Shown in pieces: positions 1 to 64,000 of a stretch of DNA of 64,000 bases. Location of the stretch: assembly GCA_937923145.1 (NCBI GenBank), contig CALAJT010000024.1, forward strand, positions 3,563 to 67,562, in the 5' to 3' direction. The stretch is from an uncultured Rubritalea sp. GTDB lineage: Bacteria > Verrucomicrobiota > Verrucomicrobiia > Verrucomicrobiales > Akkermansiaceae. Each line of letters begins with the position of its first letter. Within the stretch, counting starts at the first letter, position 1. The position numbers were made by a program, and so were the translations under genes. The notes beneath the pieces are model-generated. The model made no database searches. It was not told where the DNA came from and worked only from the letters and a program-made list of their open reading frames with translations.

Positions 1-1543
1 TCAGGTCAGTTTTAAAGTAACTATTAGAGATGTCTCCATTAATTGCACCTTGTTCTAGTAACCATCTAGCATGGTAGCCTTCGGTCGGTAATACTGGATT
101 ATCTCTGAAGTCCAACGTCTGTTCTAATGCGAAACGCGTATTGAGATAATCATCAGGTCCGATCTCTTGTAGGGTGAGACCATCAGTCTCTAGTTTTACA
201 TATTCTAGCGTTCCTGAGAGCCTGGCTGCGTAGTAGTTAGTCGGTTTCCATGTGAAGGATGTTTCTAGACCTGTTAGGCTTTTTTTATAGCCTTCGAATC
301 TTCTTTGGAGTGCATATAGCCTTATTGTCTGGCTTATAGGTTCTCCTGCAAAGTATGGCTCGGTGAGGCTAATCTCACCGAGTAGTCCACGACCACTGAT
401 CTCTGATCTGATGTTAAGTGTCTGGAGTTTTTTGAGGAAATTCTGATTGGTATAGGACGAGCCTAAGACCAAGCCATCGTAGGATGCTACACCACCGTAG
501 GCCCGCAGGAATCTTGGCTTAGCTTCCTTTACTTGGAGCACTAGGTCGAGTTCTCTAGCATTCACCTTTTCAGGCATCATGCGTACTATCTCGAAGGCTC
601 CCGTGAGCAGTAGCTTTTTAGCCACTTCATTCGCCTTGGACTCATCATAAATTTGATCTTTAAGGGGCTCAATATATCGATTAAACCTACGAGTCTGAGT
701 AATCTTATTACCCTCGACGTAAATTTTACGAATACGATAGAGATTGCCGGAGTCGATATTGAATTGGATCTGAATACCAATAGGTTTTGTATGCTTGTGC
801 GATGAGCCAACGTCGATTTTGGCGAAATGATATCCATTATCGCGGTAAAATTTGTTCACAAGGTTGTTCATCTCAGTGATGTTCACGCTATTCGCGATTT
901 TACCTAGATAGGGGGAATAAATGGGTTGTAGTGCGGCTCTGTGCTTTGCTGATACTCCGGTAAATTTAGGTGGTAAGATTTGATGGATTTTGCCGCGTTC
1001 CATCTCTAATTGTATATCGACTTTACCACTTCTATGCTTGGTTATTTTAGTCACTCTTACCTTAGCGTCCCAGTAGCCTTCAGATTTGAGATAGTTCTCT
1101 ATGTTAATAGCTCCTTCAGTCGGGTAGCCATCTAGGAAGGGAGTGATTTCTCTTTTGGTCAGCTCTCTTTTCATTATTGGCTGAGTAAAGTAATCGTCTA
1201 GAAGTTCTTCAGATATAGGGTCATTACTCGTAGTGAAAATTCTACCTATTAGATATTTCACTCCGAGATCGACCTTGAGTAATATTTGATTATTACCTGG
1301 TAGTTCCCAGTCTACTTTACTGTCAGCATAGCCTTCCTTGATGAGGAGTTCTTTCATGAAGAATGCCGCGTCGTCTGCTCTCCACTCAGTAGCTGGGCGC
1401 TGTAGTATGAATTCCAATCTAGGCTGCATCAAACCACTCATCCTCTTTCTGAGAGATTCCTCCATTCCTGTAGCCACCACAGTAGCTGCCTCACTCAGAG
1501 AGAGCAGGCATAGGCTGATGAAGGTGATGAGATATATACGCAT
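1..1543 (-). CDS. tamA: Omp85 (BamA/TamA) family outer-membrane assembly protein, 3' end truncated by window edge
   Basis: Absent from the ORF track because it has no stop inside the window. The ATG at 1543-1541 overlaps the tamB stop (TAATG). Hand translation gives a signal peptide (MRIYLITFISLCLLSLSEA), POTRA-like segments (LIKEGYAD, YRDNGYHFAKI, IYVEGNKIT) and beta-barrel-like strands (LDFRDNPVLPTEG). Confidence 0.8.
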   Translation of the reverse strand, partial: MRIYLITFISLCLLSLSEAATVVATGMEESLRKRMSGLMQPRLEFILQRPATEWRADDAAFFMKELLIKEGYADSKVDWELPGNNQILLKVDLGVKYLIGRIFTTSNDPISEELLDDYFTQPIMKRELTKREITPFLDGYPTEGAINIENYLKSEGYWDAKVRVTKITKHRSGKVDIQLEMERGKIHQILPPKFTGVSAKHRAALQPIYSPYLGKIANSVNITEMNNLVNKFYRDNGYHFAKIDVGSSHKHTKPIGIQIQFNIDSGNLYRIRKIYVEGNKITQTRRFNRYIEPLKDQIYDESKANEVAKKLLLTGAFEIVRMMPEKVNARELDLVLQVKEAKPRFLRAYGGVASYDGLVLGSSYTNQNFLKKLQTLNIRSEISGRGLLGEISLTEPYFAGEPISQTIRLYALQRRFEGYKKSLTGLETSFTWKPTNYYAARLSGTLEYVKLETDGLTLQEIGPDDYLNTRFALEQTLDFRDNPVLPTEGYHARWLLEQGAINGDISNSYFKTDL

Positions 1544-4500
1544 TAATTAAATCTTAGAGCAAAGGTGAGGAGTCCACGGGTCTGTGGTGGCTGACCGTTA
1601 TCGAGCTGTGCTGTTAGATACCATCGGTCATGAAGTTTGATTCTAGCTGAAGCGTATTTTTCTCCAGTGAGTTCGTTGACCTCACCTACTTTCAGGTCGA
1701 GATCATCGATGCCGGAGAGAATTTTGCTGAATAGGCGATTACCTCCAGGTCGGTCATTACGTTGTTTTAATTCTAGTAGAAGTATCTGGAGTGTTTTGAA
1801 TGTAGCAACATCTCGATTTTCTAGCCCTGCATTAGTCGTGCCAGTAGCGAGCAGGGTCATGATTTCATTTTCAGGGAGTGCTGGGAGGGAACTGAGGACA
1901 ATTTTGGGGCTATCTGCTGAGCCGTAGACGTAGAGATTTACGTTATGCACACCCACTTGAGATTTACCTTTGATTTCTAGACTAGGAATAAAGCCTTGCC
2001 CTGGCTTGAAGATGATCTTCCCATTGCTGACCGTAAGAACACTAAATGGAAGCTTGGCTCTAACCTTATTAGTTCTGAGTGTGCCTTTTAGGCTAGGATC
2101 TGAGAGTGTACCATTGACCTTAACAGAGCCTTTAATATTCCCGTTGCCGATGTTTCCTTTTATCAGAATAGGGTCAGTAGTCTTCACTAGGACATTTAGT
2201 TTCCATTTGTCAAAAGGAGCGGGGATAGGTAATTTATCCGATTTTTTAGTGTCAATGGATGGTAGTTTGACAGCTCCTACCGCTGATGAAGGAACGCCTA
2301 TGGGGATAAGGTCGATGTCCTTGTAGAAGAGAGATTCTACGATGCCGATGTCGCCACTGATAGTAGCGTCTTCTAGTGTTCCTTTCAGTGTTATATTCGC
2401 ATTAGTCCTAGTTGCTAGGACATCATTTCTATAGATAAGTGCGTGATCTGTAATGAGGTTTACATCGAACACAGGCTTTTCAGGATCATTCACATCGATG
2501 TTAAATTTGGTGATAAATTTGCCGCCATTTAGCTTAGCTGTTAGATCACCTTTGGCGATCATGTTTTGGTCTAGCTGACCTTTGATATTGAGGTTTTTAA
2601 TGTCGTCGATCCCGGCGTCCTTGAGTCTTATTATTGGAAGGTCAGCATTAAAATCGATTGTGTATTCAGGTTTGTCTATAGAGCCTTTGAATACAGCCTT
2701 GGCATCTAACATGCCTTCTAGTTTTTCTACTTGAGGAATAAGTTTCTTGAATTTACCAAGAGGCAATCGCTTAATTTCGGCGACACCTTTGAGCTTTGAA
2801 TTTTTCTTAATGGTAGCTAGTAGGTTATCATCTTCTAGCCACTGGTGGGGGGTGAAGGGTAGTTCTAGATTTAGGGTCACTCGCTTTTCGTTGTTCTCTA
2901 GGATGTCTCCATTCACTTTTAGAAGCTGTTGTTCTGTTTTGAATTTAGAATCGATAGAAATTTCACCAAGACCAAGATCGAAAATGTCGTTCATTTTATC
3001 GATATCTATTATGCCATTAATAGCTGGGTTCTTAGGCGTCCCGCTAAGTTTCATATTCGTCTGGAGAGATCCTTTGAGATCAGGCATTTTACCTGCAGGG
3101 ATGAGTGAGGCTATTTTCTCTAACCTCAGTTTCTCAGTCTCTATACTAAGGACCCAGGGGATCTCTTGGGCGAAGAATTGCTTAGCGTTTATGATGTCGG
3201 AAGTATAAGGGATTTTGCCATTTATACTGCCAATAGATTCTCCATCACGTTTAAGATTAGAGTCGCGAATGTTGACCTCTTTGCCATTCCAGATCAGTGA
3301 TGCGCTGACCACAAGTTCCTCTTGTTCTATAGTTAGCTGCGCTATGTCTAGAGACTTCGGCCAGTCGTAGTTAGTTTGAGTATTAAGTCTTATTACAGCT
3401 TGACCAGGCTGTTTAGCTAGAAGATCACGAACGGCTAGTTTACCGGTATGCTCATCATTTAATAAATCGCCAGATCCGCTCCACTGTATATCTATTTTAT
3501 CTTGTAAGGTGACTGGTAAGTTTAGGCTTTCAGTAAGAGGGTAAAACCAAGCATGGTTTTTAATTTCTGCTAGTAGTTCTAAGTCTCCCGAGTATTTCTG
3601 AGTGTCGATATTGTATTTACCATCTATTTTAAAGAACTTGGCATTTTTATTTGTATTCTCAGGGATTAGTGTGAACTCCAGACTGACGTCTCTTTCATTT
3701 TCTAATGTGGACTCTATTAAGATATTAGGTAGGGGGTGTTTTTCAAAGCTCACTCCACTGAGTTCAACCCGCGCTTTAGTTAAACCTGGTCTGCCATTGG
3801 CTAATGAAGTTTTGATACTGCCTTCAACACTGGTCTGCCCGATGCGGATTCCCTGTGGAAGAGTCACATCATCCGGGATCAGGGCTAGTATTTCTTTAGA
3901 TGCCTGGACATTAAAATCTAAGCTTACGATCGTGTCATCCCACCAAGTAGGATCTGGTATAGCAGCCCACGTGCCCTTGGCATTTAGCATTACTGGAGCA
4001 TTGAGTGCAGTGGCATCGAGCTTCACTTCGTAGTTCTTATCGAATTGCTTAATACTAAGCTTAGTGTCCTTTAGATTAAACGTCTCCCATCTACCAGATT
4101 TCAGTAGTAATAAGCCATCAATATTCCATTCAGGAACGGCGAGGCTTAGATCATTTGTAGGTATGGTGATTTGGAGATCGGAGATAACCGCTTCACCATC
4201 TAATTCGGGTAATTCGATACCTAGTGACTTCAACGTCTTGAGTATTTCGGCAGAGACCATTTCACCAGACTCTAGTTTGATGGTAGCATTCTCAGCGATA
4301 TTCGCAGTGATGATGGCATCGTTAAGAGCTATTGTAGAATTACCTGAAAGACTAGTTTTCCAATCTAGTTGAATCTCTTTTAGAGCGAGATCAGGAACTA
4401 TTTCGAGACGATCTAAAGTCGCTCCATTTTGTAGCCACCCGATCACGGCATCTTGTGCTGGTAATGTGATGCCTGCTCCATTTGAAGCGATCCATTGGTT

Positions 4501-5112
4501 AAGCTTAATCTCGTCAGTTCCAGCATCGTGTTGGAGTGATTTGAGTTTCCACTCCGCTATTTTTTTACCATTATTGAGAACTGTGAGGTCGAGATCAGAG
4601 ATCGTAATTTCAGGTTGTAAGATTAGCGGGCGAAGACTCCTCAGAGTTTCTTTGATATCCTTCTCAGGTTTGTCGGTCGGTGGCTTTGGTTTAAATTTAG
4701 CGATGTCGATTTTAGCACGGATTTTATCGACTTTCAGGCTGTCGATCTTTCCTTTTATAACGTCTTGGATTTTGTAATTTACAGAAGTCTGATCAATCGA
4801 TAGTTCTTGGATTCCTTCCTTACCTGAGTAGTCGAGATCATGGACGCTAAGTCCTCCAAGTATAGTTCCCTGTATTTCTACTGAGCCAGTCATGCCTTGA
4901 TCCTCAAGGCTCTTGTTAAGGAAATGATGCACTACTTTACGAGCGATAAGTCCATTTACAAAATAGGCTAGGATTCCGACTACAACGATAAACCAAACAA
5001 GTCGTCTCAACCATTTACGTTTCTTCGACTTAATACTAGGCGTAGAATCTTCCACAGCAGCAGTGTCTGACTGAGCTGGGTTCGGGTCTTCTATGTCATG
5101 GGGAGTATTCAT
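1543..5112 (-). CDS. tamB: TamB/AsmA-like translocation and assembly module protein (DUF490-type C-terminus)
   Basis: 1189 aa with a single N-terminal TM anchor, long beta-rich body and TamB-like C-terminus (LSSLPALPENEIMTLLATG ... LLTFALRFN). Adjacent to an Omp85 gene. Confidence 0.85.
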   Translation of the reverse strand: MNTPHDIEDPNPAQSDTAAVEDSTPSIKSKKRKWLRRLVWFIVVVGILAYFVNGLIARKVVHHFLNKSLEDQGMTGSVEIQGTILGGLSVHDLDYSGKEGIQELSIDQTSVNYKIQDVIKGKIDSLKVDKIRAKIDIAKFKPKPPTDKPEKDIKETLRSLRPLILQPEITISDLDLTVLNNGKKIAEWKLKSLQHDAGTDEIKLNQWIASNGAGITLPAQDAVIGWLQNGATLDRLEIVPDLALKEIQLDWKTSLSGNSTIALNDAIITANIAENATIKLESGEMVSAEILKTLKSLGIELPELDGEAVISDLQITIPTNDLSLAVPEWNIDGLLLLKSGRWETFNLKDTKLSIKQFDKNYEVKLDATALNAPVMLNAKGTWAAIPDPTWWDDTIVSLDFNVQASKEILALIPDDVTLPQGIRIGQTSVEGSIKTSLANGRPGLTKARVELSGVSFEKHPLPNILIESTLENERDVSLEFTLIPENTNKNAKFFKIDGKYNIDTQKYSGDLELLAEIKNHAWFYPLTESLNLPVTLQDKIDIQWSGSGDLLNDEHTGKLAVRDLLAKQPGQAVIRLNTQTNYDWPKSLDIAQLTIEQEELVVSASLIWNGKEVNIRDSNLKRDGESIGSINGKIPYTSDIINAKQFFAQEIPWVLSIETEKLRLEKIASLIPAGKMPDLKGSLQTNMKLSGTPKNPAINGIIDIDKMNDIFDLGLGEISIDSKFKTEQQLLKVNGDILENNEKRVTLNLELPFTPHQWLEDDNLLATIKKNSKLKGVAEIKRLPLGKFKKLIPQVEKLEGMLDAKAVFKGSIDKPEYTIDFNADLPIIRLKDAGIDDIKNLNIKGQLDQNMIAKGDLTAKLNGGKFITKFNIDVNDPEKPVFDVNLITDHALIYRNDVLATRTNANITLKGTLEDATISGDIGIVESLFYKDIDLIPIGVPSSAVGAVKLPSIDTKKSDKLPIPAPFDKWKLNVLVKTTDPILIKGNIGNGNIKGSVKVNGTLSDPSLKGTLRTNKVRAKLPFSVLTVSNGKIIFKPGQGFIPSLEIKGKSQVGVHNVNLYVYGSADSPKIVLSSLPALPENEIMTLLATGTTNAGLENRDVATFKTLQILLLELKQRNDRPGGNRLFSKILSGIDDLDLKVGEVNELTGEKYASARIKLHDRWYLTAQLDNGQPPQTRGLLTFALRFN

Positions 5113-5270
5113 TGCATTACAAAGTTAGTAACGATCACTATTGGAGCAATGTATGTAACTCTAGCTAAGCTAAGCCTAGCTATCGCTAAAAGCAACCGAT
5201 GAATAAGCGCTAAGCAAGATTAAAATCGCTTCAAATTAAAATTGGACAGTGCTTAAAATATCTACACAGT

Positions 5271-6119
5271 GTGCGCATGACAACGACACTCACTTTAGCA
5301 AATATGGCGGACAATCTATTGAACTCCGCTATAGAGCAGGCAACGGTCTGGGGTCCTAAGTTGCTTCTGGCTATTCTTACGTTCTGGATCGGATGGAAAA
5401 TAGCAGGCTGGGCAGGGAGAATTATCGGCAGGGAGATCGATAAACGTGATATTGATCCTACCTTAAAGCCATTTCTCATTTCTGTTATTTCGTCTTTGAT
5501 AAAAGTAGCGGTAGTGGTGACGGCTATCAGTACTGCTGGAGTAGAGGCGTCCTCGTTTGCGGCGATTCTAGCCTCCATGGGCTTGGCGATCGGTCTAGCT
5601 CTTAGCGGGACACTACAGAATTTTGCTGGCGGTGTGATACTTCTTATCATTCGTCCATTTAAGGTTGGAGATGTAATCACCGTTCAGGGATTTACTGGTA
5701 AGGTAAAAGAAATTCAGATATTCCTAACAACAATCGTTACTGGAGATAATAAGCTGATCATGATTCCCAATGGAAAACTCCAGAACGACTCTATTACTAA
5801 CTTAAGTGCTCTTCCTGAGCGCAGAGTAGATTTCAGTTTCTGCATCGGATATGAGGACGATATTAAGCAGGCTAAGGAAGTGATTCTAGGTGTTATTGCC
5901 AAGTGTGAATTAGCGATGGAGATACCTGAGCCTACCGTAACAGTCGGCGAACTAGCAGACAGCTCAGTGAACTTGACGACTCGTGTATGGTGTGAAACTT
6001 CAGAATACTGGAATGTTCACTTCCATATAAATGAAGAGGTAAAGTTCGCTCTGGATGCCGCTGGTATTTCCATACCTTACCCTCAGAGCGATGTGCACAT
6101 GTTAGAAAAAAAGGCGTAA
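5271..6119 (+). CDS. mscS: Small-conductance mechanosensitive channel
   Basis: GLAIGLALSGTLQNFAGGVILLIIRPFKVGD, MIPNGKL and GISIPYPQ are MscS signature motifs. Confidence 0.95.
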   Translation: MRMTTTLTLANMADNLLNSAIEQATVWGPKLLLAILTFWIGWKIAGWAGRIIGREIDKRDIDPTLKPFLISVISSLIKVAVVVTAISTAGVEASSFAAILASMGLAIGLALSGTLQNFAGGVILLIIRPFKVGDVITVQGFTGKVKEIQIFLTTIVTGDNKLIMIPNGKLQNDSITNLSALPERRVDFSFCIGYEDDIKQAKEVILGVIAKCELAMEIPEPTVTVGELADSSVNLTTRVWCETSEYWNVHFHINEEVKFALDAAGISIPYPQSDVHMLEKKA

Positions 6120-6127
6120 AGGAGCTA

Positions 6128-6439
6128 TTAATCCTTAAATTTGAAGTTTTTGAGCAATGCCTGAAACATGTCTGTAAGCATGCTTCCTATAGTGACTTTC
6201 TTATCGCGCGAGTCTTGCGCACCTGCTTTCGATAGAATCCATTTCACTCCCATCGGCGCATAGTCTTTAGAAACTCCCTTACCGATGAGAAATTGCTCTA
6301 GTTTGAATTTAGAAATCCCTCCTTCGATTTTCTGAAGAGCAGGGGCTTGCCACATCTCTACGATCTCCTGGTCACTTAGCTTCTCAGTAGAGAGATCATT
6401 TACCAGTTTTTCGTAGTTGGCTTTTTCTTCCTTATTCAT
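6128..6439 (-). CDS. Hypothetical protein
   Basis: 103-aa ATG-started ORF that fits the gap between neighbours and has normal protein composition. No family recognised. Confidence 0.6.
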   Translation of the reverse strand: MNKEEKANYEKLVNDLSTEKLSDQEIVEMWQAPALQKIEGGISKFKLEQFLIGKGVSKDYAPMGVKWILSKAGAQDSRDKKVTIGSMLTDMFQALLKNFKFKD

Positions 6440-6472
6440 CTTAGTTTAGTGACGTATTAAGAGGGTGATTTC

Positions 6473-6892
6473 TTAGCCAGACACAGTGGTTCGCTCGTTC
6501 CTGTGATTCACAAACCACATGAGTAAAAGCCAGAGTGTCATGATCACTAGTCCTCCTGTCTCATTACCTGCAGGATTACGCTTGGCGAATTCTTCTGGAG
6601 CGATAAAGCAGAAAAGAGGTTCGTTCCAATTAATCTGAGTCGCTCGAAATACAGCTAATCCGAATGTTAGAATCGAGAGAGCTAGAAAGTAACGAGAAGG
6701 TAGAGGGCGGAATACATTATAGAAACAGATGATGGCTAATATAGCATAACCGATCAGCCAAGCATCCATCAGCCATGCTGCTGTTCCATATTGTGTCACA
6801 TCATTCGTCTGGAACGATGAAAACATTCCAAACAATAAAAATCCAAGTATGCTTACAACGATTCGTGAGATTGATATTTTAGCTTTTACCAT
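6473..6892 (-). CDS. Small membrane protein, TMEM220-like (transmembrane 220 family)
   Basis: Four hydrophobic segments, Q-x-ND after TM1, WLIGY, and NETGGL before the last TM resemble bacterial TMEM220-family proteins. Confidence 0.6.
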   Translation of the reverse strand: MVKAKISISRIVVSILGFLLFGMFSSFQTNDVTQYGTAAWLMDAWLIGYAILAIICFYNVFRPLPSRYFLALSILTFGLAVFRATQINWNEPLFCFIAPEEFAKRNPAGNETGGLVIMTLWLLLMWFVNHRNERTTVSG

Positions 6893-7004
6893 AGGGATAA
6901 TGTAATTCAGATTGTCCTATTTCAAAGTAAAAATTGAGGGTCTCTATATTATTTAAATATGATCATTTGCATAGAGCTAAATCGTAGTTAGAATCACTCA
7001 GATT

Positions 7005-7166
7005 ATGGCAGTTGATCCTTTAAAACAACAAACTAAGATATGTCCAGTATGTCAGCGACCATTTCATAATCGAAAGAAATGGAACTCGCGTGGAATCTGG
7101 GATCAGATCGTGTATTGTTCAGATAAATGTAGAAAGAACTCTAAAAATGAAAGAAAAACACATTGA
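7005..7166 (+). CDS. DUF2256-type small Cys-rich protein (53 aa), not in ORF track
   Basis: Hand translation: MAVDPLKQQTKICPVCQRPFHNRKKWNSRGIWDQIVYCSDKCRKNSKNERKTH*. The CPVCxRPFxxRKKW...YCSxxCR pattern matches DUF2256. Confidence 0.85.
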   Translation: MAVDPLKQQTKICPVCQRPFHNRKKWNSRGIWDQIVYCSDKCRKNSKNERKTH

Positions 7167-7473
7167 AAACCTCACTAAAGGCAAGAAATCTGGAGCGAAT
7201 ATCGGCTCTAGAGGAGTGCCGCACAGGCTCAATCAGCACGAGCAGAAGCAATTCAATATAGCGATCAAGCGTCGGTATATGACACTTTCATTTGATAGCA
7301 GACCTAATCTTAGAAATATTTGGCTGAAGTATGCAGAAGCTAAACAGTGGACATGCCTAATAGTACGTAGAAATCAAGACGGTTCTGCAGCTGTGGAGCA
7401 CGGTAAATCAATGCTGAAATTCGGTGATTACAAGCTAGCTAGTTCTTATGCTAAAGAGTCTGCTAGCAGCTAA
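7147..7473 (+). CDS. Basic hypothetical protein (GSRGVPHRL motif)
   Basis: The likely start is ATG 7147, overlapping the end of the DUF2256 ORF, rather than the track's 7090. Function unknown. Confidence 0.6.
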   Translation: MKEKHIENLTKGKKSGANIGSRGVPHRLNQHEQKQFNIAIKRRYMTLSFDSRPNLRNIWLKYAEAKQWTCLIVRRNQDGSAAVEHGKSMLKFGDYKLASSYAKESASS

Positions 7474-8375
7474 AATAATTGAAAAAACTTCACAAATTCG
7501 ACCCATTCTTGGGTCGCTTGATTTAGGCTGATCGGCTTGAACTGAATAATTGTATTAGGTCTAGCTTGAGTAAGAAGTGGGAGATCGATCCTTGCTATAA
7601 TTCCTATTTTAGCATATCCGCCCTGAGTTTGGCGATCGTTGAGTAATACGATGGGATTTCCACTTGGAGGTAGCTGAATGGCTCCTAGGCTGATACCTTC
7701 AGAGATAATTCCTGATAGTGGGGGGAGTGGTTGATCGGCTGTTAGGTTGATTCCCATTCTGTTAGATTGTTGACTGATGGTGAAGTTAGTTTTAATGATG
7801 AGATCTGTCAGTTCTGAATCCTGACCGTCTGTTAAAATGACTCGGAGTTCTTTGATGGAATCGTAGTCTGGGATATATTGACTAGGGGTGCGTTTCAGAC
7901 CTCCGTTGGATTTCGCATTATAGGAATAACCGATCTGTGTTTCAGATTTGAGTAGTTCGCCGATTTGATTTCTTACTACGGTTGAGCTGCTGCCCAGAAC
8001 TTTAGGTGCTTGAAAACCATGCTGGATAGCTAGGTAGGTATGGATACCTTTTTTAGCGTAGTTAAGTTGGAGTGTTTGCCCTTTTTTGATGAAGTGGCAG
8101 CTCCAGTTTGTAACGGGTTTGCTGTCAATTCGCGCATTCATTTCTGCACCTGTTAGAGCGATGAGGCAGTCGACCTCAGCTCTCAGGGCACAGTTACCGT
8201 AGCTGATTTCTATCGTGGTAGCATTGGCATCATTCTCTAACAGATAGTTTGCCCAGCAGTGGGCATGGAGATCGATAGGACCTCCTTGGCTCAAGCCCAT
8301 GTGGGAGTGACCGAATCTTCCTAGGTCTTGGAATTGCATTGCTGGTGCGGCGCGTATTATAGTTAGGCGGCTCAT
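7470..8375 (-). CDS. pxpC: 5-oxoprolinase subunit C (allophanate hydrolase subunit 2-like)
   Basis: QDLGRFG, IEISYG, SNRMG and DRQTQGGYAKIG motifs. Overlaps pxpB by ATGA. Confidence 0.9.
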   Translation of the reverse strand: MSRLTIIRAAPAMQFQDLGRFGHSHMGLSQGGPIDLHAHCWANYLLENDANATTIEISYGNCALRAEVDCLIALTGAEMNARIDSKPVTNWSCHFIKKGQTLQLNYAKKGIHTYLAIQHGFQAPKVLGSSSTVVRNQIGELLKSETQIGYSYNAKSNGGLKRTPSQYIPDYDSIKELRVILTDGQDSELTDLIIKTNFTISQQSNRMGINLTADQPLPPLSGIISEGISLGAIQLPPSGNPIVLLNDRQTQGGYAKIGIIARIDLPLLTQARPNTIIQFKPISLNQATQEWVEFVKFFQLF

Positions 8376-9052
8376 ATTATTCCTCCTTTTTCTAGGAATA
8401 CTTCCTTAGTGATAGATTTAAAATTTACGGTCATGCCTATTTTAAATGGTGTGATGGGATCTAACTTAAGATCGTATAAACTGGCAGGACAATTGCCTAT
8501 GATAGACCATCCACCTGGAGAGGCGTTTGGATAAATGGCAGTCTGGTGATCTGCTATTCCGAGGCTTCCTTTGGCTACGTTCTTAGGAGTCTGAAGTCTA
8601 GGTGTCGCTAACCTAGGATCTAGTCCAGCTAGGTAGGCAAAGCCTGGTGCGAAGCCTAGACTAGTGACCCTGTAGGTAGTTTGGCTATGGATTTGCACTA
8701 CTTGGTCGATCGTGAGGTTATTTTTATCAGCTAAATCGATGAGGTCTGGTGCTACATCTGGATGGTAATAAATGGGTAGTTCTAGATGATTATTTTCGAG
8801 GTGTTTGTATTGGAAAGCGGACAGTAATTCTCTTATTTCTTTCTCTAACAGTCTGGCATCGGTTTTGAGAATGTGAAATTCTATGAAGAGTGACGTGTAG
8901 CTGGGAATGACCTCTGTTAGATCATTCATCTGAGATCGTAGTAGCTCGGTAAACTGAGCTATTTCGAGTGCTAACTCAGTCTCTATAACGTCGCCAAAGT
9001 AAATACATAGGGTAGTTTCTGACTGATGGACAATGTGTTTAATTTCCAGCAT
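8372..9052 (-). CDS. pxpB: 5-oxoprolinase subunit B (allophanate hydrolase subunit 1-like)
   Basis: EVIPSYTSL, GFAPGFAYL and YPNASPGGWSIIG motifs. Confidence 0.9.
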   Translation of the reverse strand: MLEIKHIVHQSETTLCIYFGDVIETELALEIAQFTELLRSQMNDLTEVIPSYTSLFIEFHILKTDARLLEKEIRELLSAFQYKHLENNHLELPIYYHPDVAPDLIDLADKNNLTIDQVVQIHSQTTYRVTSLGFAPGFAYLAGLDPRLATPRLQTPKNVAKGSLGIADHQTAIYPNASPGGWSIIGNCPASLYDLKLDPITPFKIGMTVNFKSITKEVFLEKGGII

Positions 9053-9686
9053 AGAGAGTCTTTAGGGCTAATACTGATGCTGGATTATCACCGTGGAAGC
9101 ACAGCGTGTCGGCTTTCAGTTTATTAATTTCGGTAAACTGAAGAGCTTGATCTACGATTTTGTCTTGGTCCAAATAAAGGGCACCTTCTTGAGAGCGGGG
9201 GACTAGTGACCCATCCGATATGTATCCTCTATCAGCGAAAGCCTCTCTGATCACAGGAATAGACCACATACTCTTTATTGCCGGGACGATGAGAGGAATA
9301 TTATACTTTTGAGCAGTCCTTATGAGTGTATTTCGTACATGGTGCTGCTGGATCATGTCATGATACAGCGCACCGTGAGGTTTGATTGAGTAGAGAGTCG
9401 TCCCTAGCTGTTCGCAAATATTCTGAAGTAGCTGAACCTGCATATCCACTAAGAGGAGCGTTTGCTCATAGTTAAGTGACTGGGAAATACGCCCGAAATT
9501 CTCTTTATCAGCGTATCCTGGATGAGCGCTAATTTTAACCCCGTGTGAGATAGCAAGCTTCACAGTCTCTGCCATGTGCTCAGGATTCGATGCGTGTGAG
9601 CCGCAGGCAATATTACCTATGTCGATGTAAGGCATGATGTTAGCATCATTACCTGTCATTTCGCCTATGTCCGCATTAATGAGCAT
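9039..9686 (-). CDS. pxpA: 5-oxoprolinase subunit A (LamB/YcsF family)
   Basis: INADIGE, NIACGSHA, AHPGYADKENFGR, KPHGALYH, EAFADRGY and LCFHGD motifs. Confidence 0.92.
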   Translation of the reverse strand: MLINADIGEMTGNDANIMPYIDIGNIACGSHASNPEHMAETVKLAISHGVKISAHPGYADKENFGRISQSLNYEQTLLLVDMQVQLLQNICEQLGTTLYSIKPHGALYHDMIQQHHVRNTLIRTAQKYNIPLIVPAIKSMWSIPVIREAFADRGYISDGSLVPRSQEGALYLDQDKIVDQALQFTEINKLKADTLCFHGDNPASVLALKTLYAGN

Positions 9687-9803
9687 GTTCTTAGAATCAA
9701 TGGCTGAAACATAGGGTATCTGCTTTAATTCACAACAGGAAAGGGGATTGTATTTTAGGTATTATCGCATTTACTATCTGCTGGATTCGATTATTGGTGG
9801 TGC

Positions 9804-10541
9804 ATGACAAAAATTTTGATCACAGGTAGGTCAGGCAGAATGGGGCAGACACTCATCGAAGCCACAGCAGCTAATCCAGATTCTGAACTCGGTAATACTC
9901 ATGATAGTGGAGAGGATCTGAGCGCAGCTTTCACTGGCGTGAATGCAGCTATTGACTTCACTGTGCATAGTTTTACGAAGGACGTAGTGGCTGCTGCTAT
10001 GGCATCTAAAACTCCACTAGTAATAGGTACTACAGGACACACGGATGAAGAAAAAGAGGTGATCAAAAAAGCTTCAGAGACTTTACCTATCGTGTTTGCG
10101 TCTAACTTCAGCGTAGGAGTGAATACTCTCTTCTGGCTTACTAGAAAAGCAGCGGCTGTTCTAGGAAACGAACGTTTCGATATAGAAGTCGTAGAAATGC
10201 ACCACCACCACAAAATTGATGCACCATCTGGAACTGCTCGCACACTTTTAGAGATCCTCAATGAGGAGACTAATACCAGCTATGAAGGTGATGTAGCTCA
10301 CGGCAGAGTAGGCAACATTGGTGCCAGACCATCTAAGGAAATCGGTATGCACACCCTCCGCGGTGGTGATGTAGTGGGCGACCACACTGTTATGTTCGCA
10401 GCAGATGGCGAGCGTATAGAGCTGACTCACAAGGCGAGTAGTCGTATGACCTTCGCAAGCGGAGCTGTCCAGGCTGCCGTATGGCTTCAGGATAAGCCTG
10501 CTGGACTTTATAACATGCAGGATGTGCTAGGCTTAGTCTAG
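9804..10541 (+). CDS. dapB: 4-hydroxy-tetrahydrodipicolinate reductase
   Basis: GRSGRMG, VIGTTG, NFSVGVN and EMHHHHKIDAPSGTA motifs. Confidence 0.97.
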   Translation: MTKILITGRSGRMGQTLIEATAANPDSELGNTHDSGEDLSAAFTGVNAAIDFTVHSFTKDVVAAAMASKTPLVIGTTGHTDEEKEVIKKASETLPIVFASNFSVGVNTLFWLTRKAAAVLGNERFDIEVVEMHHHHKIDAPSGTARTLLEILNEETNTSYEGDVAHGRVGNIGARPSKEIGMHTLRGGDVVGDHTVMFAADGERIELTHKASSRMTFASGAVQAAVWLQDKPAGLYNMQDVLGLV

Positions 10542-10546
10542 GAATT

Positions 10547-11056
10547 ATGGGGAATCGTGTCGGTATAGCCCTGGGATCTAACCTAGGGAATCGTCTCACA
10601 CATTTACGTGAGGCTAGAGATATGCTGCGTGGACTCGTAGAGGAGGACACTCTCTATCTACAAGCTCCCGTTTATCAATCTGAGCCTGTTGACTGTAGTG
10701 ATCGTTCACCAGATTTTTTTAATACCGTTGTAGAGATCGACTACATTGGTGAGCCATACGACCTACTCATGAAGACTCAAGGGATAGAATTTCATCTAGG
10801 TCGGGAAAGTGTCTATGAGGTTAACGCTCCCAGAATCATCGATCTAGATATTCTCTATTTTGGAAATGAAGCGATGTGTGATGAAATACTTAGTATTCCC
10901 CACCCTCGACTTTTGGACAGGAGATTTGTCCTTCAGCCACTCAATGAGATCAGACCTAATTTGATATTACCTGGAGACCAGATCACTATCTCTAGGCATC
11001 TGAGGCATTTAGAATCAGATGAACCTCCACTCACACTTGTGCAGACCACTTGGTAA
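10547..11056 (+). CDS. folK: 2-amino-4-hydroxy-6-hydroxymethyldihydropteridine diphosphokinase
   Basis: IALGSNLG, FFNTVV, PRIIDLDIL and IPHPRLLDRRFVLQPL motifs. Confidence 0.95.
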   Translation: MGNRVGIALGSNLGNRLTHLREARDMLRGLVEEDTLYLQAPVYQSEPVDCSDRSPDFFNTVVEIDYIGEPYDLLMKTQGIEFHLGRESVYEVNAPRIIDLDILYFGNEAMCDEILSIPHPRLLDRRFVLQPLNEIRPNLILPGDQITISRHLRHLESDEPPLTLVQTTW

Positions 11057-11077
11057 TTGTTAGAAACAAAGATTAGC

Positions 11078-11851
11078 ATGACAGGATTAGAAAAAGCGGA
11101 AAAAATAAGGAATCAAAAAGGTTCAAAACCAGTCAGCTGCCTGACAGGCTATGACTATGCCACGGGAAGACTGTTAGATGAAGCGGGAGTAGATCTCATT
11201 CTCGTGGGAGACTCTCTGGGGATGGTCGTGCTTGGTTTTCCAGACACTACGCATGTTACTATGGAGCACATGCTGCACCACACTGCAGCAGTTGCCAGGG
11301 GAGTGGAAAAGGCTCTCGTGGTAGGCGATTTACCTATTAATTCTTACGATACTCCGTCTGAGGCACTCCGTAATGCACATAAACTAATCAAGGCAGGTGC
11401 CGATGCCGTAAAGCTCGAAGGTGGTCTGAAGCAGATCAAGAAAGTAAAGGCCATAGTCGAAGCGGGAATCCCAGTCTTCGGACACATGGGGATGCTACCG
11501 CAGCGAGTCTTAGAAGAGGGTGGTTATAAAAAGAAAGGGAAGTCAGACAGGCAAACTGAGGATATTATAGAGGGGTGCTTAGCGCTTCAAGCTGCAGGAT
11601 GTTTTGCTGTCGTCCTAGAGAGCGTGGTAGGTAAATCTGCGGCTAAGATTACTAAGGCATTAGCTATTCCGACTATCGGTATTGGCTGTGGAGAAGGGAA
11701 TTGTGATGGAGAAATAGCTGTCATCACTGACGTGGTAGGAGCTTATCCATGGTTCGTCCCACCCTTTGCAACTGTGAGAGCAGATGTAGCTGGAGAGACT
11801 AAGAAAGCTGCTAAGGAATATGTCGATGCAGTGAAGCGGATCGGAAGCTAA
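11078..11851 (+). CDS. panB: 3-methyl-2-oxobutanoate hydroxymethyltransferase
   Basis: LTGYDY, LVGDSLGMV, GDLP, VKLEGG and PTIGIG motifs. ATG 11078 preferred over the track's TTG at 11057. Confidence 0.96.
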   Translation: MTGLEKAEKIRNQKGSKPVSCLTGYDYATGRLLDEAGVDLILVGDSLGMVVLGFPDTTHVTMEHMLHHTAAVARGVEKALVVGDLPINSYDTPSEALRNAHKLIKAGADAVKLEGGLKQIKKVKAIVEAGIPVFGHMGMLPQRVLEEGGYKKKGKSDRQTEDIIEGCLALQAAGCFAVVLESVVGKSAAKITKALAIPTIGIGCGEGNCDGEIAVITDVVGAYPWFVPPFATVRADVAGETKKAAKEYVDAVKRIGS

Positions 11852-11900
11852 ATTATTTCTCACTTGAGACATCGGATTTGTTTGGTAACTTACGAAATAT

Positions 11901-12353
11901 ATGAAAAGTCCACTCTCTAACAAAAACATCAGACGTCCTTATATCACTATGCCTGGAGCCACAGGTATGCCAGATATGAAAGACATCTTAGCGTCGATGC
12001 CTAAGGAGCAACAGCACCGCTTCGAGTCAGCTGGGGAATTCATAAAGCGTCTTGCGCATCGTGTTTCGAAATGGAGAGAATCACTACCAGAAGATGAGAT
12101 CCCAGTAGTTCTAACATTTCTCCCGACTGGAGATGTAGTAGAGGTGTTAACACTAGGCGAAGATGGTCACTCTAGTGTGGTTATCGAGGGTCAGGTAAAT
12201 GATTCACCATGTATGTTCATTTCCCACCAAGCCAGTCTACAGATTCTCTGCTATACCAGAAAAGTAGAGGAAGATGATTCTGAAGGCGATTCAGAGCCTG
12301 CTCCTAAAAGAACCATAGGTTTCCATGTTGGGGGGGAGGAAATAGAAGCTTAA
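11901..12353 (+). CDS. Conserved hypothetical protein, DUF6173-like
   Basis: The pattern RL...L..D...G....HQ.SLQ.L...P.R.IGF resembles DUF6173 as I remember it; not verified. Confidence 0.5.
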   Translation: MKSPLSNKNIRRPYITMPGATGMPDMKDILASMPKEQQHRFESAGEFIKRLAHRVSKWRESLPEDEIPVVLTFLPTGDVVEVLTLGEDGHSSVVIEGQVNDSPCMFISHQASLQILCYTRKVEEDDSEGDSEPAPKRTIGFHVGGEEIEA

Positions 12354-12482
12354 GTGTAATACTAAAAATTACGAATCATTCTGTAGATATAGTGTGCCTA
12401 TTATTCCCCAAAATTATAGCATAAAGGGTAAAGTATCTGATTTTTCTTGTAATGTCATCGTGCACTGGTGGAATGCGGGGAT

Positions 12483-12496
12483 GTTATTTAAATAAC
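12483..12496. promoter_or_regulatory. 14-bp perfect palindrome, candidate operator upstream of the MFS-dehydrogenase-cupredoxin unit
   Basis: GTTATTTAAATAAC is self-complementary and lies about 54 bp before ATG 12550. It is AT-rich, so it could be chance. Confidence 0.3.
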
Positions 12497-12549
12497 TTTT
12501 ATTTGAGAAGAATTTCCTCAGATAATGAAGTAAACACCCAAAATATAAT

Positions 12550-14238
12550 ATGACTATACCCAAGTGGCTATTGAAAGAATCGATTATCGCAAAACCAGGA
12601 TTTAACCGATGGCTAGTAGCTCTAGCATCTATAGCGATTCATTTATGTATTGGTTCTGTTTATGCTTGGAGTGTTTTTAATGCTCCTCTTTCTAAGGAAC
12701 TAGGTGTTGTGGGGCAGTCAGCTAGTGATTGGAAATTTGAGCAGGTAGTATGGATATTTAGTATCGCAATTGTCTTTTTAGGATTATCTGCTGCGGTCGC
12801 TGGGCGTTGGCTAGAGAAGGTCGGTCCACGTTGCGTGGGTGTCTCTGCGGCATTGCTGTGGGGTGGTGGATTTTTAGTAGGTTATTTGGGAATTAAGTTT
12901 CACAGCCTTCCGCTACTTGTCTTCGGATATGGTGTTTTAGGCGGCTGTGGTCTCGGACTCGGCTATGTATCACCAGTGAGCACACTGATACGTTGGTTCC
13001 CTGATAGACGTGGACTAGCCACAGGATTAGCTATAATGGGCTTCGGTGGGGGAGCCATGATAGGAGCTCCGCTCAAGCGCTCACTTCTCAATCAATTTCA
13101 AGAAGCACCTCAGTATGTAGGACCTGCTCAAACCGTGCAAGTGGTCACAGAAGATGGAAAGAGATTTGCTCAGGTCGGTGGCGACAAGAAGGAAGTAATC
13201 GTAGCCTCTGAAGAAGATGTAGCATCATTCGGTAGCGATGCATCAGCTGGTGTCTACCTAGTAGGAACTGGCTCCACGGGAACAGCGACCACATTTTTAG
13301 TGTTAGGAATCGGATACTTAGTAGTGATGATCCTAGCTGCCATGGCGTATAGAGTCCCCGCAGAGGACTGGAAGCCAGAAGGCTGGGACCCACCAGAAGA
13401 CGGTAAACAGAAGAAGATGGTGACTTCGGGGAATGTCGGTATCTCAGCGGCTATGAAGACGCCACAATTCATCCTTCTCTGGATCGTGTTATGTATGAAT
13501 GTCACAGCAGGTATAGGAGTGATAGGTGTGGCGAAAACCATGATCGGCGAAATTTTCGGCTCTCAACTCAGCGCTGATGGCAAGTCTGGATTCTTCTTCA
13601 TGAACTACGTTCTAATGATATCTGTGTTCAATATGGTAGGCAGGTTTTTCTGGGCTAGTATTTCTGACTGGATCGGACGCAAGACTACCTATACGTTATT
13701 TTTCGTTATAGGAATTTGTTTATATCTATCTATCCCGTGGGCTGCGGCTAATGCTGGAGCGTCTACTACGTCTGCTGCATTTATTACATTCTACGCAGCG
13801 ACTATGATTATCTTCACTATGTATGGAGGTGGATTCGCTACGGTACCTGCGTATTTGGCAGATTTGTTTGGGTCTAAATTCGTCGGAGCTATTCATGGTA
13901 GGCTGCTCACAGCTTGGAGCACTGCTGGAGTTATCGGTCCTGTGGCTATCGCAAAGCTGAGAGAATCTTCTATAAATAGCTCGATCAATGATCTGGCATC
14001 GAAAGCGAATCCAGAGGCATTTCTAGCGAAGTTTGGTGCTCCTGTAGATAAACTTAATGAACTTGTGGCAGCTAAGACAGTCACTGTGCAAAAACTGATG
14101 GAAATAGTGCCAGAAGGAATAGTAGACCCGACACCGACACTCTACAACACGACGATGTATACTATGGCAGGACTACTTGTCATCGGTCTAATCGCCAATA
14201 GTTTAATCAAACCAGTAGACTCAAAGCACCACCTTTAA
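12550..14238 (+). CDS. OFA (oxalate/formate antiporter-like) family MFS transporter
   Basis: IHLCIGSVYAWSVF, GGCGLGLGYVSPVSTLIRWFPDRRGLATGLAIMGFGGGA, GRFFWASISDWIGRK and YGGGFATVPAYLADLFG motifs. Confidence 0.9.
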   Translation: MTIPKWLLKESIIAKPGFNRWLVALASIAIHLCIGSVYAWSVFNAPLSKELGVVGQSASDWKFEQVVWIFSIAIVFLGLSAAVAGRWLEKVGPRCVGVSAALLWGGGFLVGYLGIKFHSLPLLVFGYGVLGGCGLGLGYVSPVSTLIRWFPDRRGLATGLAIMGFGGGAMIGAPLKRSLLNQFQEAPQYVGPAQTVQVVTEDGKRFAQVGGDKKEVIVASEEDVASFGSDASAGVYLVGTGSTGTATTFLVLGIGYLVVMILAAMAYRVPAEDWKPEGWDPPEDGKQKKMVTSGNVGISAAMKTPQFILLWIVLCMNVTAGIGVIGVAKTMIGEIFGSQLSADGKSGFFFMNYVLMISVFNMVGRFFWASISDWIGRKTTYTLFFVIGICLYLSIPWAAANAGASTTSAAFITFYAATMIIFTMYGGGFATVPAYLADLFGSKFVGAIHGRLLTAWSTAGVIGPVAIAKLRESSINSSINDLASKANPEAFLAKFGAPVDKLNELVAAKTVTVQKLMEIVPEGIVDPTPTLYNTTMYTMAGLLVIGLIANSLIKPVDSKHHL

Positions 14239-14268
14239 TCGACATTTAGAAATTAACAACACACATAT

Positions 14269-15660
14269 ATGAAAAGAAAAAACAGAACAATAAAACTAGC
14301 TAGTGCAGTCTCTACGCTTGGGTTAGGCTTAGCATTAGGAGTGTCCACAGCGACAGCTCAGGAAGCAGCATCGATGATTCCTACTAAAAAAGAGAACGTA
14401 ACTCAGCCGGGCAAGTCAAAATTAGCGAAGCCTGTGAAGATCGCTATGGTGAAGGTAGCAGGAGATTTGATCGACCCGATCAATGTTACTTCGGCAAATG
14501 ATGGAAGCGGCAGAATGTTTATATGCGAACGTCAAGGAGTCGTGAAAATACTGAAAGATGGGAAGATCCAGAAGCGTCCATTCCTAGATATTTCGGACAC
14601 AGTAGTGAGCTCATTTTTAGAGCAAGGACTCTATGACATCGAGTTTCACCCTAAATTTAAGACAAATGGTAAGTTCTACGTTCACTATTCTGACATGTGG
14701 TTCAATGGTGATTCATTCATCGTGGAGTACACAGTGGATAAAGAAAAGCCGGATAAGGCAGACATGAAGAGTGCTAGAGTGATCATGCAAATCGATCAAC
14801 CTTACGCGAACCACAATGGTGGTGAGCTAGTATTCGGGCCTGACGGTTATCTCTACATCGGATCTGGTGATGGTGGTTGGGAAGGTGATGTTCTCAATGC
14901 AGGACAAGACCTCAGCACACTTCTCGCTAAGGTGCTAAGAATCGACGTAGACCAATCTACTCCAGACCGTGCTTATGGAATCCCTAAGGACAATCCATTT
15001 GTGACTCCTAAGAGCCAGATGGTTCTCTTCGGTGTGACTGAAGAAGCATTTGCTAAAATTCAGCCAAACGCGAGACCTGAGATCTGGTCTTATGGTATCC
15101 GTAACCCTTGGAAGATGCACTTTGATAAGAAGACCGGTGATCTCTACATCGCTGATGTAGGGCAAAACCACTGGGAAGAAATTAACTTCCAGCCAGCAAA
15201 CTCTAAAGGTGGTGAAAACTACGGATGGAAGTGGATGTGCGGAACTCATCCTTTCCCTCTCAGCAGAGTAAATGCACCTACAGTAGGGGTCCTACCTATC
15301 GGTGAATACACCCATGCTGGAGAAGGAATCTGCGTCACAGGACTCGGTGTTTATCGTGGTTCTAAATACCCATCTCTCGACGGTACATACTTCGTCTCTG
15401 ACTGGGGATCAGGTAAGATCTGGGGAATGCAACACACGGCTGATGGCAAGTGGGCTATGGAAGAACTTCTAGATACAGCTCTCATGCCAAGTGGGTCTGG
15501 TGCTGATGAAGACGGCACTATCTACATGACTACTGCTACAGCTAACTATGGTGGACCAGTGAAGCCAGCAGACAACGTGCGCGGAGCACTATGGATGATG
15601 GTAGAAGCTGATAAAGTTCCTGAAGGGGCTGAGACAATTCCACTCGATGGTAAAAAGTAA
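14269..15660 (+). CDS. Secreted PQQ-dependent sugar dehydrogenase (glucose/sorbosone dehydrogenase beta-propeller family)
   Basis: Sec signal peptide, plus EQGLYDIEFHP, NHNGGELVFGPDGYLYIGSGDGG, YGIRNPW and DVGQNHWEEIN motifs. Confidence 0.9.
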   Translation: MKRKNRTIKLASAVSTLGLGLALGVSTATAQEAASMIPTKKENVTQPGKSKLAKPVKIAMVKVAGDLIDPINVTSANDGSGRMFICERQGVVKILKDGKIQKRPFLDISDTVVSSFLEQGLYDIEFHPKFKTNGKFYVHYSDMWFNGDSFIVEYTVDKEKPDKADMKSARVIMQIDQPYANHNGGELVFGPDGYLYIGSGDGGWEGDVLNAGQDLSTLLAKVLRIDVDQSTPDRAYGIPKDNPFVTPKSQMVLFGVTEEAFAKIQPNARPEIWSYGIRNPWKMHFDKKTGDLYIADVGQNHWEEINFQPANSKGGENYGWKWMCGTHPFPLSRVNAPTVGVLPIGEYTHAGEGICVTGLGVYRGSKYPSLDGTYFVSDWGSGKIWGMQHTADGKWAMEELLDTALMPSGSGADEDGTIYMTTATANYGGPVKPADNVRGALWMMVEADKVPEGAETIPLDGKK

Positions 15661-15682
15661 TACTATCTAGAATAATATATTA

Positions 15683-15720
15683 CGCACTACCTAAGGCTTA
15701 AAATAGCAGGAGGTAGTGCG
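15683..15720 (+). other. Intercistronic stem-loop between the dehydrogenase and cupredoxin genes
   Basis: CGCACTACCT (15683-15692) and AGGTAGTGCG (15711-15720) form a perfect 10-bp inverted repeat with an 18-nt loop. Confidence 0.55.
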
Positions 15721-15741
15721 ATTTAATCTGAAAAACTAATT

Positions 15742-16338
15742 ATGAAAAATTCTTATAAACTACCCACTCTAGCTTTATCTATACTAGCGGGATTTACTGG
15801 TCTGGTAACTGCCGATGAAGAGGCAAAAAAAACTGGTGAGAGTAAATGCTGCACAGTTCTTCCAGTGTCAGTTATTACAAACCCAGTATTCATCAAGCAA
15901 GATGCTAAGAAAAAAGAAGTCGAAGTCTTCATCACTGCTACCTTTGATAAATCAAACTACGGTATGAATTTCAATGGAGTTTCTAAAAGTGAAGGCGGCT
16001 ATGAAATCCCTCTAGACTGGAAAGTGAAAGTAACATTCACTAACAACAGCGCTGTGCCACATAGCTTAATCGTAGTGGAAGCTGATCTAGCAGCTCGTAA
16101 GATCAACCTTGGAGATACACCTTATTTCGATGGAGCCAATACTCCAAAGCCGAACACATTAGGCACTACTAACAAAGTAGAGAAATTCGAATTCACTGCA
16201 GACGAAGAAGGTGAATATTCATTTGCATGTGGTTTCCCTACGCACTCTGCAAATGGACACCGTATCTATCTGAATATTAAGAAAGATCTTAAGGAAGCAA
16301 AATTCATCATGCCTCCTGCTGCAAAAGCTGCAGAATAA
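15742..16338 (+). CDS. Secreted sulfocyanin (SoxE)-like cupredoxin
   Basis: Signal peptide, then NFNG, IPLDWKVKVTFTNNSAVPHSL, FDGANTP and GEYSFACGFPTHSANGH. Predicted Cu ligands are His107, Cys163 and His168. Confidence 0.8.
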   Translation: MKNSYKLPTLALSILAGFTGLVTADEEAKKTGESKCCTVLPVSVITNPVFIKQDAKKKEVEVFITATFDKSNYGMNFNGVSKSEGGYEIPLDWKVKVTFTNNSAVPHSLIVVEADLAARKINLGDTPYFDGANTPKPNTLGTTNKVEKFEFTADEEGEYSFACGFPTHSANGHRIYLNIKKDLKEAKFIMPPAAKAAE

Positions 16339-16638
16339 ATAGTCTAAGATATCCTGTATCCTATTAATTACATTTTACGTATTTAGTAGGATCAGTATAT
16401 TTTATCATTATTATTACTGTTAGAGCCTTTATACCTCTAACTAATTTTCCTCTAAAGTCCTACATTAAGGGCCCTAGAATAGGTCCTGTGACAGATTTTA
16501 TAATGTTAGCCGGTAAACCTAGTGTGCGTTTTACCAGAGGTGCACCGCATGAGGTAAGTAAGGAGGAAATGAGTGCTAGTAAGAGTAAACGGTGAGCTTT
16601 CATAATGTATGTCTGGGAGGGTTATTGTTAAAATTATT

Positions 16639-17835
16639 TTATTCTGAAATTGATGCAGGTGATGTCGTAGGATCTGTTTCTGCATTATAGTCGACTCCAT
16701 CGATCCCGAAACCAAATAGCTTGAGGAATTCTTGTTGGTAGCCTGCATAGTCTGCAAGCTCTCCGATGTTATCATTGGAGATTGTGTCCCACGATTTTGC
16801 TATAGCAGATTGGATATCGTCGCGCATTTCCCAGTCGTCGATGCGGATACGCTGAGCTTCATCAAGCTGGAGATCTCCTCCGTAGAGACGGTCAGCGAAT
16901 AGGCGCTGGATTTGCTCAATACAGCCTTCGTGTAGTCCTTTAGCCTTCATTTCCTTATAAAGAATGGATATGTAGAGCGGAACTACAGGGATAGCTGATG
17001 ATGCTTGAGTCACGAGTGCCTTATTTACTGAAACGTAAGATTCTCCGCCATATTTTTCACCTAGCTTAGTATTGAGTCTGTCGCTGACTACTTCTAGATC
17101 CTTCTTAGCTCTTCCAATAGTTCCATCTGTATAGATAGGCCACGTGAGTTCAGGTCCGATGTAGGAGTATGAAACTGTCTTAACTCCTTGAGCTAGCACG
17201 CCTGCTTCGTCGAGCGCATTCATCCAGAGTTCCCAGTCTGCACCACCCATTACTTTAATGGTGTTGTCGATTTCTTCCTGAGTTGCCGCTCCGATTGTAA
17301 CTTCCTCGATGAGTCCTTTGTCTGTATTAAGGTTTTTATTTACGTATTCACCGTCTGTAGTCTTGAGCACTGAGCGGTAGTCTTCTCCTGTGTCAGGATC
17401 AATCCTGCGTGGAGATGCTAGTGAGTATACTACGAGATCGATAGGTCCCATATCGTTCTTAATGATCTCTACTGCCTTTGCTTTCATCTCGTGAGAAAAT
17501 GCGTCTCCATTGAGAGATTTAGCAACGAGACCTGCGTCTGTAGCTGCTTTCTCAAAAGCAGCAGAATTATACCAACCTGCAGTGCCTGTGCGCTTTTCTG
17601 AGCCAGGCTTCTCGAAAAAGAGTCCTAAAGTATTCGCTCCTGAGCCAAATGCAGAGACGATACGCGATGAGAGTCCATAACCAGTGGATGAACCAATCAC
17701 GAGCACGTTTTTAGGTCCATCGGCGATCTCGCCTTTAGATTTTACGTAGTCGATTTGTTCTTGAACGTGAGCAGCACAGCCGTCTGGGTGTGATGTGATA
17801 CAGATGAAGCCTCTTATTTTTGGTTTTACGATCAT
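16639..17835 (-). CDS. fabV: Enoyl-ACP reductase FabV / trans-2-enoyl-CoA reductase
   Basis: [40 protein letters not shown] and [12 protein letters not shown] motifs. Start placed at 17835; the track's extension to 17964 overlaps the upstream gene. Confidence 0.95.
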
Positions 17836-17899
17836 AAAATTTATTAGTTTGAAGTAGAGCAGAAGTCTCTGATGAATCAGTGAGGAGGTCAAGAAACAA

Positions 17900-20800
17900 C
17901 TAGCGGACAATGACCGCCTTTGGTGGATTAAAAAGCTTACCTTTAAAACCACGTTCGACATCAAACTGAACAGCAGTCCATCGAGGATTCTTGTATTTTC
18001 CTTTGCCCCTTACTTGGAGTAATCCTGAGACCTCAGCTTTCTTGTTGAGGAAGAGCGCTCTAAGAACATTTATGGGAAGGCGAATAATCTCTGCGCCTAA
18101 TTCCATAGTTTTACCTATGAGTCCACGATAGTTAATACGGATAGTCAGATCCATACTATCTGTTTTAAGGTCTACCCAGCCAGCACCTGTGAATGTCATG
18201 CTGGTGGTGAGAGATTGGATGTTATCTGTGCGTAAGATTCCTTTCTGAATGGTGAAGTTAGCGGACATGTTTTTTAGGCGTTCACTGAGATGACTTTTCT
18301 TGGGAAGTAGGGGATTGAGAATGAGACTGATGGGACCTAGTACAGGTGCTGAGAAGATATTACCTTTATCGAGCGAGATATTTCCAGAGGCATTGAAGTT
18401 TCGGATGTTATCTCCACGTCCTGTGAAATGGATGTTTCCAGTGAGCTCACCCTGCGGGATCTCGTCAAAATTATAGGTTATGCCGATGTTGCGGAAGTTG
18501 AGCTTGAGAAAGTTAAGGTTGCCTATGTATGATTCATCGTCAGCACCTGTTAGAGAAACTTTTATCTCTCCTTTTAAGGCTCCTTTGAATGTCGAAGCGC
18601 TAATATTATTTACCGATACAGAGTCTTTTTTTACGTGAATATTCGCCTTGAAATTATTAAGCATCAGATTGCCATCGAGTAATGTATACATTACCTTGCT
18701 TGATGGGCAGGCTATGTTGCACTTGAAGTCTACTTTAGAATCCTTCAGTGGTTTAACTTTAGTATCGAAGATACCTCCAGCTCTAATCTCAGGAGGATCA
18801 AAAAACTTATATTCTTCTAGATGATCAGCACTTTCCTGATGAAACATCCTAGCTACAGGAGCAGGGTAAGCTTTACCGTAAGCATTATTGATAGCTACTG
18901 TGTGGCTGTTAAAATCTGCGATGACTCGATCGACTTTGAGATTTCCCTCAGAACGTTTTGACCTGTTGTAGTTTTTAAGGGAATATTTTGAGTAGTCGAA
19001 AACTAGGTGGATTTCATCTGCCACGAGGCGTTTAGGTGTGAGATCATAAGATGTGGTGAGTCGATTAAGTGGCACTTTGTTAAATAGAAATTTTGTGACA
19101 TCTAATTTTCCGACTGCATTCCAATCCTTTGGATTACTCCTGTTTACTCGACCTTTAGCCTCTACCCTGTAAGTGGATTTACTGTCATACTGCGCAGTGA
19201 GAATAATCTCTTTAGTATTATTATTTTTTACAAGAGGGACATAGAGGTGGGGGTTCAGCGTAGAGACTAAGTCAAAATATACATAGCCATCCTCCGCGCT
19301 GATAGCTGTCCCAGTGAGTGATCCTGATGAGTGTTTGATATCTATATCGTTGATGTCTAACTGACTTTTGTAGAAGAAACTGGCTTTGAGGTGATCGAGT
19401 GTTTGACCTTTGAATACTGGCTTAGTGACATTGATCTTACCTGCTAGTCCTTGCTTATTGTTAAGGATGTTAGTGTCAAGTTGCTGAAATGTAAATCCAT
19501 TGATGTCTACCTCTTTAAAAGTAATATTTCCACTAAGTGCACCATCTTTGTTTTTAAGGTTAGAGTTTATCTCTCGGATGCTGATGTTCTTAGTAGGGAT
19601 TGTTGTGTTTTTTAGACTGAAGATCCCTTTATTCCACTTTAGGGTAGTTTCGACATTGTCCAGCATTGTGCTTCCTAGCTGAAGCCCATCGACCTTCAGT
19701 TGGGTAGTGAGGAATTTATTTTTCCAAGCGAATTTAGTGCTGAGATTTTTCACGATGTAGTCATCAGCGTAGATAACCTTACTCAGTCTTACCTCACCAT
19801 CAGCATCCCAGTCAGTGAGATCAGCGGCATTAATCTCTCCGGAGGACTTAAAGTAACATGATGAGCCCATCTCTACGGTCACCTTTGAGAGAATATCTTT
19901 CACCTTAGCATTCTCTTTAAAGAATGGTTTAAAGCTTCTGAGAGGTAACGAAGACTCTGCATCAAATAGAATTTTCTGATCCTTAATGAGCAATCTAGCC
20001 TGAAGATATCCATCGTTATTCTCAGCTTTTAGACCGTCTAGATAGAGGTCTCCTGCATTATAAGAAAAATCAGATTTAATGATATCGAAGTCTGTTCCTA
20101 GATAACTGAAGTCTCCGAGCTTAGCATCTCCTCTAAGACTGATTTGATTTCCTTTAAATGGAGTTAAGAAGGATGGTAGTGCTGAGGCGTATGGAACTTC
20201 TTCCATACTTTTCTCAATCTGGAATTTTCCATTAGCCGTGAAGACACTCTTGTTAAACTTAGTGCCTTTTAGAATCTCTCGGTCAAATAACTCTCGGGTA
20301 AAGTCTTTTAAATGAATGTCGCTCTCTATCTTGAAGCTTCCGGCATGACTACCTAGATCAAAATTTCCAGCTAACAATGCTGAGCGTAATTTTCCGTTAT
20401 TCATATTCCAGAAGTTCAGTTTATCCACACTCACTAAGTTGTGGCTAAGTTCACCGGAGATGACTAGGTCTTCCATGGTGAAATTTTTACGCGTGATGCT
20501 AGGAGCTTTTCCAGTGAATTCCAGTTTGATGTGCTGTGGTGCATTTATGTCACCCTCTGCGGTAATATTGATTACTGGTGGGGAGTCTGCTGGCCAACGC
20601 CAATAAGCCAGCTTTTCTAGGAAGCTCTCGTATGCCAGCGCACGCTTAGTAGCGGCATCTTCGTCTATATCACCAAGAGGTTTCTCTCCTTGCCATAGGT
20701 TGCCAGTAAAATTGATATTTACGCCTTCGTAGGATGCTGTCAGTAATTTTGTGAAGATAGTATTATTATCTGGAAAATCTATGGTGCCGCTGATCTCGCT

Positions 20801-21202
20801 TAGTTTCACTCGTGTGCCATTTGGGTCCTTAGGGTCTAGAGGAACTTCTAGGTGACCATCGATGAAAGTCACACTATTAAGTTTATGGATTCCTCTAAGT
20901 AACTTGGTCTTATCGAGATTGATATTGATGCTAGGAAGACTGGCTATTTTCGACTGCTTAGTCTCATCCGTATAGACAGTGACGCCCTCAGCCACCAGTC
21001 CTGAGGTAAGTTTATAGGAAAGACTATCAAACTCCACATACATGCCGCGACTGGCTAGCTGTTTAGAGATCATGGTACGAATATCTTTATTAAGTCCCTG
21101 ATTATTCAGATAGAGGACGCCACCTACTATAGTCGTAAATCCGACCACAAAGATCAAGATCAGTGCGATGCGTAGACGGAATATGAGGCGGCGTAGGAAC
21201 AT
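17900..21202 (-). CDS. AsmA-like (YhdP/AsmA clan) envelope protein
   Basis: 1100 aa with an N-terminal TM anchor, long beta-strand-rich body and an AsmA-like C-terminal region ([31 protein letters not shown]). Confidence 0.7.
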
Positions 21203-21336
21203 TAAGTTAGTAGACTGCTTAGTATGCTTAAAAATGGCATAGATAATACCTCAGCGCAACACTTTGTCTTTAACAGAATTAGTAAAAATAGCGATGATGG
21301 CTTGACCTAGACTACAGTTCAAATCACGTTTCATGC

Positions 21337-22365
21337 ATGAAGCAATGGCAGTATAATTTAGCTAAGAATATTCTTTTCAAACTAGACGCAGAGAAAGCTC
21401 ACCATGTCAGCATGAGTGCCTTGCGAAAAGCGGAGAAACTAGGAACCCTAAAATCACTCGCAGGTAAAGTCCCACAATCTAAGTCTGTAGAGTGCATGGG
21501 ACTCACATTCCCTAATCGAGTAGGACTTGCCGCTGGGTTAGACAAAGAAGGAAATACCATCGACGCTCTTGGACGTTTAGGGTTCGGATTTATCGAAATT
21601 GGCACCATCACTCCAGTGGCTCAGCCTGGCAACGAAAAACCGAGGCTCTTCCGTATCATTGATAAAGAGGCAATCATTAACCGTATGGGGTTTAACAACT
21701 GTGGAATCGAGCAGGGAGTCAAAAACGTCGAATCAGCAAAAACTTATGATGGTATAGTCGGTTTTAATATAGGCAAAAATAAACTCACACCTAACGATGA
21801 TGCAGTCAGCGACTACCTCAAAGCACTCCGTGGTTGCTGGGGAGTAGCAGACTACGTGACGGTCAATATTTCATCACCTAACACCCCTGGTCTCAGAGAC
21901 CTTCAAGCTGCAGACGACACCGCACGGCTTCTAGAAGCTCTAAAAAAAGAACAGCAAATTCTCACTAGAGACTCTGGAGTGAAAATGCCGATCACATTCA
22001 AAGTAGCACCTGATATGGGTGAGCCTCAGATCGTAGAACTTAGTAAGGTTTTCAAAGACGGAGGTCTAGAAGGTCTAGTAGCGACTAATACCACTATCGA
22101 TAGAACCGAGGTAGAAGGCAAACCTCATGCTACCGAAGCAGGAGGCTTATCAGGATCACCGGTGACGCAGAAATCCACAGAGGTAATCCGCACATTCCAC
22201 AGCCATCTAGGAAAGGACATTCCTATCATAGGGGTAGGGGGTATCATGAATGCTCAAGACGCACAGGATAAACTAGATGCAGGCGCTTCACTGATCCAGC
22301 TCTACACAGGATTCATCTATCACGGACCTCCACTAGTGCACTCTATTTTGAAGCATCTAAGCTAG
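21337..22365 (+). CDS. pyrD: Quinone-dependent dihydroorotate dehydrogenase
   Basis: GLAAGLDK, NRMGFNNCG, NIGKNK, NISSPNTPGLRDLQ, TNTT, GGLSG and QLYTGFIY motifs. Confidence 0.97.
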   Translation: MKQWQYNLAKNILFKLDAEKAHHVSMSALRKAEKLGTLKSLAGKVPQSKSVECMGLTFPNRVGLAAGLDKEGNTIDALGRLGFGFIEIGTITPVAQPGNEKPRLFRIIDKEAIINRMGFNNCGIEQGVKNVESAKTYDGIVGFNIGKNKLTPNDDAVSDYLKALRGCWGVADYVTVNISSPNTPGLRDLQAADDTARLLEALKKEQQILTRDSGVKMPITFKVAPDMGEPQIVELSKVFKDGGLEGLVATNTTIDRTEVEGKPHATEAGGLSGSPVTQKSTEVIRTFHSHLGKDIPIIGVGGIMNAQDAQDKLDAGASLIQLYTGFIYHGPPLVHSILKHLS

Positions 22366-22475
22366 TCTAGGAGATCAAGTCGATCAGTCTAAAATTGATA
22401 ATAAACGTAAATTTATTTTGATTTCAAAATCTATCAGGCTACTAATATATCAACTTAACCATAACTACTAAATCA

Positions 22476-23339
22476 ATGAATTATTATAAGAAATTTGTCT
22501 CCGCTGTTACAGCTATTACCTGCACAGCATCACTCACCAGCAACAGCATGGCTCAGTCTGCTAACCTATCTCTGCAATATGAGCCAGGCAAGCACTACTA
22601 CACTACTCAGAGCACCAATATGCTGATGGATATGGGACCAGGAATGCAGATGAATAATCTCATGGTGATGAGCATGAAAGGCTCATCAAAAGCACACGAA
22701 AAAGGTGTTGAAGTAGCTATCAACTATGAAGGCATGAGTATGAAGGTTAAGATGGGAGAGAATGTAGTAGCTCAATACGACTCTGCTAAAGAAGATAACA
22801 ATGCTGAGTTAGCAGCACAGCTAGACCCAATGCTCGATACAAAGTTTTCTGCGATTTTCTCTAAAGATGGCAAGTATATCGGAGCAGAAGGGCTAGACAA
22901 ACTCAAGTTAGATCCTAAAACAGGAATTACTAAAGAAACTCTAGAGTCTATGATGAAGCAAGGTTCTATCATGTTACCTAACCGTGAAATCAAAGTTGGT
23001 GAGAGCTGGCAAGCTGAGATCAAGGTGCCTATGCAAGGAGTGGGTAAAATGGAAATGAGCTTCGATGAGAAATTAGTTTCTATCGCTAAAATGGACGGTA
23101 GAGATGTTGCGAGGATCGAATTCACAGGCAAAATTAAGCCATTAGAAATGAAGCAAAATGGTATAGTCGTTAAGATTGATTCTAAAGAAATCACTGGAAC
23201 TATCTTATTCGACCTAGAGCTTCACCAAGCTCGTAAAACAGACATGAACATGGAGCTAATCATGGAAGCTGGCGGACGTAAAATGAGCATGACAGCAATC
23301 ACTACTCAGGAACTTACCAAAGTAGAAGACGCGAAATAG
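22476..23339 (+). CDS. Secreted hypothetical protein, DUF6263-like
   Basis: Signal peptide, LQYEPGKHYY, and LPNREIKVGESW beta-rich pattern. Confidence 0.55.
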   Translation: MNYYKKFVSAVTAITCTASLTSNSMAQSANLSLQYEPGKHYYTTQSTNMLMDMGPGMQMNNLMVMSMKGSSKAHEKGVEVAINYEGMSMKVKMGENVVAQYDSAKEDNNAELAAQLDPMLDTKFSAIFSKDGKYIGAEGLDKLKLDPKTGITKETLESMMKQGSIMLPNREIKVGESWQAEIKVPMQGVGKMEMSFDEKLVSIAKMDGRDVARIEFTGKIKPLEMKQNGIVVKIDSKEITGTILFDLELHQARKTDMNMELIMEAGGRKMSMTAITTQELTKVEDAK

Positions 23340-23367
23340 TACCCATATAATAACAATTTTTAAATTA

Positions 23368-23396
23368 AAGAGTCAGCACTACGCTGGCTCTTTTTC
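23368..23396. terminator. Bidirectional intrinsic terminator between convergent genes
   Basis: AAAGAGTCAGC-loop-GCTGGCTCTTT with A and T runs on the flanks. Overlaps the stop codon at 23379. Confidence 0.7.
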
Positions 23397-24092
23397 TTTG
23401 GGCGCTATCTTCAGCAATATCCAGTAAAAGGTGAAAGCAATTGCTTGGAGAGTCAGCAGGTAATAAGGGTAGGGTCCCATATAGTCAAACATGGTATCGA
23501 ACCCTGGCTTGCCATTGAGAAAACCGTAGTTCTGGTCCATTAGGAGATTAATCCCTATCACGATCGCCATATATGCCCAGCTCCAGATCACAATCCGTTT
23601 AAACGCCCCCTTAGTAGGGTAAATTCTCATTCCCCACACTAGTGTAACTGCTGCCACCGGGACACCTCCGTGCTGCAGGAAAAAGTTATAGTACTCTAGC
23701 GTGTTCCAGTCGTAAGCCAGAGTAGGAGTGATCAGTCCCTGAGTGGTTCCAGCTAAGCCCCAGAGGTAGGCGACTTCTGTTAGATATCTATTCTTAGTAA
23801 AGAGCGCAAGTGCCGCTACAATAGATACCACATCGCAAAGATAAAAGGGGAGTGCCGAGTTCCAAAAAATCTCCCACCCTAAATCACCAGTTCCCCATCG
23901 ACTGAAAGTAAGTGGAAGATCCATTAACACCGCAAAAATCAGCAAGCACCCAAATACAATCCTCACCCTCTTCTTCTTATCCTCACTAGCGTCTGAACGT
24001 ATGAAACGAATCATCAACAAGCTAGCAACAACTATCAGAGCCAAAGCAACTAAATGAGAAAGCCCATAATGTATAAACCCATTCATGACCAA
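23379..24092 (-). CDS. TIGR02206 / YwaF-like integral membrane protein
   Basis: LPFYLCD, YLWGLAGTTQGLITP, FFLQHG, NYGFLNGKP and MGPYPYYL motifs. Confidence 0.85.
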   Translation of the reverse strand: MVMNGFIHYGLSHLVALALIVVASLLMIRFIRSDASEDKKKRVRIVFGCLLIFAVLMDLPLTFSRWGTGDLGWEIFWNSALPFYLCDVVSIVAALALFTKNRYLTEVAYLWGLAGTTQGLITPTLAYDWNTLEYYNFFLQHGGVPVAAVTLVWGMRIYPTKGAFKRIVIWSWAYMAIVIGINLLMDQNYGFLNGKPGFDTMFDYMGPYPYYLLTLQAIAFTFYWILLKIAPKEKEPA

Positions 24093-24529
24093 TAAGTATC
24101 AGATTTAGTTAAATTACATAAGTAATAATTCTGAATTGTAGGAAAAAGAGGGGTATAATATATAGTCAGATATTATGTCCGTTAAGTTACGAACACCGCC
24201 GCCAATCCAGAGTCCGATCTAATTAGATATTTCTGAAAAGTAAAACCCGTGATACCTATAGGTGTGCGGTATCCTTCACCTACTAGTTGATCACAGCAAA
24301 ATACGTGGCAACTTATGTAGACTTCCCAAATAGAGCACACGATACCTATCAATACGTTAGCCTCCCAAATGTAGGGGATCCTATTATTTAAAAGATTAAT
24401 ACACCAGTAGATCAGCAAAGTCAGATTATTAAATCCAAGCTAATATCTAAAGTCTGACGAAATTAAAAAGTCATCAGCAGGGGATTAAATTTCTGGGAAT
24501 ATCGAGTAAATGAAGTTATTTATTGAGGC

Positions 24530-25267
24530 ATGACAGTTACCCAATCATTTGTTGAATTAAAAACCGCCACGGGCGAGATGCGCTGTAGTGTGATACGACC
24601 TACGCTCAAGGGAGAGTTCCCCACGGTGATTTTTTACTCTGAGATATTTCAGATCACGGAGCCGATCGCTCGCACTGCCGCTTATCTTGCTGGGCATGGT
24701 TATGTGGTGGTAGTGCCAGAGGTTTTTCATGAACTCAATATCATAGGGACTGTGCTGGCATACGATGATGTAGGGAAGGATAAAGGGAACGAGGATAAGT
24801 TTACCAAACCATTGAGCGATCACGATACAGACACAGTTGCTATTATAGAGTGGATGGATAAGCAGGGTTTCTGCAATGGAGCGTTAGGAAGTTTTGGAGT
24901 TTGCTTAGGTGGCCATCTAGCTTGTCGTGCCGCTTTAAACCCACGAGTTAGAGCGGGGGCTTGCCTCTACGCCACAGATATTCACTCATCTACAATGCCC
25001 GCTGGTTCCAAGCCGCAAACTATTGATTTACTCGGTAATGTTGAGGGGGAGTTAATGTTTGTTTGGGGGCGACAAGACCCCCACGTTCCATTGGAAGGTC
25101 GTAAGCTGCTCTATAATAAACTTAATGAAGAGGAGACTATCTTCACCTGGCATGAGTTAAATGGCCAACATGCTTTTATGCGTGATGAAGGTGAGCGCTA
25201 TGACCCAGAGCTTGCCAGTATCTGCCATCGTCTTGTCATAGACCTCTTTCACCGATCTCTACGTTAG
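24530..25267 (+). CDS. Dienelactone hydrolase family protein
   Basis: YSEIFQIT, the G-x-C-x-G-G nucleophile motif (GVCLGG), QDPHVP and HAFMRDEG. Confidence 0.9.
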   Translation: MTVTQSFVELKTATGEMRCSVIRPTLKGEFPTVIFYSEIFQITEPIARTAAYLAGHGYVVVVPEVFHELNIIGTVLAYDDVGKDKGNEDKFTKPLSDHDTDTVAIIEWMDKQGFCNGALGSFGVCLGGHLACRAALNPRVRAGACLYATDIHSSTMPAGSKPQTIDLLGNVEGELMFVWGRQDPHVPLEGRKLLYNKLNEEETIFTWHELNGQHAFMRDEGERYDPELASICHRLVIDLFHRSLR

Positions 25268-25273
25268 GCGTAT

Positions 25274-25828
25274 TTATTCTAAATTATCCTCAATAAGAGC
25301 AAACTTACTGTGGAACTTACCCCGATTGTATTTTTTACAGCAGGGGTAGCAGGCGGATTGGCTTTTCATGCGGCGGACTCGGAGGATGATTTCTAAGCAT
25401 AGGGGGCAGGTGTAACTCCATTTTTTCTGCTGAGTTCTGGTGGGAAGGTTGAGCTGATGAGTGGCTGATTCTCCTGGGATGCCTAGGTCGGAGCAAGCTT
25501 GTTTCCATTCAGCCCCATGAGCTGATATACCGCGTCCGTAGCGATGGTGTGCCAGTAAGTGCGCTAGTTCGTGAAGCAATGTTTGCCTAACCTGTGAGAG
25601 TGACTCTGCCAGATTATTATCTAGATGCAGTAGCCTAGGATTTAGCTCTACCTTTGCTTCATAGAGAAAGGCACGTCCTGCTGTGGAGCGCATTTTACGG
25701 TTCCAGATAATCTTTACTGAGTCTGCGTAGGTATCGCCTGCATGGCGCCGTAAAAGAGAAATGGCATCACCAACGATGTTAGCGACGCCATTATAAATGA
25801 TCTTATTCTCTTGGTTATCGTTATCCAC
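25274..25828 (-). CDS. SprT-like zinc metalloprotease
   Basis: WNRKMRSTAGRA, LHELAH (HExxH), HGAEWK and a C-terminal CPLC...CYPC motif. Confidence 0.88.
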   Translation of the reverse strand: MDNDNQENKIIYNGVANIVGDAISLLRRHAGDTYADSVKIIWNRKMRSTAGRAFLYEAKVELNPRLLHLDNNLAESLSQVRQTLLHELAHLLAHHRYGRGISAHGAEWKQACSDLGIPGESATHQLNLPTRTQQKKWSYTCPLCLEIILRVRRMKSQSACYPCCKKYNRGKFHSKFALIEDNLE

Positions 25829-25848
25829 AAATAAGGATTTAAACTACT

Positions 25849-28116
25849 TTAAAGAGGTCTTGCTTTAGCGTTCTTGGCATTAGCTGCTTTAGCTCTATCT
25901 GTAAGTTTGATTAGATCTGCGACGATGTTAAGCCCTTCACGCTTTACAGGGTCCATGAGTGATGGCCACTCTGGGGTCGTGTCGAGATCTTGAATCTTGT
26001 CCTTGGCTTTAGTCATGTAGCTCTGGTCTTCTTCTGATGGGTCGAAGACGGTAAGTTTAGGTTTGGATACATCTTCACGGTTTAGGCGTTTGAAGGTGAG
26101 ATTTTCTTGATCGGTATCTTGCATGATTTTAAAGCGCTTAATACGCTCTAGATTACGTGCTTTAGTGCGCATGTCAGACTCAGTGATTTCTTCAAGTCTC
26201 TTTACCTTGTTGAGTAGAATTTGATTTTCATCAAATTTAACTTTCATTCTATCAATGTCTTCTTGGAGATATTTGAAGTCATTTGATTGGTTAATTCTTT
26301 TTAGGCTGAGACCTTTAAGGTCTTTTAGGAATAGCCTGCTTCTGTCTTTAGGTTTGAAACCATCTGCTTTTCTAATCACATCGTGTGGTAGAGCGAAATC
26401 GAGGTGTTTTTCTCCTATTTCAAGTGCGTCGTATATATTTGGTAGAACGATGTCTGACTCGACACCTTTGTTCTGAGTGGATGACCCAGCAACTCTGTAG
26501 AATTTACGGATTGTTGGCTTGAGAAATCCTGCACGGTCTCTCCCGGATGCATTGAAAGGTAGCATGCGGGCGATGTTCATAGTCTGCTGGACAGTTCCTT
26601 TTCCGAATGTAGAGCTAGCACCTACGACGAGCGCACGGTTATAATCTTGTAGTGCTCCAGCAAGTATCTCACTAGCTGAGGCAGATGACTTGTCGATAAG
26701 GCAGACCATGGGGCCTTTGTAGATAGCATTGGAGAATGCGTTTTGGGTGGAAATTTTCCCCATGTAATCTTTTTCCTGAACTACAGGACCTCTTCCAGTA
26801 AAGAGCCCAGTCATGACTCGGACCTCTTCAAGTGATCCTCCACCATTACCTCTGAGATCAAATACGAGACCGTCGATCTTTTCCTTTATCATGCGCTCAA
26901 GGATATTCTTAACATCGTCGGAACATTTGTTTTCACCAGTCTGAAAATTTACGTAGAATGATGGGAGCTTGATGTAACCTAGACGCTGAGTATTACCATC
27001 AGCGGTTTTCGATTCGATGATTTCACCTTTAGCAAACTCATCATTCATCTCGATAGAACCACGTTTAATTTCGATTATTAGTGTCTCACCATTGTCGCGC
27101 TGAATTTTGAGTCCCACAGTAGATCCTTCTGGTCCACGGATTTTATCTACGACTTTTTCTATACCCATGAACATAATGTCTATCATGTTGCCATCGTTGA
27201 GGTGGTCTACACCTACTATTCTGTCGTTAAGTTGGAGCTCTCCCTGCTTGGCAGCAGGTCCTCCTACCACGATGCCAGTGATTTTAGTGGCTCCATCATC
27301 TTCTGCCTTAAGTTGTGCCCCTATGCCTACAAATTTGTTATCCATACCAGCTTTGAAACGATCGTATTCACGAGCGCTGAAGTAGTCTGTGTGAGGTCCA
27401 TAAGCGAGAGCTACTGAGCTGAGAAGGTAGTTTGCTACGTCTTCACTGTCTTCGTCTAGCACTGCTTTAAGTATGCGCTCGTAGCGTAGTGAGATGATCT
27501 TTTTGACAGATTTATCACTCTTGTAAGGATTTTCTTTTCCTTGCTCTTGAGCCATTCTGGCGATGTTGTCGCGTCTGAGAGTTTCAGCGAGCACAGCTTC
27601 TTCTACCATTGCTTTCCAGAGTTCTTTCGCCGCTGATTGATCTTTAGGCCATTCAGTGAAGTAGTTTGGATTTGCTACTTTTAGCTTGCCGGCACGCTTG
27701 AGTGTGCGGTCAGAGTCAAAGCTGAATTCAGTCTTTTGGAGATAGTCCTGTGCGAAATCAACTCTTTCTTTAACGCGTTTAGCATAGAGTTCGTGGCAAG
27801 CCTCGGCTACTGCTGTGCTTTTCTGGAGCAGTAGGCTGCGGTGGATGTTGTTACCGTAGTTTTTTTCTAGTTTAGCAATGTCCTCTTGGGTAAGAAACAT
27901 CTGCTGGGCATCTAGTTGTTTAATAAGTAGTCTGAATATTTTGGAGCTGAGTTCTTCGTCAAATTTGAGTTGTTCCATGTGGCGGTTCATTAGCATCTTA
28001 GCCATTTCTTTACCTACTTGATTGAAGTCGACTTGTTCAGGGTCTTGCTGTGCTTTTGCGCTACTCAAGAGGGTCGCTGCGATCAGAAATTGAGCGATTG
28101 ATTTTTTAATATTCAT
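25849..28116 (-). CDS. prc: Carboxy-terminal processing protease (S41, Prc/Tsp) with PDZ domain
   Basis: GPHTDYF, GIGAQL (PDZ), DLRGNGGG, SASASEILAGALQDY, FGKGTVQ and KFYRVAGSSTQNKGV motifs. Confidence 0.93.
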   Translation of the reverse strand: MNIKKSIAQFLIAATLLSSAKAQQDPEQVDFNQVGKEMAKMLMNRHMEQLKFDEELSSKIFRLLIKQLDAQQMFLTQEDIAKLEKNYGNNIHRSLLLQKSTAVAEACHELYAKRVKERVDFAQDYLQKTEFSFDSDRTLKRAGKLKVANPNYFTEWPKDQSAAKELWKAMVEEAVLAETLRRDNIARMAQEQGKENPYKSDKSVKKIISLRYERILKAVLDEDSEDVANYLLSSVALAYGPHTDYFSAREYDRFKAGMDNKFVGIGAQLKAEDDGATKITGIVVGGPAAKQGELQLNDRIVGVDHLNDGNMIDIMFMGIEKVVDKIRGPEGSTVGLKIQRDNGETLIIEIKRGSIEMNDEFAKGEIIESKTADGNTQRLGYIKLPSFYVNFQTGENKCSDDVKNILERMIKEKIDGLVFDLRGNGGGSLEEVRVMTGLFTGRGPVVQEKDYMGKISTQNAFSNAIYKGPMVCLIDKSSASASEILAGALQDYNRALVVGASSTFGKGTVQQTMNIARMLPFNASGRDRAGFLKPTIRKFYRVAGSSTQNKGVESDIVLPNIYDALEIGEKHLDFALPHDVIRKADGFKPKDRSRLFLKDLKGLSLKRINQSNDFKYLQEDIDRMKVKFDENQILLNKVKRLEEITESDMRTKARNLERIKRFKIMQDTDQENLTFKRLNREDVSKPKLTVFDPSEEDQSYMTKAKDKIQDLDTTPEWPSLMDPVKREGLNIVADLIKLTDRAKAANAKNAKARPL

Positions 28117-28277
28117 ACTATTATGGTTGTCTTAATTAAATTGAAATTTTCGACTGGGATTGCTTAGCTGTGGTTGCCACGCGAAACACTCGCTTAAATC
28201 GAGTGATTTGTCGAATTTTTTCCTTCGATAGCCTTATTTTATGGGAAAGCGTCAGAGTTCAAGAAATTTACTCATTT

Positions 28278-29363
28278 TTATAGAGGCGATCCATATCCTA
28301 TAAAGGTTGCTTTTGAATTTTTTCTAGGGATTTTAAAGTCGTAGATGCCAAAACCATTACCTTTTTTGCCTCGGTAGCTTCTACCATTAGTCGCACATGC
28401 CATGATGTGGCGACCGTCTTTCTCAGTGCCTAGGTATATGCCTACGTGAGATATATTGACTGTGCGACCATCCGTAGGGGTGTAGGTGCCAGACCAGAAG
28501 ACTAGATCACCTGGGAGTATTGTTCTGAAAGCGGGATCAGACACGGATCTGATTGTTTTGCCAATGAGCCGGATTTTTCCTTTGTCACGTATCCATATGA
28601 ATTGCTGCGCTGAGGTTCTCGGTGGCTTGAGACCTGTTTTCTTTAGGACATAAGAGGTAGCTCCTGAGCAGTCGAAGCCTCCGTTGCTGGGATCTGCACT
28701 TCCAAATTTATAGGGGAGGTGGCTGTATTTTTCAGCGGTATCCAGTGAATGGATTATAAGCTGAACACGTCTGGCGAAGCTATCTACTATGAACCAATGA
28801 TCACCGTCATTATAGCTATATAGTTTAGTGGCTTTTACTGATTTTGTCTTTTTTGGCAGTGTAGGTATTTTAGTGATGATGCCTGTTTTTTTAACTTTAG
28901 CTAAGTAGGCTTTCATTTCTTTCTCAGGCAATCGAATATGCATTTTAACTATGCTGTTAGATTTGATTGTATTCACATAGAATCTAGCTCCTAAATCGCC
29001 CATTTCACTCGCGGTGTGGATGCCGTATGTTTTGCCGATATCTTTGATAGAGGCTTTTAAGGGTGCTATTTTTTTTTCGAAATACTCTTGTGCATTCTTA
29101 GAGTCTGGAATCTTTATTTCAATAGTGTGAGATCGTAGTTCTCCCGCTGTTACTAGTCTGTCTAAGGCGGTGTCGATTTCTGAGACTGCTTTTAATAATG
29201 TCTCGGGATCAGGAGAGCTGTCTTTGAGCAAATTAAATTCATCATAAGTATTTTGAACTTTAGCTGATAGATCAATCCATTGTTTTTTTATTTCACCTTT
29301 CTGTGCATGCGACATTGCGGCTAGAGTAACAATGATAGCGGTTAGGCTGCTAAAAAATTTCAT
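28278..29363 (-). CDS. Secreted NlpC/P60 (C40) peptidase
   Basis: Signal peptide, YKFG, GFDCSG (catalytic Cys), PRTSAQQF, GDLVFW and SHVGIYLG. Confidence 0.88.
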   Translation of the reverse strand: MKFFSSLTAIIVTLAAMSHAQKGEIKKQWIDLSAKVQNTYDEFNLLKDSSPDPETLLKAVSEIDTALDRLVTAGELRSHTIEIKIPDSKNAQEYFEKKIAPLKASIKDIGKTYGIHTASEMGDLGARFYVNTIKSNSIVKMHIRLPEKEMKAYLAKVKKTGIITKIPTLPKKTKSVKATKLYSYNDGDHWFIVDSFARRVQLIIHSLDTAEKYSHLPYKFGSADPSNGGFDCSGATSYVLKKTGLKPPRTSAQQFIWIRDKGKIRLIGKTIRSVSDPAFRTILPGDLVFWSGTYTPTDGRTVNISHVGIYLGTEKDGRHIMACATNGRSYRGKKGNGFGIYDFKIPRKNSKATFIGYGSPL

Positions 29364-29403
29364 AAGACTTTAATGTAGTGTCTAACTGAATTAGACGCCA
29401 ATT

Positions 29404-30285
29404 TTATTTTAGTGATTTGATCCAGTTCACAATATCTCCGAAGATCTCTTTTCGCTGATCATCATACATGAGGAGATGGTAGGCATCTGGGTAATAGTGA
29501 TGAATTTTCTTAGCCGAATTAGGGATAGACTTGCAGAATGTCTCTACGTATTCGGGGGGAGTGAAATAGTCTTTACCTCCATTGATGATTAGGGTGGGAT
29601 GGGAGAATTGAGTTACTTTTTCGTGCATTCCTCGGATGTGCTCGCCTAGTGTTGCTAGAAGTCTGAGGGTGAACTTGGGGATAAAATAGGAATTGGTTAC
29701 TGCCTGGTCATCGTGGCTGTCTGCTCCCTGAGTGACCTTGACTGAATCCTGACCAGAGAGAGCTGTCAGAGAAACTCTGAAGCGTGGTAGGAGCGAGGCG
29801 ATGAGATTAGCTGCATTGAATTTCCAGTCAGGAATCTTATGGCTGAGATTTACTACAGGTGCGAGTAGAACTACGGCATCACAAGGAGGATTTGTGTTGT
29901 CAGGGTAAGACGCGTAGGCATGAGTCACAATGAGTGATCCCATACTCTCGCCACACCAGATGATCTTGGCGTCTGGGTGCTTGTCTATGATGAGTGAGGT
30001 GAATGTGTGGAGGTCATTATACCATTCCTCTTGGCGATAGATATCACCTATACGGTCACGGTTGAGGTCATTGCCCTGACCACGAGTCTCTGCTGCATAG
30101 AGTGCACAGGAAGGAAGATGTTCAGTGATGTAGCTACCTAGTCCGCTATAGTCTTGAGCAGCTCCATTGATACCATGGACTGCTACAATGACAGTCTGAG
30201 GAGTAGCTGAGTTTTCCCAATGTAGGTAGCTAATAGGATCAGTATCAAAACTAGTAAAGTTGTCCGTGTTAAGAGTTGGCGTCAT
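29404..30285 (-). CDS. Alpha/beta hydrolase, lysophospholipase-like
   Basis: VHGING, RGQG, GESMG nucleophile elbow, GGKD and YHLL motifs. Confidence 0.85.
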   Translation of the reverse strand: MTPTLNTDNFTSFDTDPISYLHWENSATPQTVIVAVHGINGAAQDYSGLGSYITEHLPSCALYAAETRGQGNDLNRDRIGDIYRQEEWYNDLHTFTSLIIDKHPDAKIIWCGESMGSLIVTHAYASYPDNTNPPCDAVVLLAPVVNLSHKIPDWKFNAANLIASLLPRFRVSLTALSGQDSVKVTQGADSHDDQAVTNSYFIPKFTLRLLATLGEHIRGMHEKVTQFSHPTLIINGGKDYFTPPEYVETFCKSIPNSAKKIHHYYPDAYHLLMYDDQRKEIFGDIVNWIKSLK

Positions 30286-30289
30286 TAAT

Positions 30290-30883
30290 TTAAGTGAAAA
30301 GTTGGTTGTCTTCTAACCATGTAAGAAGTGCTTGATGATCACTGTAGTCATAACGAAATGACTTTAGCCCATGCCCTATGCCAGCTTCAATATTCTCAGC
30401 CATGTCATCAATGTAAACCGTCTCCTCAGGGATGATCTGAAACTTATCAAACGATCGGGTGAAAAATACACTGTCAGGTTTAATAGCTCCTATCTCATGC
30501 GAGAACACAGCATGGTCGAAATGCTTGAAAACAGAGTGTTCTTTTACAATTGCGGGAGCGTGAATCTCATTAGTATTAGAGTATAGTATGAGTCTATTAC
30601 CTTGCTTAGCGAGCGATGAAATAAGCTCCCACATGGGTATTATAGGTGTGAATATAGAGCACCATGCAGTAGTGAAATCAGCGTCCGTGCCTTTGAAGTC
30701 TAGTAGTGGATAAGCGAAATCTAGATATTCTCTAAGCGGAGTCTGCCCAGCTTCAAATGGATCTTTCGCTGCCATTATTTTCTGAAAGGCTTCAGGGTCT
30801 GCATTCGGACCAGTGATACTCTGTATAGCGGGCGCGAAGTCGAAGGATAATAGGACATTTCCGATGTCGATTAGGTAGGTCAT
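30290..30883 (-). CDS. HAD-superfamily phosphatase (YihX-like)
   Basis: DIGNVL, LYSNTN, SHEIGAIKPD and YIDD motifs. Confidence 0.85.
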   Translation of the reverse strand: MTYLIDIGNVLLSFDFAPAIQSITGPNADPEAFQKIMAAKDPFEAGQTPLREYLDFAYPLLDFKGTDADFTTAWCSIFTPIIPMWELISSLAKQGNRLILYSNTNEIHAPAIVKEHSVFKHFDHAVFSHEIGAIKPDSVFFTRSFDKFQIIPEETVYIDDMAENIEAGIGHGLKSFRYDYSDHQALLTWLEDNQLFT

Positions 30884-30888
30884 AGTAA

Positions 30889-32007
30889 TTATTGATTGAT
30901 CATATCGAGGATGAAGTCTGCGGCGATAGAGGCTCCAGCAGGCTTTTGATGTTGGATGAGATTATGTTTCATCTGGCGCCATTGTGCGGCATCATCGGCT
31001 AGTAGCTCTGCGATAGATTGTTGAATCTGCTCTGGAGATTCGCGGTAGTGACCTGCGCCTATTTTCTCTAGTAGCGCTAGATTTCCTTCCTCCTGTCCGG
31101 GGACTAGATGGTGGATGAGCATAGGACATGATGCTGCAATAGTCTCGTGGACTGTAGCGCCTCCAGCCTTTCCTACTGTCAGGTGATGAGAGCTGAGTAG
31201 CTCAGGAACACGTTGAGTCCAGCCCTTGATTTCGACTCTGCCAGGGAATTCTTTTTGGATCTCACGGGTCTGATCATAAAGCTTTCTGACATTCCTGCCA
31301 AGTACGACGGTAACTGTAGTGCGTTGATTTTTTTCATTTAGAATAGCTCGCATGATACGACGAACTGTCGGTTTTTTGGCTGTTGGGAAATAGAGAACTT
31401 TGAAGGGATCGCAGGGATCGTCCTTGGAGACGCTATTTAGCTCAATAAATTTAGGATGAACAGGGAATCCAGTTTCAATAACCTTCTGATGATCGATACC
31501 ATTTCTAGCCAGAGATTCTTTGGTGAAATGGTCGGTGACTAGGAAATAATCAGTAGGCGCTTTTCTCCAAGCTGCATTGATCTCGATAGAGTCTGTAACT
31601 ATAGTGAAGACAGGAACTTTCGGCACGCCTTTAGCGAATGCTCGTGCTGCATGATAAGGATAGAGGGGATAGGTGCTGACGAATGCGTCTGGCTCAAAGC
31701 TGAGCATAAACTCAGTGAGTGCTAGCTCAGGCTTTCGCATAGTACGGAAGTGTTGCTTAGAGAAATCACGATTTTCGACAGATTTGTAGATCTTATGCCA
31801 GAGCTTAGGAGTGTGGGTCGTGATGAATCGGTAAAACTTTCGTAGCTGGTTATTCGTGAATGGAGCTCCTATAGCACAGGGATCGATGACTTCCGCCTCT
31901 GCTCTATTTTCGAATGCCTTAGCGAGATTATGCGCAGCACTATTATGCCCATCACCAAAACCAGCAGTGGCGATGAGTATTCTGTTAGGCTGTGATAAAT
32001 CATCCAT
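30889..32007 (-). CDS. MGDG-synthase/UgtP-like diacylglycerol glycosyltransferase (GT28)
   Basis: TAGFGDGHNSAA, TIVTD, TGFPV, KAGGATVHE and PGQEEGN motifs. Confidence 0.88.
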   Translation of the reverse strand: MDDLSQPNRILIATAGFGDGHNSAAHNLAKAFENRAEAEVIDPCAIGAPFTNNQLRKFYRFITTHTPKLWHKIYKSVENRDFSKQHFRTMRKPELALTEFMLSFEPDAFVSTYPLYPYHAARAFAKGVPKVPVFTIVTDSIEINAAWRKAPTDYFLVTDHFTKESLARNGIDHQKVIETGFPVHPKFIELNSVSKDDPCDPFKVLYFPTAKKPTVRRIMRAILNEKNQRTTVTVVLGRNVRKLYDQTREIQKEFPGRVEIKGWTQRVPELLSSHHLTVGKAGGATVHETIAASCPMLIHHLVPGQEEGNLALLEKIGAGHYRESPEQIQQSIAELLADDAAQWRQMKHNLIQHQKPAGASIAADFILDMINQ

Positions 32008-32087
32008 TTAATGTCTTATATCAGGAATTTCGATTGCGTCTATGCGGATTTACATACAACTTAGTGGAGCGTTAATAATAATACTAA

Positions 32088-33365
32088 ATGAAAAAATCTA
32101 AGCGACCCGAATTGAAGACAGTTGATGAGTTAGAGGAGGAAGCTCCAGTAGAGAGGCTCAAGGTCAATATGCACGGTGCAGAAGATGGTGCAGGCTCAGA
32201 AATCGATGACATAGACAGTCTACTGAGTGAGAAAAGGTTAGTGGATGATGAGGAGCTAGATAAGCTATTCTCTGATGAAAAGAGAAGTAAGTATGATGAT
32301 GTAGAGATAGAAGTGAGAAAAGCACTTTACCAACCCAAAACCTCTAATGCGCAATTACTACGTGCTAATAAATCAGCAGAGGTGATAAATAAAACGAGGT
32401 CTGAAGAAATCTCTAAGTATAAGACTTTAGAAGATGACTGGGATGGAGTCCTAGAGGAAGAGGCTAAAGCAGGTAAACCGGTATTATATACTGCTCTTAC
32501 ATTACTGGCATTAATTATAGGGGCAGGTACATGGGCTCTATGGAATGTGAGTAAGAACGATCAAGTAGCGAACAAAGATATTCATGAATCACGGAAAAAG
32601 GCGCAATTAGAACTAGAGAAAGTGACGGCTGCTGCTGCGATAGAGATTAAGAAGGTGGAAAAGGTCGTAAAGCAATTTGTAGATGCTGAGACACTTGAAG
32701 AGAAGCGGAATTTATTTCACGACTCTGCTAATCTAAAAGATCAAATCACTGCTTACTATCAGATTCCAGAGAATAAGGACGACTATATTAATGTTAATAT
32801 AGTGCGAGTAGTGGAGGAATTAATCGGTAAGCATAAAATGTGGACAGCTATTTGTAGCTACGGTTATAGTACCGACATTAAACATGAATTTTTCTTTCTA
32901 CATAGGCAGACGAATGGTGATTACAAATTAGATTGGAAAGCGATCGCTGGTATACAAGAGAGTGACTGGAGAACATTTGTCAATGAGCAGTCATCGAAAC
33001 CGATAGAGATAAGAGTAATAGTAGAACCGAAGATTTTAGATGGGCATTACAATTGGGGGTTTAGTGATAACGAATATTCTGCCTACAAGCTCACTCTGAA
33101 TGACGAGCAAATATTCTGGGGATACGTGAAAAATGATAATAAAGAGCTAGTAAGTAAGATGAATGAAACGATAATTAATATGAGTGGATTTCAGAGTTTT
33201 TATAAGACTTTAGATCTAAAAATGATACTAAAAGTTAAATTTCATGAAAATACGCACGAACTTAATAAACAGTGTGTAGAGATTACAGAAATTGTGTCAC
33301 CCTACTGGCTAGACTTCAGGGATGAAGAGTTAGAAATCGATGCCGAAGAAAATCCGCAAGAATAA
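32088..33365 (+). CDS. Single-pass membrane hypothetical protein
   Basis: 425 aa with an acidic N-terminal region, one TM segment (about aa 134-152) and a globular C-terminus. Confidence 0.7.
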   Translation: MKKSKRPELKTVDELEEEAPVERLKVNMHGAEDGAGSEIDDIDSLLSEKRLVDDEELDKLFSDEKRSKYDDVEIEVRKALYQPKTSNAQLLRANKSAEVINKTRSEEISKYKTLEDDWDGVLEEEAKAGKPVLYTALTLLALIIGAGTWALWNVSKNDQVANKDIHESRKKAQLELEKVTAAAAIEIKKVEKVVKQFVDAETLEEKRNLFHDSANLKDQITAYYQIPENKDDYINVNIVRVVEELIGKHKMWTAICSYGYSTDIKHEFFFLHRQTNGDYKLDWKAIAGIQESDWRTFVNEQSSKPIEIRVIVEPKILDGHYNWGFSDNEYSAYKLTLNDEQIFWGYVKNDNKELVSKMNETIINMSGFQSFYKTLDLKMILKVKFHENTHELNKQCVEITEIVSPYWLDFRDEELEIDAEENPQE

Positions 33366-33430
33366 GATTGGCACTTGCGCAACGGGAGTCATGCACTTAA
33401 GTGAAGCAATCAACATACAATATTATTGAA

Positions 33431-34159
33431 ATGAAAATGATCTACCTAATTCCTAAACCATTGTTAGTGCTCTGTAGTCTAGCGCTCTCAGTGCTCAGTA
33501 TTTCAGCGGCTAATCCTCCGAAACAGCTAGGAGCCTATTTAGAAAAAAATAAGCCTGTTCGTGGTGAAATCGTACAGCTAGATGTACCAGCAGAATTTAG
33601 AAAATTTGAGTTAGTGTTACTTAAGGCTAAGGAGAAAGACCCTAAGTGGTTCAGTGAACACATAGCAAAATCTGGTAAGGATTCTACCATACCTGATTAC
33701 CATAAAAAATTAGGAATCACTAAATCTGAATACAATAGGTTTATCAAAATATGGGGTCAACGTAAGTATAAGAAAGTAGAGGATGGCGATGTCCAACTAA
33801 TGCTCACAGAAGATGCTGATAAAAATTGGATTATCAATGTTTCTGGTAAAGGCGTACCTATCTCACTCATAAAATACATACCTGCTGAAGATACCTTCAA
33901 ATCTAGTAATGGCATGATGAAGAGAATAGAGGATATCGACTCTCCAGCAGATAGTATCTATAGAGCTTGGAAAGGACACGAGTGGCGTTATTTCCACGAA
34001 ACACCACTTTTAAAAGTGAAAGAAAACCTTGCGATAGGGCGCACTGCTGACACCAGATATGGCATTCTTATCTATTCTCTTCAGGAAGTTACTTCAGAAG
34101 GAACTCCTCTAGCAGATAGACTAATGATCATCAGGTTCGTTCCTAAGAAACTGAAATAA
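33431..34159 (+). CDS. Secreted hypothetical protein
   Basis: Signal-peptide-like N-terminus from ATG 33431. No family recognised. Confidence 0.7.
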   Translation: MKMIYLIPKPLLVLCSLALSVLSISAANPPKQLGAYLEKNKPVRGEIVQLDVPAEFRKFELVLLKAKEKDPKWFSEHIAKSGKDSTIPDYHKKLGITKSEYNRFIKIWGQRKYKKVEDGDVQLMLTEDADKNWIINVSGKGVPISLIKYIPAEDTFKSSNGMMKRIEDIDSPADSIYRAWKGHEWRYFHETPLLKVKENLAIGRTADTRYGILIYSLQEVTSEGTPLADRLMIIRFVPKKLK

Positions 34160-34162
34160 ACC

Positions 34163-35719
34163 ATGCTGCCTAGCAATAGTCTAGGTAGCGAAAATCCTTT
34201 GGACTCGGAAGAAAAAATATCGAAAGAGCCTAATGCTCATAAGAAAGGTTGGAAGAAGAAGGTAATTTACCTACTTCTCTTCACCCTATTGCTCTACCCT
34301 CTATCTTTACTGCTGATTAATACACCGTGGGTTAAGTCTAAGATAACCTCTAAGTTAGCGCAAAAAACAGGTTTAGACTGGCAAGTAGGCTCGATAACAT
34401 GGGTTCCATTCGGTGATGTCTATGTGAATGATCTAGAGACAGTAGCAGTAAATGAAGATAAAACCGGAGGGATTTCATTAGAGTTAATTTCTGTCTCACC
34501 TCTATGGGGCAGGGTGATTACTGGAGATCTAGTTTGGGATGAGATTCGGCTAGACGGACTTGAGCTAGATGTAGAGCGAGCATGGCTGGAAGAGATGATT
34601 AAAAAGTCTTCCAGCGCAAATCTGCCGCAACTTAGAGAGGAGCCTAAGGTAGCCCCTCCGCTCAAAGTGGAGCCTATTAAACCTGGCGAAAAAGATCCAC
34701 CTATAGCCAAGCACCCTAAGCCAACTGCTCCTACAAAGATTAAGCCTAAGAAAGAAACTATTGCAGATGAGCCAGAAGTTCCAGAGCAAACACTCATCGT
34801 TACAGGTCTAAATATTAAAGTAAGAGACGAGGATAGTATCCTGTTTCAGAGTAACAGTATAGCACTAGATATACCGTTTGCAGGTAAAAGCAGAAACGGC
34901 TCGATAAGCATGACCAGTGATACAGGTGATCTAGAGAAAATTCCAGTCATTTGGAATGAAAAAAATGTGTTAATTGATAAAGGTGGTATAGAAATTTTGG
35001 GGATTAAAATAGACTTAAAAACTCGTATTAACACATTCTCAAAATCCCCAATGTTTGCCTACAGTATCAATATCATTGATCAGCCATATCATTACGAACT
35101 TCATAAGCCTAACGTGCATGTGAAGCTTCATGCTGAGCGTATAGAGGGGCAATTCATCATGAGTGGAAACCTCCTAAGCCCTCAGACCTGGAACGGGCTT
35201 GGAGGTATTCAGTTTAGTAAGTTCTCGATCCAGGAGACACAAAAAACAATGGCTAAGCTAGAGTTTGATGAAGTCTATGCAAGAGGTCGGATGATGCAGG
35301 GGAGTATCTTAGTCGATGACGCTACGGCAAGAGGCGACTCGCTAACATTCATGGCTAATGGTGTAGTGAGTAAAAACACATACTCTTTTGGAGTCTTACG
35401 TTGCATTGCGAATGAAGAATATTGCAAGAAACTAACAGGAATATATCTAGGTTCACGCGCTATTAAAATAGATACGGGAACTGGACCTTTATTTGTAGAT
35501 CTACAGACGCCAGATCGTAAAATTTTAGACCTCTACTTCGACGGTAAGCTCAATAACATGGAATTTAAGCACAAAGGGAATAAGCAATGGCAATCGCTGA
35601 ATCAATTTTTTAAGGCTCTCAAGAAGTTTAAAGATGATGAATTGAAAGAAGATGGTATTTATCAGTTAGAAAATGAGCCTACCAAAATGAAAAAATCCAC
35701 ACCAGCTAATTTAAAATAA
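34163..35719 (+). CDS. Membrane-anchored hypothetical protein, AsmA-like N-terminus
   Basis: TM anchor, then KITSKLAQKTGLDWQVGSITWVPFGDVYVNDL and a Pro/Lys-rich linker. Confidence 0.55.
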   Translation: MLPSNSLGSENPLDSEEKISKEPNAHKKGWKKKVIYLLLFTLLLYPLSLLLINTPWVKSKITSKLAQKTGLDWQVGSITWVPFGDVYVNDLETVAVNEDKTGGISLELISVSPLWGRVITGDLVWDEIRLDGLELDVERAWLEEMIKKSSSANLPQLREEPKVAPPLKVEPIKPGEKDPPIAKHPKPTAPTKIKPKKETIADEPEVPEQTLIVTGLNIKVRDEDSILFQSNSIALDIPFAGKSRNGSISMTSDTGDLEKIPVIWNEKNVLIDKGGIEILGIKIDLKTRINTFSKSPMFAYSINIIDQPYHYELHKPNVHVKLHAERIEGQFIMSGNLLSPQTWNGLGGIQFSKFSIQETQKTMAKLEFDEVYARGRMMQGSILVDDATARGDSLTFMANGVVSKNTYSFGVLRCIANEEYCKKLTGIYLGSRAIKIDTGTGPLFVDLQTPDRKILDLYFDGKLNNMEFKHKGNKQWQSLNQFFKALKKFKDDELKEDGIYQLENEPTKMKKSTPANLK

Positions 35720-35758
35720 GCCGATGTGGATTTGAAAGTTGTCGATCTTCTTACAATA

Positions 35759-36370
35759 TTACCAAGAAGTGATATTTTCTGGATCCCAAGATCTATCTTC
35801 GGATTGAGTAGCACTAATAACTTCTAGATTTTGAAAGCCACTGAATGCTCCGTTGAGTGCTCCAGTATCGACTTTGCCATCTCCTCCATAGTCCAAGCGC
35901 AAGTTATAAGGGTTAGCCCATGGGTCTAGTAGTGCGCTAATGACTTCATCAGTACCCACAGTTGTATAAATTATGCCACCCTTGGAGTTGTCTGCCCTTG
36001 TACCTGTAAAGTATTCGATGCCCTTATAATTTACATCATCGTCTTTTGCCATGAGGACTCTGAGTAGATTCACACCTGAACTACCTGCGCTGGTCTCTAA
36101 GTTTGTATCATCAGTTGGAACTTCATCTCCAACATAAGGCAAATAGCTATACTCAGCTTTAAAAGAATCTACTGCTACCTCAATATCGTTGCATACAGCA
36201 CGAACCTTAGTAATTTTTCCTTTGTTCATGAAGCCTAGAACAGGACCAGCTGAGATTGTAGCTAGAACAGCGATGATCGCCATGACTACGAGTAGCTCAA
36301 TAAGCGTGAATCCTTTTCTAGCGCTACGTTTAGAATGTAGGTAGAGTTTATTATTTATATATATATTCAT
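35759..36370 (-). CDS. Prepilin-type N-terminal cleavage/methylation domain protein
   Basis: KG|FTLIELLVVMAIIAVLA class III signal and DPWANPY motif. Confidence 0.9.
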   Translation of the reverse strand: MNIYINNKLYLHSKRSARKGFTLIELLVVMAIIAVLATISAGPVLGFMNKGKITKVRAVCNDIEVAVDSFKAEYSYLPYVGDEVPTDDTNLETSAGSSGVNLLRVLMAKDDDVNYKGIEYFTGTRADNSKGGIIYTTVGTDEVISALLDPWANPYNLRLDYGGDGKVDTGALNGAFSGFQNLEVISATQSEDRSWDPENITSW

Positions 36371-36521
36371 AGATAGTAGTAATTTATGTTATTTAAAAAA
36401 AAGAAGAGTCAACTTAGCGAACTTCAGTTATAATTAATTCTTTAATAATCTAGCATAGAGAATGTAGCTCAGCAAACTTAAAAGGATTGTGCAAATGAGC
36501 TTCCGCGTGCAATGTGTTGAC

Positions 36522-38846
36522 ATGAAAAGTATGAAACAACGAATCCTACAGCTAATGCAGGGAAAAGGATACAAGTCATTGACCAAATCCGAGCTTTCCA
36601 GAGCAATAGGTGTTCAGAGTGATGAACGCTCTCAGATAAGGTCTGTGCTGAATAAAATGGAGCGCAGTGGGGAAGTCGTTATGAATAAACAATCTCGCTA
36701 CGGACTTAGTAGAAATGGAGCGGCTAAAGACAAAGGTAGAGAAAATGGTAGAGTGAAAGACAGAAAGAAAAGAGGGATGCAGGGGAATAATATGACTGGC
36801 ACAATTCGTTTTCAACATCAAGGACACGCTTGGTTTTACCCAGACCCAAGCAGTGAGGAGAATGTTAAAGCAGGTTTTGATATAGAGAAATACGACCGTG
36901 TCTACATCGACGCCCGTGATACAGCCGTCGCTCTAGACGGTGATAAAGTGACCGCTAGGGTGAAAGAGCAGCCGAAAGAGAATGAACAAGCTCCGAATTT
37001 TACTAACAAAAGAGCTGATAAAAAAGGTGGAAAGTTCAAAGGACGTAAAAAGCCATCTACAAAGCCTTGGGAAAAAGGACCTACCGGTAAGGTAATTGAA
37101 GTCCTGGAAAGGGTGAATAGCAATGTGCTAGGAATTTACCGTGAGAAAGGAAAGTTTAAGTTTGTAGAGCCAGACTTCTCTGGATTTCCTAAAAACATGG
37201 AACTTATAGCAGGGGACAAAGGTGTGTCAGGTGGAGCTAAAAAGGGTCAGAGCGTGGTAGTAGAGCTCATCAAGTGGACTAGCAAGTTTACTGATCCAGT
37301 GGGTAAAATCATTGAGGTGCTAGGCTGGCCAGAAGACCCAGGCGTAGATATTGTGAGCGTGATTCATAAGTATAACCTACGCCAGGGATTCCCTGCGGAA
37401 GTATTACAAGCCGCTGAGGTAATCACAGAAAAAATTCCTAAAGAAGAATATGAGCGCAGAGAAGACTGGCGTGATGAATTAGTAGTCACAGTAGACCCTG
37501 CTGATGCGAAGGATTATGATGATGCTGTCATCGTAAAGCCTCTTCCTGTAGAAGAAGGTGGTGGCTGGGAGCTAGCAGTTCACATCGCTGATGTATCGCA
37601 CTATGTGAAGCCGGGTTCTGATTTAGATATCGAAGCGAAGCAGAGAGGAAATAGCACATATCTAGTAGATAGAGTATTACCCATGCTACCTGAGAAAATC
37701 TCTAACAATGTCTGTAGCTTGAAAGGGAATGTAGACCGTCTTACCAAATGTGCTGTGATGAAATTTGACCATACTGGAAAGCGAATATCGGCTAGATTCT
37801 GTGATGCTGTGATTCACAGTAAAGCTAGAATGTCCTACGAAGAAGCACAAGTGATGCTACAAGATAAGAATGCAAATTCAGACATAGCTAAAGGTCTCAA
37901 GGAAACATGGAAGCTAGCAAGTATCCTACGTAAAAAGCGTTTTGCAGATGGGGCACTCGATCTTGAATTTCCAGAAGTAAAAGTAGTTTTAGATGGTAAT
38001 CTCAAAGCTGTCGGAATTGAAAATGTGATCCATAACGAAAGTCACCAAATGGTGGAGGAGTGTATGCTCGCCGCGAACGAAGCGGTAGCTGTTGAACTCA
38101 AAATGAAGCGTAAGAATGCGATTTACAGAATTCACGAAGACCCAGACGCCGATAAGCTCAATGAGTTCGCTGAGAATGCGCGCGCTCAGGGATACCAAGT
38201 AGGCGACCTTACTAACAAGAAACATATCCAAGACCTCTTCGATAAAGTAAAAGGCAATCCAGACGAGGAAAGTATCAAGATAGGCTTGCTGAAGAGTCTC
38301 AAGCGGGCTGCCTACAGCACTGATGGTTTAGGGCATTACGGTCTAGCTAAAATGGACTACTGTCACTTTACTAGCCCGATTCGTAGATACGCCGACCTCA
38401 TCGTCCACCGTGCGATGCAGGGGCTCTTACAGAACCCACCTAAGAAAATAGATCATAATCCTAAGCTCGCTGACATGAGAGAAGTCGCTGATCATATTTC
38501 TAACACCGAGCGCAAGAGCGCTGAAGCAGAAATGGCGACTAAGAAAATGAAGATGATGGAATATCTCTCCAAACTAGCCAGAGATGGAAAATCTGATGTC
38601 TTCGAAGCGATGGTGACAGATGTCCGCAGGATGGGACTATTCGTAGAAATCTCTACGATGAGAATTAAAGGACTTGTGAAAGTAGAAGATTTACCTGGTA
38701 GAGAATACGGTAGCTGGCGCATGGAAGGTATGCGCTTCGTAAGTAGTGATGGCACAGAAATAGCGCTAGGAGCAAAGGTGAAAGTAGAAATCAAGAAGAT
38801 CGATACTGAGCGAAATATGGTTGATTTCAGACTAACTGAATTTTAA
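36522..38846 (+). CDS. rnr: Ribonuclease R
   Basis: DPADAKDYDDA, HIADVSHYV, RGNSTYL, HYGLA, HFTSPIRRYADL and a C-terminal S1 domain. Start probably ATG 36522. Confidence 0.96.
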   Translation: MKSMKQRILQLMQGKGYKSLTKSELSRAIGVQSDERSQIRSVLNKMERSGEVVMNKQSRYGLSRNGAAKDKGRENGRVKDRKKRGMQGNNMTGTIRFQHQGHAWFYPDPSSEENVKAGFDIEKYDRVYIDARDTAVALDGDKVTARVKEQPKENEQAPNFTNKRADKKGGKFKGRKKPSTKPWEKGPTGKVIEVLERVNSNVLGIYREKGKFKFVEPDFSGFPKNMELIAGDKGVSGGAKKGQSVVVELIKWTSKFTDPVGKIIEVLGWPEDPGVDIVSVIHKYNLRQGFPAEVLQAAEVITEKIPKEEYERREDWRDELVVTVDPADAKDYDDAVIVKPLPVEEGGGWELAVHIADVSHYVKPGSDLDIEAKQRGNSTYLVDRVLPMLPEKISNNVCSLKGNVDRLTKCAVMKFDHTGKRISARFCDAVIHSKARMSYEEAQVMLQDKNANSDIAKGLKETWKLASILRKKRFADGALDLEFPEVKVVLDGNLKAVGIENVIHNESHQMVEECMLAANEAVAVELKMKRKNAIYRIHEDPDADKLNEFAENARAQGYQVGDLTNKKHIQDLFDKVKGNPDEESIKIGLLKSLKRAAYSTDGLGHYGLAKMDYCHFTSPIRRYADLIVHRAMQGLLQNPPKKIDHNPKLADMREVADHISNTERKSAEAEMATKKMKMMEYLSKLARDGKSDVFEAMVTDVRRMGLFVEISTMRIKGLVKVEDLPGREYGSWRMEGMRFVSSDGTEIALGAKVKVEIKKIDTERNMVDFRLTEF

Positions 38847-38870
38847 TAGGTATGATGCAAGAGCGAGAAC

Positions 38871-41348
38871 CTATTTTCGCTCTTCATCTATTCTCAAGGT
38901 TGCAGAGCCACTAGATTGCACGATAGCTTGATTCTTTTCTTTGATGGTAATCAGGCAGTTAATACCTGCTGCCTGACCTAGAAGTGCTTCTGATGTAGCT
39001 CGGATCTCGAAAGAAATTTCTTTCATGCCTGCAGTGATTTGAATATCTTTTACTAGCTCTACGCCGGTGGGAAGGTTTTTAAGGGTGGCTACAGCTGGTC
39101 CAGGGAGAGGTCTAACATGCTTGATAGTTCCTTTGATGATACCTTTCTTTCCACGTTCGATAGCGGTTCGAGCTAGCTTGATGGAGAGATAGGGAGCTAC
39201 TACCTCATATTCGATGGGTGTGGATGATACATGATGAAGGTTCAAGCCCGTGGATACAACACCACCAGTTGCTTCATATGCGGTGAGAGTGAAAGGGTAC
39301 TTTTTAGCAGCAGCACGTTCATTGGCAGTGAGTCGGAAAACGGCACGGTCTTCGCCTGCCGCAACCGTGAGTGGAGGTGATGAGGTGATGTTATTCGGAG
39401 TCCAGAGTGAGCGAAGGATGATGGGACCTTTGTAGCCGCTCGAACGGTCAATCTTAACATCAAGATCGAGAAAGGCATTTTGTGCTAAACCTACGCTAGG
39501 CTTCGCTACTCTCACGCGGAATGGTGCTGGATTGACAACTGAGAAAGCAAATTTGCGAGTGATACGATAAAAGCCACTACATAATCCTCCGCGACCAGGG
39601 AGCCGTGACTGAACCAAGACGAAACCGCCATCAAGTTGGACGTCCTTATCAACAGGCTTTAGTTCGATTTCTGGAAACCCTGACCAAGGTGGAGTGCCTC
39701 GTTTGGCATTAAACATAAGCTGTATGACTCGGTCATTTTTGCTGATTCTTAATGGTATGAAAGTGACTCCACGTGGTAGCCCTTTGACTACTATATCGAA
39801 CTCTCCATCATAGTCAGTGATTGCTGGTCTGATTAGGTGAAAGGTGCGCTCTATAGAGCTCCCGGAGTGAAGAACTACAGCTTCGCGTTTTTCGATGTGT
39901 TCACGGAAATCCTGCACATTGTGGAGCCAAAAGCGGTTTTGAGCGGGTTGGATTTCGACTCGGTATACGAAGTCTGGTCCGAAAAGACGCTGGTTGTCAG
40001 AAACACTTAGAAGATAATCTCCATCTACATCAGGTTCGAAAACGACGATGGGATCTGCGAGGTCTTTCATGTGCCACCTTCCGTGTACAGCTAGGTCATG
40101 ATCATTCCATTTAGAGTCATCAGCTACTATATTGATCTTGCTATTGTTGCCACTAGCAGGACGAATCTGTATGATGGGATCAAGTGGTGAACCACAAGTA
40201 CCAGCGTATGTGCGAATAAGGTAGCGCTTTCCAGCCTTTGCGCTGAAGCGATACCAGTCAGTTTCGTTTTCAGATTCTATTTTACCATTGAATGCAATAG
40301 GAAGATTTCCATTATAAACCTGTGCGGTTTCTTCTGTGTTATGGTCAGTATTATTTTCTAAGACATTAGGGAAGTCTGCCACTTTGAGATGGAGTGGGAT
40401 CACTGCTTTATCATGGTAATAGTCTAGTACCGCAGCTTCGTAAGCTGGAGTCTTTTTAGGCAGCCTGATTTGCGCTTGGATATCTCCAGTTGGATCACCG
40501 ATTAGGGTAGTTTTAAGTGATGTGCCTGCTTGTCCACCTAGTGGGTAAGCTATTTTTGGGCGGACTCGATTAGTGAAGTGGATAGCATAGTGTCCTAGAG
40601 TATTTTCGTCATCATTGAAGGGGTGTATGACCACGTAGTGAGTGCCCGCTTCTTTAGCAATATATGTGGCAAAGGGATCGCTATCTCTGAGAGTTGTATC
40701 TCCTGTGGTGAAGAGGACTTTCTTATTTGGTCCATAAAATGTTAGTGAAGCATCAATTGGACTACTAAAGCAAGCACCCCAGACTTCAGCTGTTATGCGT
40801 TCGCCTTTCTTAAGATCGATTTTAAAACAATCTTCGTCAAAATTTGTATAGGCAGGAAAATGTCCCCAGAAAGTTGTGTTAAGTTCGATTTGTTGTGCAT
40901 TTTCTATATTGTTGGCAGCCGCTCCAGCTCGACTATCCTTCATGTAGGGATGGTCTTCACGAATACATGGGAATGGAGTTACCCAGATAGAAAGCAGTTC
41001 GGATAGGCTTTCTTCTGTACGAATACGGAAAAGGTGTTCTCCGATACGACAGTTTTTATCTATGGAAAGTGTTAGATTTACTTCCCTATTGGGATCGGCA
41101 TCTCTTGGAGCATTTAAACTTGCGTTGTAGATTTTCTCGGTCGGTACAGTAGCTTTTACGAATCGAATTCCTTTTGAGTAAGATAGAATACCTTTGATCT
41201 TACTGAGGTTGTTGCCCTCTATCAGAACAGTAACTTCTGTTCCTTTCTGCCCTACTTGTGGAGTGATTTGATTGGCAATGCGGTTATTGTTAGCATTAGA
41301 AATGCTGGGTAATAGGGCGAGAATTGTGACGATGAAAATTTTAAACAT
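38871..41348 (-). CDS. Secreted protein with pre-peptidase C-terminal (PPC)-like domains, typical partner of DUF1549/1553 clusters
   Basis: Signal peptide, PQVGQKGTEVTV, DCFKIDLKKGERI, DWYRFSAKAGKRY, GSPLDP and FVYRVEI. No protease catalytic motif seen. Confidence 0.75.
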   Translation of the reverse strand: MFKIFIVTILALLPSISNANNNRIANQITPQVGQKGTEVTVLIEGNNLSKIKGILSYSKGIRFVKATVPTEKIYNASLNAPRDADPNREVNLTLSIDKNCRIGEHLFRIRTEESLSELLSIWVTPFPCIREDHPYMKDSRAGAAANNIENAQQIELNTTFWGHFPAYTNFDEDCFKIDLKKGERITAEVWGACFSSPIDASLTFYGPNKKVLFTTGDTTLRDSDPFATYIAKEAGTHYVVIHPFNDDENTLGHYAIHFTNRVRPKIAYPLGGQAGTSLKTTLIGDPTGDIQAQIRLPKKTPAYEAAVLDYYHDKAVIPLHLKVADFPNVLENNTDHNTEETAQVYNGNLPIAFNGKIESENETDWYRFSAKAGKRYLIRTYAGTCGSPLDPIIQIRPASGNNSKINIVADDSKWNDHDLAVHGRWHMKDLADPIVVFEPDVDGDYLLSVSDNQRLFGPDFVYRVEIQPAQNRFWLHNVQDFREHIEKREAVVLHSGSSIERTFHLIRPAITDYDGEFDIVVKGLPRGVTFIPLRISKNDRVIQLMFNAKRGTPPWSGFPEIELKPVDKDVQLDGGFVLVQSRLPGRGGLCSGFYRITRKFAFSVVNPAPFRVRVAKPSVGLAQNAFLDLDVKIDRSSGYKGPIILRSLWTPNNITSSPPLTVAAGEDRAVFRLTANERAAAKKYPFTLTAYEATGGVVSTGLNLHHVSSTPIEYEVVAPYLSIKLARTAIERGKKGIIKGTIKHVRPLPGPAVATLKNLPTGVELVKDIQITAGMKEISFEIRATSEALLGQAAGINCLITIKEKNQAIVQSSGSATLRIDEERK

Positions 41349-41372
41349 GAAATGAATAATTGTTGAAATTTA

Positions 41373-43388
41373 TTACTGAGAAAGTTGCTGAGATTTTCCT
41401 GATGTAAGCTCCCAGAGCAGGATACTGCCATCGTTGTGACCAGTGAGAGCGCGAGTGCCGTCATGAGTGAGAGCAGATGCTATTGGTAAGGCTGGCGCAT
41501 CAGAAACGGTGCTTAGCTTTGTCCCATCAGTCTTCCATAAACGTAGAGCACGATCACGACCTGTGGTGAATAGGGTGCCATTGGGAAGATATTCCACATT
41601 TAGTGCTCCAGTGAGCCGAGTGTAGCGGTCAGTAGTTTTCATTTTATGTGCAGTGACAGCACGGAGAGGGAAGCCATCTTTCATTGACCAGAGTACTAGC
41701 TTTCCACCTTCACCGGTAGTTGCGAGAACTTCTCCATCTGGACGCCAGGCGATGTCAGTGATAGCTTCTTTATGCTCGGATAGACTGAAAACAATACCGC
41801 CAGTTTCAGCTTCCCAGACGTGAATGCCACCATTGCGGTCGCCTGTCGCTAGTAATTTTCCATCTGGGCTGAAGCGCATTGCGGTGACCCAGTCTGTATG
41901 CTTTGCGATACGGTGTTTTAATTTTCCATCTGCAGTAGTATGGATCTTGATGTTTTTACTAGGTCCACTTAAAGCGATCAGGGAATGATCTGGACTGATG
42001 TCCGCAGCTAGTACTACGTCTTGTTCATCTCCGATAGTGGCTTGAAGCTCACCGGTTTTTACATCGTATAGATTCACAGCTCCTGAGTAAGCACCTTTTC
42101 CACCTGCAGCTAGAAGTAAATTACCGTTGCGAGAAAATGTGAGGTGGTGAATGTTTCCGAGATCGAAAGGTAGAGCACCTGCTCGTGCAAGCTGAGACAC
42201 AGAATTACGTGCGATTTTATTTAGTTCATCATTAGTTAATGCACGGGAGTATATACGGAAATCATCGATACCGCCTTTGAAGTTTACTCCGTTTTTAACA
42301 CCGGCTAGGGTGTAGGGAGTTCTGGATTTTAAGAATTTTTCAAAGCTATCATTCGCCGGTTGTCTAGAGACCTCACTACCTCCAATATAAGTGACAAATT
42401 CTGATCCATTAAAGCTCATGGCGACGTGCGTCCAGAGATTAGTAGGGAATGTGCCTATGCGTCCCATGAAGACGCTTTTTTTATCTTGATCACGGTAGTT
42501 GAGTCTTAGTGTCCAACTGTCACCCTTAGGTTCTAAGAACAGACGGAAGACGTCATTACCAAATATATTTGGTGATCCTTTGTTTTCTGCATTGCTAGCG
42601 GGTAGAAGCCATGTGGAGATGGTAAATCCTTTTTCGAGATTGATTGTATCTGCTTGTTTCGGCAATTCAACTGGCTTGCCTGTAGCCTTTAGTGCTGCCC
42701 CGCTAACTTTTTTCAAATCTCCATTGTCAAAGGTTTCACGGATGATGAGATCTTCTTTAGCAACAGGGGTGAAATTATCTGCCTCTACCGCTGGGGGCAT
42801 AGGGGAATATAGGTGTATTTCATTAAGTCCACTCACCGCATATACATCTGCCCAAGGGCTAGTTGCTATTGAGAGAACAGGGGCTTTTTCTGTCTTATGT
42901 GTTGGCAATCCTTTAGGAACAGCGACTACATTTGGGCGATCACTAGAACCACTAGTGACATCAAATGATACGTCACGTAGAGCGCTTTCGCCTCCAGCAT
43001 GTGGTAGTAAACCACCTTTGATCCAGTCGCTAATCAGTGTAATGTTTTTGTCGCTAAGCTTAGGTTCCTCAGGTGGCATCGGCTCGTAGTCCTCGTGGTG
43101 AGTGATAGAGAGCATGAGGGTGCTATTGTCAGGAGTGCCTGCTGTAGCTATAGCATCGCCAGAGCTTCCCTCTAAGAAACTAGCCATAGTAGTGAGGTCA
43201 AGATCAGCTTTTTTCTTATCAGGGTTATGACAGCTGTTGCAGTGTTCCTTAAAGATGGGCTGTATGTCGGTGCGGAAATTGGGAGCTTCTTTAGCAATAA
43301 TAGTTAAAGGTGAAACGCCTAGTGCAACTGTGAGATATAGAAGAGACGAAGAGATCCGCGGTTTAAAGAGATACAGTGAAGATGTCAT
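41373..43388 (-). CDS. Planctomycete-type cytochrome c + LamG-like + WD40 repeat protein
   Basis: CNSCH heme motif, MPP, LISDWIKGG, then FTISTWL...WTHVAMSFNG...IDDFRIYSRAL (LamG), then several WD40 repeats (HTDWVTAMRFSPDG, HKEAITDIAWRPDG). Confidence 0.85.
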   Translation of the reverse strand: MTSSLYLFKPRISSSLLYLTVALGVSPLTIIAKEAPNFRTDIQPIFKEHCNSCHNPDKKKADLDLTTMASFLEGSSGDAIATAGTPDNSTLMLSITHHEDYEPMPPEEPKLSDKNITLISDWIKGGLLPHAGGESALRDVSFDVTSGSSDRPNVVAVPKGLPTHKTEKAPVLSIATSPWADVYAVSGLNEIHLYSPMPPAVEADNFTPVAKEDLIIRETFDNGDLKKVSGAALKATGKPVELPKQADTINLEKGFTISTWLLPASNAENKGSPNIFGNDVFRLFLEPKGDSWTLRLNYRDQDKKSVFMGRIGTFPTNLWTHVAMSFNGSEFVTYIGGSEVSRQPANDSFEKFLKSRTPYTLAGVKNGVNFKGGIDDFRIYSRALTNDELNKIARNSVSQLARAGALPFDLGNIHHLTFSRNGNLLLAAGGKGAYSGAVNLYDVKTGELQATIGDEQDVVLAADISPDHSLIALSGPSKNIKIHTTADGKLKHRIAKHTDWVTAMRFSPDGKLLATGDRNGGIHVWEAETGGIVFSLSEHKEAITDIAWRPDGEVLATTGEGGKLVLWSMKDGFPLRAVTAHKMKTTDRYTRLTGALNVEYLPNGTLFTTGRDRALRLWKTDGTKLSTVSDAPALPIASALTHDGTRALTGHNDGSILLWELTSGKSQQLSQ

Positions 43389-43409
43389 TACAGGTATGAT
43401 TAGAAGTGG

Positions 43410-45875
43410 CTAGTGATTCAGTAAAAATTCAGAGGAGTTCAGGAGTGACCAGAGGATACCGTCATAGTATGTGCGACGGGCTTTTTTGTCCTTAGGGTCA
43501 GGGCGGACAGATAATATGATTTCAAATTCCTCTGGTGTAGGCTTGCGAGTTAGCGCCCGAATGTAGAGGTTCTCAATAATTTGTTTAGCATCTGCCTCAG
43601 ATCCTTCAGGATGCTCTTTTAAAAGATTTTTAATGAGGTTTGTATCTCGTTCGAGAGCAGTCATGATGGTGTTGCCATTTATCAAATGCAGAGACTGCGA
43701 TAAGCTAGAATCTTTTATGGTTTCACAACCACAGACACTAAGTCTTTTAGCTTGGCCGAAGGTGGTGAAGAAGTATTTATTATAAGTGTCACTTGAGTTA
43801 CCTTCACGTAGTGCAATAGCTCGTGTTTCATTAGTTTTTCTGATTTTTGGGATGTTACCCATGGCTGCATTAAGACTGTCAAAAAGAATGTCAGCTCTTG
43901 GACGGCGAAGTGCGGCGTGTGAAAAGAATTCATTATCATCAGCGTTTGAAGGAAGAGTAGATGCCGAGAGCTGGTAAGTAGATGAATTGCAAATATCTCT
44001 GACTAGATCTCGTAAGCTGTATTCATGATCTTCAGCTAGACGACGTCCTAGTTCCTTGAGCAGTGGTCCGTTACTTGGTGGGTTACTGACACGGATGTCA
44101 TCGATAGGTTCTACAATACCTCTTCCAAAGAAGTGTTCCCATGCGCGGTTAGCTAAATTTTCACGGAACAAGGTGTTGTCCGATTTGGTGAGCCAAGTAG
44201 CCAAGATCTTGCGAGCGTCTTTACCTTTCACATCCGGAGCATCACCTCCTAGGAAACGGTGTGGTGCAGGTTCACCATGAAGAAGGTGAGGAGCTGGCTC
44301 TGCATTAATATCTGCGGAGATAAGCATTTCTTCAGCGGAGCGACCCACTTTTCGTTTAATTCCTGTGAAGAACGATGTCCACTGGTAGTAATCGTCCATG
44401 GTCCAGCGGTCGAATGGGTGATTATGGCATTCCGCACAGTTTGTGCGGATACCTAGAGCTACCTGTGCCACGTTTTGACCAAGTATGCTTGGGTTGATTG
44501 TGGTCGATTGCGGAAGCATCGTGTAGAAGTTCGATTCTGGGTTATTATAAGTAGAGCCAGTGCCAGTGATCAGTTTCTCAAAGAGCTTATTGAGAGGGAG
44601 GTCATTGTGGAATTGCTCACGTAACCATTTATAGTATTCTTCACCCGCTTTAGGTGAGGTGCCAAATTGGACATTAGTATCGGTCCGAAGCCTAAGCCAC
44701 TCGCCCCATTTTGTTGTCCAAATATCGGCGAAAGAATCGCGGGAAAGTAGTTCTTCGATTTTCTTTGCACGTCTGTCTGGTGAGTTGTCAGCTAGAAATG
44801 AATGATACTCCTCTGGACTTGGTACAGTGCCGGCAATATCGATAGTGACACGACGAAGGAAATGTTCATCAGTACTGATTGGAGATGGTTGGATACGCAG
44901 TTTTTCTAGTTTGTTGAATACGTATTCATCAATGTAGTTAGAGACAGGTGGTGGGGACCATTCGAGGTTATCATCTTTAGGGAGGACAAAAACCTCAGCT
45001 CCTTCTGTAAAACGGTTAAAACGGGCAAAGACGTGAGCTCCACCAGGGCGGTTTGCTTTAACTTTACCATATTCGTCGATAGAGACTACACCTTCATTAG
45101 AGCTTAGGAATAGACTCCAGTGCGTGACATCTTTTTCAGTTCCGTCGGAGAACGTTGCAATGACCTTAGTATTCTTCATTGCTTCTTCTGGAGAAGAAAA
45201 TTCGAGTAGGGAAGGCTCTACGCGGATGGACTCGGCGTTAGGAGCGTTTTCTAAATCACGTTTGGCTCCATTCGAGACCCAATTAAGTAGCACTTGATAG
45301 TCTGGGTGATCTTTAGTGAAGAGTTCACCTCCAGAGTGCGATACTTCTCCAGTAGCTTTTGATAAAAGTAAGCTTTCCTCAGGAGCAGCTAGGTTGATAC
45401 GGCGTCCAGGGATTTGCTCAGTGATTCTATAGAAATCACCAGGTACATCATAGCCAAATAGAGAGAGCATGAAGCCATCTTTTCCACTCGCAGCACCGTG
45501 ACAGTTTCCTGCATTACAGCCATGTCTAGAGAAGACGGGCAGAACATCATTTTTGAAAGATGGGTTAGGTGTTGATGATCTTTGGACGAGTTTTTCGTGC
45601 GAAGACGAAGATGAAGATGAAGACGAAGCAGGAACTGAAGTGTCCTTAGGGACAGAAACAGTTTTGCTTTTAGAGGATGGGGCTGCCGCTATGGCAGTTG
45701 TTTTAGCTATCGAGTTAGCAACACCTTGATTTAATTGGGTTGATGATTTTGCTGAAGCTTTATTTTCAGCGGTATTTCCTTTGGTCCCTTGATAGATGTA
45801 GCCACCTAGAAAGGATAGGATACATATAGTGATGAGAGATTTTATCTTTGCGGGTGTTGTAAGTGATAGAGCCAT
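43410..45875 (-). CDS. DUF1549/DUF1553 (PSD1) domain protein with Ig-like domain
   Basis: FKNDVLPVFSRHGCNAGNCHG, FLRRVTIDIAG, CAECHNHPFDRW, NRAWEHFFGRG and LLNSSEFLLNH motifs. Confidence 0.9.
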   Translation of the reverse strand: MALSLTTPAKIKSLITICILSFLGGYIYQGTKGNTAENKASAKSSTQLNQGVANSIAKTTAIAAAPSSKSKTVSVPKDTSVPASSSSSSSSSHEKLVQRSSTPNPSFKNDVLPVFSRHGCNAGNCHGAASGKDGFMLSLFGYDVPGDFYRITEQIPGRRINLAAPEESLLLSKATGEVSHSGGELFTKDHPDYQVLLNWVSNGAKRDLENAPNAESIRVEPSLLEFSSPEEAMKNTKVIATFSDGTEKDVTHWSLFLSSNEGVVSIDEYGKVKANRPGGAHVFARFNRFTEGAEVFVLPKDDNLEWSPPPVSNYIDEYVFNKLEKLRIQPSPISTDEHFLRRVTIDIAGTVPSPEEYHSFLADNSPDRRAKKIEELLSRDSFADIWTTKWGEWLRLRTDTNVQFGTSPKAGEEYYKWLREQFHNDLPLNKLFEKLITGTGSTYNNPESNFYTMLPQSTTINPSILGQNVAQVALGIRTNCAECHNHPFDRWTMDDYYQWTSFFTGIKRKVGRSAEEMLISADINAEPAPHLLHGEPAPHRFLGGDAPDVKGKDARKILATWLTKSDNTLFRENLANRAWEHFFGRGIVEPIDDIRVSNPPSNGPLLKELGRRLAEDHEYSLRDLVRDICNSSTYQLSASTLPSNADDNEFFSHAALRRPRADILFDSLNAAMGNIPKIRKTNETRAIALREGNSSDTYNKYFFTTFGQAKRLSVCGCETIKDSSLSQSLHLINGNTIMTALERDTNLIKNLLKEHPEGSEADAKQIIENLYIRALTRKPTPEEFEIILSVRPDPKDKKARRTYYDGILWSLLNSSEFLLNH

Positions 45876-45879
45876 GATT

Positions 45880-47232
45880 TTAAGCTATGATTGAGTCGAT
45901 AGGTTTCCCTTCTTCAATGATTTCCATAGGACGGTCTCCAGAAGCCATTAGCTCTTTGTCTGAATTGATTCCGATGAGTTTGTAGATAGTGCTGTGGAGG
46001 TCTGCAAGAGGCACCCCGTCACTAGCCACTTCTGACGATGTAGTGTCAGAATCACCATAGAAGGCGCCTTTTTTAAGTCCACCACCAGCCATGCCGATAG
46101 AAAATACGCGTGACCAGTGATCGCGTCCCGCTACGTTATTAACCTTAGGAGTGCGTCCAAATTCTGAGGTTACCCAAACGAGTGTGCTGTCTAAGAGACC
46201 GCGTTCTTCGAGGTCTCGTATTAGAGCTGCAAGGGCATTATCAAAGGCTGGCATTTGCTCTTCATAGCTCTTTTTAATATTTGTATGATCATCCCAAGAT
46301 CCGTATTGGAGTGTAACGAAACGTGAACCAGCTTCTACGAGGCGACGCGCGAGTAGCATTCTCATGCCTGCTTCACCACCATATTTACCGAATTTTCCAA
46401 GACCATAATTCTCTTTCGTTTGTTTAGTTTCCTGGGTAATATCAAATGCATCACGAACTGCATCAGAGCTCATCATTTGGTAAGCCTGTTTGTAATAAGC
46501 GTCTAATGTATCAAGAGGTGCTGGATTAGCCTCGATCTTACGGAAGGTATTATTTACCATGTCGCGCATTTTTTGACGCTGCTCAAATTCTTGAAGCGAT
46601 ATGCCAGTAGGCAATCTAAGGTCTCTGACTGCGATTTGTCCGCTGTCCGGTGTGTTTCCTGTAGAGAATGGACCGTATTGAGTATTGAGATAACCAGATT
46701 CTCCACCTAAATCGTTACCGATAGAAATATATCCAGGAAGGGCGCCGCGACGCTCATACTCATGGTTAACTATTGTACCAATGGTCGGGTGCTGGATAGC
46801 AGGGGTCATAGGATAACCACGTAACATATGGTAAGAAGCTTGTTCATGGTCAGGGATTTTTCCAACAACTGAGCGAACTACAGTCATGCGATCAGCGATC
46901 TTAGCAATTTCTGGCCAGATTTCACCGATTTTAATTCCTGGAATAGGAGTCTTATTGATACCAAAAGGACCACGGTATTCAACAGGAGATTCTGGTTTAG
47001 GGTTCCAAGTTTCTTGTGCTGCGATACCGCCAGGAAGAACTATTTGAATTACACTTTTAGCAGGTCCTTGAATGGAGGCGTAGTCTTTCTGAGCAGCTTC
47101 GATACGGAGCATTTGCCCGAGAGTTAAGCCCAGCGCGCTGAGTGAGCCTACTCGGAGGGCATCTCTTCGTGAGTAGTTCTGAAGAGTATTGAAGCCTTGA
47201 CATCCTGAAGTATTATTGCGTTTACGTCTCAT
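45880..47232 (-). CDS. DUF1501 domain protein with Tat-like signal
   Basis: SRRDALRVG twin-arginine motif, LARRLVEAGSRFV, WDDH, SEFGRTPKVN and GRDHW. Confidence 0.92.
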   Translation of the reverse strand: MRRKRNNTSGCQGFNTLQNYSRRDALRVGSLSALGLTLGQMLRIEAAQKDYASIQGPAKSVIQIVLPGGIAAQETWNPKPESPVEYRGPFGINKTPIPGIKIGEIWPEIAKIADRMTVVRSVVGKIPDHEQASYHMLRGYPMTPAIQHPTIGTIVNHEYERRGALPGYISIGNDLGGESGYLNTQYGPFSTGNTPDSGQIAVRDLRLPTGISLQEFEQRQKMRDMVNNTFRKIEANPAPLDTLDAYYKQAYQMMSSDAVRDAFDITQETKQTKENYGLGKFGKYGGEAGMRMLLARRLVEAGSRFVTLQYGSWDDHTNIKKSYEEQMPAFDNALAALIRDLEERGLLDSTLVWVTSEFGRTPKVNNVAGRDHWSRVFSIGMAGGGLKKGAFYGDSDTTSSEVASDGVPLADLHSTIYKLIGINSDKELMASGDRPMEIIEEGKPIDSIIA

Positions 47233-47268
47233 ATTATTTGTAGGTTAAAGATTCGAGGTATTAGAATT

Positions 47269-47298
47269 AGTGTTGCCGTTGAAAGTGTTGCCGTTGAA
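47269..47298. repeat. 15-bp perfect tandem duplication
   Basis: AGTGTTGCCGTTGAA at 47269-47283 and 47284-47298, about 37 bp upstream of the DUF1501 start. Confidence 0.85.
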
Positions 47299-47367
47299 GT
47301 TGATCTATGCAGATTAGACTATTTTTTAGATAGTTATTATATTCTTAATTAGAGAATAATCGTCCTT

Positions 47368-47406
47368 TTAGTAATACTCATTAGTAATACACATTAGTGA
47401 TACGCC
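47368..47406. repeat. Three tandem 13-bp direct repeats
   Basis: TTAGTAATACTCA / TTAGTAATACACA / TTAGTGATACGCC in the divergent intergenic region. Confidence 0.75.
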
Positions 47407-47583
47407 ATGTAAAGGGTGTTTTTACACTCTTATGCGAAATTTGAATGTGTTTATTGCGTATTCGTGTCTGTCTGGTTTTCGTGATAAGAGCTATGTATAA
47501 TAATGTTCTAACTAACAATAGACTATGTTTTATAAAGTGCCAAACTATAATCCAGATTAAAATCTATACAATTAGGTTTTAAT

Positions 47584-47612
47584 AATTAAAAATGTTCATA
47601 ACATTTTTAATT
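47584..47612. promoter_or_regulatory. 13-3-13 perfect inverted repeat upstream of argJ, candidate operator
   Basis: AATTAAAAATGTT-CAT-AACATTTTTAATT, about 55 bp before the argJ ATG. Confidence 0.4.
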
Positions 47613-47666
47613 TGATGCTGAAAAAGTCTATACAATCAGTTTGTAATATTTAAATATAACTACTTT

Positions 47667-48926
47667 ATGTCTTCGGTCTACAGAAAAATAAAAGGAGGGG
47701 TAACAGCTCCAAAAGGGTTTATAGCTAATGCGGTAAGTACTGGAATTAAGAACCCAAATGCAGACCGATTAGATATGGCTTTAATTTATAGCGAAGTTTC
47801 TTGTACTGCGGCAGGAACATTCACTACTAACCGTGTGAAGGCAGCTCCAGTGCGAGTCAGTCAAGCTCACCTAAGGGATGCAGATGTGCGAGCTATTCTT
47901 GTAAATAGTGGTAATGCTAATGCCTGCACCGGAGTTAAAGGTGTAAAAGATGCGAGACTTACTGCTAGAATCGTAGGTAAAAAACTAGGTCTCAAGCAAT
48001 CTCAAGTGGCTGTTTGTTCTACAGGAGTCATCGGTCTGCCGATGCCAATGGCAAGAATAGAGCCCAAGCTCCCTGATTTAGTAGAAGGTCTAGAGCGTAT
48101 GAAATCTCTAAGTGTGGCTCAGGCTATTATGACTAGTGATACCACACATAAGCAAATTGCGGTGAGAGTGATGATCGATGGGATTCCCGTTAAAATCGGT
48201 GCGTGCGCTAAAGGGGCAGGGATGATTAATCCTCACATGGCCACCATGCTCTGCTTCGTCACGACTGATGCAAAGCTTTCAAAAGCGGCGCTCAGTAAGT
48301 GTGTTACAGAATCTGTAGAAGGATCATTTAATAGAATCACTATCGATGGTGATATGAGCACTAATGATAGTGTGATCGTCCTAGCAAATGGAGAAAGTGG
48401 TGCACCCGCAATCAAGCGCCAGACTAAATGGTGTAAGATGTTTCAACAGGCGCTTAACTTCGTAATGCTCGAAATGGCGAAGTCATTAGTCAGAGACGGC
48501 GAGCGTGTGACAAAATTTGTTACCGTAAATGTGAGGGGAGCTAGAACTTTTAGCGACGCTAGAAAAGTAGCAGAGGCAGTAGCGAACTCATCTCTAGTAA
48601 AAAGCTCGTGGAATGGAAACGACCCAAACTGGGGGAGAATCATCCATGCAGTGGGGTATTCTAAAGCCATGATAAGAGAAGAGCTCATCGATATTCATAT
48701 TGGTGGCTTAGCTGCCTGCATCGGTGGCTTAGAAGCAAAGACTAAAATGGATAGTCTGCGTAAAAAAGTAGCGGCAGATGCCTTTACGATAGATATTAAT
48801 CTCAACCTTTGTGAGGGTGAATACACGATTTATAGTAGTGATCTCTCGCCAGAATATGTTGATTTTAATCGCTCGGAATACGCTTACTGGAAACAGGCCC
48901 GCAAGGACGGCTTAACTCAGCAATAG
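47667..48926 (+). CDS. argJ: Bifunctional glutamate N-acetyltransferase / amino-acid acetyltransferase
   Basis: FTTNRVKAAPV, NSGNANACTG, STGVIG, AIMTSDT, KGAGMINPHMATML, DGDMSTND (autocleavage Thr) and DPNWGRI motifs. Confidence 0.97.
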   Translation: MSSVYRKIKGGVTAPKGFIANAVSTGIKNPNADRLDMALIYSEVSCTAAGTFTTNRVKAAPVRVSQAHLRDADVRAILVNSGNANACTGVKGVKDARLTARIVGKKLGLKQSQVAVCSTGVIGLPMPMARIEPKLPDLVEGLERMKSLSVAQAIMTSDTTHKQIAVRVMIDGIPVKIGACAKGAGMINPHMATMLCFVTTDAKLSKAALSKCVTESVEGSFNRITIDGDMSTNDSVIVLANGESGAPAIKRQTKWCKMFQQALNFVMLEMAKSLVRDGERVTKFVTVNVRGARTFSDARKVAEAVANSSLVKSSWNGNDPNWGRIIHAVGYSKAMIREELIDIHIGGLAACIGGLEAKTKMDSLRKKVAADAFTIDINLNLCEGEYTIYSSDLSPEYVDFNRSEYAYWKQARKDGLTQQ

Positions 48927-48967
48927 TGGTCTAAATTCTTCATTTGAGAACTTTTTTCAAATCCTTT

Positions 48968-48986
48968 ATTGCAAATGATTCTCAAT
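48968..48986. promoter_or_regulatory. Fur-box-like operator upstream of feoA
   Basis: ATTGCAAATGATTCTCAAT has a 7-1-7 core TGCAAAT-G-ATTCTCA, compared with the Fur consensus TGATAAT-N-ATTATCA. It lies 28 bp before the feoA ATG. Confidence 0.7.
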
Positions 48987-49014
48987 AGTGTTTATTTGTG
49001 ACGTAAACATAATT

Positions 49015-49248
49015 ATGGCAACCGAAACACAGAATTATAAAACTCTTACTGAAGCTACTGCTGGGAATACTTGGCGGATAAGCTCCTTTGTGGGTAAAGG
49101 TTGCAAGCAACTTCGTGAGATGGGATTCTGCGAGAAATCTAAGATTACTAAGCTCAGCAACGGTCGCAATATTATTTGTGTGACCTGCGGCACTAAATTA
49201 GTTCTAAACCGTAAATTAGCCGATCAAGTACTCGTTTGTCCCGCGTAG
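49015..49248 (+). CDS. feoA: Ferrous iron transport protein A
   Basis: QLREMGF...LVLNRKLADQVLV pattern, directly upstream of feoB. Start at ATG 49015. Confidence 0.85.
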   Translation: MATETQNYKTLTEATAGNTWRISSFVGKGCKQLREMGFCEKSKITKLSNGRNIICVTCGTKLVLNRKLADQVLVCPA

Positions 49249-49273
49249 GCACGATTATTCATTATTTAAGCTT

Positions 49274-51163
49274 ATGTCTGATTCATTAGAGTCGAAAAAT
49301 GTTGTCCTAGTAGGAAACCCGAATGCTGGTAAAACTACACTTTTTAATGCTCTCACTGGGCAAAACCAAAAAGTAGGTAACTACTCAGGTGTCACGGTGA
49401 GCAAGAAATCGGGCACCTTCAGATCGCCTGATGGACGTCAGATGAATCTTTTAGATTTACCTGGGTGTTATTCACTTTCGCCTACCTCTGAAGATGAGAA
49501 AATCACAGTTAGTGTTCTCACAGGGAATCAATCTGAGGAGCAAAAGCCGGACGTAGTAGTCTGTGTGGTGGATGCTTCGTCTCTAGAGCGTCAGTTGAGA
49601 TTACTTCTAGAAGTTATCGAACTAGGAATCCCTGTAGTGCTTGCTCTAAACATGGTGGACATGGCTGAGAACAAGGGCGTGCGACTTGACCCTACTATTC
49701 TCGCAGAAGAGTTAGGAATCCCAGTGGTTCCTATGCAGGCAAATAAGGGTAAAGGAATCGTAGAGCTTAAGCAGGCGCTCAGGCAGCCATTTCCTACTCC
49801 AGCAGACCATGCTTGGGATGCTAGTGAGGATGCTCGCACGGAGAAAATTCAGAAAATCACTGAGTCTGGAGCCAGACGCTCAGAAAACCACTCGCATACC
49901 AAGAGCGATCAGCTAGACGCTTGGTTTCTTCACCCGATCACTGGGTGGATAAGTTTTATCCTTATAATGCTGGTGGTCTTCTGGTCGATCTTTGCGCTCT
50001 CTGGAGTGCCTATGGATTTCATTGATTCTAGCTTTGGTTCTATAGGAGAAAGTGTCAGTAATGCGTTGCCAGAAGGGGACTTGCAGAGCTTATTGGTCGA
50101 TGGTGTTGTTGCTGGGCTAGGTGGTACGATTATATTCTTACCACAGATTGTCATTCTTTTCTTCTTCATCGGTCTCATGGAGACCACTGGTTACATGAGC
50201 AGGGCAGCCTATCTTATGGATGGAATTATGTTCAAGGTAGGGCTTAGCGGCAGAGCATTTCTACCTCTGCTAAGTTCCCACGCATGTGCTATCCCTGGAA
50301 TCATGGCTACTCGCACTATTCCTAGTGCTAGGGAAAGATTTATCACGATTCTTATCGCTCCGTGGATGAGTTGCTCAGCGCGTATTCCAGTCTATACGAC
50401 GCTCATCGCATTGCTCTTGCCAGGAGTGAGTTTCATGGCGAAGGCTGGTATAATGCTTAGCATCTATTCAGTGGGTATTATTACAGCGATGATCGCTGCG
50501 AAGCTTCTCAGAAGGCGTATTCCAGCGGATCAGGAAGCCACTCACTTTATGTTGGAACTTCCTAGTTACCAAGCTCCACAGTGGGGGTACTTGATTAGAC
50601 AAGTTCTCTCCAGAGCATGGTCCTTCCTGAAACGTGCAGGTTCTATCATTCTAGGGCTTTCCATTCTACTCTGGGCACTGCAGACCTACCCGAAGCCGGC
50701 GGAAGGTAGTCCAGCGTCTGAAAACGGAGCACTAGCGCTTGAGCAGTCTTACATGGGGAAAATGGGCAAGTCCATTGAGCCTGTAGTGAAGCCACTCGGT
50801 TATGATTGGCGTATGGGAACGGCTGTTATAGCTTCATTCGCAGCGAGAGAAGTATTTATCTCCAATCTCATGATCACCTATGCTGTAGAGAGCGACGATG
50901 ATGACGAGGGCAACGAACTGCTCAGAGATAAGCTAGCCAAGTCCACCTGGCCAGACGGTAGTAAAATCTACACACCATTGACCATCTTCAGTCTCTTAAT
51001 ATTCTTCATCTATGCCCTACAGTGTCTGCCAACTACTGTTGTAGTGATGCGTGAACTTAACTCTAGGAAGTGGGCGATTTATCAGTTGGTTGGCATGAGT
51101 GCCTTTGCCTACTTTGCTGCATTAATAGTCTACCAGGGAGGGAAGCTACTAGGCTATCAGTAA
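49274..51163 (+). CDS. feoB: Ferrous iron transport protein B
   Basis: GNPNAGKTTLFNALTG, VGNYSGVTV, DLPGCYSL, LNMVD, YMSRAA, MSCSARIP and FAAREV motifs. Confidence 0.97.
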   Translation: MSDSLESKNVVLVGNPNAGKTTLFNALTGQNQKVGNYSGVTVSKKSGTFRSPDGRQMNLLDLPGCYSLSPTSEDEKITVSVLTGNQSEEQKPDVVVCVVDASSLERQLRLLLEVIELGIPVVLALNMVDMAENKGVRLDPTILAEELGIPVVPMQANKGKGIVELKQALRQPFPTPADHAWDASEDARTEKIQKITESGARRSENHSHTKSDQLDAWFLHPITGWISFILIMLVVFWSIFALSGVPMDFIDSSFGSIGESVSNALPEGDLQSLLVDGVVAGLGGTIIFLPQIVILFFFIGLMETTGYMSRAAYLMDGIMFKVGLSGRAFLPLLSSHACAIPGIMATRTIPSARERFITILIAPWMSCSARIPVYTTLIALLLPGVSFMAKAGIMLSIYSVGIITAMIAAKLLRRRIPADQEATHFMLELPSYQAPQWGYLIRQVLSRAWSFLKRAGSIILGLSILLWALQTYPKPAEGSPASENGALALEQSYMGKMGKSIEPVVKPLGYDWRMGTAVIASFAAREVFISNLMITYAVESDDDDEGNELLRDKLAKSTWPDGSKIYTPLTIFSLLIFFIYALQCLPTTVVVMRELNSRKWAIYQLVGMSAFAYFAALIVYQGGKLLGYQ

Positions 51164-51167
51164 TCTT

Positions 51168-51329
51168 ATGAGTGATCCTCAGAGCACAGCAGCACTTGTA
51201 ATAGTAGGTCTAACAATAGCGATGTTTACCTATCGACTTGTTAGAAAGAAATCTGGCGTTTGCGGTGGGGGCTGTGCTTGTACTGTAAAGCCTAAGACCC
51301 CAGAAAAAGAGATAAAAACACCTAAGTAG
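51168..51329 (+). CDS. FeoB-associated Cys-rich small membrane protein (53 aa), not in ORF track
   Basis: MSDPQSTAALVIVGLTIAMFTYRLVRKKSGVCGGGCACTVKPK...*: one TM, then basic residues and CGGGCAC. Starts 4 bp after the feoB stop. Confidence 0.85.
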   Translation: MSDPQSTAALVIVGLTIAMFTYRLVRKKSGVCGGGCACTVKPKTPEKEIKTPK

Positions 51330-51579
51330 ATTTTCATCTAGTTTGGGTGTGAAATTTGCCTGAATAAAAATTTAAATACTGCTCCTCCATTTTACTAGTA
51401 TTAGCTTTTTCAATCCATAATTGTCGCTTCTGTCTGTCTGAATATAGATCTTGCTTAGTTCTTGTACAGCTTTTGTGCATTTGTGACCGTTGGCTACATA
51501 GCCAGAGCGGAACAGAATAGATAGGTTTTAAAATACTATAGTTCCATAGTGGCTAGTTATTAAAGATTTATGTAGTAAT

Positions 51580-52694
51580 ATGAGTTCAAAGCTCACGTCG
51601 CTACAGAAGCTCTCAAAGGAGGAGAAAACTATACAGCAAATCGCTCAAGAAAATGATATTACTCCAACTCAGGTTAGCGCCTGGAAAAAAGAGCTTGAAG
51701 AACGAATGTGTGAAATATTTGAGCGCAAGAATGCATCAGATAAGCAGCTCAAACATCATGAAAAAAGAGGTGGCCATTTAGAGCGTAAAATTGGTCAACT
51801 CGTCATTGAGAAGGAGTTTCTTGAAAAAAAGTGCGAACAGTTGGGGATCGATCTCACCGAAAGACCATGATCGATACTCAACACCCTAAACTCTCGATTC
51901 GTAAGCAATCAGAAATGCTAGGAGTCAACCGCAATAGACTCAAGCCACGTCAATCCAAACACACAGAAGAAGATCACTCTATCATGAAAAAGCTGGATGA
52001 AATATACATGGAATGCCCATTTTATGGTCAACGAAAACTACACTTAGAGCTCCGAGATCACGGTCTCAAAGTAGGTCGGAATCGTGTCAGAAGACTCATG
52101 AGGATCATGGGTATTGAAGCTCTATTACCTAAGCCAAACACTAGTAAGCCCTGTAAAGTCAGTCACATCTACTCGTATTTACTCCGTAATCGCGCGATCG
52201 AAGAAGTGGATGAAGTTTGGCGTGCGGACATTACCTTCATTCCGATGGAAAAAGGACACGCTTACCTCGTTGCGATCATGGACTGGCATAGCCGAGCTGT
52301 GTTTAGTTGGGAAGTCAGTAACACGATGGATAGAAGCTTCTGTGTCCGCGCTCTGAAGTCCGCAATGGCTCTAACAGGGCGTAAACCAAAGATATTTAAC
52401 ACGGATCAAGGTAGCCAGTTTAGCAGTGTTGAATGGACGACTGAGTTGAGCAATAACGGCATTCAAATCAGCATGGACGACAAAGTACGCTCGATGGATA
52501 ATGCATTCATTGAGCGGCTCTGGCGTAGCATCAAATACGAGAAGCTGCGGCTCTGGGGCTACGATAGTGTCTGATATCTTCGAGTTCTAGTCGATGACTG
52601 GATGGAGTTCTATAGCCACCGAAGGAAACATCAAGGCCTGGTATACATTACTCCTTGGTCAATCTACTCTGATCGGCAACAACAAGCCGCATAG
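51580..52694 (+). pseudogene. Degenerate IS3-family element (orfA/orfB)
   Basis: orfA 51580-51870 with an A-AAA-AAG -1 frameshift signal at 51825-51831. orfB has DDE motifs (WRADITF, TDQGSQF, DNAFIERLW). A premature TGA at 52572-52574 is followed in frame by ...FYSHRRKHQGLVYITPW to a TAG near 52694. The orfA 5' end is truncated and frameshifted (EFKAHVATEALK in another frame). No terminal IRs found. Confidence 0.85.
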
Positions 52695-52773
52695 GATGGC
52701 AGTGGCCGTAGTTGGACAACCACAAACCAACACCTCAAGGAAGATCAGCAAATCACTAGGGCATGTTTGCTAA

Positions 52774-53424
52774 TTAGTACTTAATGTATAGAAGGATGGA
52801 GGCTAAGGAAACTATTGCTTTGAATAAATCGTGGTTTTTCTCATATCGTGTTCCTATTCTTCGGAATCGTTTGAGCTTTTGAAATAAGTTTTCTACTTTA
52901 TGCCTTTCTTTGTAGATATGCTTGTCAAATTCAGGAATATTGAGTTTATTTTTTCGGTAGGCTATGACGGAGGTAGAGTTCTGATTGTTCACAAACTCAC
53001 GAATATCGTCGCTGTCATAGCCTGCATCTAATAATGCGAAACTATCTTGCTTTAGATGCCTTTTAAGAAGAGCTGTAGCTTGACTACTATCATGTTTTTC
53101 TCCTCCAGTAATGATGCAACTCAAAGGGTATCCGAGAGCATCGCAAGCCATATGTATCTTAGAGCTGAGTCCTCCTTTTGACTTTCCCATTGCTTGTCTG
53201 TACTGACCTCCTTTTGGATTACTCCCGTCTTGATGAACTCGCATTATGGAGCTATCAATCATCACATATTCGCAATCTGAGAACTCTAAATATAGCTTCT
53301 TAAGAGCATCATCCCAAACGCCTTTAATAATCCATCGCCTGAATTGAGAATAGATTTTACTCCACTTACCAAATTTTTTAGGTAAATCTCTCCATGGAAT
53401 ACCAGTGCGAAGCACAAAGATCAT
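52774..53424 (-). pseudogene. IS5-family transposase, 5' end disrupted
   Basis: LRTGIPWRDLP, IDSS, KIHMACDALG, DAGYDSD and YKERHKVENLFQKLKRFRRIGTRYEK motifs. The upstream coding (YLSTVNWNLLKK) is offset by a frameshift at an A7 run (53495-53501), and no start codon survives next to the IS1595 insertion. Confidence 0.8.
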
Positions 53425-53538
53425 GCCTTCAATATTCAGTTTCTGATTTTTACATTTCCTCCCTCGTCTAGAATTACCGGATCTAGAGGTTATATTTTTT
53501 TAGAAGGTTCCAATTGACTGTTGATAAATATTACTTTA

Positions 53539-54258
53539 GGGGCTGTACTAGCTAAGGGCTCTTTGATTCCTCTCGAACCCATATTTTAAGCTGATTGAGG
53601 AGCTTTTTGTGGTTACCACCATTAAAACGCCATTCGCACTCTTTCAAGAACCAATAAAAGTTTTCTTTTTTGATGCCATTAAACTTCCTCATATGTCTCT
53701 TTGCCTGGTTCCAGAAGTTCTCTATTCCATTGATGTGATTTGCCTTATTTGCAAATAGCTTTGAGTGGTTAATTCTGTGGTGCTCAAAGCCTGCTACATC
53801 CAGAGCATTGTAGCTTCTAAAAGTGTCTGTAAAAACGATGCTATCTGGCTCTACCTTCTCTTCAATAATAGGCATTAAAGTTGCGCTTTTTGCATCGGGT
53901 ATAATTGCAGTGTAAAATCTGCCACCTCTTTTAAGTAATTCAAATACAGCTACTTTTCCTCCTGCTCCACGTCCTCGTTTACCTTTCCTCTTTCCACCAA
54001 AGTAACTTTCATCCATTTCAACTTCACCAGATAGTTTATAACATGGTAATTTACTCGCTATTAGCCTACGTAATCGCATGTAAAAAGTCGTCGCTGTGTG
54101 TTTGTTTACCCCAATGATTTCACCAGCAGCTCTAGCTGTAGTTCCTGCTACAAAGTGAGTGATTAAATCGTTTTGTTTTTTGGCTGAAAGACGGCTTTTT
54201 CTCTGATACATTTTCTTCTAGTTAAGCATGATTTAAATTGCTTAGCTAGTACTGCCCC
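53539..54258 (-). mobile_element. Intact 720-bp IS1595-family (IS1016-group) insertion sequence
   Basis: 18-bp TIRs GGGGCTGTACTAGCTAAG and (rc) GGGGCAGTACTAGCTAAG with 1 mismatch. 8-bp target duplication TTACTTTA at 53531-53538 and 54259-54266. Confidence 0.95.
53552..54211 (-). CDS. IS1595-family (IS1016-like) transposase
   Basis: RKSRLS, EMDESYFGG, RGRGAGGK, TDTFRSY, HINGIENFW and ECEWRFN motifs. The stop lies inside the TIR. Confidence 0.95.
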   Translation of the reverse strand: MYQRKSRLSAKKQNDLITHFVAGTTARAAGEIIGVNKHTATTFYMRLRRLIASKLPCYKLSGEVEMDESYFGGKRKGKRGRGAGGKVAVFELLKRGGRFYTAIIPDAKSATLMPIIEEKVEPDSIVFTDTFRSYNALDVAGFEHHRINHSKLFANKANHINGIENFWNQAKRHMRKFNGIKKENFYWFLKECEWRFNGGNHKKLLNQLKIWVREESKSP

Positions 54259-54592
54259 TTACTTTATTTGCAAAAACGCCCTAGATGTATTTAAAACGAA
54301 AGCAGAGATAAGGCATGATAATTTTCTCAGTTTATGTTTTTAGCTTAATATTAGTGTATTAAATGTATTTATTTGAGTGTGATCTCAAACAACTAATTTA
54401 ATGGTCTAATTGATCATGTGTTTAGCTGCTCGAAACCTATCGTAATGCTATATGTAAGATAGAAAAGGTAGTGTTATTGTCTGTTACAGAATAATTTAAA
54501 ACTAATTTTATAAATAAAAATAATCACTGCTGTTACTTCAAAAATAAGAAGTTTTATTTACAGATGCTACACCAATACATAAGTTGTCAAAT

Positions 54593-55546
54593 ATGACATT
54601 TAAAACATATTTATTCCCTCCCAGGAAAATGTTCGTGTTAACGCTATTGTTAGTAGCGCCGACAACAGTTAAAGCGAGTTTGAATTTTGGAGGTAGCATA
54701 GCAGCGCCTACTGGAACAACCACTTATTATGAAGGTAATCAAAAAGGTGGAGTAGGCTCACCTTCAAATGTTCCTTGGAGGAATAGTAACGGTGTTGGGG
54801 GGAACATTTCCTTCGGTATTAGCGGAACAAGTATTGATGGCTCTACTCCACTGACCTTCACTGAATCGGGGGCAACTACGTCTGGTTTCACTAATAATGC
54901 TAGTAATTTTGCTTTGGAGCATGAAGCTGTAAAATTTACTATCGAGATTGATTATCGCAATTGGGCTATAGATAATAGTGGTCATTGGTATAGCACAGAT
55001 GGCACAATATTTCAGGGGGCAAGTGACATTAATTTCACAATAGGGTTGATCAATGCTGATGGGTCTCTTTTGTGGAATGAGGATGTTGGTGTGAAAATGA
55101 CATTACAAGCCTTTGGAGCAGATGATATAAGCCTATTGGATCATAATTCGAGTATAAACCGTAATGCAGCAATACCAAATGCAGCAGCACCATTATCCGA
55201 AGAAAATGATTTTTCTATAAGCTACGGAGCTGGAGATAACTCTGTTATCTTTGAGAGCTTATCTGATGGTGGTGGTGATGGGCTACAGGCTGATCACGTA
55301 GGGCACTTTTGGAATAAGCAGTCTGGAACTGCAGGATCTGGCTCAGACTTCGTCGAGGTGGGGCGTGCAACTGTCACTTTTGAATTTGTAGATTTCAATG
55401 CTGCGGATGGGATTGACTCTTTTGCAGCTGGAACAGTATTTGGATTTTCGCTGGATGGCTCTAACTTCGTAGCAGTACCTGAACCTAGTTCAACTGCGTT
55501 AATTGCTTTAGGTGGTCTTGCTTTGATCATACGTCGTCGTAATTAG
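54593..55546 (+). CDS. PEP-CTERM sorting domain surface protein
   Basis: Signal peptide, Gly/Ser/Asn/Thr-rich beta body and C-terminal VPEPSSTALIALGGLALIIRRRN. Start is ATG 54593 or a later ATG. Confidence 0.92.
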   Translation: MTFKTYLFPPRKMFVLTLLLVAPTTVKASLNFGGSIAAPTGTTTYYEGNQKGGVGSPSNVPWRNSNGVGGNISFGISGTSIDGSTPLTFTESGATTSGFTNNASNFALEHEAVKFTIEIDYRNWAIDNSGHWYSTDGTIFQGASDINFTIGLINADGSLLWNEDVGVKMTLQAFGADDISLLDHNSSINRNAAIPNAAAPLSEENDFSISYGAGDNSVIFESLSDGGGDGLQADHVGHFWNKQSGTAGSGSDFVEVGRATVTFEFVDFNAADGIDSFAAGTVFGFSLDGSNFVAVPEPSSTALIALGGLALIIRRRN

Positions 55547-55590
55547 ATCTTATTCCCAATAATATTTATCGATTTTATTTAATTATTTAG

Positions 55591-55625
55591 CTCCAAGCCT
55601 CCAGAGGTTTGGAGTTTTCTTCTTA
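55591..55625 (+). terminator. Intrinsic terminator after the PEP-CTERM gene
   Basis: CTCCAAGCCT-CCAG-AGGTTTGGAG followed by TTTTCTTCTT. Confidence 0.75.
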
Positions 55626-55713
55626 TTTGGTGATAGTTAAGTAATAGCTCTCGCTATTAAGCTAAATATTCGTGAATTTAATATAATCCAATAGTTAGGT
55701 AGTATTTAACCTT

Positions 55714-57189
55714 ATGGAAGTAAAAGAATACCATTCACTGAGAGAGATCATATGGCTAATGTTATTAGTTGCCATAGTTTATTATCAGGTTCATGATTTT
55801 GAATTTGTTCAGTATGACGATCCCGCTTACATCTATGAAAATAGCTATGTCAAAAAAGGATTAAGCAGCGATGGTATTAAATGGGCGTTCACTTGCCAAG
55901 ATGACAAACAAACTTTGAAATACTCGGGAGTGGAGAATATATATCACCCTCTTACATGGCTTTCGCACATGCTCGATGTTCAGATATTTGGCATGAAGTC
56001 TGGTCTGCATCATATTAGCAATGTTTTACTTCATTGTATTGGAGGTATATATTGCTTTCTCTTCGTTAGGAAATTTACTAAATCTGCAAACGTCGCTTTT
56101 ATCGCATCAGCACTCTTTTTAATTCACCCTACTCATGTAGAAAGTGTTGGGTGGGTTTCAGAACGTAAAGATGTGCTGAGTGGAGTCTTTTTTTGGTCAG
56201 CTCTATACTACGCCATCAGTAAAGGTCGATATGCAGGACATCTAGCATACACATGTTTAGTTTTAGGTTTACTATCAAAGCCTTCTATCGTGGTGTTACC
56301 CCTCATAGTAATCTTGATAAGAATCTATACCTCGGACAAATCTTTCACATCTAAGAACTTCCTTCAAGCTACTTTAAAATACAAGTATTGGCTACTCACT
56401 GCGATCGTCTTTAGTCTGATTACATTTTATCTTCAGCGCACAGGGTCTCATCAGCAGTTCGCTGATCAGAGCTCTATCATGAGTCGAGTTCCAAGTATAG
56501 TCTTAGGCTATTGGTTTTATCTATACAGATCTATTATTCCTTTGGATCTCAGTTTTTCTTACCCACTACCTGCATTCGGCCAAAGACTCGTTACTTTCTC
56601 TTGCATCGCTCTATTTGGGCTTTTTTACCTTGTCTGGGCGTTGAGACATCGGGCGCCTGCTCTCTTCTTTGGAGTTGTTTGGTTTACTCTTTGTTGGCTA
56701 CCTATTTCTGGAATTATATACATAGGAGTAGATTTTACGGTAGATCGATACCTTTATTTTTCATTAGGAGGCTTTTTCATTATCTTAGCCCAATATCTAG
56801 AACGTTCTTATTTGAGGAGAATGCTAGCTTTCGCTGTAATCACTATCTTTAGTATACTGAGTTACCAGCAGGTAAAAGTATGGGAAAATACGGAGAGTTT
56901 ATTTATAAATGCTACTAAATCTCAGCCTGAAAGCTATATGGGATGGACTAATCTAGGTGCATATTATCAAACCCAATATCAAATTGAAGATGCGATTAAT
57001 AGCCACAAAAAATCAATTCAGTTAAACCCAAGAGCCCATATATCCGAGTATAATTTAAGCAGATGTTATCTTTACAAAAAGAACTATGTTTTAGCGGCAG
57101 AGCATCTAGAAAAAAGTTTCAAAATAGCACCTTATTATAAGCCAACGCTGAAATTGTTAGAAACCCTTAGAATTAGAGTGGACAAGTAA
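55714..57189 (+). CDS. TMTC-like GT-C membrane glycosyltransferase with C-terminal TPRs
   Basis: YDDPAYIYEN, YHPLTWLSHMLD, HPTHVESVGWVSERKDVL, LSKPS and VDRYLY motifs, multiple TMs, and TPR-like helices at the C-terminus. Confidence 0.85.
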   Translation: MEVKEYHSLREIIWLMLLVAIVYYQVHDFEFVQYDDPAYIYENSYVKKGLSSDGIKWAFTCQDDKQTLKYSGVENIYHPLTWLSHMLDVQIFGMKSGLHHISNVLLHCIGGIYCFLFVRKFTKSANVAFIASALFLIHPTHVESVGWVSERKDVLSGVFFWSALYYAISKGRYAGHLAYTCLVLGLLSKPSIVVLPLIVILIRIYTSDKSFTSKNFLQATLKYKYWLLTAIVFSLITFYLQRTGSHQQFADQSSIMSRVPSIVLGYWFYLYRSIIPLDLSFSYPLPAFGQRLVTFSCIALFGLFYLVWALRHRAPALFFGVVWFTLCWLPISGIIYIGVDFTVDRYLYFSLGGFFIILAQYLERSYLRRMLAFAVITIFSILSYQQVKVWENTESLFINATKSQPESYMGWTNLGAYYQTQYQIEDAINSHKKSIQLNPRAHISEYNLSRCYLYKKNYVLAAEHLEKSFKIAPYYKPTLKLLETLRIRVDK

Positions 57190-57270
57190 TTTTCAACCTT
57201 TACTAATTTTATCTTTAGATAGAAAATGGATTCGATTTCAAATATATAGAACTTAGAAGACTCCCTAATC

Positions 57271-58497
57271 ATGCTAAAGACACTACAAAGACGTGAAAAA
57301 CATAATAAAGCTATCAGAGTAGGTCTTGTGGGAGCAGGTGCTATGGGCATGGGGATTGCTCACCAGATCAGTATTACTCCGGGAATGGAACTTGTCTGGG
57401 TAGCTGATTCTGAGCTAAGTATGGCAAAAAAAGCAGCGTCTACTACTAGAGGCTGTCAGTCAGGTGTTGATGCTAATATTCTTTTGGAATCCATCCATGT
57501 AGAAGTATTTATAGAGAGCACTAATTCTATACAAAGTGCGTTGTCATACTGTGAAAGTGCGATTAAGAGTAAATCTCACGTTGTCCTTATGAATGCTGAG
57601 GTCGATTTAGCCTTTGGACCGTATCTTAAAAAACTGGCAGAGGATCATGATGTGATCGTTACTAGCGATGCTGGAGATCAGCATGGTGTATTAGCTACTA
57701 TGATCGAGGAGATCACCCTCTGGGGGTTCGATATCGTACAGGCTGGAAACATAAAAGGATTCCTCAAGCGTGATGCGACTATAGAATCTCTGGCTCATGA
57801 AGCAGCTATCCGTAATTTAAATCCAGTCCAATGCTGTGCCTATACCGATGGGACAAAACTCAATATAGAAATGGCAGTTCTAGCTAATGCTCTTGGCTAC
57901 TTGCCTACTGATACCGGGATGACTGGACCTCGTGCAGAAAAAGTGAGTGAAGCCTTAGATCTATTTGATTTTGATTCTTATCCTAAACAAGGAGTCATCG
58001 ATTACATATTAGGATCCGAGCCAGATGGGGGAGTTTATGTGATAGGTAAATGTGATACTGAAGTTCAGATTCCTTACCTCAAATATTACAAATTACTAAA
58101 ATCTGATCAAGGATACTACTACCTTTTCTACCGCCCTTATCATCTCTGCCATCTAGAAACTCCTAAGGCAATCTATCATGCGGCAGAGTTGGGCGAGGCT
58201 TTGCTTCAGCCATGGAGCGGGCGTATTACAGATGTCTATGCATATGCAAAATCAGATTTTCCAGCTGGGACAGTAATTGATGAAGGTATCGGAAGTAATA
58301 TCGTCTATGGAATGGTAAAAGCTACCAAAGATGCGCCATCACAGGTCCCAGTGGTCACTCTTGAAATAGAAGGTGAAAAACCTCAGTTCAGAAATTCAGT
58401 CACTAAAGGACAGGCTCTGACCTACGATGATATTTATTGGCCAGATACCACACTGCTAGATAAATACAATCACCCTGACAATCTTCCTTCTAAATAG
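57271..58497 (+). CDS. NAD(P)-dependent oxidoreductase, homoserine-dehydrogenase-like with C-terminal SAF domain
   Basis: GLVGAGAMG Rossmann motif, MNAEVD, GDQHG, DGTKLNIEMAVLANA, YRPYHLCHLE and AKSDFPAGTVIDEGIG. Confidence 0.8.
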   Translation: MLKTLQRREKHNKAIRVGLVGAGAMGMGIAHQISITPGMELVWVADSELSMAKKAASTTRGCQSGVDANILLESIHVEVFIESTNSIQSALSYCESAIKSKSHVVLMNAEVDLAFGPYLKKLAEDHDVIVTSDAGDQHGVLATMIEEITLWGFDIVQAGNIKGFLKRDATIESLAHEAAIRNLNPVQCCAYTDGTKLNIEMAVLANALGYLPTDTGMTGPRAEKVSEALDLFDFDSYPKQGVIDYILGSEPDGGVYVIGKCDTEVQIPYLKYYKLLKSDQGYYYLFYRPYHLCHLETPKAIYHAAELGEALLQPWSGRITDVYAYAKSDFPAGTVIDEGIGSNIVYGMVKATKDAPSQVPVVTLEIEGEKPQFRNSVTKGQALTYDDIYWPDTTLLDKYNHPDNLPSK

Positions 58498-58500
58498 TAT

Positions 58501-59877
58501 ATGAATCCTTCCTTAGAAGTATTAATTATAGGCTCAGGTGTATGCGGTTCATACGCAGGGTTAACTTTAGCTCGTTCTGGAGCTAAGGTGACGATTCTGG
58601 AAAAAGAACCTCGTATTGGTGGACTTGCTGCTGGCTATAAATTTGGCGATAACTACTGCGATTTCGGAGTACACATGCTGCATGCATTTAATAAAGAGAT
58701 CTTCGAAGATTGTGCAGCACTAATGGGGAAGGAGCGGATCGAAGCGGCACTAGATGCTCGTATTCGTTGGGGGGGGACGAGTTGTAAGTATCCATTAAAA
58801 TTTAGAGAAATGCTCAGAGCTATGCCTCCATTAACTCTACTTAGATGTGTCAGTGGTCTCGTGATCGCTGAAGTCTCTGGAGCCAAAAATCGTAAAGCTA
58901 TCCATAACGCAGAAGACGCTCTTATCGCATTTTATGGTACTCCACTGTATGAATATTTCTTTGAAGAATTCACTCATAAATACTGGGATATTCACCCCAG
59001 AGACCTCTCCGCAGAATTTATACGCAGGAAAATGCCGCGTCTCTCAGCAGTCGATGTCCTTAGAAAGTTACTTCCATTCAGAAAAAAGGCTGAATCCAAT
59101 ATCACTGAGTCAGCTCTGGATACTGAAACACTACATTACTCAAAAACGGGTTCAGAATCATTACCAAGATCGCTAGCTTCTGAGTTTACCAGATTAGGTG
59201 GGAAGATTCTAACAGAAGTAAATCTTACTAAGTTATCACTCTCGCCATGTCAGGCAAATTACACTCATCTTGCTGAAGATCATCAATGGAAGGGAGATCG
59301 TGTTATTAATACTGCACCACTCCATTCCTTAACCTTATTGCTAGGGATTAATGTTCCTGAACGTATCCACAGAGCTGTAACAGAATTGAAATACAAACCC
59401 ACCGTGGTATACGCATTATTAGTCCAGAAGGATCAATGTATGGATGCTCTCTATACCTATTACAGGAATAGGACATTTCATCGAGTAGGAGAACCTAAGA
59501 ATGCTGGTCTCGTGGTAAATCCTAAAGGAAATACTATACTTATTGTCGAATCTACCTGTGAACAGGGAGATTATAGATGGGTGGGTTCTGAAAAATATAA
59601 ACAAGAAATTGTTAGAGATTTAGTAGACGAAAAAATCTGTGAAGAGAATGACATCGTAGAGTGGAACCTGATGCGCTCTCTTCACGGCTACCCTATCTAT
59701 ACAAATGGATTTGATACTCATCTTACAGAAATTCAAACTTGGATTGATGAGCAAAAAAATCTAAGCTCCACAGGCAGGCAGGGAGCCTTCTGTTACCCAG
59801 CCATGCATAATGCTATGCAGCTCGGAAAAGATGCAGCAGGTGAAATCATTAAGAATCATGCAGACTCCAATCACTAA
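58501..59877 (+). CDS. FAD-dependent oxidoreductase (protoporphyrinogen-oxidase/UDP-galactopyranose-mutase-like fold)
   Basis: IIGSGVCG...EKEPRIGGLA, DFGVH, YTHKYW-like and TGRQGAF motifs. Confidence 0.8.
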   Translation: MNPSLEVLIIGSGVCGSYAGLTLARSGAKVTILEKEPRIGGLAAGYKFGDNYCDFGVHMLHAFNKEIFEDCAALMGKERIEAALDARIRWGGTSCKYPLKFREMLRAMPPLTLLRCVSGLVIAEVSGAKNRKAIHNAEDALIAFYGTPLYEYFFEEFTHKYWDIHPRDLSAEFIRRKMPRLSAVDVLRKLLPFRKKAESNITESALDTETLHYSKTGSESLPRSLASEFTRLGGKILTEVNLTKLSLSPCQANYTHLAEDHQWKGDRVINTAPLHSLTLLLGINVPERIHRAVTELKYKPTVVYALLVQKDQCMDALYTYYRNRTFHRVGEPKNAGLVVNPKGNTILIVESTCEQGDYRWVGSEKYKQEIVRDLVDEKICEENDIVEWNLMRSLHGYPIYTNGFDTHLTEIQTWIDEQKNLSSTGRQGAFCYPAMHNAMQLGKDAAGEIIKNHADSNH

Positions 59878-60370
59878 TAAAATCCCTAGATTTGCTGATG
59901 AGAGAGGCTGGTTCATGTCGACTCAGACTGAGGGGCTACCTGTTCAAAATTGGCTGATGCAAAACACGTCATACTCGCACAAGGACACTCTAAGAGGACT
60001 GCACTATCAGTCTTCATATCCTCAGGCTAAATTGATCACCGTTTTAGAAGGCTCGATTACAGACATCGTTTTAGACATAGATCCGCAATCACCTGCCTAT
60101 GGGCAATGGCTAAAATACCAGCTCTCCAATACTGATCCAGATCTACCAAACCAGATCTACATCCCAAATCACTACGCACACGGATTTGTGGTTACCAGTG
60201 ACTCTGCGCTCATAAGTTATCTAACTGATAATACCTATCACCCTGAAGCTGAGCATAGCATTCATCCTTTATCTCCAAGTTTAGATATTTCCTGGGGTGT
60301 TACGGATGCCATACTTTCGGTCAAGGATGCTAATGCTACCCCTTGGGAACCTAAAGATCTCTTGAGCTAA
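59858..60370 (+). CDS. rmlC: dTDP-4-dehydrorhamnose 3,5-epimerase family protein
   Basis: FADERGWF, QNTSYS, TLRGLHYQ, QAKLITV, YIPNHYAHGF and LSVKD motifs. Start at ATG 59858. Confidence 0.9.
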   Translation: MQTPITNKIPRFADERGWFMSTQTEGLPVQNWLMQNTSYSHKDTLRGLHYQSSYPQAKLITVLEGSITDIVLDIDPQSPAYGQWLKYQLSNTDPDLPNQIYIPNHYAHGFVVTSDSALISYLTDNTYHPEAEHSIHPLSPSLDISWGVTDAILSVKDANATPWEPKDLLS

Positions 60371-62223
60371 TGTGTGCTATTTTTGGATGGTTTGGCGCAG
60401 ACACTTCAGAAAACCTTCGAGGTATGGCAGCCACCATGCAGCATAGAGGACCTGATGGAGAAGGCTTTCTGCACACTAGTGAAGTAGCCATTGGCATGAC
60501 CAGATTAGCTATAGTAGATTTAGAAAATGGACAGCAACCATTTCACTCTAACGATCAATCAATCTCGGTGGTCTGCAATGGAGAAATATACAACTTCGCA
60601 GAACTTAAAACACAACTCCTAGAACTAGGACACACATTCCAAACAAATTGTGACTGTGAAATCCTACCAGCAGCCTATCAGCAGTGGGGGATAGACTTTC
60701 TCAACAAACTTAATGGGATGTTCGCAATCGCAATCTACGATCATAGCCAAAATCAACTCACCCTAGCACGTGATCGCTTCGGTCAAAAGCCACTCTACTA
60801 TGCATCGCACAATGGAAATATCTACTTCTCCTCAGAGATAAGAGGATTGCACAAAATAGGTATTCCTAAAGCAATCAATCACTCGGCGATACCATCCTAT
60901 CTCTCTCTTAGATATGTTCCAGAACCAGAGACGATGTTCCAAGACATCAAAATATTACCTGTAGGATCGTTCTTAACAATTGAAAATGAGGTAACTATAA
61001 AGTGCAAAAAGTGGTATCAAATTCCTGTTTCGAAAACAGACTACCCAGATGCTACAACTGAACTCCATGACATCACCCGATTAGCGATTCACTCTGCGCT
61101 GATCTCTGATGTTCCCATCGCACTGCATCTTTCCGCAGGTATAGATTCATCAGTCCTTTTAGCTGAGATTAAAAAAACTGACACACCGATCCAATGTATC
61201 ACCGCAGGATTTGGAGCTAAATCTGATGAGGTAAATGAAGCCGCTGCGCTTTGTAAAAAATATACCCTAGCACATACCGTAGTAGAACTCTGCGCAGACG
61301 ATATCCGCTCATTACCTGATGTCATCTCACAGATGGAACTGCCAGTAGGCGATGCCTTAATACTAGCGTTTGATAGGCTCGCAGAGGCTACTGCTGAAGC
61401 AGGGTGCAAGGTTGCTATCGGAGGTGAAGGGATAGACGAAGCATTTGCAGGTTACTCATTTCATAAGTTCATGATGCTTGGAGAGAAATTGGGAAGTGTA
61501 GGGAGAGCTATCGCAGTCAGGGGACTAGCTCTCACACCAGAGTATATCCTGAATAAACTATCCGCATTTCCTGCCAATCTAGGTAAATCTGGAAGGCTTA
61601 AAATTCAAAACTATCTTCATAGCTATAATTATCTAACAGATTACGAAAAAGGAGTGAACCTACGGACTCTATTTAGTCAGTCTGAGATCAACCAACTAGC
61701 AGTAGTGAAGAACAAAAAAATCACACTGCCAGAGCTAACTCTGAGCAAGGGAGATTTACTAGAGAGCCATCTCAAACATCAATTCGAAAGCTGGATGCAA
61801 GACTGGGCGATTATACGCCAAGAGCGAAACACCATGGCGCATTCAGTAGAATATCGTATGCCGTTTCTAGATCATAGGCTTATCGAATTTGCATTTTCAC
61901 TAGAGAATAAGCAGAAGCTAAACGGACGAGCTGGTAAACATATCTGGCGAAAAATGGCTGCGAAATACTATCCAGAAACTCAGCACAAGCGCACCAAGCA
62001 ACCGTTCTTCTTCCCAACAGAAGAGCCTGCCTATTTCAAAGAAATCACGACGTTGCTAAATTCGACTATCGGTTCAGAAAAGTTTCATCAGCGTAGAATG
62101 TTTGATATGGAGCAGCTCAAGCAACTCCGTGAAACTGCTGAAAGAACCAGAGAGTTTCTCCCTATAAAACAACTTCTCTCTATCGCAATCTTAGAACTCT
62201 GGATGCAGGAACACGATTTATAA
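60370..62223 (+). CDS. asnB: Asparagine synthase-like glutamine amidotransferase (polysaccharide-locus type)
   Basis: MCAIFG, HRGPDGEG, RLAIVD, NGEIYN, RDRFGQKPLYY, SAGIDSS, GEGIDEAFAGY and EYRMPFLDH motifs. Confidence 0.92.
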   Translation: MCAIFGWFGADTSENLRGMAATMQHRGPDGEGFLHTSEVAIGMTRLAIVDLENGQQPFHSNDQSISVVCNGEIYNFAELKTQLLELGHTFQTNCDCEILPAAYQQWGIDFLNKLNGMFAIAIYDHSQNQLTLARDRFGQKPLYYASHNGNIYFSSEIRGLHKIGIPKAINHSAIPSYLSLRYVPEPETMFQDIKILPVGSFLTIENEVTIKCKKWYQIPVSKTDYPDATTELHDITRLAIHSALISDVPIALHLSAGIDSSVLLAEIKKTDTPIQCITAGFGAKSDEVNEAAALCKKYTLAHTVVELCADDIRSLPDVISQMELPVGDALILAFDRLAEATAEAGCKVAIGGEGIDEAFAGYSFHKFMMLGEKLGSVGRAIAVRGLALTPEYILNKLSAFPANLGKSGRLKIQNYLHSYNYLTDYEKGVNLRTLFSQSEINQLAVVKNKKITLPELTLSKGDLLESHLKHQFESWMQDWAIIRQERNTMAHSVEYRMPFLDHRLIEFAFSLENKQKLNGRAGKHIWRKMAAKYYPETQHKRTKQPFFFPTEEPAYFKEITTLLNSTIGSEKFHQRRMFDMEQLKQLRETAERTREFLPIKQLLSIAILELWMQEHDL

Positions 62224-62229
62224 GACATA

Positions 62230-62264
62230 AAAAAGCAATTTAGCACTGAGCTAAATTGCTTTTT
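62230..62264. terminator. Bidirectional intrinsic terminator between asnB and the DsbD gene
   Basis: AAAAAGCAATTTAGC-ACTGA-GCTAAATTGCTTTTT forms a perfect 15-bp inverted repeat. Confidence 0.85.
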
Positions 62265-62288
62265 AAAGTGTGTGATTACCAATTGTAT

Positions 62289-64000
62289 CTAGTCAGAATA
62301 GTTGACTGCATATTTTAAGGCTTTGATTGCATCGCCCGAGGTGGGAGTGCCATTCATGAGAACGCCTGGCATTGATAGATCTGATGGGTAGATGATCATT
62401 AGTGGGATGCCTCCTTCTTTAGTTCTCGCTAATTCTTTTTTCTCAGCAAGTGCATCTTCATCTGTTAGATCGAGTTTGATCTTCTCTACATTGTTAGATG
62501 CTACTAGCTGGTTTACTTCATTGCTTGAGAAGATACTCTTCTCAATGGCTATACAAGTTAGTCACCAATCAGCAGTGTAGTCTAGCCAGACTATTCTCCC
62601 TTCCTTACGCGTATTATCTACCATGGTTGGCTCCCAGCCTGTCCACTCATGATCTATGGCTGCGATCTGACTACGCTCGGTATTCATTGCCTGCCATGCG
62701 AGGTGTCCTGCACCTGTCGCTAGGATGATAGTGAGGGCGAATCCGACTACGTATCTGCGAATTTTCGGAGTAAATCTAGGGGACCATGTGCCGTATACGA
62801 ATGCGGCTGTCGCAAAAATAACTAATGACCAGAGCATGAGTATGATTCCTTCTTCACCAGTTTGCTTGATGAATACAGTGAGCAAGAATACGACTGTGGC
62901 TAGCAGCGGGAACGCCATAGACTTTTTAAAGGTGACCATCCAGTTTCCTGGTCTGGGGAGCTTATCGATAAGTTTAGGGAAGAAGGATAGTATGAGATAC
63001 GGGAAGGCGACTCCTAGCCCAAAGATGGTGAAGAGGAATAACGCAACGATTGCTGATTGTTGCAGAGTATAAGTCATCGCGGTAGCTAATAGAGGTGCTC
63101 CACATGGTGTTGCTATAAGAGTAGTAAGAATACCGCTGAAGAAAGAGCCTTGGTAACCTTTTTTCTGCTGTAAATTTCCCCCAGCACTGGTGAGTGAAGT
63201 TCCTACTTCAAATATACCAAAGAGGTTCATGGCGAAAAGTGCGAGTAATATGATCATGCTACCTACGAAGATCGGACTCTTCATCTGAGAACCCCAGGCA
63301 ATAGCATCACCAGTGGAAGCTTTGATCGCTAGGATAGTTCCTGCGAGTATCCACATAGAAACTAGCACCCCGAGTGTGAATACGAGTCCATGCATTTTGA
63401 TTTTCTTAGGATCATTTCCAGCTAGCTGGGCGAATCCCAGTACCTTAACACCTAAGACAGGGAATACGCAGGGCATAAGATTAAGAATCAATCCGCCTCC
63501 AAAAATGAGTGCCATGGCTAGCAAGAATGTCGTCTCTTCTTTCTTACCGGTTACCTGACCGTCTTTGTCCACGAGATTACCATTTTCGTCTACGAATAAT
63601 TGGTCACGGGGAATTACTACTCCAGCATCATTGACCACGTAACCGTCATCGTTAAGACGACTGATCGGAATGGTTATCACTGGGTTGTCAGGGACTAAGG
63701 CGAGACGTTCTTGCTGTGAACTTTCGGATTTTTCATCAACTGCAACTGTTGGACTTTCAGCTTCGGTCATAGCAGGAGAGCCGATAGAGAATAAAACACC
63801 GTGGACTCCATCGATGACTTTGTGGCTTTCAGAAGTGAAAATACCTGTAAGCTTGCTAGGGACTTCGGCGTCTTCTTTAAGTGCGACAGTAAGTTTGTAT
63901 CCACCGTCTATTACGTCCATTTGATGAGCTTTTTCAATATCGATGATTTTAGCATCGGTGATGAATACTGGCTTCTTAAGTTTGCTCAGATCTTCTTTAG
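62289..64000 (-). CDS. dsbD: DsbD/CcdA-family thiol:disulfide interchange protein with in-frame UGA (putative selenocysteine, UxxC), 5' end beyond the window
   Basis: TM domain Cys motifs LMPCVFPVL and ATPCGAPL. The frame is open from 64000 to the TGA at 62564-62562 and resumes for 90 codons to a TAG at 62291-62289: DYTADW-U-LTCIAIEKSIF...KLDLTD...GGIPLMIIYP, a thioredoxin-like DsbD-gamma domain. The family call is strong; Sec decoding is inferred. Confidence 0.85.
62523..62549 (-). promoter_or_regulatory. Candidate bacterial SECIS hairpin immediately 3' of the in-frame UGA
   Basis: mRNA: UGA CUAACUUGUAUA GC CA UUGAGAAGA-GUA-UCUUCUCAA GC. This is a perfect 9-bp stem with a G-first loop starting 26 nt after the UGA. 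Confidence 0.65.

Follow-up and report, generated by a model that had tools for sequence, protein, structure and literature searches.

The window, a 64,000-nucleotide stretch of DNA from an uncultured Rubritalea sp., encodes a SoxE-family cupredoxin in which, by alignment, a histidine (His173) occupies exactly the axial-methionine column. The predicted copper site comprises His107, Cys163 and His168, with His173 replacing the axial methionine, and would form a natural Cys-His3 centre. On balance, we favour a reading of the protein as a periplasmic SoxE-family Cys-His3 cupredoxin that would carry single electrons from a GSDH-like dehydrogenase towards an oxidase, in concert with an MFS transporter that would import the acid product.

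The cupredoxin open reading frame (15742..16338, + strand), which comprises a SoxE domain with the axial-position histidine, starts with ATG and encodes 198 amino acids plus a stop codon; the reverse strand of 15742-16338 holds many stops in the reading-frame check. The product passes the gathering score of the Pfam SoxE family PF06525 (41.9 bits versus 21) but falls far below the cut-off of the NCBIfam sulfocyanin equivalog TIGR03094 (43 bits versus 168.4). We therefore assign it to the SoxE family and not to the sulfocyanin orthologues, and sulfocyanin proper is ruled out. Database searches returned 72 homologue clusters (90% database) and 810 profile matches at E up to 1e-3 among 1.84 billion 50%-identity representatives. 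Together with the SoxE score, these matches exclude a chance ORF and mark the gene as real and conserved. Public annotations call the homologues 'sulfocyanin-like copper-binding protein', 'plastocyanin' or hypothetical. One marine metagenome run matched the window DNA, and none of the RNA runs did.

Residues 1-24 (15742..15813, + strand; MKNSYKLPTLALSILAGFTGLVTA, followed by DEE) were recognized by eye as a Sec signal peptide. The n-region is basic and the core hydrophobic, V-T-A precedes acidic residues, and a lipobox cysteine is absent; the protein is predicted to be secreted by way of this N-terminus. An AlphaFold2 model computed from an input alignment of 54 homologues reached a mean pLDDT of 80, with ten-residue blocks from residue 51 to residue 190 averaging 84-98. 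Values below 50 are confined to the signal peptide and to a tail (segment 19-43, containing C36 and C37) that connects this peptide to the first strand. The model confidently predicts a Greek-key β-sandwich of the cupredoxin type. Its top Foldseek matches are rusticyanin, auracyanin A and CuA domains (probability 1.0), with E about 4e-6 for rusticyanin 1rcy and auracyanin 2aan. The CuA structures resemble the cupredoxin by fold only: the CuA domain of oxidase subunit II or N2O reductase binds two copper ions through two bridging cysteines in a C-x3-C-x3-H-x2-M loop, which is absent here. The single cysteine in the cupredoxin loop rules out a CuA or PmoD-like binuclear site.

A check of residue numbering placed C36, C37, M75, H107 (in AVPHSL), C163, H168 and H173, confirming the ligand set H107, C163 and H168 and the loop C-GFPT-H-SANG-H173 reported in the earlier note. 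The loop C163-GFPT-H168-SANG-H173 spans 16228..16260 (+ strand), with H173 encoded by CAC at 16258-16260. His107 (V-P-H-S; 16060..16062, + strand), the putative N-terminal equatorial ligand, aligns to rusticyanin His85. In direct and profile searches of PDB sequences, rusticyanin H85, C138, H143 and M148 correspond to H107, C163, H168 and H173 with no gap in the loop. The loop aligns equally gap-free to CTYPAHYAGGM of auracyanin 6kol and CQIPGHAATGM of rusticyanin. This alignment, together with the SoxE score, upholds the earlier description of a sulfocyanin-like cupredoxin with rusticyanin/sulfocyanin loop spacing. The histidine on an upstream strand and the Cys-xn-His sequence in the loop joining the last two strands, which characterize cupredoxins, are present: H107, C163 and H168 are invariant in our alignment of close homologues (A1; 54 of the 72 homologue clusters, identity down to 38%) and in the Met- and Gln-type classes. 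The position at which cupredoxins carry methionine as a weak axial ligand, or else glutamine or a non-ligating leucine or phenylalanine, is His173. H107 is kept in all ligand classes, with one glycine among the 16 outlying His-type representatives.

Upstream of the ligands, the motif N72-Y-G-M75-N-F-N-G79 (15955..15978, + strand) is invariant in the alignment of the His clade, and its general form, N-x-G-x-NFNG, is common to the whole SoxE-like family. Position 75 is methionine in the main His clade and phenylalanine, methionine, leucine or tryptophan in Met-type relatives. M75 as an alternative axial ligand is unsupported, the column being generally hydrophobic in Met-type relatives (F/M/L/W) and leucine in the independent His-type domains of locus L015 (described below).

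Scoring homologues at the tenth residue after the loop cysteine (C+10), as the earlier note had proposed, yielded a near-uniform result in the close relatives. H107, C163, H168, G172 and H173 are all invariant in A1 (n = 54), and the labelled homologue clusters, where named, come from Akkermansiaceae, Verrucomicrobiales or Verrucomicrobiota MAGs. A genome scan using one genome per GTDB species identified 248 genomes with relatives, of which the best 80 were examined; with a top identity of 79%, none of these can be the window's own genome. The 80 loci all belong to Verrucomicrobiota MAGs (Akkermansiaceae, Verrucomicrobiaceae/Prosthecobacter, Opitutia, Chthoniobacter and Pedosphaera). Histidine stands at C+10 in 79 of these best 80 loci, and in the remaining one (L034) the ORF leaves the contig before the loop. 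Both histidine codons occur (CAC in 64 loci, CAT in 15), indicating that conservation acts at the amino-acid level. Sequence comparison thus shows that purifying selection on H173 is strong and extends over a large clade, and identifies the axial-position histidine as a hallmark of these Verrucomicrobiota. The lone close relative lacking it, P0053, carries asparagine; it is a truncated, in-frame fusion of a GSDH C-terminus to the cupredoxin in which H107 is also lost, and we therefore regard it as a decayed or mis-assembled copy.

We extended the count to 209 retrieved family sequences, drawn from the 810 profile matches, in which a script detected the loop motif. The C-x4-H-x3-G-X spacing is fixed in all 209. 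Residue X is methionine in 92, histidine in 87 (71 close and 16 other 50% clusters), glutamine in 18, leucine in 4 and serine in 3, while asparagine, glycine, phenylalanine, alanine and isoleucine occur once each. The close sequences with a CGFP.H...GH loop have histidine in 71/71. Given this mix of residues across the family, the C+10 column behaves as a tunable axial position, of which histidine is one natural state.

The same mix bears on whether His173 binds the metal at all. The histidine might be conserved yet non-ligating, leaving a three-coordinate or water-capped type 1 site like those of Leu/Phe-type laccases or the N. maritimus purple cupredoxin, and might serve as a second-sphere, proton-gating or docking residue. 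Leucine, phenylalanine, serine, glycine and isoleucine are natural in the same family column, so a ligand is not obligatory there, and the AlphaFold model places no metal. The axial histidine of azurin M121H reportedly dissociates at low pH. However, absolute conservation through both codons in >160 sequences exceeds what is usual for a non-ligating position; in Met-type relatives, by comparison, the column also accepts L, F, S, G and I. Loop length is the same as in Met-ligating relatives, and the sole frequent exchange partner of the histidine is glutamine, itself a ligand. In both axial-His precedents, moreover, the histidine is bound to copper (PMC4059628, PMC10804444). We consider a non-ligating His173 unlikely.

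For a ligating His173, the precedents also indicate what properties the site might have. Axial-ligand variation is a textbook handle for tuning the colour, geometry and redox potential of cupredoxins. The axial imidazole is expected to bind copper more tightly than a thioether would. In azurin M121H, the bound histidine gives a green site of type 1.5 (PMC4059628). In nitrosocyanin, a natural red cupredoxin from Nitrosomonas europaea, histidine is the fourth, bound ligand at the axial-methionine position, and glutamate replaces one equatorial histidine (PMC10804444). Imidazole adducts of type 1 chimeras give nitrosocyanin-like spectra (PMC6115626). On the strength of these three cases, we expect the Cys-His3 site to be tetragonally distorted and green to red instead of classically blue, with a potential below that of its Met-type relatives. 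The potential of nitrosocyanin is near +85 mV and that of PQQ/PQQH2 near +90 mV at pH 7; given this similarity, a low-potential acceptor would sit near its donor. A Met-type cupredoxin would also be thermodynamically able to accept electrons from PQQH2.

The relation to azurin Met121His is one of nominal ligand set, cysteine plus three histidines, with the extra histidine at the axial-methionine position in both. Azurin M121H is a laboratory mutant with a C-x4-H-x3-M loop and an extra Gly45 carbonyl, whereas the set described here occurs naturally, is conserved in hundreds of genomes and is carried on a rusticyanin-type scaffold. The loop of nitrosocyanin reads C-x2-H-x4-H, and the protein binds water. 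It provides a natural precedent for histidine at the axial-methionine position, but with glutamate for an equatorial histidine (PMC10804444), whereas the window protein keeps H107, invariant in A1. This precedent raises the alternative of a nitrosocyanin-like catalytic 'red copper' centre with an open or exchangeable position, acting on NO, nitrite, superoxide or the product of the dehydrogenase. Besides the shared histidine at the axial-methionine position, strong fourth ligands push type 1 sites towards a tetragonal, type 2-like geometry. The axial-position histidine is the only one of three nitrosocyanin features present in the cupredoxin; the glutamate replacement and sequence homology are missing. 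Nitrosocyanin chains did not appear among PDB matches at E up to 10, nor in the profile search, and no nitrogen-cycle genes were found near the cupredoxin among the scanned window genes. Domain fusions in relatives, described below, place the domain between dehydrogenase and oxidase instead. We give the catalytic reading very little weight.

The electron-carrier reading draws on the gene neighbourhood. The cupredoxin is the third of three co-directional genes separated by gaps of 30 and 81 nt. The first (12550..14238, + strand) encodes a 562-aa MFS transporter (Pfam MFS_1) of the oxalate/formate-antiporter or monocarboxylate (SfMCT L-lactate) type; it scores 317.7 bits against NCBIfam NF049980 (SfMCT), just below the cut-off of 320, and also matches the OFA family TIGR00890. 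The second (14269..15660, + strand) encodes a secreted, 463-aa GSDH/HHIP-like six-bladed β-propeller of the glucose/sorbosone dehydrogenase family (Pfam PF07995, E 1.7e-38), the putative electron donor. The best PDB matches of this propeller are the HHIP propeller (E 2e-37) and the bacterial PQQ sugar dehydrogenases 3a9g, 2ism and 2g8s. Its N-terminal half is closer to the cofactor-less vertebrate HHIP propeller than to characterized PQQ sugar dehydrogenases, and its C-terminal half holds the IWSYG(I/H)RNP and DEIN...NYGW motifs, as in the PQQ-dependent E. coli Asd (2g8s). The protein also weakly matches NCBIfam TIGR02604, a PVC-type GSDH-like domain. The usual partner of that domain is a CxxCH haem domain, which the cupredoxin, by analogy, appears to replace beside the GSDH-like protein. 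Further neighbours in the window are an enoyl reductase and a YhdP-like protein. A promoter and terminator scan of 11800-16800 returned nothing over shuffle expectation, leaving strand, spacing and synteny as the sole basis for the operon structure.

The MFS-GSDH-cupredoxin trio recurs in close relatives (L001-L004), in a marine TARA Verrucomicrobiales lineage that forms a separate 50% cluster (L007/8) and in L013. The order is GSDH-cupredoxin-MFS in a Kiritimatiellia MAG (L009/10), and is shuffled in several genome loci too. Among the best 80 genome loci, 44 carry a GSDH homologue immediately upstream of the cupredoxin in the same orientation, and 36 have an MFS homologue no more than 5 kb away, in variable order and always in loci that also have GSDH. 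Neither gene is nearby in the other 36 of the 80, which form a Verrucomicrobiaceae/Prosthecobacter-type clade with a CGFPAHA(I/A)NGH loop, so the dehydrogenase link is not universal. In a search for a shared partner in this GSDH-less clade, the neighbours inspected were a sigma factor, a VWA protein, an Mrp/NUBPL ATPase and an FAD oxidoreductase, all mutually unrelated. Linkage that survives rearrangement across classes is nevertheless good evidence of a functional unit, though this does not extend to all clade members. The scan of window genes from 9804 to 23339 identified neither PQQ biosynthesis genes nor oxidase genes.

Fusions in relatives connect the domain to dehydrogenases and to an oxidase subunit. 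SoxE domains occur at the C-terminus of eight-bladed PQQ dehydrogenases (PF01011), with axial glutamine in P0091, P0093, P0095 and P0112 and axial methionine in P0149 and P0175. At locus L015, on a 274-kb metagenomic contig, the gene order is CtaG, a 792-aa PQQ dehydrogenase, a Na/Ca exchanger, P0085, COX1, an uncharacterized ORF and another cytochrome c. The PQQ dehydrogenase of this locus ends in a His-type SoxE domain (…LPHS…CGVPGHAVSGHW…). P0085 opens with a transmembrane helix and a linker, continues with a His-type SoxE domain (CGVPGHAANGH) and the two CoxB helices, and ends with CuA and cytochrome c domains. His-type domains thus stand at both ends of a dehydrogenase-to-oxidase path, an arrangement that, judged from domain order, is an electron-relay architecture and not that of a copper store or small-molecule catalyst.

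Linkage and fusions together make it likely that the cupredoxin accepts electrons from periplasmic GSDH/PQQ-type dehydrogenases. In the scheme that we propose, the secreted GSDH-like, probably PQQ-type enzyme would oxidize a periplasmic substrate; the typical chemistry of the GSDH family converts an aldose to a lactone and then to an aldonate. The reduced cofactor would be reoxidized by the Cu(II) cupredoxin in two one-electron steps, and the Cu(I) form would pass its electron to a haem-copper terminal oxidase, directly or via cytochrome c. The monocarboxylate-type MFS transporter could plausibly import the acid product of the oxidation. Comparable arrangements are found in the amicyanin/methylamine dehydrogenase pair and in quinohaemoprotein (type II) alcohol dehydrogenases, in which a small, dedicated redox protein or domain encoded with, or fused to, a periplasmic quinoprotein dehydrogenase relays single electrons into the respiratory chain. 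Here, by contrast, the donor is a six-bladed GSDH/HHIP-like propeller with putative PQQ, and the carrier is a predicted Cys-His3 protein.

The N-terminal tail offers a different view of the protein. The Cys36-Cys37 pair (15847..15852, + strand), placed by the residue check, lies in its disordered part (pLDDT <50). The earlier note had listed the pair as unexplained; it is indeed present at residues 36-37, but it is not family-wide, and constitutes the Cys/His motif of one clade, always with R174. Relatives have R-C-C-T, H-C-H-T, Q-C-H-T or H-x-H at the equivalent position of the tail. CC and Arg174 co-occur in 42 His-type sequences, and only three CC cases have Trp, with CC in the leader; most HxH, HCH and CH forms of His-type sequences co-occur with Trp174. 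This pattern may reflect simple shared ancestry. Long His-rich linkers are found in the relatives P0092 and P0078 and in the Gln-type P0075. A Cys/His tail motif is present in only 4/83 Met-type representatives with an adequate tail, and is absent from several His-type members. From these comparisons, Cys36-Cys37 is best described as a clade-specific version of a tail Cys/His motif, not a feature of the family. In Cox17, Cu(I) is bound by vicinal cysteines, and a role of the tail in copper capture or loading is, by analogy, plausible.

Such a tail would also suit a protein of periplasmic copper handling (CopI-like resistance, sequestration or a chaperone) that captures copper through the Cys/His-rich tail and the cupredoxin site. 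The frequency of CC, HCH, CH and HxH tails in the His-type clade relative to the few Met-type cases agrees with this proposal, as do the His-rich linkers of some relatives. The CopI-like cupredoxin is encoded in a copper-resistance locus, is induced by copper and has a Cys-His2-Met site plus a His-rich N-terminal site. The window protein has a Cys/His tail motif, but its axial residue is histidine, and copper-resistance or export genes (cop, cus, pco) are found near the cupredoxin neither in the window nor in related loci. Its conserved neighbours instead encode a dehydrogenase and a transporter of the carboxylate type; in relatives, a PQQ dehydrogenase and oxidase subunit II each carry a fused His-type domain; and several His-type members lack the tail motif. 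A primary function in copper handling is, in our judgement, quite improbable.

In a rough, midpoint-rooted neighbour-joining tree of representatives, calculated without bootstrap, one clade holds 22 His-type and 4 Gln-type representatives and zero Met-type ones, and the His-type domain of P0085 groups among Gln-type domains. This topology suggests that axial histidine arose at least twice and that exchange between histidine and glutamine is easy. The nearest non-His relatives of the His-type domains are Gln-type, and histidine and glutamine codons differ only in the third base. The Gln-type sister P0076 has a GSDH gene 6 nt upstream, and the Gln-type domains of the SoxE family share the GSDH/PQQ-dehydrogenase association with the His-type ones. 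Like stellacyanin and auracyanin D, which have axial glutamine, the protein described here would have a strong N/O-donor instead of methionine; theirs is an amide, the one here an imidazole.

With rusticyanin, auracyanin and sulfocyanin, the protein has in common the fold, the SoxE domain, the P/G-H-S motif of the first histidine, the loop spacing and the four ligand columns, but those proteins have axial methionine where it has histidine. In place of an archaeal SoxM oxidase or the rus operon of iron oxidation, the context here is bacterial (Verrucomicrobiota), with GSDH and MFS genes. A SoxM-type oxidase partner is absent among the neighbours of the cupredoxin in the window, and a fusion to oxidase subunit II is seen only in P0085, a distant relative.

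To our knowledge, decades of work on the Cys-His3 set have been confined to engineered sites. Nitrosocyanin is the sole natural protein with an axial-position histidine, and the sole natural red cupredoxin, that we know of; its ligand set differs, and no function has been assigned to it. Our literature search, incomplete in coverage, turned up nitrosocyanin and engineered sites but no account of a natural Cys-His3 cupredoxin, and the PDB sequences searched include no solved structure with a native histidine at this loop position. A paper on DIET in M. barkeri proved irrelevant to a link between PQQ and cupredoxins. The earlier note's view that axial histidine is known mainly from engineering must thus be amended for nitrosocyanin (PMC10804444), while holding for the full natural Cys-His3 set, which appears to be undescribed so far.

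As a tentative, broader proposal, a natural, hitherto uncharacterized Cys-His3 centre may serve in Verrucomicrobiota, and through a separate origin in one or more other lineages, as a dedicated relay that passes electrons from periplasmic quinoprotein-type dehydrogenases to the terminal oxidase; the flexible Cys-Cys or His-x-His tail would act as a copper-loading arm or a switchable fifth ligand. The engineered 'type 1.5' site of azurin M121H would then have its natural counterpart in this centre. For bioinorganic chemistry, a large natural Cys-His3 family with a physiological context, namely a dehydrogenase donor and, in relatives, an oxidase fusion, would provide a native benchmark for the continuum from blue through green to red copper sites. 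For the organisms, the electron-carrier reading, if true, would mean that abundant marine and freshwater Verrucomicrobiota possess a copper-based, cytochrome-independent branch of periplasmic oxidation of sugars or related substrates.

The axial-position histidine of the cupredoxin is followed by an arginine (H173-R174, window 16258-16263). Position 174 is Arg in the subclade to which the window's protein belongs, while it is Trp in almost all other members of the SoxE-domain family, be they Met-, Gln- or His-type at the axial position. Family sequence comparison revealed that Arg174 is accompanied by the Cys-Cys motif of the predicted disordered N-terminal tail (C36-C37, window 15847-15852) in 42 sequences. 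Only three cases combine Cys-Cys with Trp174, and in all three the cysteines are located in the leader; most of the HCH, CH and HxH tail forms are accompanied by Trp174. The pairing of Arg174 with Cys-Cys could reflect shared ancestry, or it could arise from the tail physically touching the rim of the copper site.

In three relatives (P0092, P0078 and P0075), the His- or Gln-type cupredoxin domain is preceded by an extended N-terminal linker rich in His, such as HSHDHGDHSHPHGSHDHGDHSHAHGKHGHGAHEH. These linkers suggest a metal-binding tail. P0053, a 155-aa ENA metagenome protein, is the sole non-His member of the close family. In it, the C-terminus of the GSDH-like protein is fused in-frame to the cupredoxin at a point midway along the latter; H107 is missing and Asn replaces the axial His. 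The probable explanation is a pseudogene created by deletion, or else an artefact of assembly.

The GSDH-like propeller itself is encoded directly upstream of the cupredoxin (window 14269-15660). The best likeness of its N-terminal half is to the propeller of vertebrate Hedgehog-interacting protein (E 2e-37). By contrast, characterised bacterial PQQ sugar dehydrogenases match this half far more weakly, with E values of 1e-15 or weaker.

The ORFs downstream of the cupredoxin include three on the minus strand. The first, of 47 aa (window 16460-16603), is situated between the cupredoxin and an enoyl reductase gene and has a lipoprotein-like leader, MKAHRLLLLALISSLLTSC...; it had no Pfam match, and could either encode a small lipoprotein or be spurious. 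The reductase (window 16639-17964) is a FabV-type trans-2-enoyl reductase with three Pfam domains (E 8e-110). Its listed TTG start adds ~44 N-terminal residues and creates an overlap with the upstream 1100-aa ORF, and translation probably begins instead at the Met immediately ahead of the first domain, near residue 45. The sole match of the 1100-aa ORF (window 17900-21202) is a weak one to the YhdP C-terminus, at a sub-threshold 30.6 bits (cut-off 46), and its product may serve lipid transport in the envelope as a protein of the AsmA/YhdP type.

Elsewhere in the family, His-type SoxE domains occur within larger redox proteins. On a 274-kb JGI metagenome contig, one operon (L015:3423-12825) encodes a PQQ dehydrogenase bearing such a domain at its C-terminus, as well as a cytochrome oxidase subunit II in which an N-terminal His-type SoxE domain is combined with CuA and cytochrome c. 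Further genes encode COX1 (848 aa), CtaG and another cytochrome c. The operon looks like a self-contained dehydrogenase-to-oxidase chain.

Follow-up and report, generated by a model that had tools for sequence, protein, structure and literature searches.

DsbD is the textbook case of transmembrane electron transfer by sequential disulfide exchange, and UxxC proteins of the thioredoxin fold are the commonest kind of selenoprotein. The CDD model cd02953 is presumably the one for the gamma domain of DsbD. In E. coli DsbD (structures 2FWE, 1UC7 and 1VRS; 4IP1 for the Neisseria protein) an alpha domain with a Cys pair is combined with a DsbD_TM membrane domain holding two Cys and a gamma domain. 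The DsbD-like gene described here lies at one end of the window, by which we mean the whole 64,000-nucleotide stretch of DNA that was analysed, and its product has the same layout, the gamma active sites corresponding residue for residue (LD-YTADW-U-LTC here, LDLYADW-C-VAC in E. coli). It differs from the E. coli protein in the predicted use of selenocysteine (Sec) as the first active-site Cys, and in a much longer N-terminal periplasmic region, with ~370 aa before the first membrane helix. ScsB of Caulobacter and Salmonella is likewise a membrane electron transporter of the DsbD family with an enlarged, non-thioredoxin N-terminal domain, and within the cell envelope it feeds ScsC as well as peroxide reduction by TlpA/PprX (Cho et al., 2012; PMC3322552). 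One member of the window protein's family has been named 'suppressor for copper-sensitivity B' by JGI, and an ScsB-type envelope function is plausible for the window protein. ScsB is a Cys protein. No ScsC, TlpA or peroxiredoxin gene adjoins the DsbD-like gene in the loci examined, and neither a conserved redox partner nor a sel gene was found next to it in the loci examined for synteny.

Selenoproteins of this general kind have already been predicted computationally. A 2026 review tabulates a 'thiol:disulfide interchange protein' family with a UxxC motif (representative WP_011366075.1, Geobacter; PMC13188914) and credits it to Kryukov & Gladyshev (2004). The table of the 2008 GOS marine selenoproteome (Trx-like 2, cd02953) has 22 marine Sec sequences and 2,098 Cys homologues, and 18 genes in 14 genomes were assigned to the 'thiol:disulfide interchange protein' family by Peng et al. 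(2016). In view of the 2026 and 2008 tables, the novelty of such a protein was overrated in the first-pass annotation. What these selenoproteins share with the window protein is UxxC in a thioredoxin-fold disulfide-interchange domain; their published entries name a thioredoxin-like domain only (PF13098 or cd02953), and the match of the window protein to PF13098 is weak and falls below the cut-off (E 0.0031; 18 bits against 27). Among the published accounts that we found, none has a full alpha-beta-gamma DsbD, the Verrucomicrobiota/Planctomycetota clade described below or its SECIS, and the planctomycete selenoprotein table (PMC4807772, S9) includes no DsbD. Our literature search met a selenoprotein tied to DsbD, ScsB, CcdA or DipZ only in the TsoB line of the 2026 review. 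TsoB (rhodanese/DsbD fusion-like, NF045694), which alone among DsbD-related selenoproteins has a curated model, is also the best NCBIfam match of the window protein (161 bits, with the membrane and gamma parts aligned to positions 172-542 of the 572 in the model). Identity with TsoB was rejected, the cut-off being 805 bits and the window protein being without a rhodanese domain; the review moreover gives TsoB as UxxxxU with two Sec, as against UxxC here. DsbA-like and DsbG-like selenoproteins and Sec-thioredoxin likewise carry Sec for the N-terminal Cys of CxxC, and were also found through Sec/Cys pairing and a bacterial SECIS (bSECIS); these are small and soluble, whereas the Sec domain of the window protein would be an internal relay of a large polytopic membrane protein.

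Gene layout and domain architecture

The features of the gene, all on the minus strand, are as follows.

62565..64000, minus strand: DsbD-like ORF upstream of the TGA, ending with Trp before the TGA; 5' end cut by the window edge
62877..63524, minus strand: DsbD_TM (beta) domain, PF02683, E 3.6e-18, residues 159-374 of the partial translation
63470-63468 (LNLMPCVFP) and 63104-63102 (ATPCGAP), minus strand: Cys codons of DsbD_TM
62385..62645, minus strand: thioredoxin-like gamma domain spanning the TGA, Thioredoxin_7, E 2e-8, residues 452-538
62562..62564, minus strand: in-frame TGA, very probably read as selenocysteine (U of W-U-L-T-C), from translation and alignment to Cys
62553..62555, minus strand: TGT, second (resolving) Cys of U-x-x-C, from ORF translation
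62525..62545, minus strand: SECIS-like hairpin UU-GAGAAG-AGUAU-CUUCUC-AA, from fold and covariation
62544-62526, minus strand: family-wide 7-bp core of the hairpin, with loop 62537-62533 and loop G-U 62536-62535
62292..62561, minus strand: 90 post-TGA codons (LTCIAIEK...GGIPLMIIYP...KALKYAVNYSD), completing the thioredoxin fold
62289..62291, minus strand: TAG, true stop codon, from ORF translation
62230..62264, minus strand: intrinsic terminator hairpin past the TAG, a 15-bp stem then a T-run

Read across the TGA, the minus strand gives ...RIVWLDYTADW-TGA-LTCIAIEKSIF..., so that the TGA (62564-62562) stands, as first annotated, at the first Cys of a W-C-x-x-C motif with the Cys codon TGT at 62555-62553, and the frame stays open for 90 sense codons up to the TAG and the terminator. 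The latter sits between the DsbD-like gene and a convergent asparagine synthase gene. Elsewhere in the window, an NCBIfam scan of ten ORFs gave FeoB, PyrD, ArgJ and others.

The Pfam matches of the read-through product are DsbD_TM and Thioredoxin_7, the second of which runs across the TGA. The alpha-domain part lies outside the window but can be seen in a database protein (P0001) that represents the full N-terminal part, is 690 aa long and is 100% identical to the window protein. Its precomputed Pfam matches are PF11412 (DsbD_N, the alpha domain) and PF02683, its N-terminus is signal-like (MKSSITKFLAFIGLALLITNASAQE), and the Cys pair of its alpha domain is found in QMCKDDIC. Across 27 homologues no variation is seen at C177 and C299, the two Cys of the membrane domain (LNLMPCVFP and ATPCGAP). 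The gamma domain matches the solved DsbD-gamma structures 4ip1, 1uc7 and 2fwe (E 1e-4 to 4e-4), and the alignment with these pairs ADW-U-LTC of the window protein with ADW-C-VAC of E. coli, placing the TGA opposite the first active-site Cys of DsbD-gamma. Of the features expected of a DsbD/ScsB protein, DsbD_TM with two Cys, an exported DsbD_N with a Cys pair and a gamma domain were found, the last with U-x-x-C rather than C-x-x-C. The NCBIfam DsbD model PRK00293 scored 130 bits, below its curated cut-off of 330; by that cut-off the protein is a distant member of the family rather than a DsbD of the E. coli type.

Conservation of the in-frame TGA and of the domain beyond it

Approximately 158 of 196 related database proteins (38-100% identical) end at the same residue as the window ORF: 150 end at ...TAxW and 8 are one residue-type off at the same spot, while 36 of the 196 are Cys forms. 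Among the best 120 homologues the ...TAxW terminus occurs in 102. At the DNA level, TGA occupies the position in 9 genome loci, ~65 metagenome loci and 8 loci fetched by protein, TAA or TAG never doing so, and in every family locus checked as DNA the TGA is followed by x-x-Cys and 87-104 open codons. The recurrence of TGA at one position in dozens of orthologues, all with the frame continuing, excludes a chance in-frame TGA. Tabulated side by side, TGA is present in more than 80 loci and TGC or TGT stands at the aligned codon in 63 other, more distant homologous loci. Within a 50-sequence alignment the second Cys codon has invariant columns T16 and G17. Purifying selection on the post-TGA domain is as strong as on the part upstream, dN/dS against the two closest relatives being 0.041 and 0.054 downstream of the TGA versus 0.023 and 0.072 upstream.

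Loci with the TGA form belong mostly to Verrucomicrobiota, with some from Pirellulaceae/Mariniblastus, and in a phylogenetic tree they make up essentially one clade (56 tips, with 2 Cys tips nested within). The nearest relatives of the window are Akkermansiaceae MAGs, in agreement with the verrucomicrobial host proposed from the sequence alone.

A SECIS-like hairpin downstream of the TGA

A 7-bp hairpin starts 18 nt past the UGA, and the consensus produced by RNAalifold is the same hairpin as had been specified by hand. In the 50-sequence alignment 95.4% of cells are paired compared with 85.3% in shuffles, none of 500 shuffles reaching the observed value, and when the partner strand was slid out of register as a control pairing stood at 29-66%. 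Three pairs covary (33-39, CG 32 and GC 18; 30-42, GC 46 and AU 4; 27-45, UA 25 and CG 15), two of them through changes that are synonymous in each arm of the stem (Glu GAG/GAA with Phe TTC/TTT; Asn AAT/AAC with Ser TCA/TCG). Protein constraint explains some of the hairpin's conservation, since the hairpin overlaps the conserved peptide N-E-x-R-V-F-S, but the synonymous double changes in the stem argue against it as the whole cause. Loop G35-U36 is invariant throughout the family alignment. The hairpin is absent from the Cys forms, which form on average 2.6 of the 7 pairs, whereas the TGA forms make 6.68 of 7.

According to the bSECIS model in the 2026 review, the loop has 3-9 nt with G in the first two loop positions, the stem 4-16 bp, the distance from the UGA is 16-37 nt and the energy no higher than -7.5 kcal/mol (PMC13188914). 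The window hairpin falls within these bounds, with a 5-nt loop (AGUAU), 7-9 bp, a distance of 24 nt and an energy of -9.7 kcal/mol for the hairpin alone. Folded alone, 21 of 50 family hairpins reach -7.5 kcal/mol or lower and 29 are weaker; with the whole 57-nt stretch folded, 45 of 50 do so. In two divergent members, L009 and L033, the hairpin is placed differently. Searched against Rfam with E values up to 10 allowed, 62200-62700 matched no SECIS family. Chance-level matches to snoRNA, miRNA and sRNA models, all on the terminator, were the only ones returned.

Weighing recoding against a stop codon

Taken together, these observations make it very probable that the gene encodes a ~781-aa DsbD/ScsB-type reductase in which UGA specifies Sec within the gamma motif W-U-L-T-C, with recoding through the downstream bSECIS hairpin. 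This Sec reading, which the first-pass annotation had advanced, has gained support from Sec/Cys pairing, the clade-wide TGA, selection downstream of it and the covarying hairpin. The lineage, too, uses Sec: Table S2 of Peng et al. (2016) includes Rubritalea marina and two marine Verrucomicrobia single-cell genomes among organisms with selenoproteins.

The alternative that fares best is a genuine or leaky stop served by standard tRNA, under which the product would be a gamma-less DsbD, the downstream piece would be untranslated, read through or re-initiated, and selenium would play no part. This is how gene callers everywhere render the locus, giving a product of 640-740 aa and a leftover ORF of 60-78 aa, and Sec machinery was found neither in the window nor in 60 tRNA-scanned loci nor in 1.7 Mb of SelD-probed loci. 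Specifically, ARAGORN reported no tRNA, and hence no tRNA-Sec, in the 64-kb window and only two tRNA-Thr genes in the 60 related loci, an NCBIfam scan of ten size-matched window ORFs contained no selA, selB or selD, and tblastn over the 1.7 Mb of related loci gave no SelD match, a weak negative given an approximate E. coli SelD query. Among RNA runs, none was found to contain the region. Against a stop, over 38-100% identity the codon is always TGA and never TAA or TAG; it also falls exactly on the catalytic residue, where the outgroups have Cys. Since the downstream piece does not open with a start codon, re-initiation would lose the active-site motif, and the part after the TGA has a dN/dS equal to that upstream. 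There is also, at SECIS distance, a hairpin whose stem covaries and whose loop has an invariant G-U, and the Cys forms lack it; a DsbD without half its gamma active site would have no known function. We accordingly give a genuine or leaky stop only a slim chance.

A private nonsense mutation or sequencing error that makes the window copy a pseudogene, as a bare in-frame stop in one metagenome-derived window might suggest, is refuted by the comparative data and retains a negligible probability: more than 80 independent loci, drawn from numerous samples and from two phyla, have the same TGA, the domain past it is intact and subject to purifying selection, and the independent Logan assembly of marine-metagenome run X1 covers 62200-62800, including the TGA at 62562-62564, without any difference at a word depth of ~9.7. 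Genome-wide reassignment of UGA to Trp or Gly (genetic codes 4 and 25) is hardly credible either; TGA is rare as a stop, as had been claimed, but a real one, the 48 non-nested ORFs of at least 100 aa in the window ending in TAA (32), TAG (13) or TGA (3, one being the DsbD codon), yet no in-frame TGA occurs in the other 47, of which two have TGA as their stop, and the aligned residue in homologues is Cys rather than Trp or Gly. When the window was scanned for long frames that are bounded by TAA or TAG and hold a single internal TGA close to a redox motif, the DsbD gene was the sole credible case.

Proposed mechanism

The order of parts in the full-length protein is signal peptide, alpha domain with its Cys pair, membrane domain holding two Cys and, at the C-terminus, gamma domain; alpha and gamma would both face the periplasm. 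The UGA at 62564-62562 would be recoded under the direction of the mRNA hairpin at 62544-62526 acting as a bacterial SECIS, which would be bound by SelB carrying Sec-tRNA(Sec), and selenium would thereby be inserted at the gamma active site. By analogy with E. coli DsbD, cytoplasmic thioredoxin would hand electrons to the Cys pair in the membrane, from which they would reach first the U/C pair of gamma, next the Cys pair of alpha and finally periplasmic partners. Sec would take the place of the exposed nucleophilic Cys (Cys461 in E. coli), the position through which transient bonds are made to each of the adjoining domains. At this relay site a selenolate should speed exchange and resist irreversible over-oxidation.

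A further reading, that marine Rubritalea-like Verrucomicrobiota and certain Pirellulaceae have Sec-DsbD as their chief or sole selenoprotein, is one that we regard as unlikely. It is hinted at by Peng et al. (2016), who give exactly one selenoprotein for R. marina. If true, the whole selenocysteine machinery would be retained for a single electron relay in the membrane, and the envelope would depend on selenium supply for its reducing power, a gamma-less 690-aa protein being made without Se. As part of this reading, Sec at the relay position might also lower the redox potential of gamma or make exchange faster, which in oxic seawater could give access to reductions that a Cys-DsbD is unable to drive, for instance in the repair of peroxide or sulfenate in the envelope.

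Annotation and occurrence in marine Verrucomicrobiota

As anticipated, annotation pipelines treat the gene as truncated; an example from Rubritalea halochordaticola is the RefSeq entry WP_346188011.1. At least 150 database clusters are recorded as DsbD without a gamma domain and no NCBIfam model rescues them; the DYTADW-TGA context together with the hairpin GAGNNS-CGUGU-SUUCUC offers a signature for a new model. Sec would be placed at the central relay residue of transmembrane electron transfer, and the marine selenoproteome would gain a membrane-bound envelope function, additions that leave current understanding standing. Cultured R. halochordaticola (GCA_039544995.1) carries the TGA form and R. 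squalenifaciens a Cys version that is 60% identical, and such congeneric Sec and Cys versions therefore allow a clean test of what selenium contributes to the relay. The TGA form is common in marine metagenomes.

Reading frame and architecture

The gene enters the window on the minus strand from its edge at 64000 and runs to ...GRIVWLDYTADW, where a TGA (62564-62562) occupies the position of the first Cys of the W-C-x-x-C motif. On the minus strand beyond it the frame continues as LTCIAIEKSIFSSNEV..., stays open for 90 codons and closes at a TAG (62291-62289). Translation and a hairpin search bore out the layout described in the first-pass annotation, including the terminator behind the TAG, and the region is reproduced exactly in an independent assembly of a marine-metagenome run (X1). 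Features of the gene are as follows.

63470-63468, minus strand: membrane Cys in LNLMPCVFP, invariant in homologues
63104-63102, minus strand: membrane Cys in ATPCGAP, invariant in homologues
62544-62526, minus strand: hairpin U-GAGAAG / AGUAU / CUUCUC-A
62264-62230, minus strand: terminator with a 15-bp stem, 3' of the TAG

The 569-aa partial product, queried against Pfam with C put in at the TGA, matched DsbD_TM (E 3.6e-18) and, across the TGA, Thioredoxin_7 (E 2e-8). Its gamma part resembles solved DsbD-gamma structures, ADW-[TGA]-LTC lying opposite ADW-C-VAC of E. coli. An identical database protein, P0001, supplies the N-terminus beyond the window, comprising a signal-like peptide and DsbD_N (PF11412), whose Cys pair reads QMCKDDIC; it has 690 residues as far as the Trp before the TGA, and the read-through protein would therefore be ~781 aa. 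As predicted from sequence, no station of the DsbD relay is missing from the protein, which has the alpha Cys pair, the two membrane Cys and a U-x-x-C gamma active site (U, selenocysteine, Sec).

TGA is a rare stop in the window, closing 3 of 48 long ORFs (TAA 32, TAG 13). One of the three, at 51831-52574 (plus strand) in an area earlier called IS3 fragments, has a frame open for 39 codons beyond its stop.

Conservation of the TGA codon

Among the best 120 homologues (41-100% identity), 102 end at ...D-Y-T-A-D-W and 17 are longer, with W-C-x-T-C and a complete thioredoxin domain. Combined with a second search seeded with a Rubritalea protein, the total rose to 196, of which 150 stop at that Trp, 36 are Cys forms and eight stop at this site with Thr, Gly or Asn as the last residue (P0130, P0134, P0161, P0167, P0169, P0176, P0178 and P0181). 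One example lacking the Trp reads DFTADT-TGA-VTCKINENSVFS; the locus of P0130 (L175:5029-5335) has 89 codons beyond the TGA and the same type of hairpin (GAGAAC-AGUGU-GUUCUC).

The first-pass annotation had proposed comparing TGA with TGY in relatives. Of 80 genome loci read as DNA, 9 have TGA and 63 have TGC or TGT at this codon; in the other 8 the pattern search did not place the motif. The nine comprise Akkermansiaceae and Verrucomicrobiales MAGs, Pirellulaceae, Mariniblastus and one 4.3-kb contig binned as Vicinamibacteria (Acidobacteriota; L003, CAXMOB010000179.1), whose gene is ~50% identical to the window gene and whose taxonomy may reflect a binning error or horizontal transfer. Scanning metagenome contigs for the exact pattern DYTADW-TGA returned 87 stretches, ~65 of them true family members and the others unrelated genes with a chance match. 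In every family member the TGA is followed by x-x-Cys and 87-104 further codons, and the stop at this position is never TAA or TAG.

A private nonsense mutation with a decayed tail, among close orthologues all carrying Cys, is ruled out by the same TGA in the DNA of dozens of orthologues, with the frame continuing in all of these. Compared with the two closest relatives, dN/dS is as low in the post-TGA segment (0.041 and 0.054) as in the 90 codons before the TGA (0.023 and 0.072).

In a neighbour-joining tree, itself crude, the 56 TGA forms group in a single clade; just 2 Cys forms nest within it, L002 (Verrucomicrobiales MAG) and L004 (Mariniblastus MAG), and the remaining 61 are placed elsewhere. 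The topology suggests a classical Sec/Cys pattern of one origin with occasional reversion, L002 and L004 being candidate Sec-to-Cys reversions.

A SECIS-like hairpin

All typical members carry a hairpin beginning 18 nt after the UGA (consensus N-GAGNNS / CGUGU / SUUCUC-N). RNAalifold on 50 distinct sequences recovered exactly these seven pairs. In a count of pairs, 95.4% of cells are paired vs 85.3% in column shuffles (observed value reached by 0/500), falling to 29-66% when partners were shifted by 1-3 columns. Pair 33-39, unbroken throughout, is C-G in 32 sequences and G-C in the other 18; this switch links the third position of a variable codon with Val GTG/GTC. Pairs 30-42 (G-C to A-U via Glu GAG to GAA and Phe TTC to TTT) and 27-45 (U-A to C-G via Asn AAT/AAC and Ser TCA/TCG) change synonymously on both sides, a pattern that constraint on the protein does not explain. 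Loop positions G35 and U36 are invariant. On average 6.68 of the seven pairs form in TGA forms vs 2.6 in the 63 Cys-form genes.

The window hairpin lies within published bSECIS constraints (5-nt loop with G second, 7-9 bp, 24 nt from the UGA, -9.7 kcal/mol), shares its AGUAU loop variant with an 80%-identical relative from other samples, and matched no Rfam family in a scan of 62200-62700. In two divergent Verrucomicrobiales members the TGA is kept with a different hairpin, in one a 13-bp stem with a GUU loop, beginning ~33 nt downstream (L009, 7090-7160), in the other the short GAACA-GUU-UGUUC (L033, 6982-7050); these lineages may have remodelled the SECIS.

The conserved TGA, Sec/Cys pairing, downstream selection and covarying hairpin together support the original reading of the TGA as Sec in a DsbD-type gamma site, and we consider the window gene very probably a real selenoprotein gene.

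Relation to known selenoproteins

We found no tRNA-Sec, selA, selB or selD in the 64-kb window or the related loci searched, and none of the RNA runs searched contains the region. Selenoproteins are on record in this lineage: Peng et al. (2016, Table S2) give one for Rubritalea marina DSM 17716, four for the Verrucomicrobia single-cell genome AAA164-E04 and three for AAA168-F10.

As a predicted UxxC thioredoxin-fold selenoprotein, the window protein is of a known kind. It falls below the cut-off of the curated DsbD model (130 vs 330), and assignment to TsoB was rejected (161 bits vs a cut-off of 805). The domain of the GOS marine table entry, cd02953, we take to be the DsbD-gamma model. The 119 families of prokaryotic selenoproteins tabulated in a 2026 review include the rhodanese/DsbD fusion TsoB but no explicit DsbD entry (PMC13188914); the 'thiol:disulfide interchange protein' family was counted as 18 genes in 14 genomes (Peng et al., 2016). 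We found no description of a full-length Sec-DsbD in the literature searched, but the protein probably belongs to this catalogued family. The present analysis contributes the full DsbD-type architecture, a large clade of marine Verrucomicrobiota and Planctomycetota, a SECIS with good support, the systematic nature of the misannotation, and a pair of cultured species, one Sec and one Cys, fit for experiments.

Misannotation and cultured representatives

As anticipated for automated pipelines, NCBI annotates TGA-form genes as truncated DsbD. In cultured Rubritalea halochordaticola (L168, GCA_039544995.1, BAABRL010000003.1) the RefSeq product WP_346188011.1 has 697 aa and no gamma domain, while in the gene itself the TGA is followed by the same hairpin and by 88 codons in all. 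Its congeners R. squalenifaciens, R. tangerina and R. spongiae (P0127, P0145, P0165) carry W-C-L-T-C, placing Sec-type and Cys forms within one cultured genus. Right behind the truncated DsbD, annotation software calls a short orphan ORF of 60-78 aa that has no Pfam match, a recognisable artefact usable to find more cases; each of the following is the gamma-domain tail begun at an internal codon.

L170:10173-10397
L172:10119-10346
L173:10014-10250
L168:12179-12361

Proposed function and genomic neighbourhood

In the 1VRS work on E. coli DsbD, the first gamma Cys, Cys461, is reportedly an exposed nucleophile that forms a mixed disulfide with the alpha domain, and the predicted Sec occupies this position. 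A selenolate there would make both exchange steps faster and could avoid irreversible over-oxidation in the oxic envelope; under selenium shortage, termination at the UGA would yield a gamma-less, probably inactive protein. ScsB-type proteins supply envelope peroxiredoxin and isomerase pathways (PMC3322552), and by analogy such a role would be a reasonable model. No redox partner genes are encoded in the neighbourhoods of the window gene and its relatives, where just two genes recur: one that is AmiA-like, upstream, and a convergent asparagine synthase gene, the latter in the window and its close relatives. Elsewhere in the window, an ORF at 14269-15660 (plus strand) weakly matches TIGR02604 (PVC-type heme-binding CxxCH protein N-terminal domain) and a PQQ-dehydrogenase-like model, which fits a Planctomycetes-Verrucomicrobia-Chlamydiae origin.

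Follow-up and report, generated by a model that had tools for sequence, protein, structure and literature searches.

A probable bacterial SECIS element downstream of an in-frame UGA codon in a verrucomicrobial dsbD gene

We analysed a stretch of 64,000 nucleotides from an uncultured Rubritalea sp. (referred to as the window) and find that the hairpin following an in-frame UGA on its minus strand is very probably a bacterial SECIS (bSECIS) element within the coding sequence of a DsbD-family protein-disulfide reductase gene, as judged from sequence comparison. In the proposed mechanism, SelB would bind the upper stem-loop 18-35 nt downstream of the UGA (62564-62562) when the ribosome has reached this codon. 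The upper stem-loop, with a 6-bp core GAGAAG/CUUCUC that is extended to 9 bp in the window, would present G29 and U30, and SelB would bring Sec-tRNA(Sec) to the A site. Selenocysteine (Sec) would thereby take the first UxxC position in the thioredoxin-like gamma domain, which is periplasmic, and 90 more codons would be translated. We infer SelB as the partner, Sec as the inserted residue and the presence of the Sec machinery in the genome.

The dsbD gene and the hairpin behind its UGA codon

The proposed Sec codon (62562..62564, minus strand) occupies the first position of the UxxC motif (U-L-T-C) in the gamma/thioredoxin domain of DsbD. Read-through of the UGA yields the peptide YTADW*LTC, and in E. 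coli DsbD-gamma structures the residue aligned to the codon is the first of the two Cys in CVAC. The resolving Cys of UxxC is encoded by UGU (62553..62555, minus strand), and Cys is found at +3 in 18/18 UGA loci (TGT in 7, TGC in 11). The coding sequence 3' of the UGA (62289..62561, minus strand; 90 codons and a TAG stop) comprises the remainder of the thioredoxin-like gamma domain, and a Pfam Thioredoxin_7 match runs across the UGA. On the 5' side (62565..64000, minus strand) the gene encodes a linker and DsbD_TM with its two membrane Cys, both of which are invariant, while the start of the gene, which encodes DsbD_N/alpha, extends past the window edge. The protein P0001 (690 aa) contains PF11412 and PF02683, and PF02683 and PF13899 exceed their cut-offs in the window gene. 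On the basis of this domain content, DsbD_N, DsbD_TM and a thioredoxin-like gamma domain, the gene is assigned to the DsbD family of protein-disulfide reductases. The NCBIfam DsbD model NF001419 scores 130 bits against a cut-off of 330 and the protein is therefore a distant member of the family; no dedicated NCBIfam model claims it. A terminator-like hairpin of 15 bp, flanked on either side by U/A runs (62230..62264) and common to the convergent dsbD and asparagine-synthase-like genes, marks the true 3' end of the dsbD transcript, beyond the thioredoxin domain.

Downstream of the UGA the minus strand reads UUGAGAAGA (62545-62537), GUA (62536-62534) and UCUUCUCAA (62533-62525), so that all nine positions of the stem form Watson-Crick pairs around a GUA loop, in agreement with the initial annotation. 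This perfect 9-bp hairpin (62525..62545, minus strand; stem 62545-62537/62533-62525) has a folding energy of -9.0 kcal/mol (z = -3.64). The spacing between the UGA and the GUA loop is 25 nt (positions 4-28). The loop starts with G62536, which lies 26 nt past the A of the UGA, the +26 of the initial annotation, and is +29 if the U of the UGA is counted as 1. As the G23/U24 numbering of E. coli fdhF counts the U of the UGA as 1, the equivalents in the window are G29/U30, and these two bases are the proposed SelB contact.

The 5' arm of the core stem, GAGAAG (62538..62543, minus strand; positions 22-27), encodes Glu-Lys and is paired in 18/18 sequences. The 3' arm, CUUCUC (62527..62532, minus strand; positions 33-38), provides the last base of an Ile/Val codon, Phe and the first two bases of a Ser codon. 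Between the two arms lies the apical loop region A28-G29-U30-A31-U32 (62533..62537, minus strand), in which G29, U30 and U32 are invariant (18/18). In the window A28 and U32 can pair, resulting in the triloop GUA (62534-62536). The element can be extended across a CA bulge (62547-62546) by the outer pairs G62549-C62523 and C62548-G62524 (62523..62549, minus strand). These two pairs, which had been part of the original proposal, are formed by RNAfold in a 65-nt context; they are absent from the isolated 27-mer and are not conserved.

The 27-mer hairpin alone folds with -9.7 kcal/mol (z = -3.75), which is matched by none of 200 shuffled sequences. The 65-nt segment is unexceptional (-13.6 kcal/mol, z = -1.29), and the global folding energy is therefore uninformative. 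A 9-bp perfect hairpin in bSECIS geometry follows only 3 of the 2629 TGA trinucleotides in the window, and about 5 distinct 9-bp perfect hairpins are present in the window where 1.9 are expected. From the single sequence the chance of such a hairpin is roughly p ~1e-3. The decisive support for the hairpin is comparative.

Conservation of the stem in UGA-bearing genes and its loss in Cys relatives

TGA is found at the same codon in at least 19 other loci from Verrucomicrobia, Planctomycetes and metagenomes, i.e. in 20 loci including the window, and neither TAA nor TAG occurs at this codon in any of them. The UGA-bearing dsbD genes include those of Rubritalea halochordaticola (GCA_039544995.1), of a Rubritalea sp. 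chromosome (OZ253479.1) and of Mariniblastus sp. CBDFNH01. At least 90 relatives carry Cys (TGC/TGT) instead. In the metagenome scan the matches listed were mostly distant Cys forms, with at least 4 new UGA loci among them. All UGA-bearing genes form one clade, and the presence of the hairpin thus reflects one origin and not many. The complete loci have 88-114 in-frame codons past the UGA, and dN/dS downstream of the UGA is 0.03-0.2, similar to the upstream part. These ratios indicate that the domain 3' of the UGA is under purifying selection and, together with the TGA kept in 20 loci, they speak for Sec and against a nonsense mutation.

The hairpin is present in 18 of the 19 other UGA orthologues, at the same offset in all but one, where it is shifted by 1 nt. 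In this locus (L040) a CGUGU loop on a 6-bp stem is displaced by 1 nt and therefore lies in another reading frame. The UGA-bearing locus L023 has no hairpin at the site, and its sole candidate loop is found at +47. Most relatives have a 7-bp stem with an open pentaloop CGUGU at a spacing of 24 nt, and the loop of L108 is GGUCU. The triloop variant is found in the window and L100 with a 9-bp stem and in L109 with a 7-bp stem; pair 20-40 is specific to the window/L100 lineage, and pair 28-32 to this lineage and L109. Thus, in the hairpin described in the initial annotation conservation is limited to the loop and the upper 6-7 bp, while the full 9-bp stem and the triloop are confined to these few sequences. 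The pairs of the lower stem are paired in 65% of cases, no better than in shuffled sequences and without excess covariation. With pairing at shuffle level, the lower stem and the outer G-C pairs were rejected as conserved structure.

The six core pairs, 22-38 to 27-33, are formed in 108/108 cases across the 18 co-linear UGA loci. Covariation among the UGA orthologues, the first comparative check put forward for the hairpin, is observed at three core pairs, two of which have changed through synonymous substitutions alone. Both partners are altered in each case: 24-36 has gone from GAG/UUC to GAA/UUU, synonymously on either side, 25-35 from A-U to G-C and 27-33 from G-C to C-G. At pair 21-39, which is kept in 11/18 sequences, U-A is replaced by C-G via two synonymous changes. 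In L020 the stem is kept through paired double-synonymous changes. The observed covariation score is reached by none of 500 shuffles and slid controls score lower; the independent compensatory events are few, about 4-5.

This is further supported by the codon usage in the stem. Synonymous entropy is lowest at codons +7 to +11, which rank first among 237 windows along the gene, and each of these codons lies below every other column with the same amino acid, a level not reached in any of 200000 random draws. GAG and AAG are nearly fixed in the 5' arm though they are minor codons in these genes, and the Arg codon in the stem region is CGU in 14/14 sequences. Taken as sequence evidence, these patterns indicate selection on the RNA, separate from that on the protein, which preserves the stem through compensatory changes and at synonymous sites.

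The second comparative check concerned loss of the hairpin in Cys orthologues, and it too supports the initial reading. The stem is absent in all 90 Cys relatives examined, none of the 88 scored Cys loci has six or more contiguous pairs at the site, and the stem is not formed even in Cys relatives with a near-identical peptide, e.g. NEKVAFSS. The Cys pair L102/L103 (Cys-form genome GCA_964561965.1) is nested within the Sec clade, as the joint clade has a bootstrap of 91-97% and the Sec genes alone are recovered in 0/200 replicates, and has lost both stem and peptide, with a fold of 0 kcal/mol at the site. Among the loci compared, the hairpin is found in UGA-bearing genes only. A covariance model (R1) scores 32.5 bits (E = 6e-6) at the hairpin and at most 14.2 bits in the rest of the window; in 488 kb searched it matches at UGA sites only. 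The mean local folding energy is -7.5 in both UGA and Cys loci and fails to separate them because the Cys loci are GC-rich. The bare hairpins of some relatives have only -5.5 to -7.1 kcal/mol, and -9.8 to -19.9 kcal/mol in 75 nt.

Alternative explanations and implications

The genes selA, selB, selD and tRNA-Sec were not found in the 64-kb window using ARAGORN and Pfam searches of 40 long ORFs, and ARAGORN detects no tRNA genes at all in the window. A weak GTP_EFTU match belongs to a FeoB GTPase domain and was rejected as SelB. Our literature search yielded no account of Sec decoding in Verrucomicrobia or Rubritalea, and DsbD is absent from the selenoprotein candidates in the available part of the paper on Porphyra planctomycetes. 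The lack of Sec machinery in the window would favour a different reading, namely that the hairpin drives read-through without Sec (by pausing, hindrance of RF2 or a near-cognate Trp or Cys tRNA) or acts more generally on the dsbD mRNA, as a pause or regulatory element. The rarity of TGA stops (2/43 in the window) could likewise hint at odd UGA termination, and a conserved structure alone leaves its binding partner unnamed. We consider this improbable, although the least so of the alternatives. The UGA takes the place of the nucleophilic Cys of CxxC, a classic position of Sec/Cys exchange, where Trp would ruin the redox motif, and the invariant loop GU and the spacing fit the SelB-dependent bSECIS model. 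Furthermore, full Sec-insertion gene sets are found in some Planctomycetes (PMC4807772), and a survey of marine metagenomes lists Sec in a UxxC motif for a domain of this type (PMC2398784). A functionless hairpin, arising as a by-product of the conserved peptide N-E-K-R/S-V/I-F-S in a single clade, is less probable still. The stem does lie entirely in conserved codons, the UGA-bearing genes are indeed one clade, and the residues E-K...F-S are also present in the Cys-type DsbD of E. coli. The peptide does not explain why synonymous constraint in the gene peaks in the stem, with minor codons fixed, why L020 preserves the stem by paired double-synonymous changes, or why L040 keeps loop and stem in a different frame. 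The Cys relatives with near-identical peptides and no stem, and the nested Cys pair in which stem and peptide were lost together, argue against it as well.

It is very unlikely that the UGA is a true stop, arising from a nonsense mutation, a pseudogene or a split gene, with the hairpin as a transcript-end or attenuator structure. Gene callers end the gene there in every relative, the closest database proteins all end at the UGA codon, and sometimes a separate downstream ORF of 60-75 aa is annotated, but in such leftover ORFs the thioredoxin fold would be without its first half, and with it the redox motif. The exact codon is TGA, never TAA or TAG, in all 20 loci, and past the UGA the reading frame stays open, continues that of the upstream part and is under purifying selection. 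No U-run follows the stem on the minus strand, and the terminator-like site lies 260 nt beyond the hairpin. Equally remote is a genome-wide reassignment of UGA that would render the hairpin irrelevant. A change of UGA to Trp has been reported in Verrucomicrobiota according to the part of PMC13462651 available to us, and TGA stops in the window are rarer than TAG. Against this, the UGA codon aligns to Cys and not to Trp, 44 long ORFs of the window are intact under the standard code, and the TGA stop at 8372 overlaps the start codon of the following gene as ATGA. An in-frame TGA occurs in only one credible gene in 64 kb; two further candidates, at 4370 (plus strand) and 34848 (minus strand), were dismissed as antisense to TamB-like and DUF748 genes. 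UGA is not reassigned and still ends genes.

The bSECIS reading has consequences for annotation. The dsbD genes of an entire group of marine Verrucomicrobia and Planctomycetes, including that of the cultured Rubritalea halochordaticola, are mis-annotated as truncated proteins without the catalytic gamma domain and most likely encode full-length selenoproteins. In R. halochordaticola the truncated product has 697 aa, and the full-length DsbD would have about 790 aa with the peptide YTADW-U-LICK. With a full-length Sec-DsbD, these organisms would need selenium for periplasmic reducing power, e.g. for cytochrome c maturation and disulfide isomerisation. The locus also provides a well-controlled comparative SECIS example, in which synonymous compensation is combined with a copy of the loop in a shifted frame and with a nested lineage that went back from Sec to Cys and lost the hairpin. 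As to the mechanism, the hairpin is a well-supported, ordinary case of a known one and leaves its understanding unchanged.

Comparison with known SECIS elements and DsbD-type proteins

In the bSECIS model of Zhang and Gladyshev (bSECISearch), as far as it is set out in the available part of PMC13188914, the loop has 3-9 nt and the upper stem 4-16 bp, a G occupies at least one of the first two loop positions and usually has G or U after it, UGA and loop are 16-37 nt apart and the MFE is -7.5 kcal/mol or lower; the published loop pattern is N1-G-[G/U]-N-N2. The window hairpin has the published bSECIS geometry in all these respects. Its place is within the coding sequence, a short way 3' of the UGA, in one ORF across two Pfam domains. 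Its loop comprises 3 nt (5 if A28-U32 opens) on a 9-bp stem, compared to 5 nt on 6-7 bp in the relatives, and the A28-U32 pair corresponds to the N1-N2 pair of the pattern. G29-U30 is invariant (18/18) and also present in the CGUGU of L040, and the spacing falls within the range both in the window and in the pentaloop relatives, with L023 as the exception. The MFE lies below the limit for the 27-nt as well as the 65-nt segment, the segment being unspecified in the available text. On the functional side, the Sec/Cys pair at a redox-active Cys is shared with other UGA homologues, the stem covaries, and it is lost upon the change from Sec to Cys. The model is a loose geometric filter that many chance hairpins pass.

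Compared to bSECIS elements in general, the window element is strongly conserved in sequence, which is untypical. Verrucomicrobial and planctomycete genes share an identical 17-nt core, GAGAAGCGUGUCUUCUC, although their synonymous sites are saturated and the identity of their thioredoxin domains is only ~36%. The SECIS of E. coli fdhF has a 17-nt minimal upper stem-loop with G23/U24, a bulged U17 and a distance of 11 nt from the UGA, and its loop GU is the SelB contact in E. coli. Both elements share a short upper stem-loop with a G-U exposed in the loop, and in both conservation is limited to the upper part. The fdhF-type combination of a bulged U and 11-nt spacing is not found in the window hairpin, which has no bulged U, a loop GU at +29/+30 instead of +23/+24, and a conserved stem base 17-18 nt from the UGA, i.e. 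6-7 nt further away. Moreover, stems of the window type are A/U-rich and carry a pentaloop or triloop in place of the GGUC of fdhF. Rfam gives no match at gathering score across the window, and with a permissive threshold the region 62400-62700 yields just one match, to a snoRNA and spurious (E = 0.51).

Tentatively, and with doubts prevailing, one may regard these features as a distinct, sequence-specific bSECIS type of the PVC group, with a 6-bp A/U-rich stem, no bulged U and an N-G-U-N-U loop. If so, SelB in these bacteria could read more sequence than in the E. coli paradigm. Alternatively, the shared 17-nt core might mean that Sec-DsbD moved between phyla. On this tentative view the RNA requirement also appears to hold the peptide E-K-R-V-F-S fixed and to free it on reversion to Cys, which would be a clean natural case in which the demands of an RNA fold determine the encoded protein. 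The consensus of a 6-bp stem and an N-G-U-N-U loop with the loop G at +29 is usable for finding PVC selenoprotein genes.

The domain of the 2008 GOS survey, cd02953, we take to be the DsbD-gamma domain. In its available part, this survey of marine metagenomes reports a UxxC selenoprotein family of thiol:disulfide interchange type with 22 Sec versus 2,098 Cys homologues (PMC2398784). The predicted selenoprotein of the window is thus not the first of its kind: as in that family, Sec would be the first residue of UxxC in a thioredoxin-like domain, and Cys homologues outnumber those with Sec. The survey used short reads, and its available text describes neither the full three-domain membrane protein nor its PVC distribution nor a SECIS. 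Reviews also name a 'thiol:disulfide interchange protein' (PF13098, WP_011366075.1), given for Geobacter and Syntrophus species in PMC1794560, which appears to be a different protein. The best NCBIfam match is TsoB (NF045694), a selenoprotein on a DsbD-like membrane and thioredoxin scaffold. TsoB has UxxxxU with two Sec and a rhodanese domain, in contrast to the single proposed Sec in UxxC and the DsbD_N of the window protein, and with 161 bits against a cut-off of 805 an identity with TsoB was rejected. With E. coli DsbD (DipZ) the window protein shares the three domains, both membrane Cys, the second CxxC Cys in the gamma domain and the local peptide ADW-C/U-xxC...EK..FS. Overall similarity to the E. 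coli protein is low, and the window protein would differ from it in carrying Sec in place of the first gamma-domain Cys.

A hairpin with bSECIS geometry downstream of an in-frame UGA

The minus strand of the window reads GAU UGG UGA CUA ACU UGU around an in-frame UGA (62564-62562), continuing AUA GCC AUU GAG AAG and then AGU AUC UUC UCA AGC, and the hairpin described in the initial annotation is reproduced in all its parts. The 5' arm UUGAGAAGA (62545-62537) pairs perfectly with the 3' arm UCUUCUCAA (62533-62525) around the apical loop GUA (62536-62534), and RNAfold, the check proposed at that stage, recovers the same fold within a 65-nt segment (-13.6 kcal/mol). Numbered from the U of the UGA as 1, the stem comprises 20-28/32-40 and the loop G29, U30 and A31; the '+26' given earlier for the first loop base was counted from the A of the UGA and corresponds to G29. 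Folded alone, the hairpin has an energy of -9.7 kcal/mol (z = -3.75; 0/200 shuffles do as well); the whole 65-nt segment is unexceptional (z = -1.29). A perfect 9-bp hairpin in the geometry of a bacterial selenocysteine insertion sequence (bSECIS) follows 3 of the 2629 TGA trinucleotides of the window. Taken as a single sequence, a chance origin is moderately unlikely.

Read-through of the UGA yields one protein with DsbD_TM upstream and a thioredoxin-like domain (Thioredoxin_7) spanning the UGA, in the peptide YTADW-U-LTC. The 5' end of dsbD lies beyond the window edge; the DsbD_N domain is present in the database copy of the protein (P0001, 690 aa). The thioredoxin-like domain aligns with the solved E. 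coli DsbD-gamma structures 1UC7, 2FWE and 4IP1, the UGA falling on the first Cys of CVAC. The sequence derives from a marine metagenome; the closest relatives (Akkermansiaceae, Rubritalea) and the PVC-signature genes of the window assign it to Verrucomicrobia. The 21 closest database proteins all end at ~80% of the query, without the thioredoxin domain. Public annotations cut DsbD at the UGA in cultured Rubritalea halochordaticola (NCBI record BAABRL010000003.1) and other close relatives, leaving 687-739 aa that lack this domain, and the remainder is sometimes annotated as a separate ORF of 60-75 aa.

A second, 15-bp perfect hairpin with A/T runs on both sides (62264-62230) lies 3' of the thioredoxin domain, not of the UGA, between the convergent dsbD (minus) and an asparagine-synthase-like gene (60370-62223, plus), and looks like a bidirectional intrinsic terminator. 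Elsewhere in the window, a run of PVC-signature genes (41373-47232: PSCyt1 with WD40 and Laminin_G_3, PSCyt2/PSD1 with DUF1549/DUF1553, and DUF1501) fits a source in Verrucomicrobia or Planctomycetes, and three adjacent transposase/integrase ORFs of different families (rve with HTH_21, DDE_Tnp_1 of IS4/5 type, and ISXO2-like, IS1595) form a small insertion-sequence cluster at 51831-54211.

Covariation and loss of the hairpin among dsbD homologues

Both comparative tests suggested at the outset, covariation in UGA orthologues and loss in Cys orthologues, came out in favour of the hairpin. Pairing at the six core positions, 22-38 to 27-33, holds in 108/108 cases across 18 co-linear UGA loci, and loop positions G29, U30 and U32 are invariant. 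Compensatory changes occur at four pairs: 24-36 (G-C to A-U by the synonymous changes GAG>GAA and UUC>UUU) and 21-39 (U-A to C-G, again synonymous: AAU>AAC and UCA>UCG), both in the metagenomic locus L020; 25-35 (A-U to G-C) in L108; and 27-33 (G-C to C-G) in L006 and L021. The observed covariation was reached by 0/500 shuffles, and every measure drops when the partners are slid. The lower stem and the two possible outer pairs of the original proposal, across a CA bulge (G62549-C62523 and C62548-G62524), found no support: in the UGA loci they are 65% paired and shuffles do equally well. Codon +16 (62514-62516) is Val GUA in 14/17 sequences, and its entropy (0.83) is lower than in all other Val columns that lie beyond the stem, which hints at a further constraint 3' of the hairpin though the predicted lower stem is unsupported.

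Six contiguous pairs at this place were found in 0/88 Cys loci scored. In a neighbour-joining tree the 20 UGA genes fall into a single clade, and nested within it is the Cys pair L102/L103 (L102:3253-3300, L103:3328-3375; neighbouring genes differ: Mg-chelatase-like, TGT). The joint clade has 91-97% bootstrap support; a grouping of the UGA genes without that pair has 0/200. In this pair, a natural version of the loss test, the segments AAUAAAAUCGCUAUUUUCUCC and AAUAAACUCAUCAUCUUCUCC are unstructured (0 kcal/mol) and the EKRV peptide is replaced by KIAI and KLII; they are probably Sec-to-Cys reversions in which hairpin and peptide have both gone. Run over 488 kb, a covariance model built on the 23-nt element matched UGA sites only (29-40 bits), the best non-UGA match scoring 14 bits (E = 1.3). 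These comparisons indicate that the hairpin tracks the UGA rather than the protein family.

Hairpin and UGA under alternative explanations

That the UGA is a true stop or splits the gene is very hard to maintain: at the DNA level TGA occupies exactly the same codon in 19 further loci, from Verrucomicrobia (L001-L004, L100, L101, L104-L110, the last being cultured R. halochordaticola), Planctomycetes (L005, Mariniblastus; L006, Pirellulaceae) and metagenomes (L020, L021, L023, L040), with TGC or TGT in 90 relatives. Complete loci keep 88-114 open codons 3' of the UGA, and dN/dS there is 0.03-0.2, similar to the upstream membrane domain. Equally improbable is genome-wide reassignment; in this genome UGA keeps its standard meaning: read with the standard code, 44 long ORFs have no interruption, dsbD alone carries a credible in-frame TGA and one TGA stop (8372) lies in an ATGA overlap with the next gene. 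Stop codons of 43 long ORFs are TAA 27, TAG 14 and TGA 2 (that at 8372 and the end of the rve integrase gene, 51831-52574); TGA so far below TAG is unusual for a bacterium at 42.6% GC and might stem from codon bias of the lineage or from some feature of how the organism terminates at UGA.

A hairpin arising as a by-product of a conserved peptide is only slightly less improbable, since Cys loci with near-identical peptides such as NEKVAFSS form no such stem. Because the stem sits in conserved codons (E-K-R/S-V/I-F-S), RNA and protein constraint were separated by synonymous entropy, scored where the amino acid is conserved. Of 237 five-codon windows, the one at codons +7 to +11 ranks lowest, each of its codons lies below all further columns for its amino acid, and 0/200000 random same-amino-acid draws were as low. 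GAG and AAG, minor codons in these genes, are fixed and Arg is CGU in 14/14. L040 (L040:2461-2483, UGA at 2443) has the CGUGU loop of most relatives, here with a 6-bp stem (UGAAGC/GCUUCA) 1 nt nearer the UGA; the RNA motif is thus retained in another reading frame despite a different peptide (N-E-A-V-C-F-K). Such substitution patterns argue for selection on the hairpin at the RNA level. Read-through without selenocysteine (Sec), or a general pause element, is unlikely, though the least improbable of these alternatives. UGA-bearing L023 (L023:1998-2060, UGA at 1998) lacks the hairpin at the homologous place; its sole candidate, GCCAG-GUU-CUGGC, has its loop G at +47, beyond the 16-37 nt that the bSECIS model allows; a SECIS may have moved there, or the case may be another one.

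Relation to known SECIS elements and selenoproteins

A genuine bSECIS is the best explanation of the hairpin, and a well-supported one. In that role the upper stem-loop would expose G29-U30 to SelB with Sec-tRNA(Sec) when the UGA occupies the ribosomal A site, and Sec would be incorporated at the first position of the UxxC motif in the gamma domain, on the periplasmic side. No Sec machinery was found within the 64-kb window. cd02953 is probably the DsbD-gamma domain, in which case the Sec form of this domain has already been catalogued, in marine metagenomes. None of PF02683, PF13899 and PF11412 occurs in the table of a 2026 review, and no NCBIfam model claims the protein (score vs cut-off: TsoB 161 vs 805, DsbD 130 vs 330). 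Our literature search found no description of this SECIS, of a full-length PVC DsbD selenoprotein or of the Sec-to-Cys reversion, and no statement for or against Sec decoding in Verrucomicrobia; full Sec-insertion gene sets are present in some Planctomycetes (PMC4807772). The hairpin is of practical use for annotation and offers a clean comparative example.

The hairpin agrees with the published bSECIS model in all its constraints: the lengths of loop and stem, G[G|U] at the loop start, 16-37 nt spacing and MFE <= -7.5 (PMC13188914). Its loop fits the pattern N1-G-U-N-N2 with N1 and N2 paired. Compared with that of E. coli fdhF, the window stem has no bulged U and is A/U-rich, and its loop GU lies 6 nt farther from the UGA.
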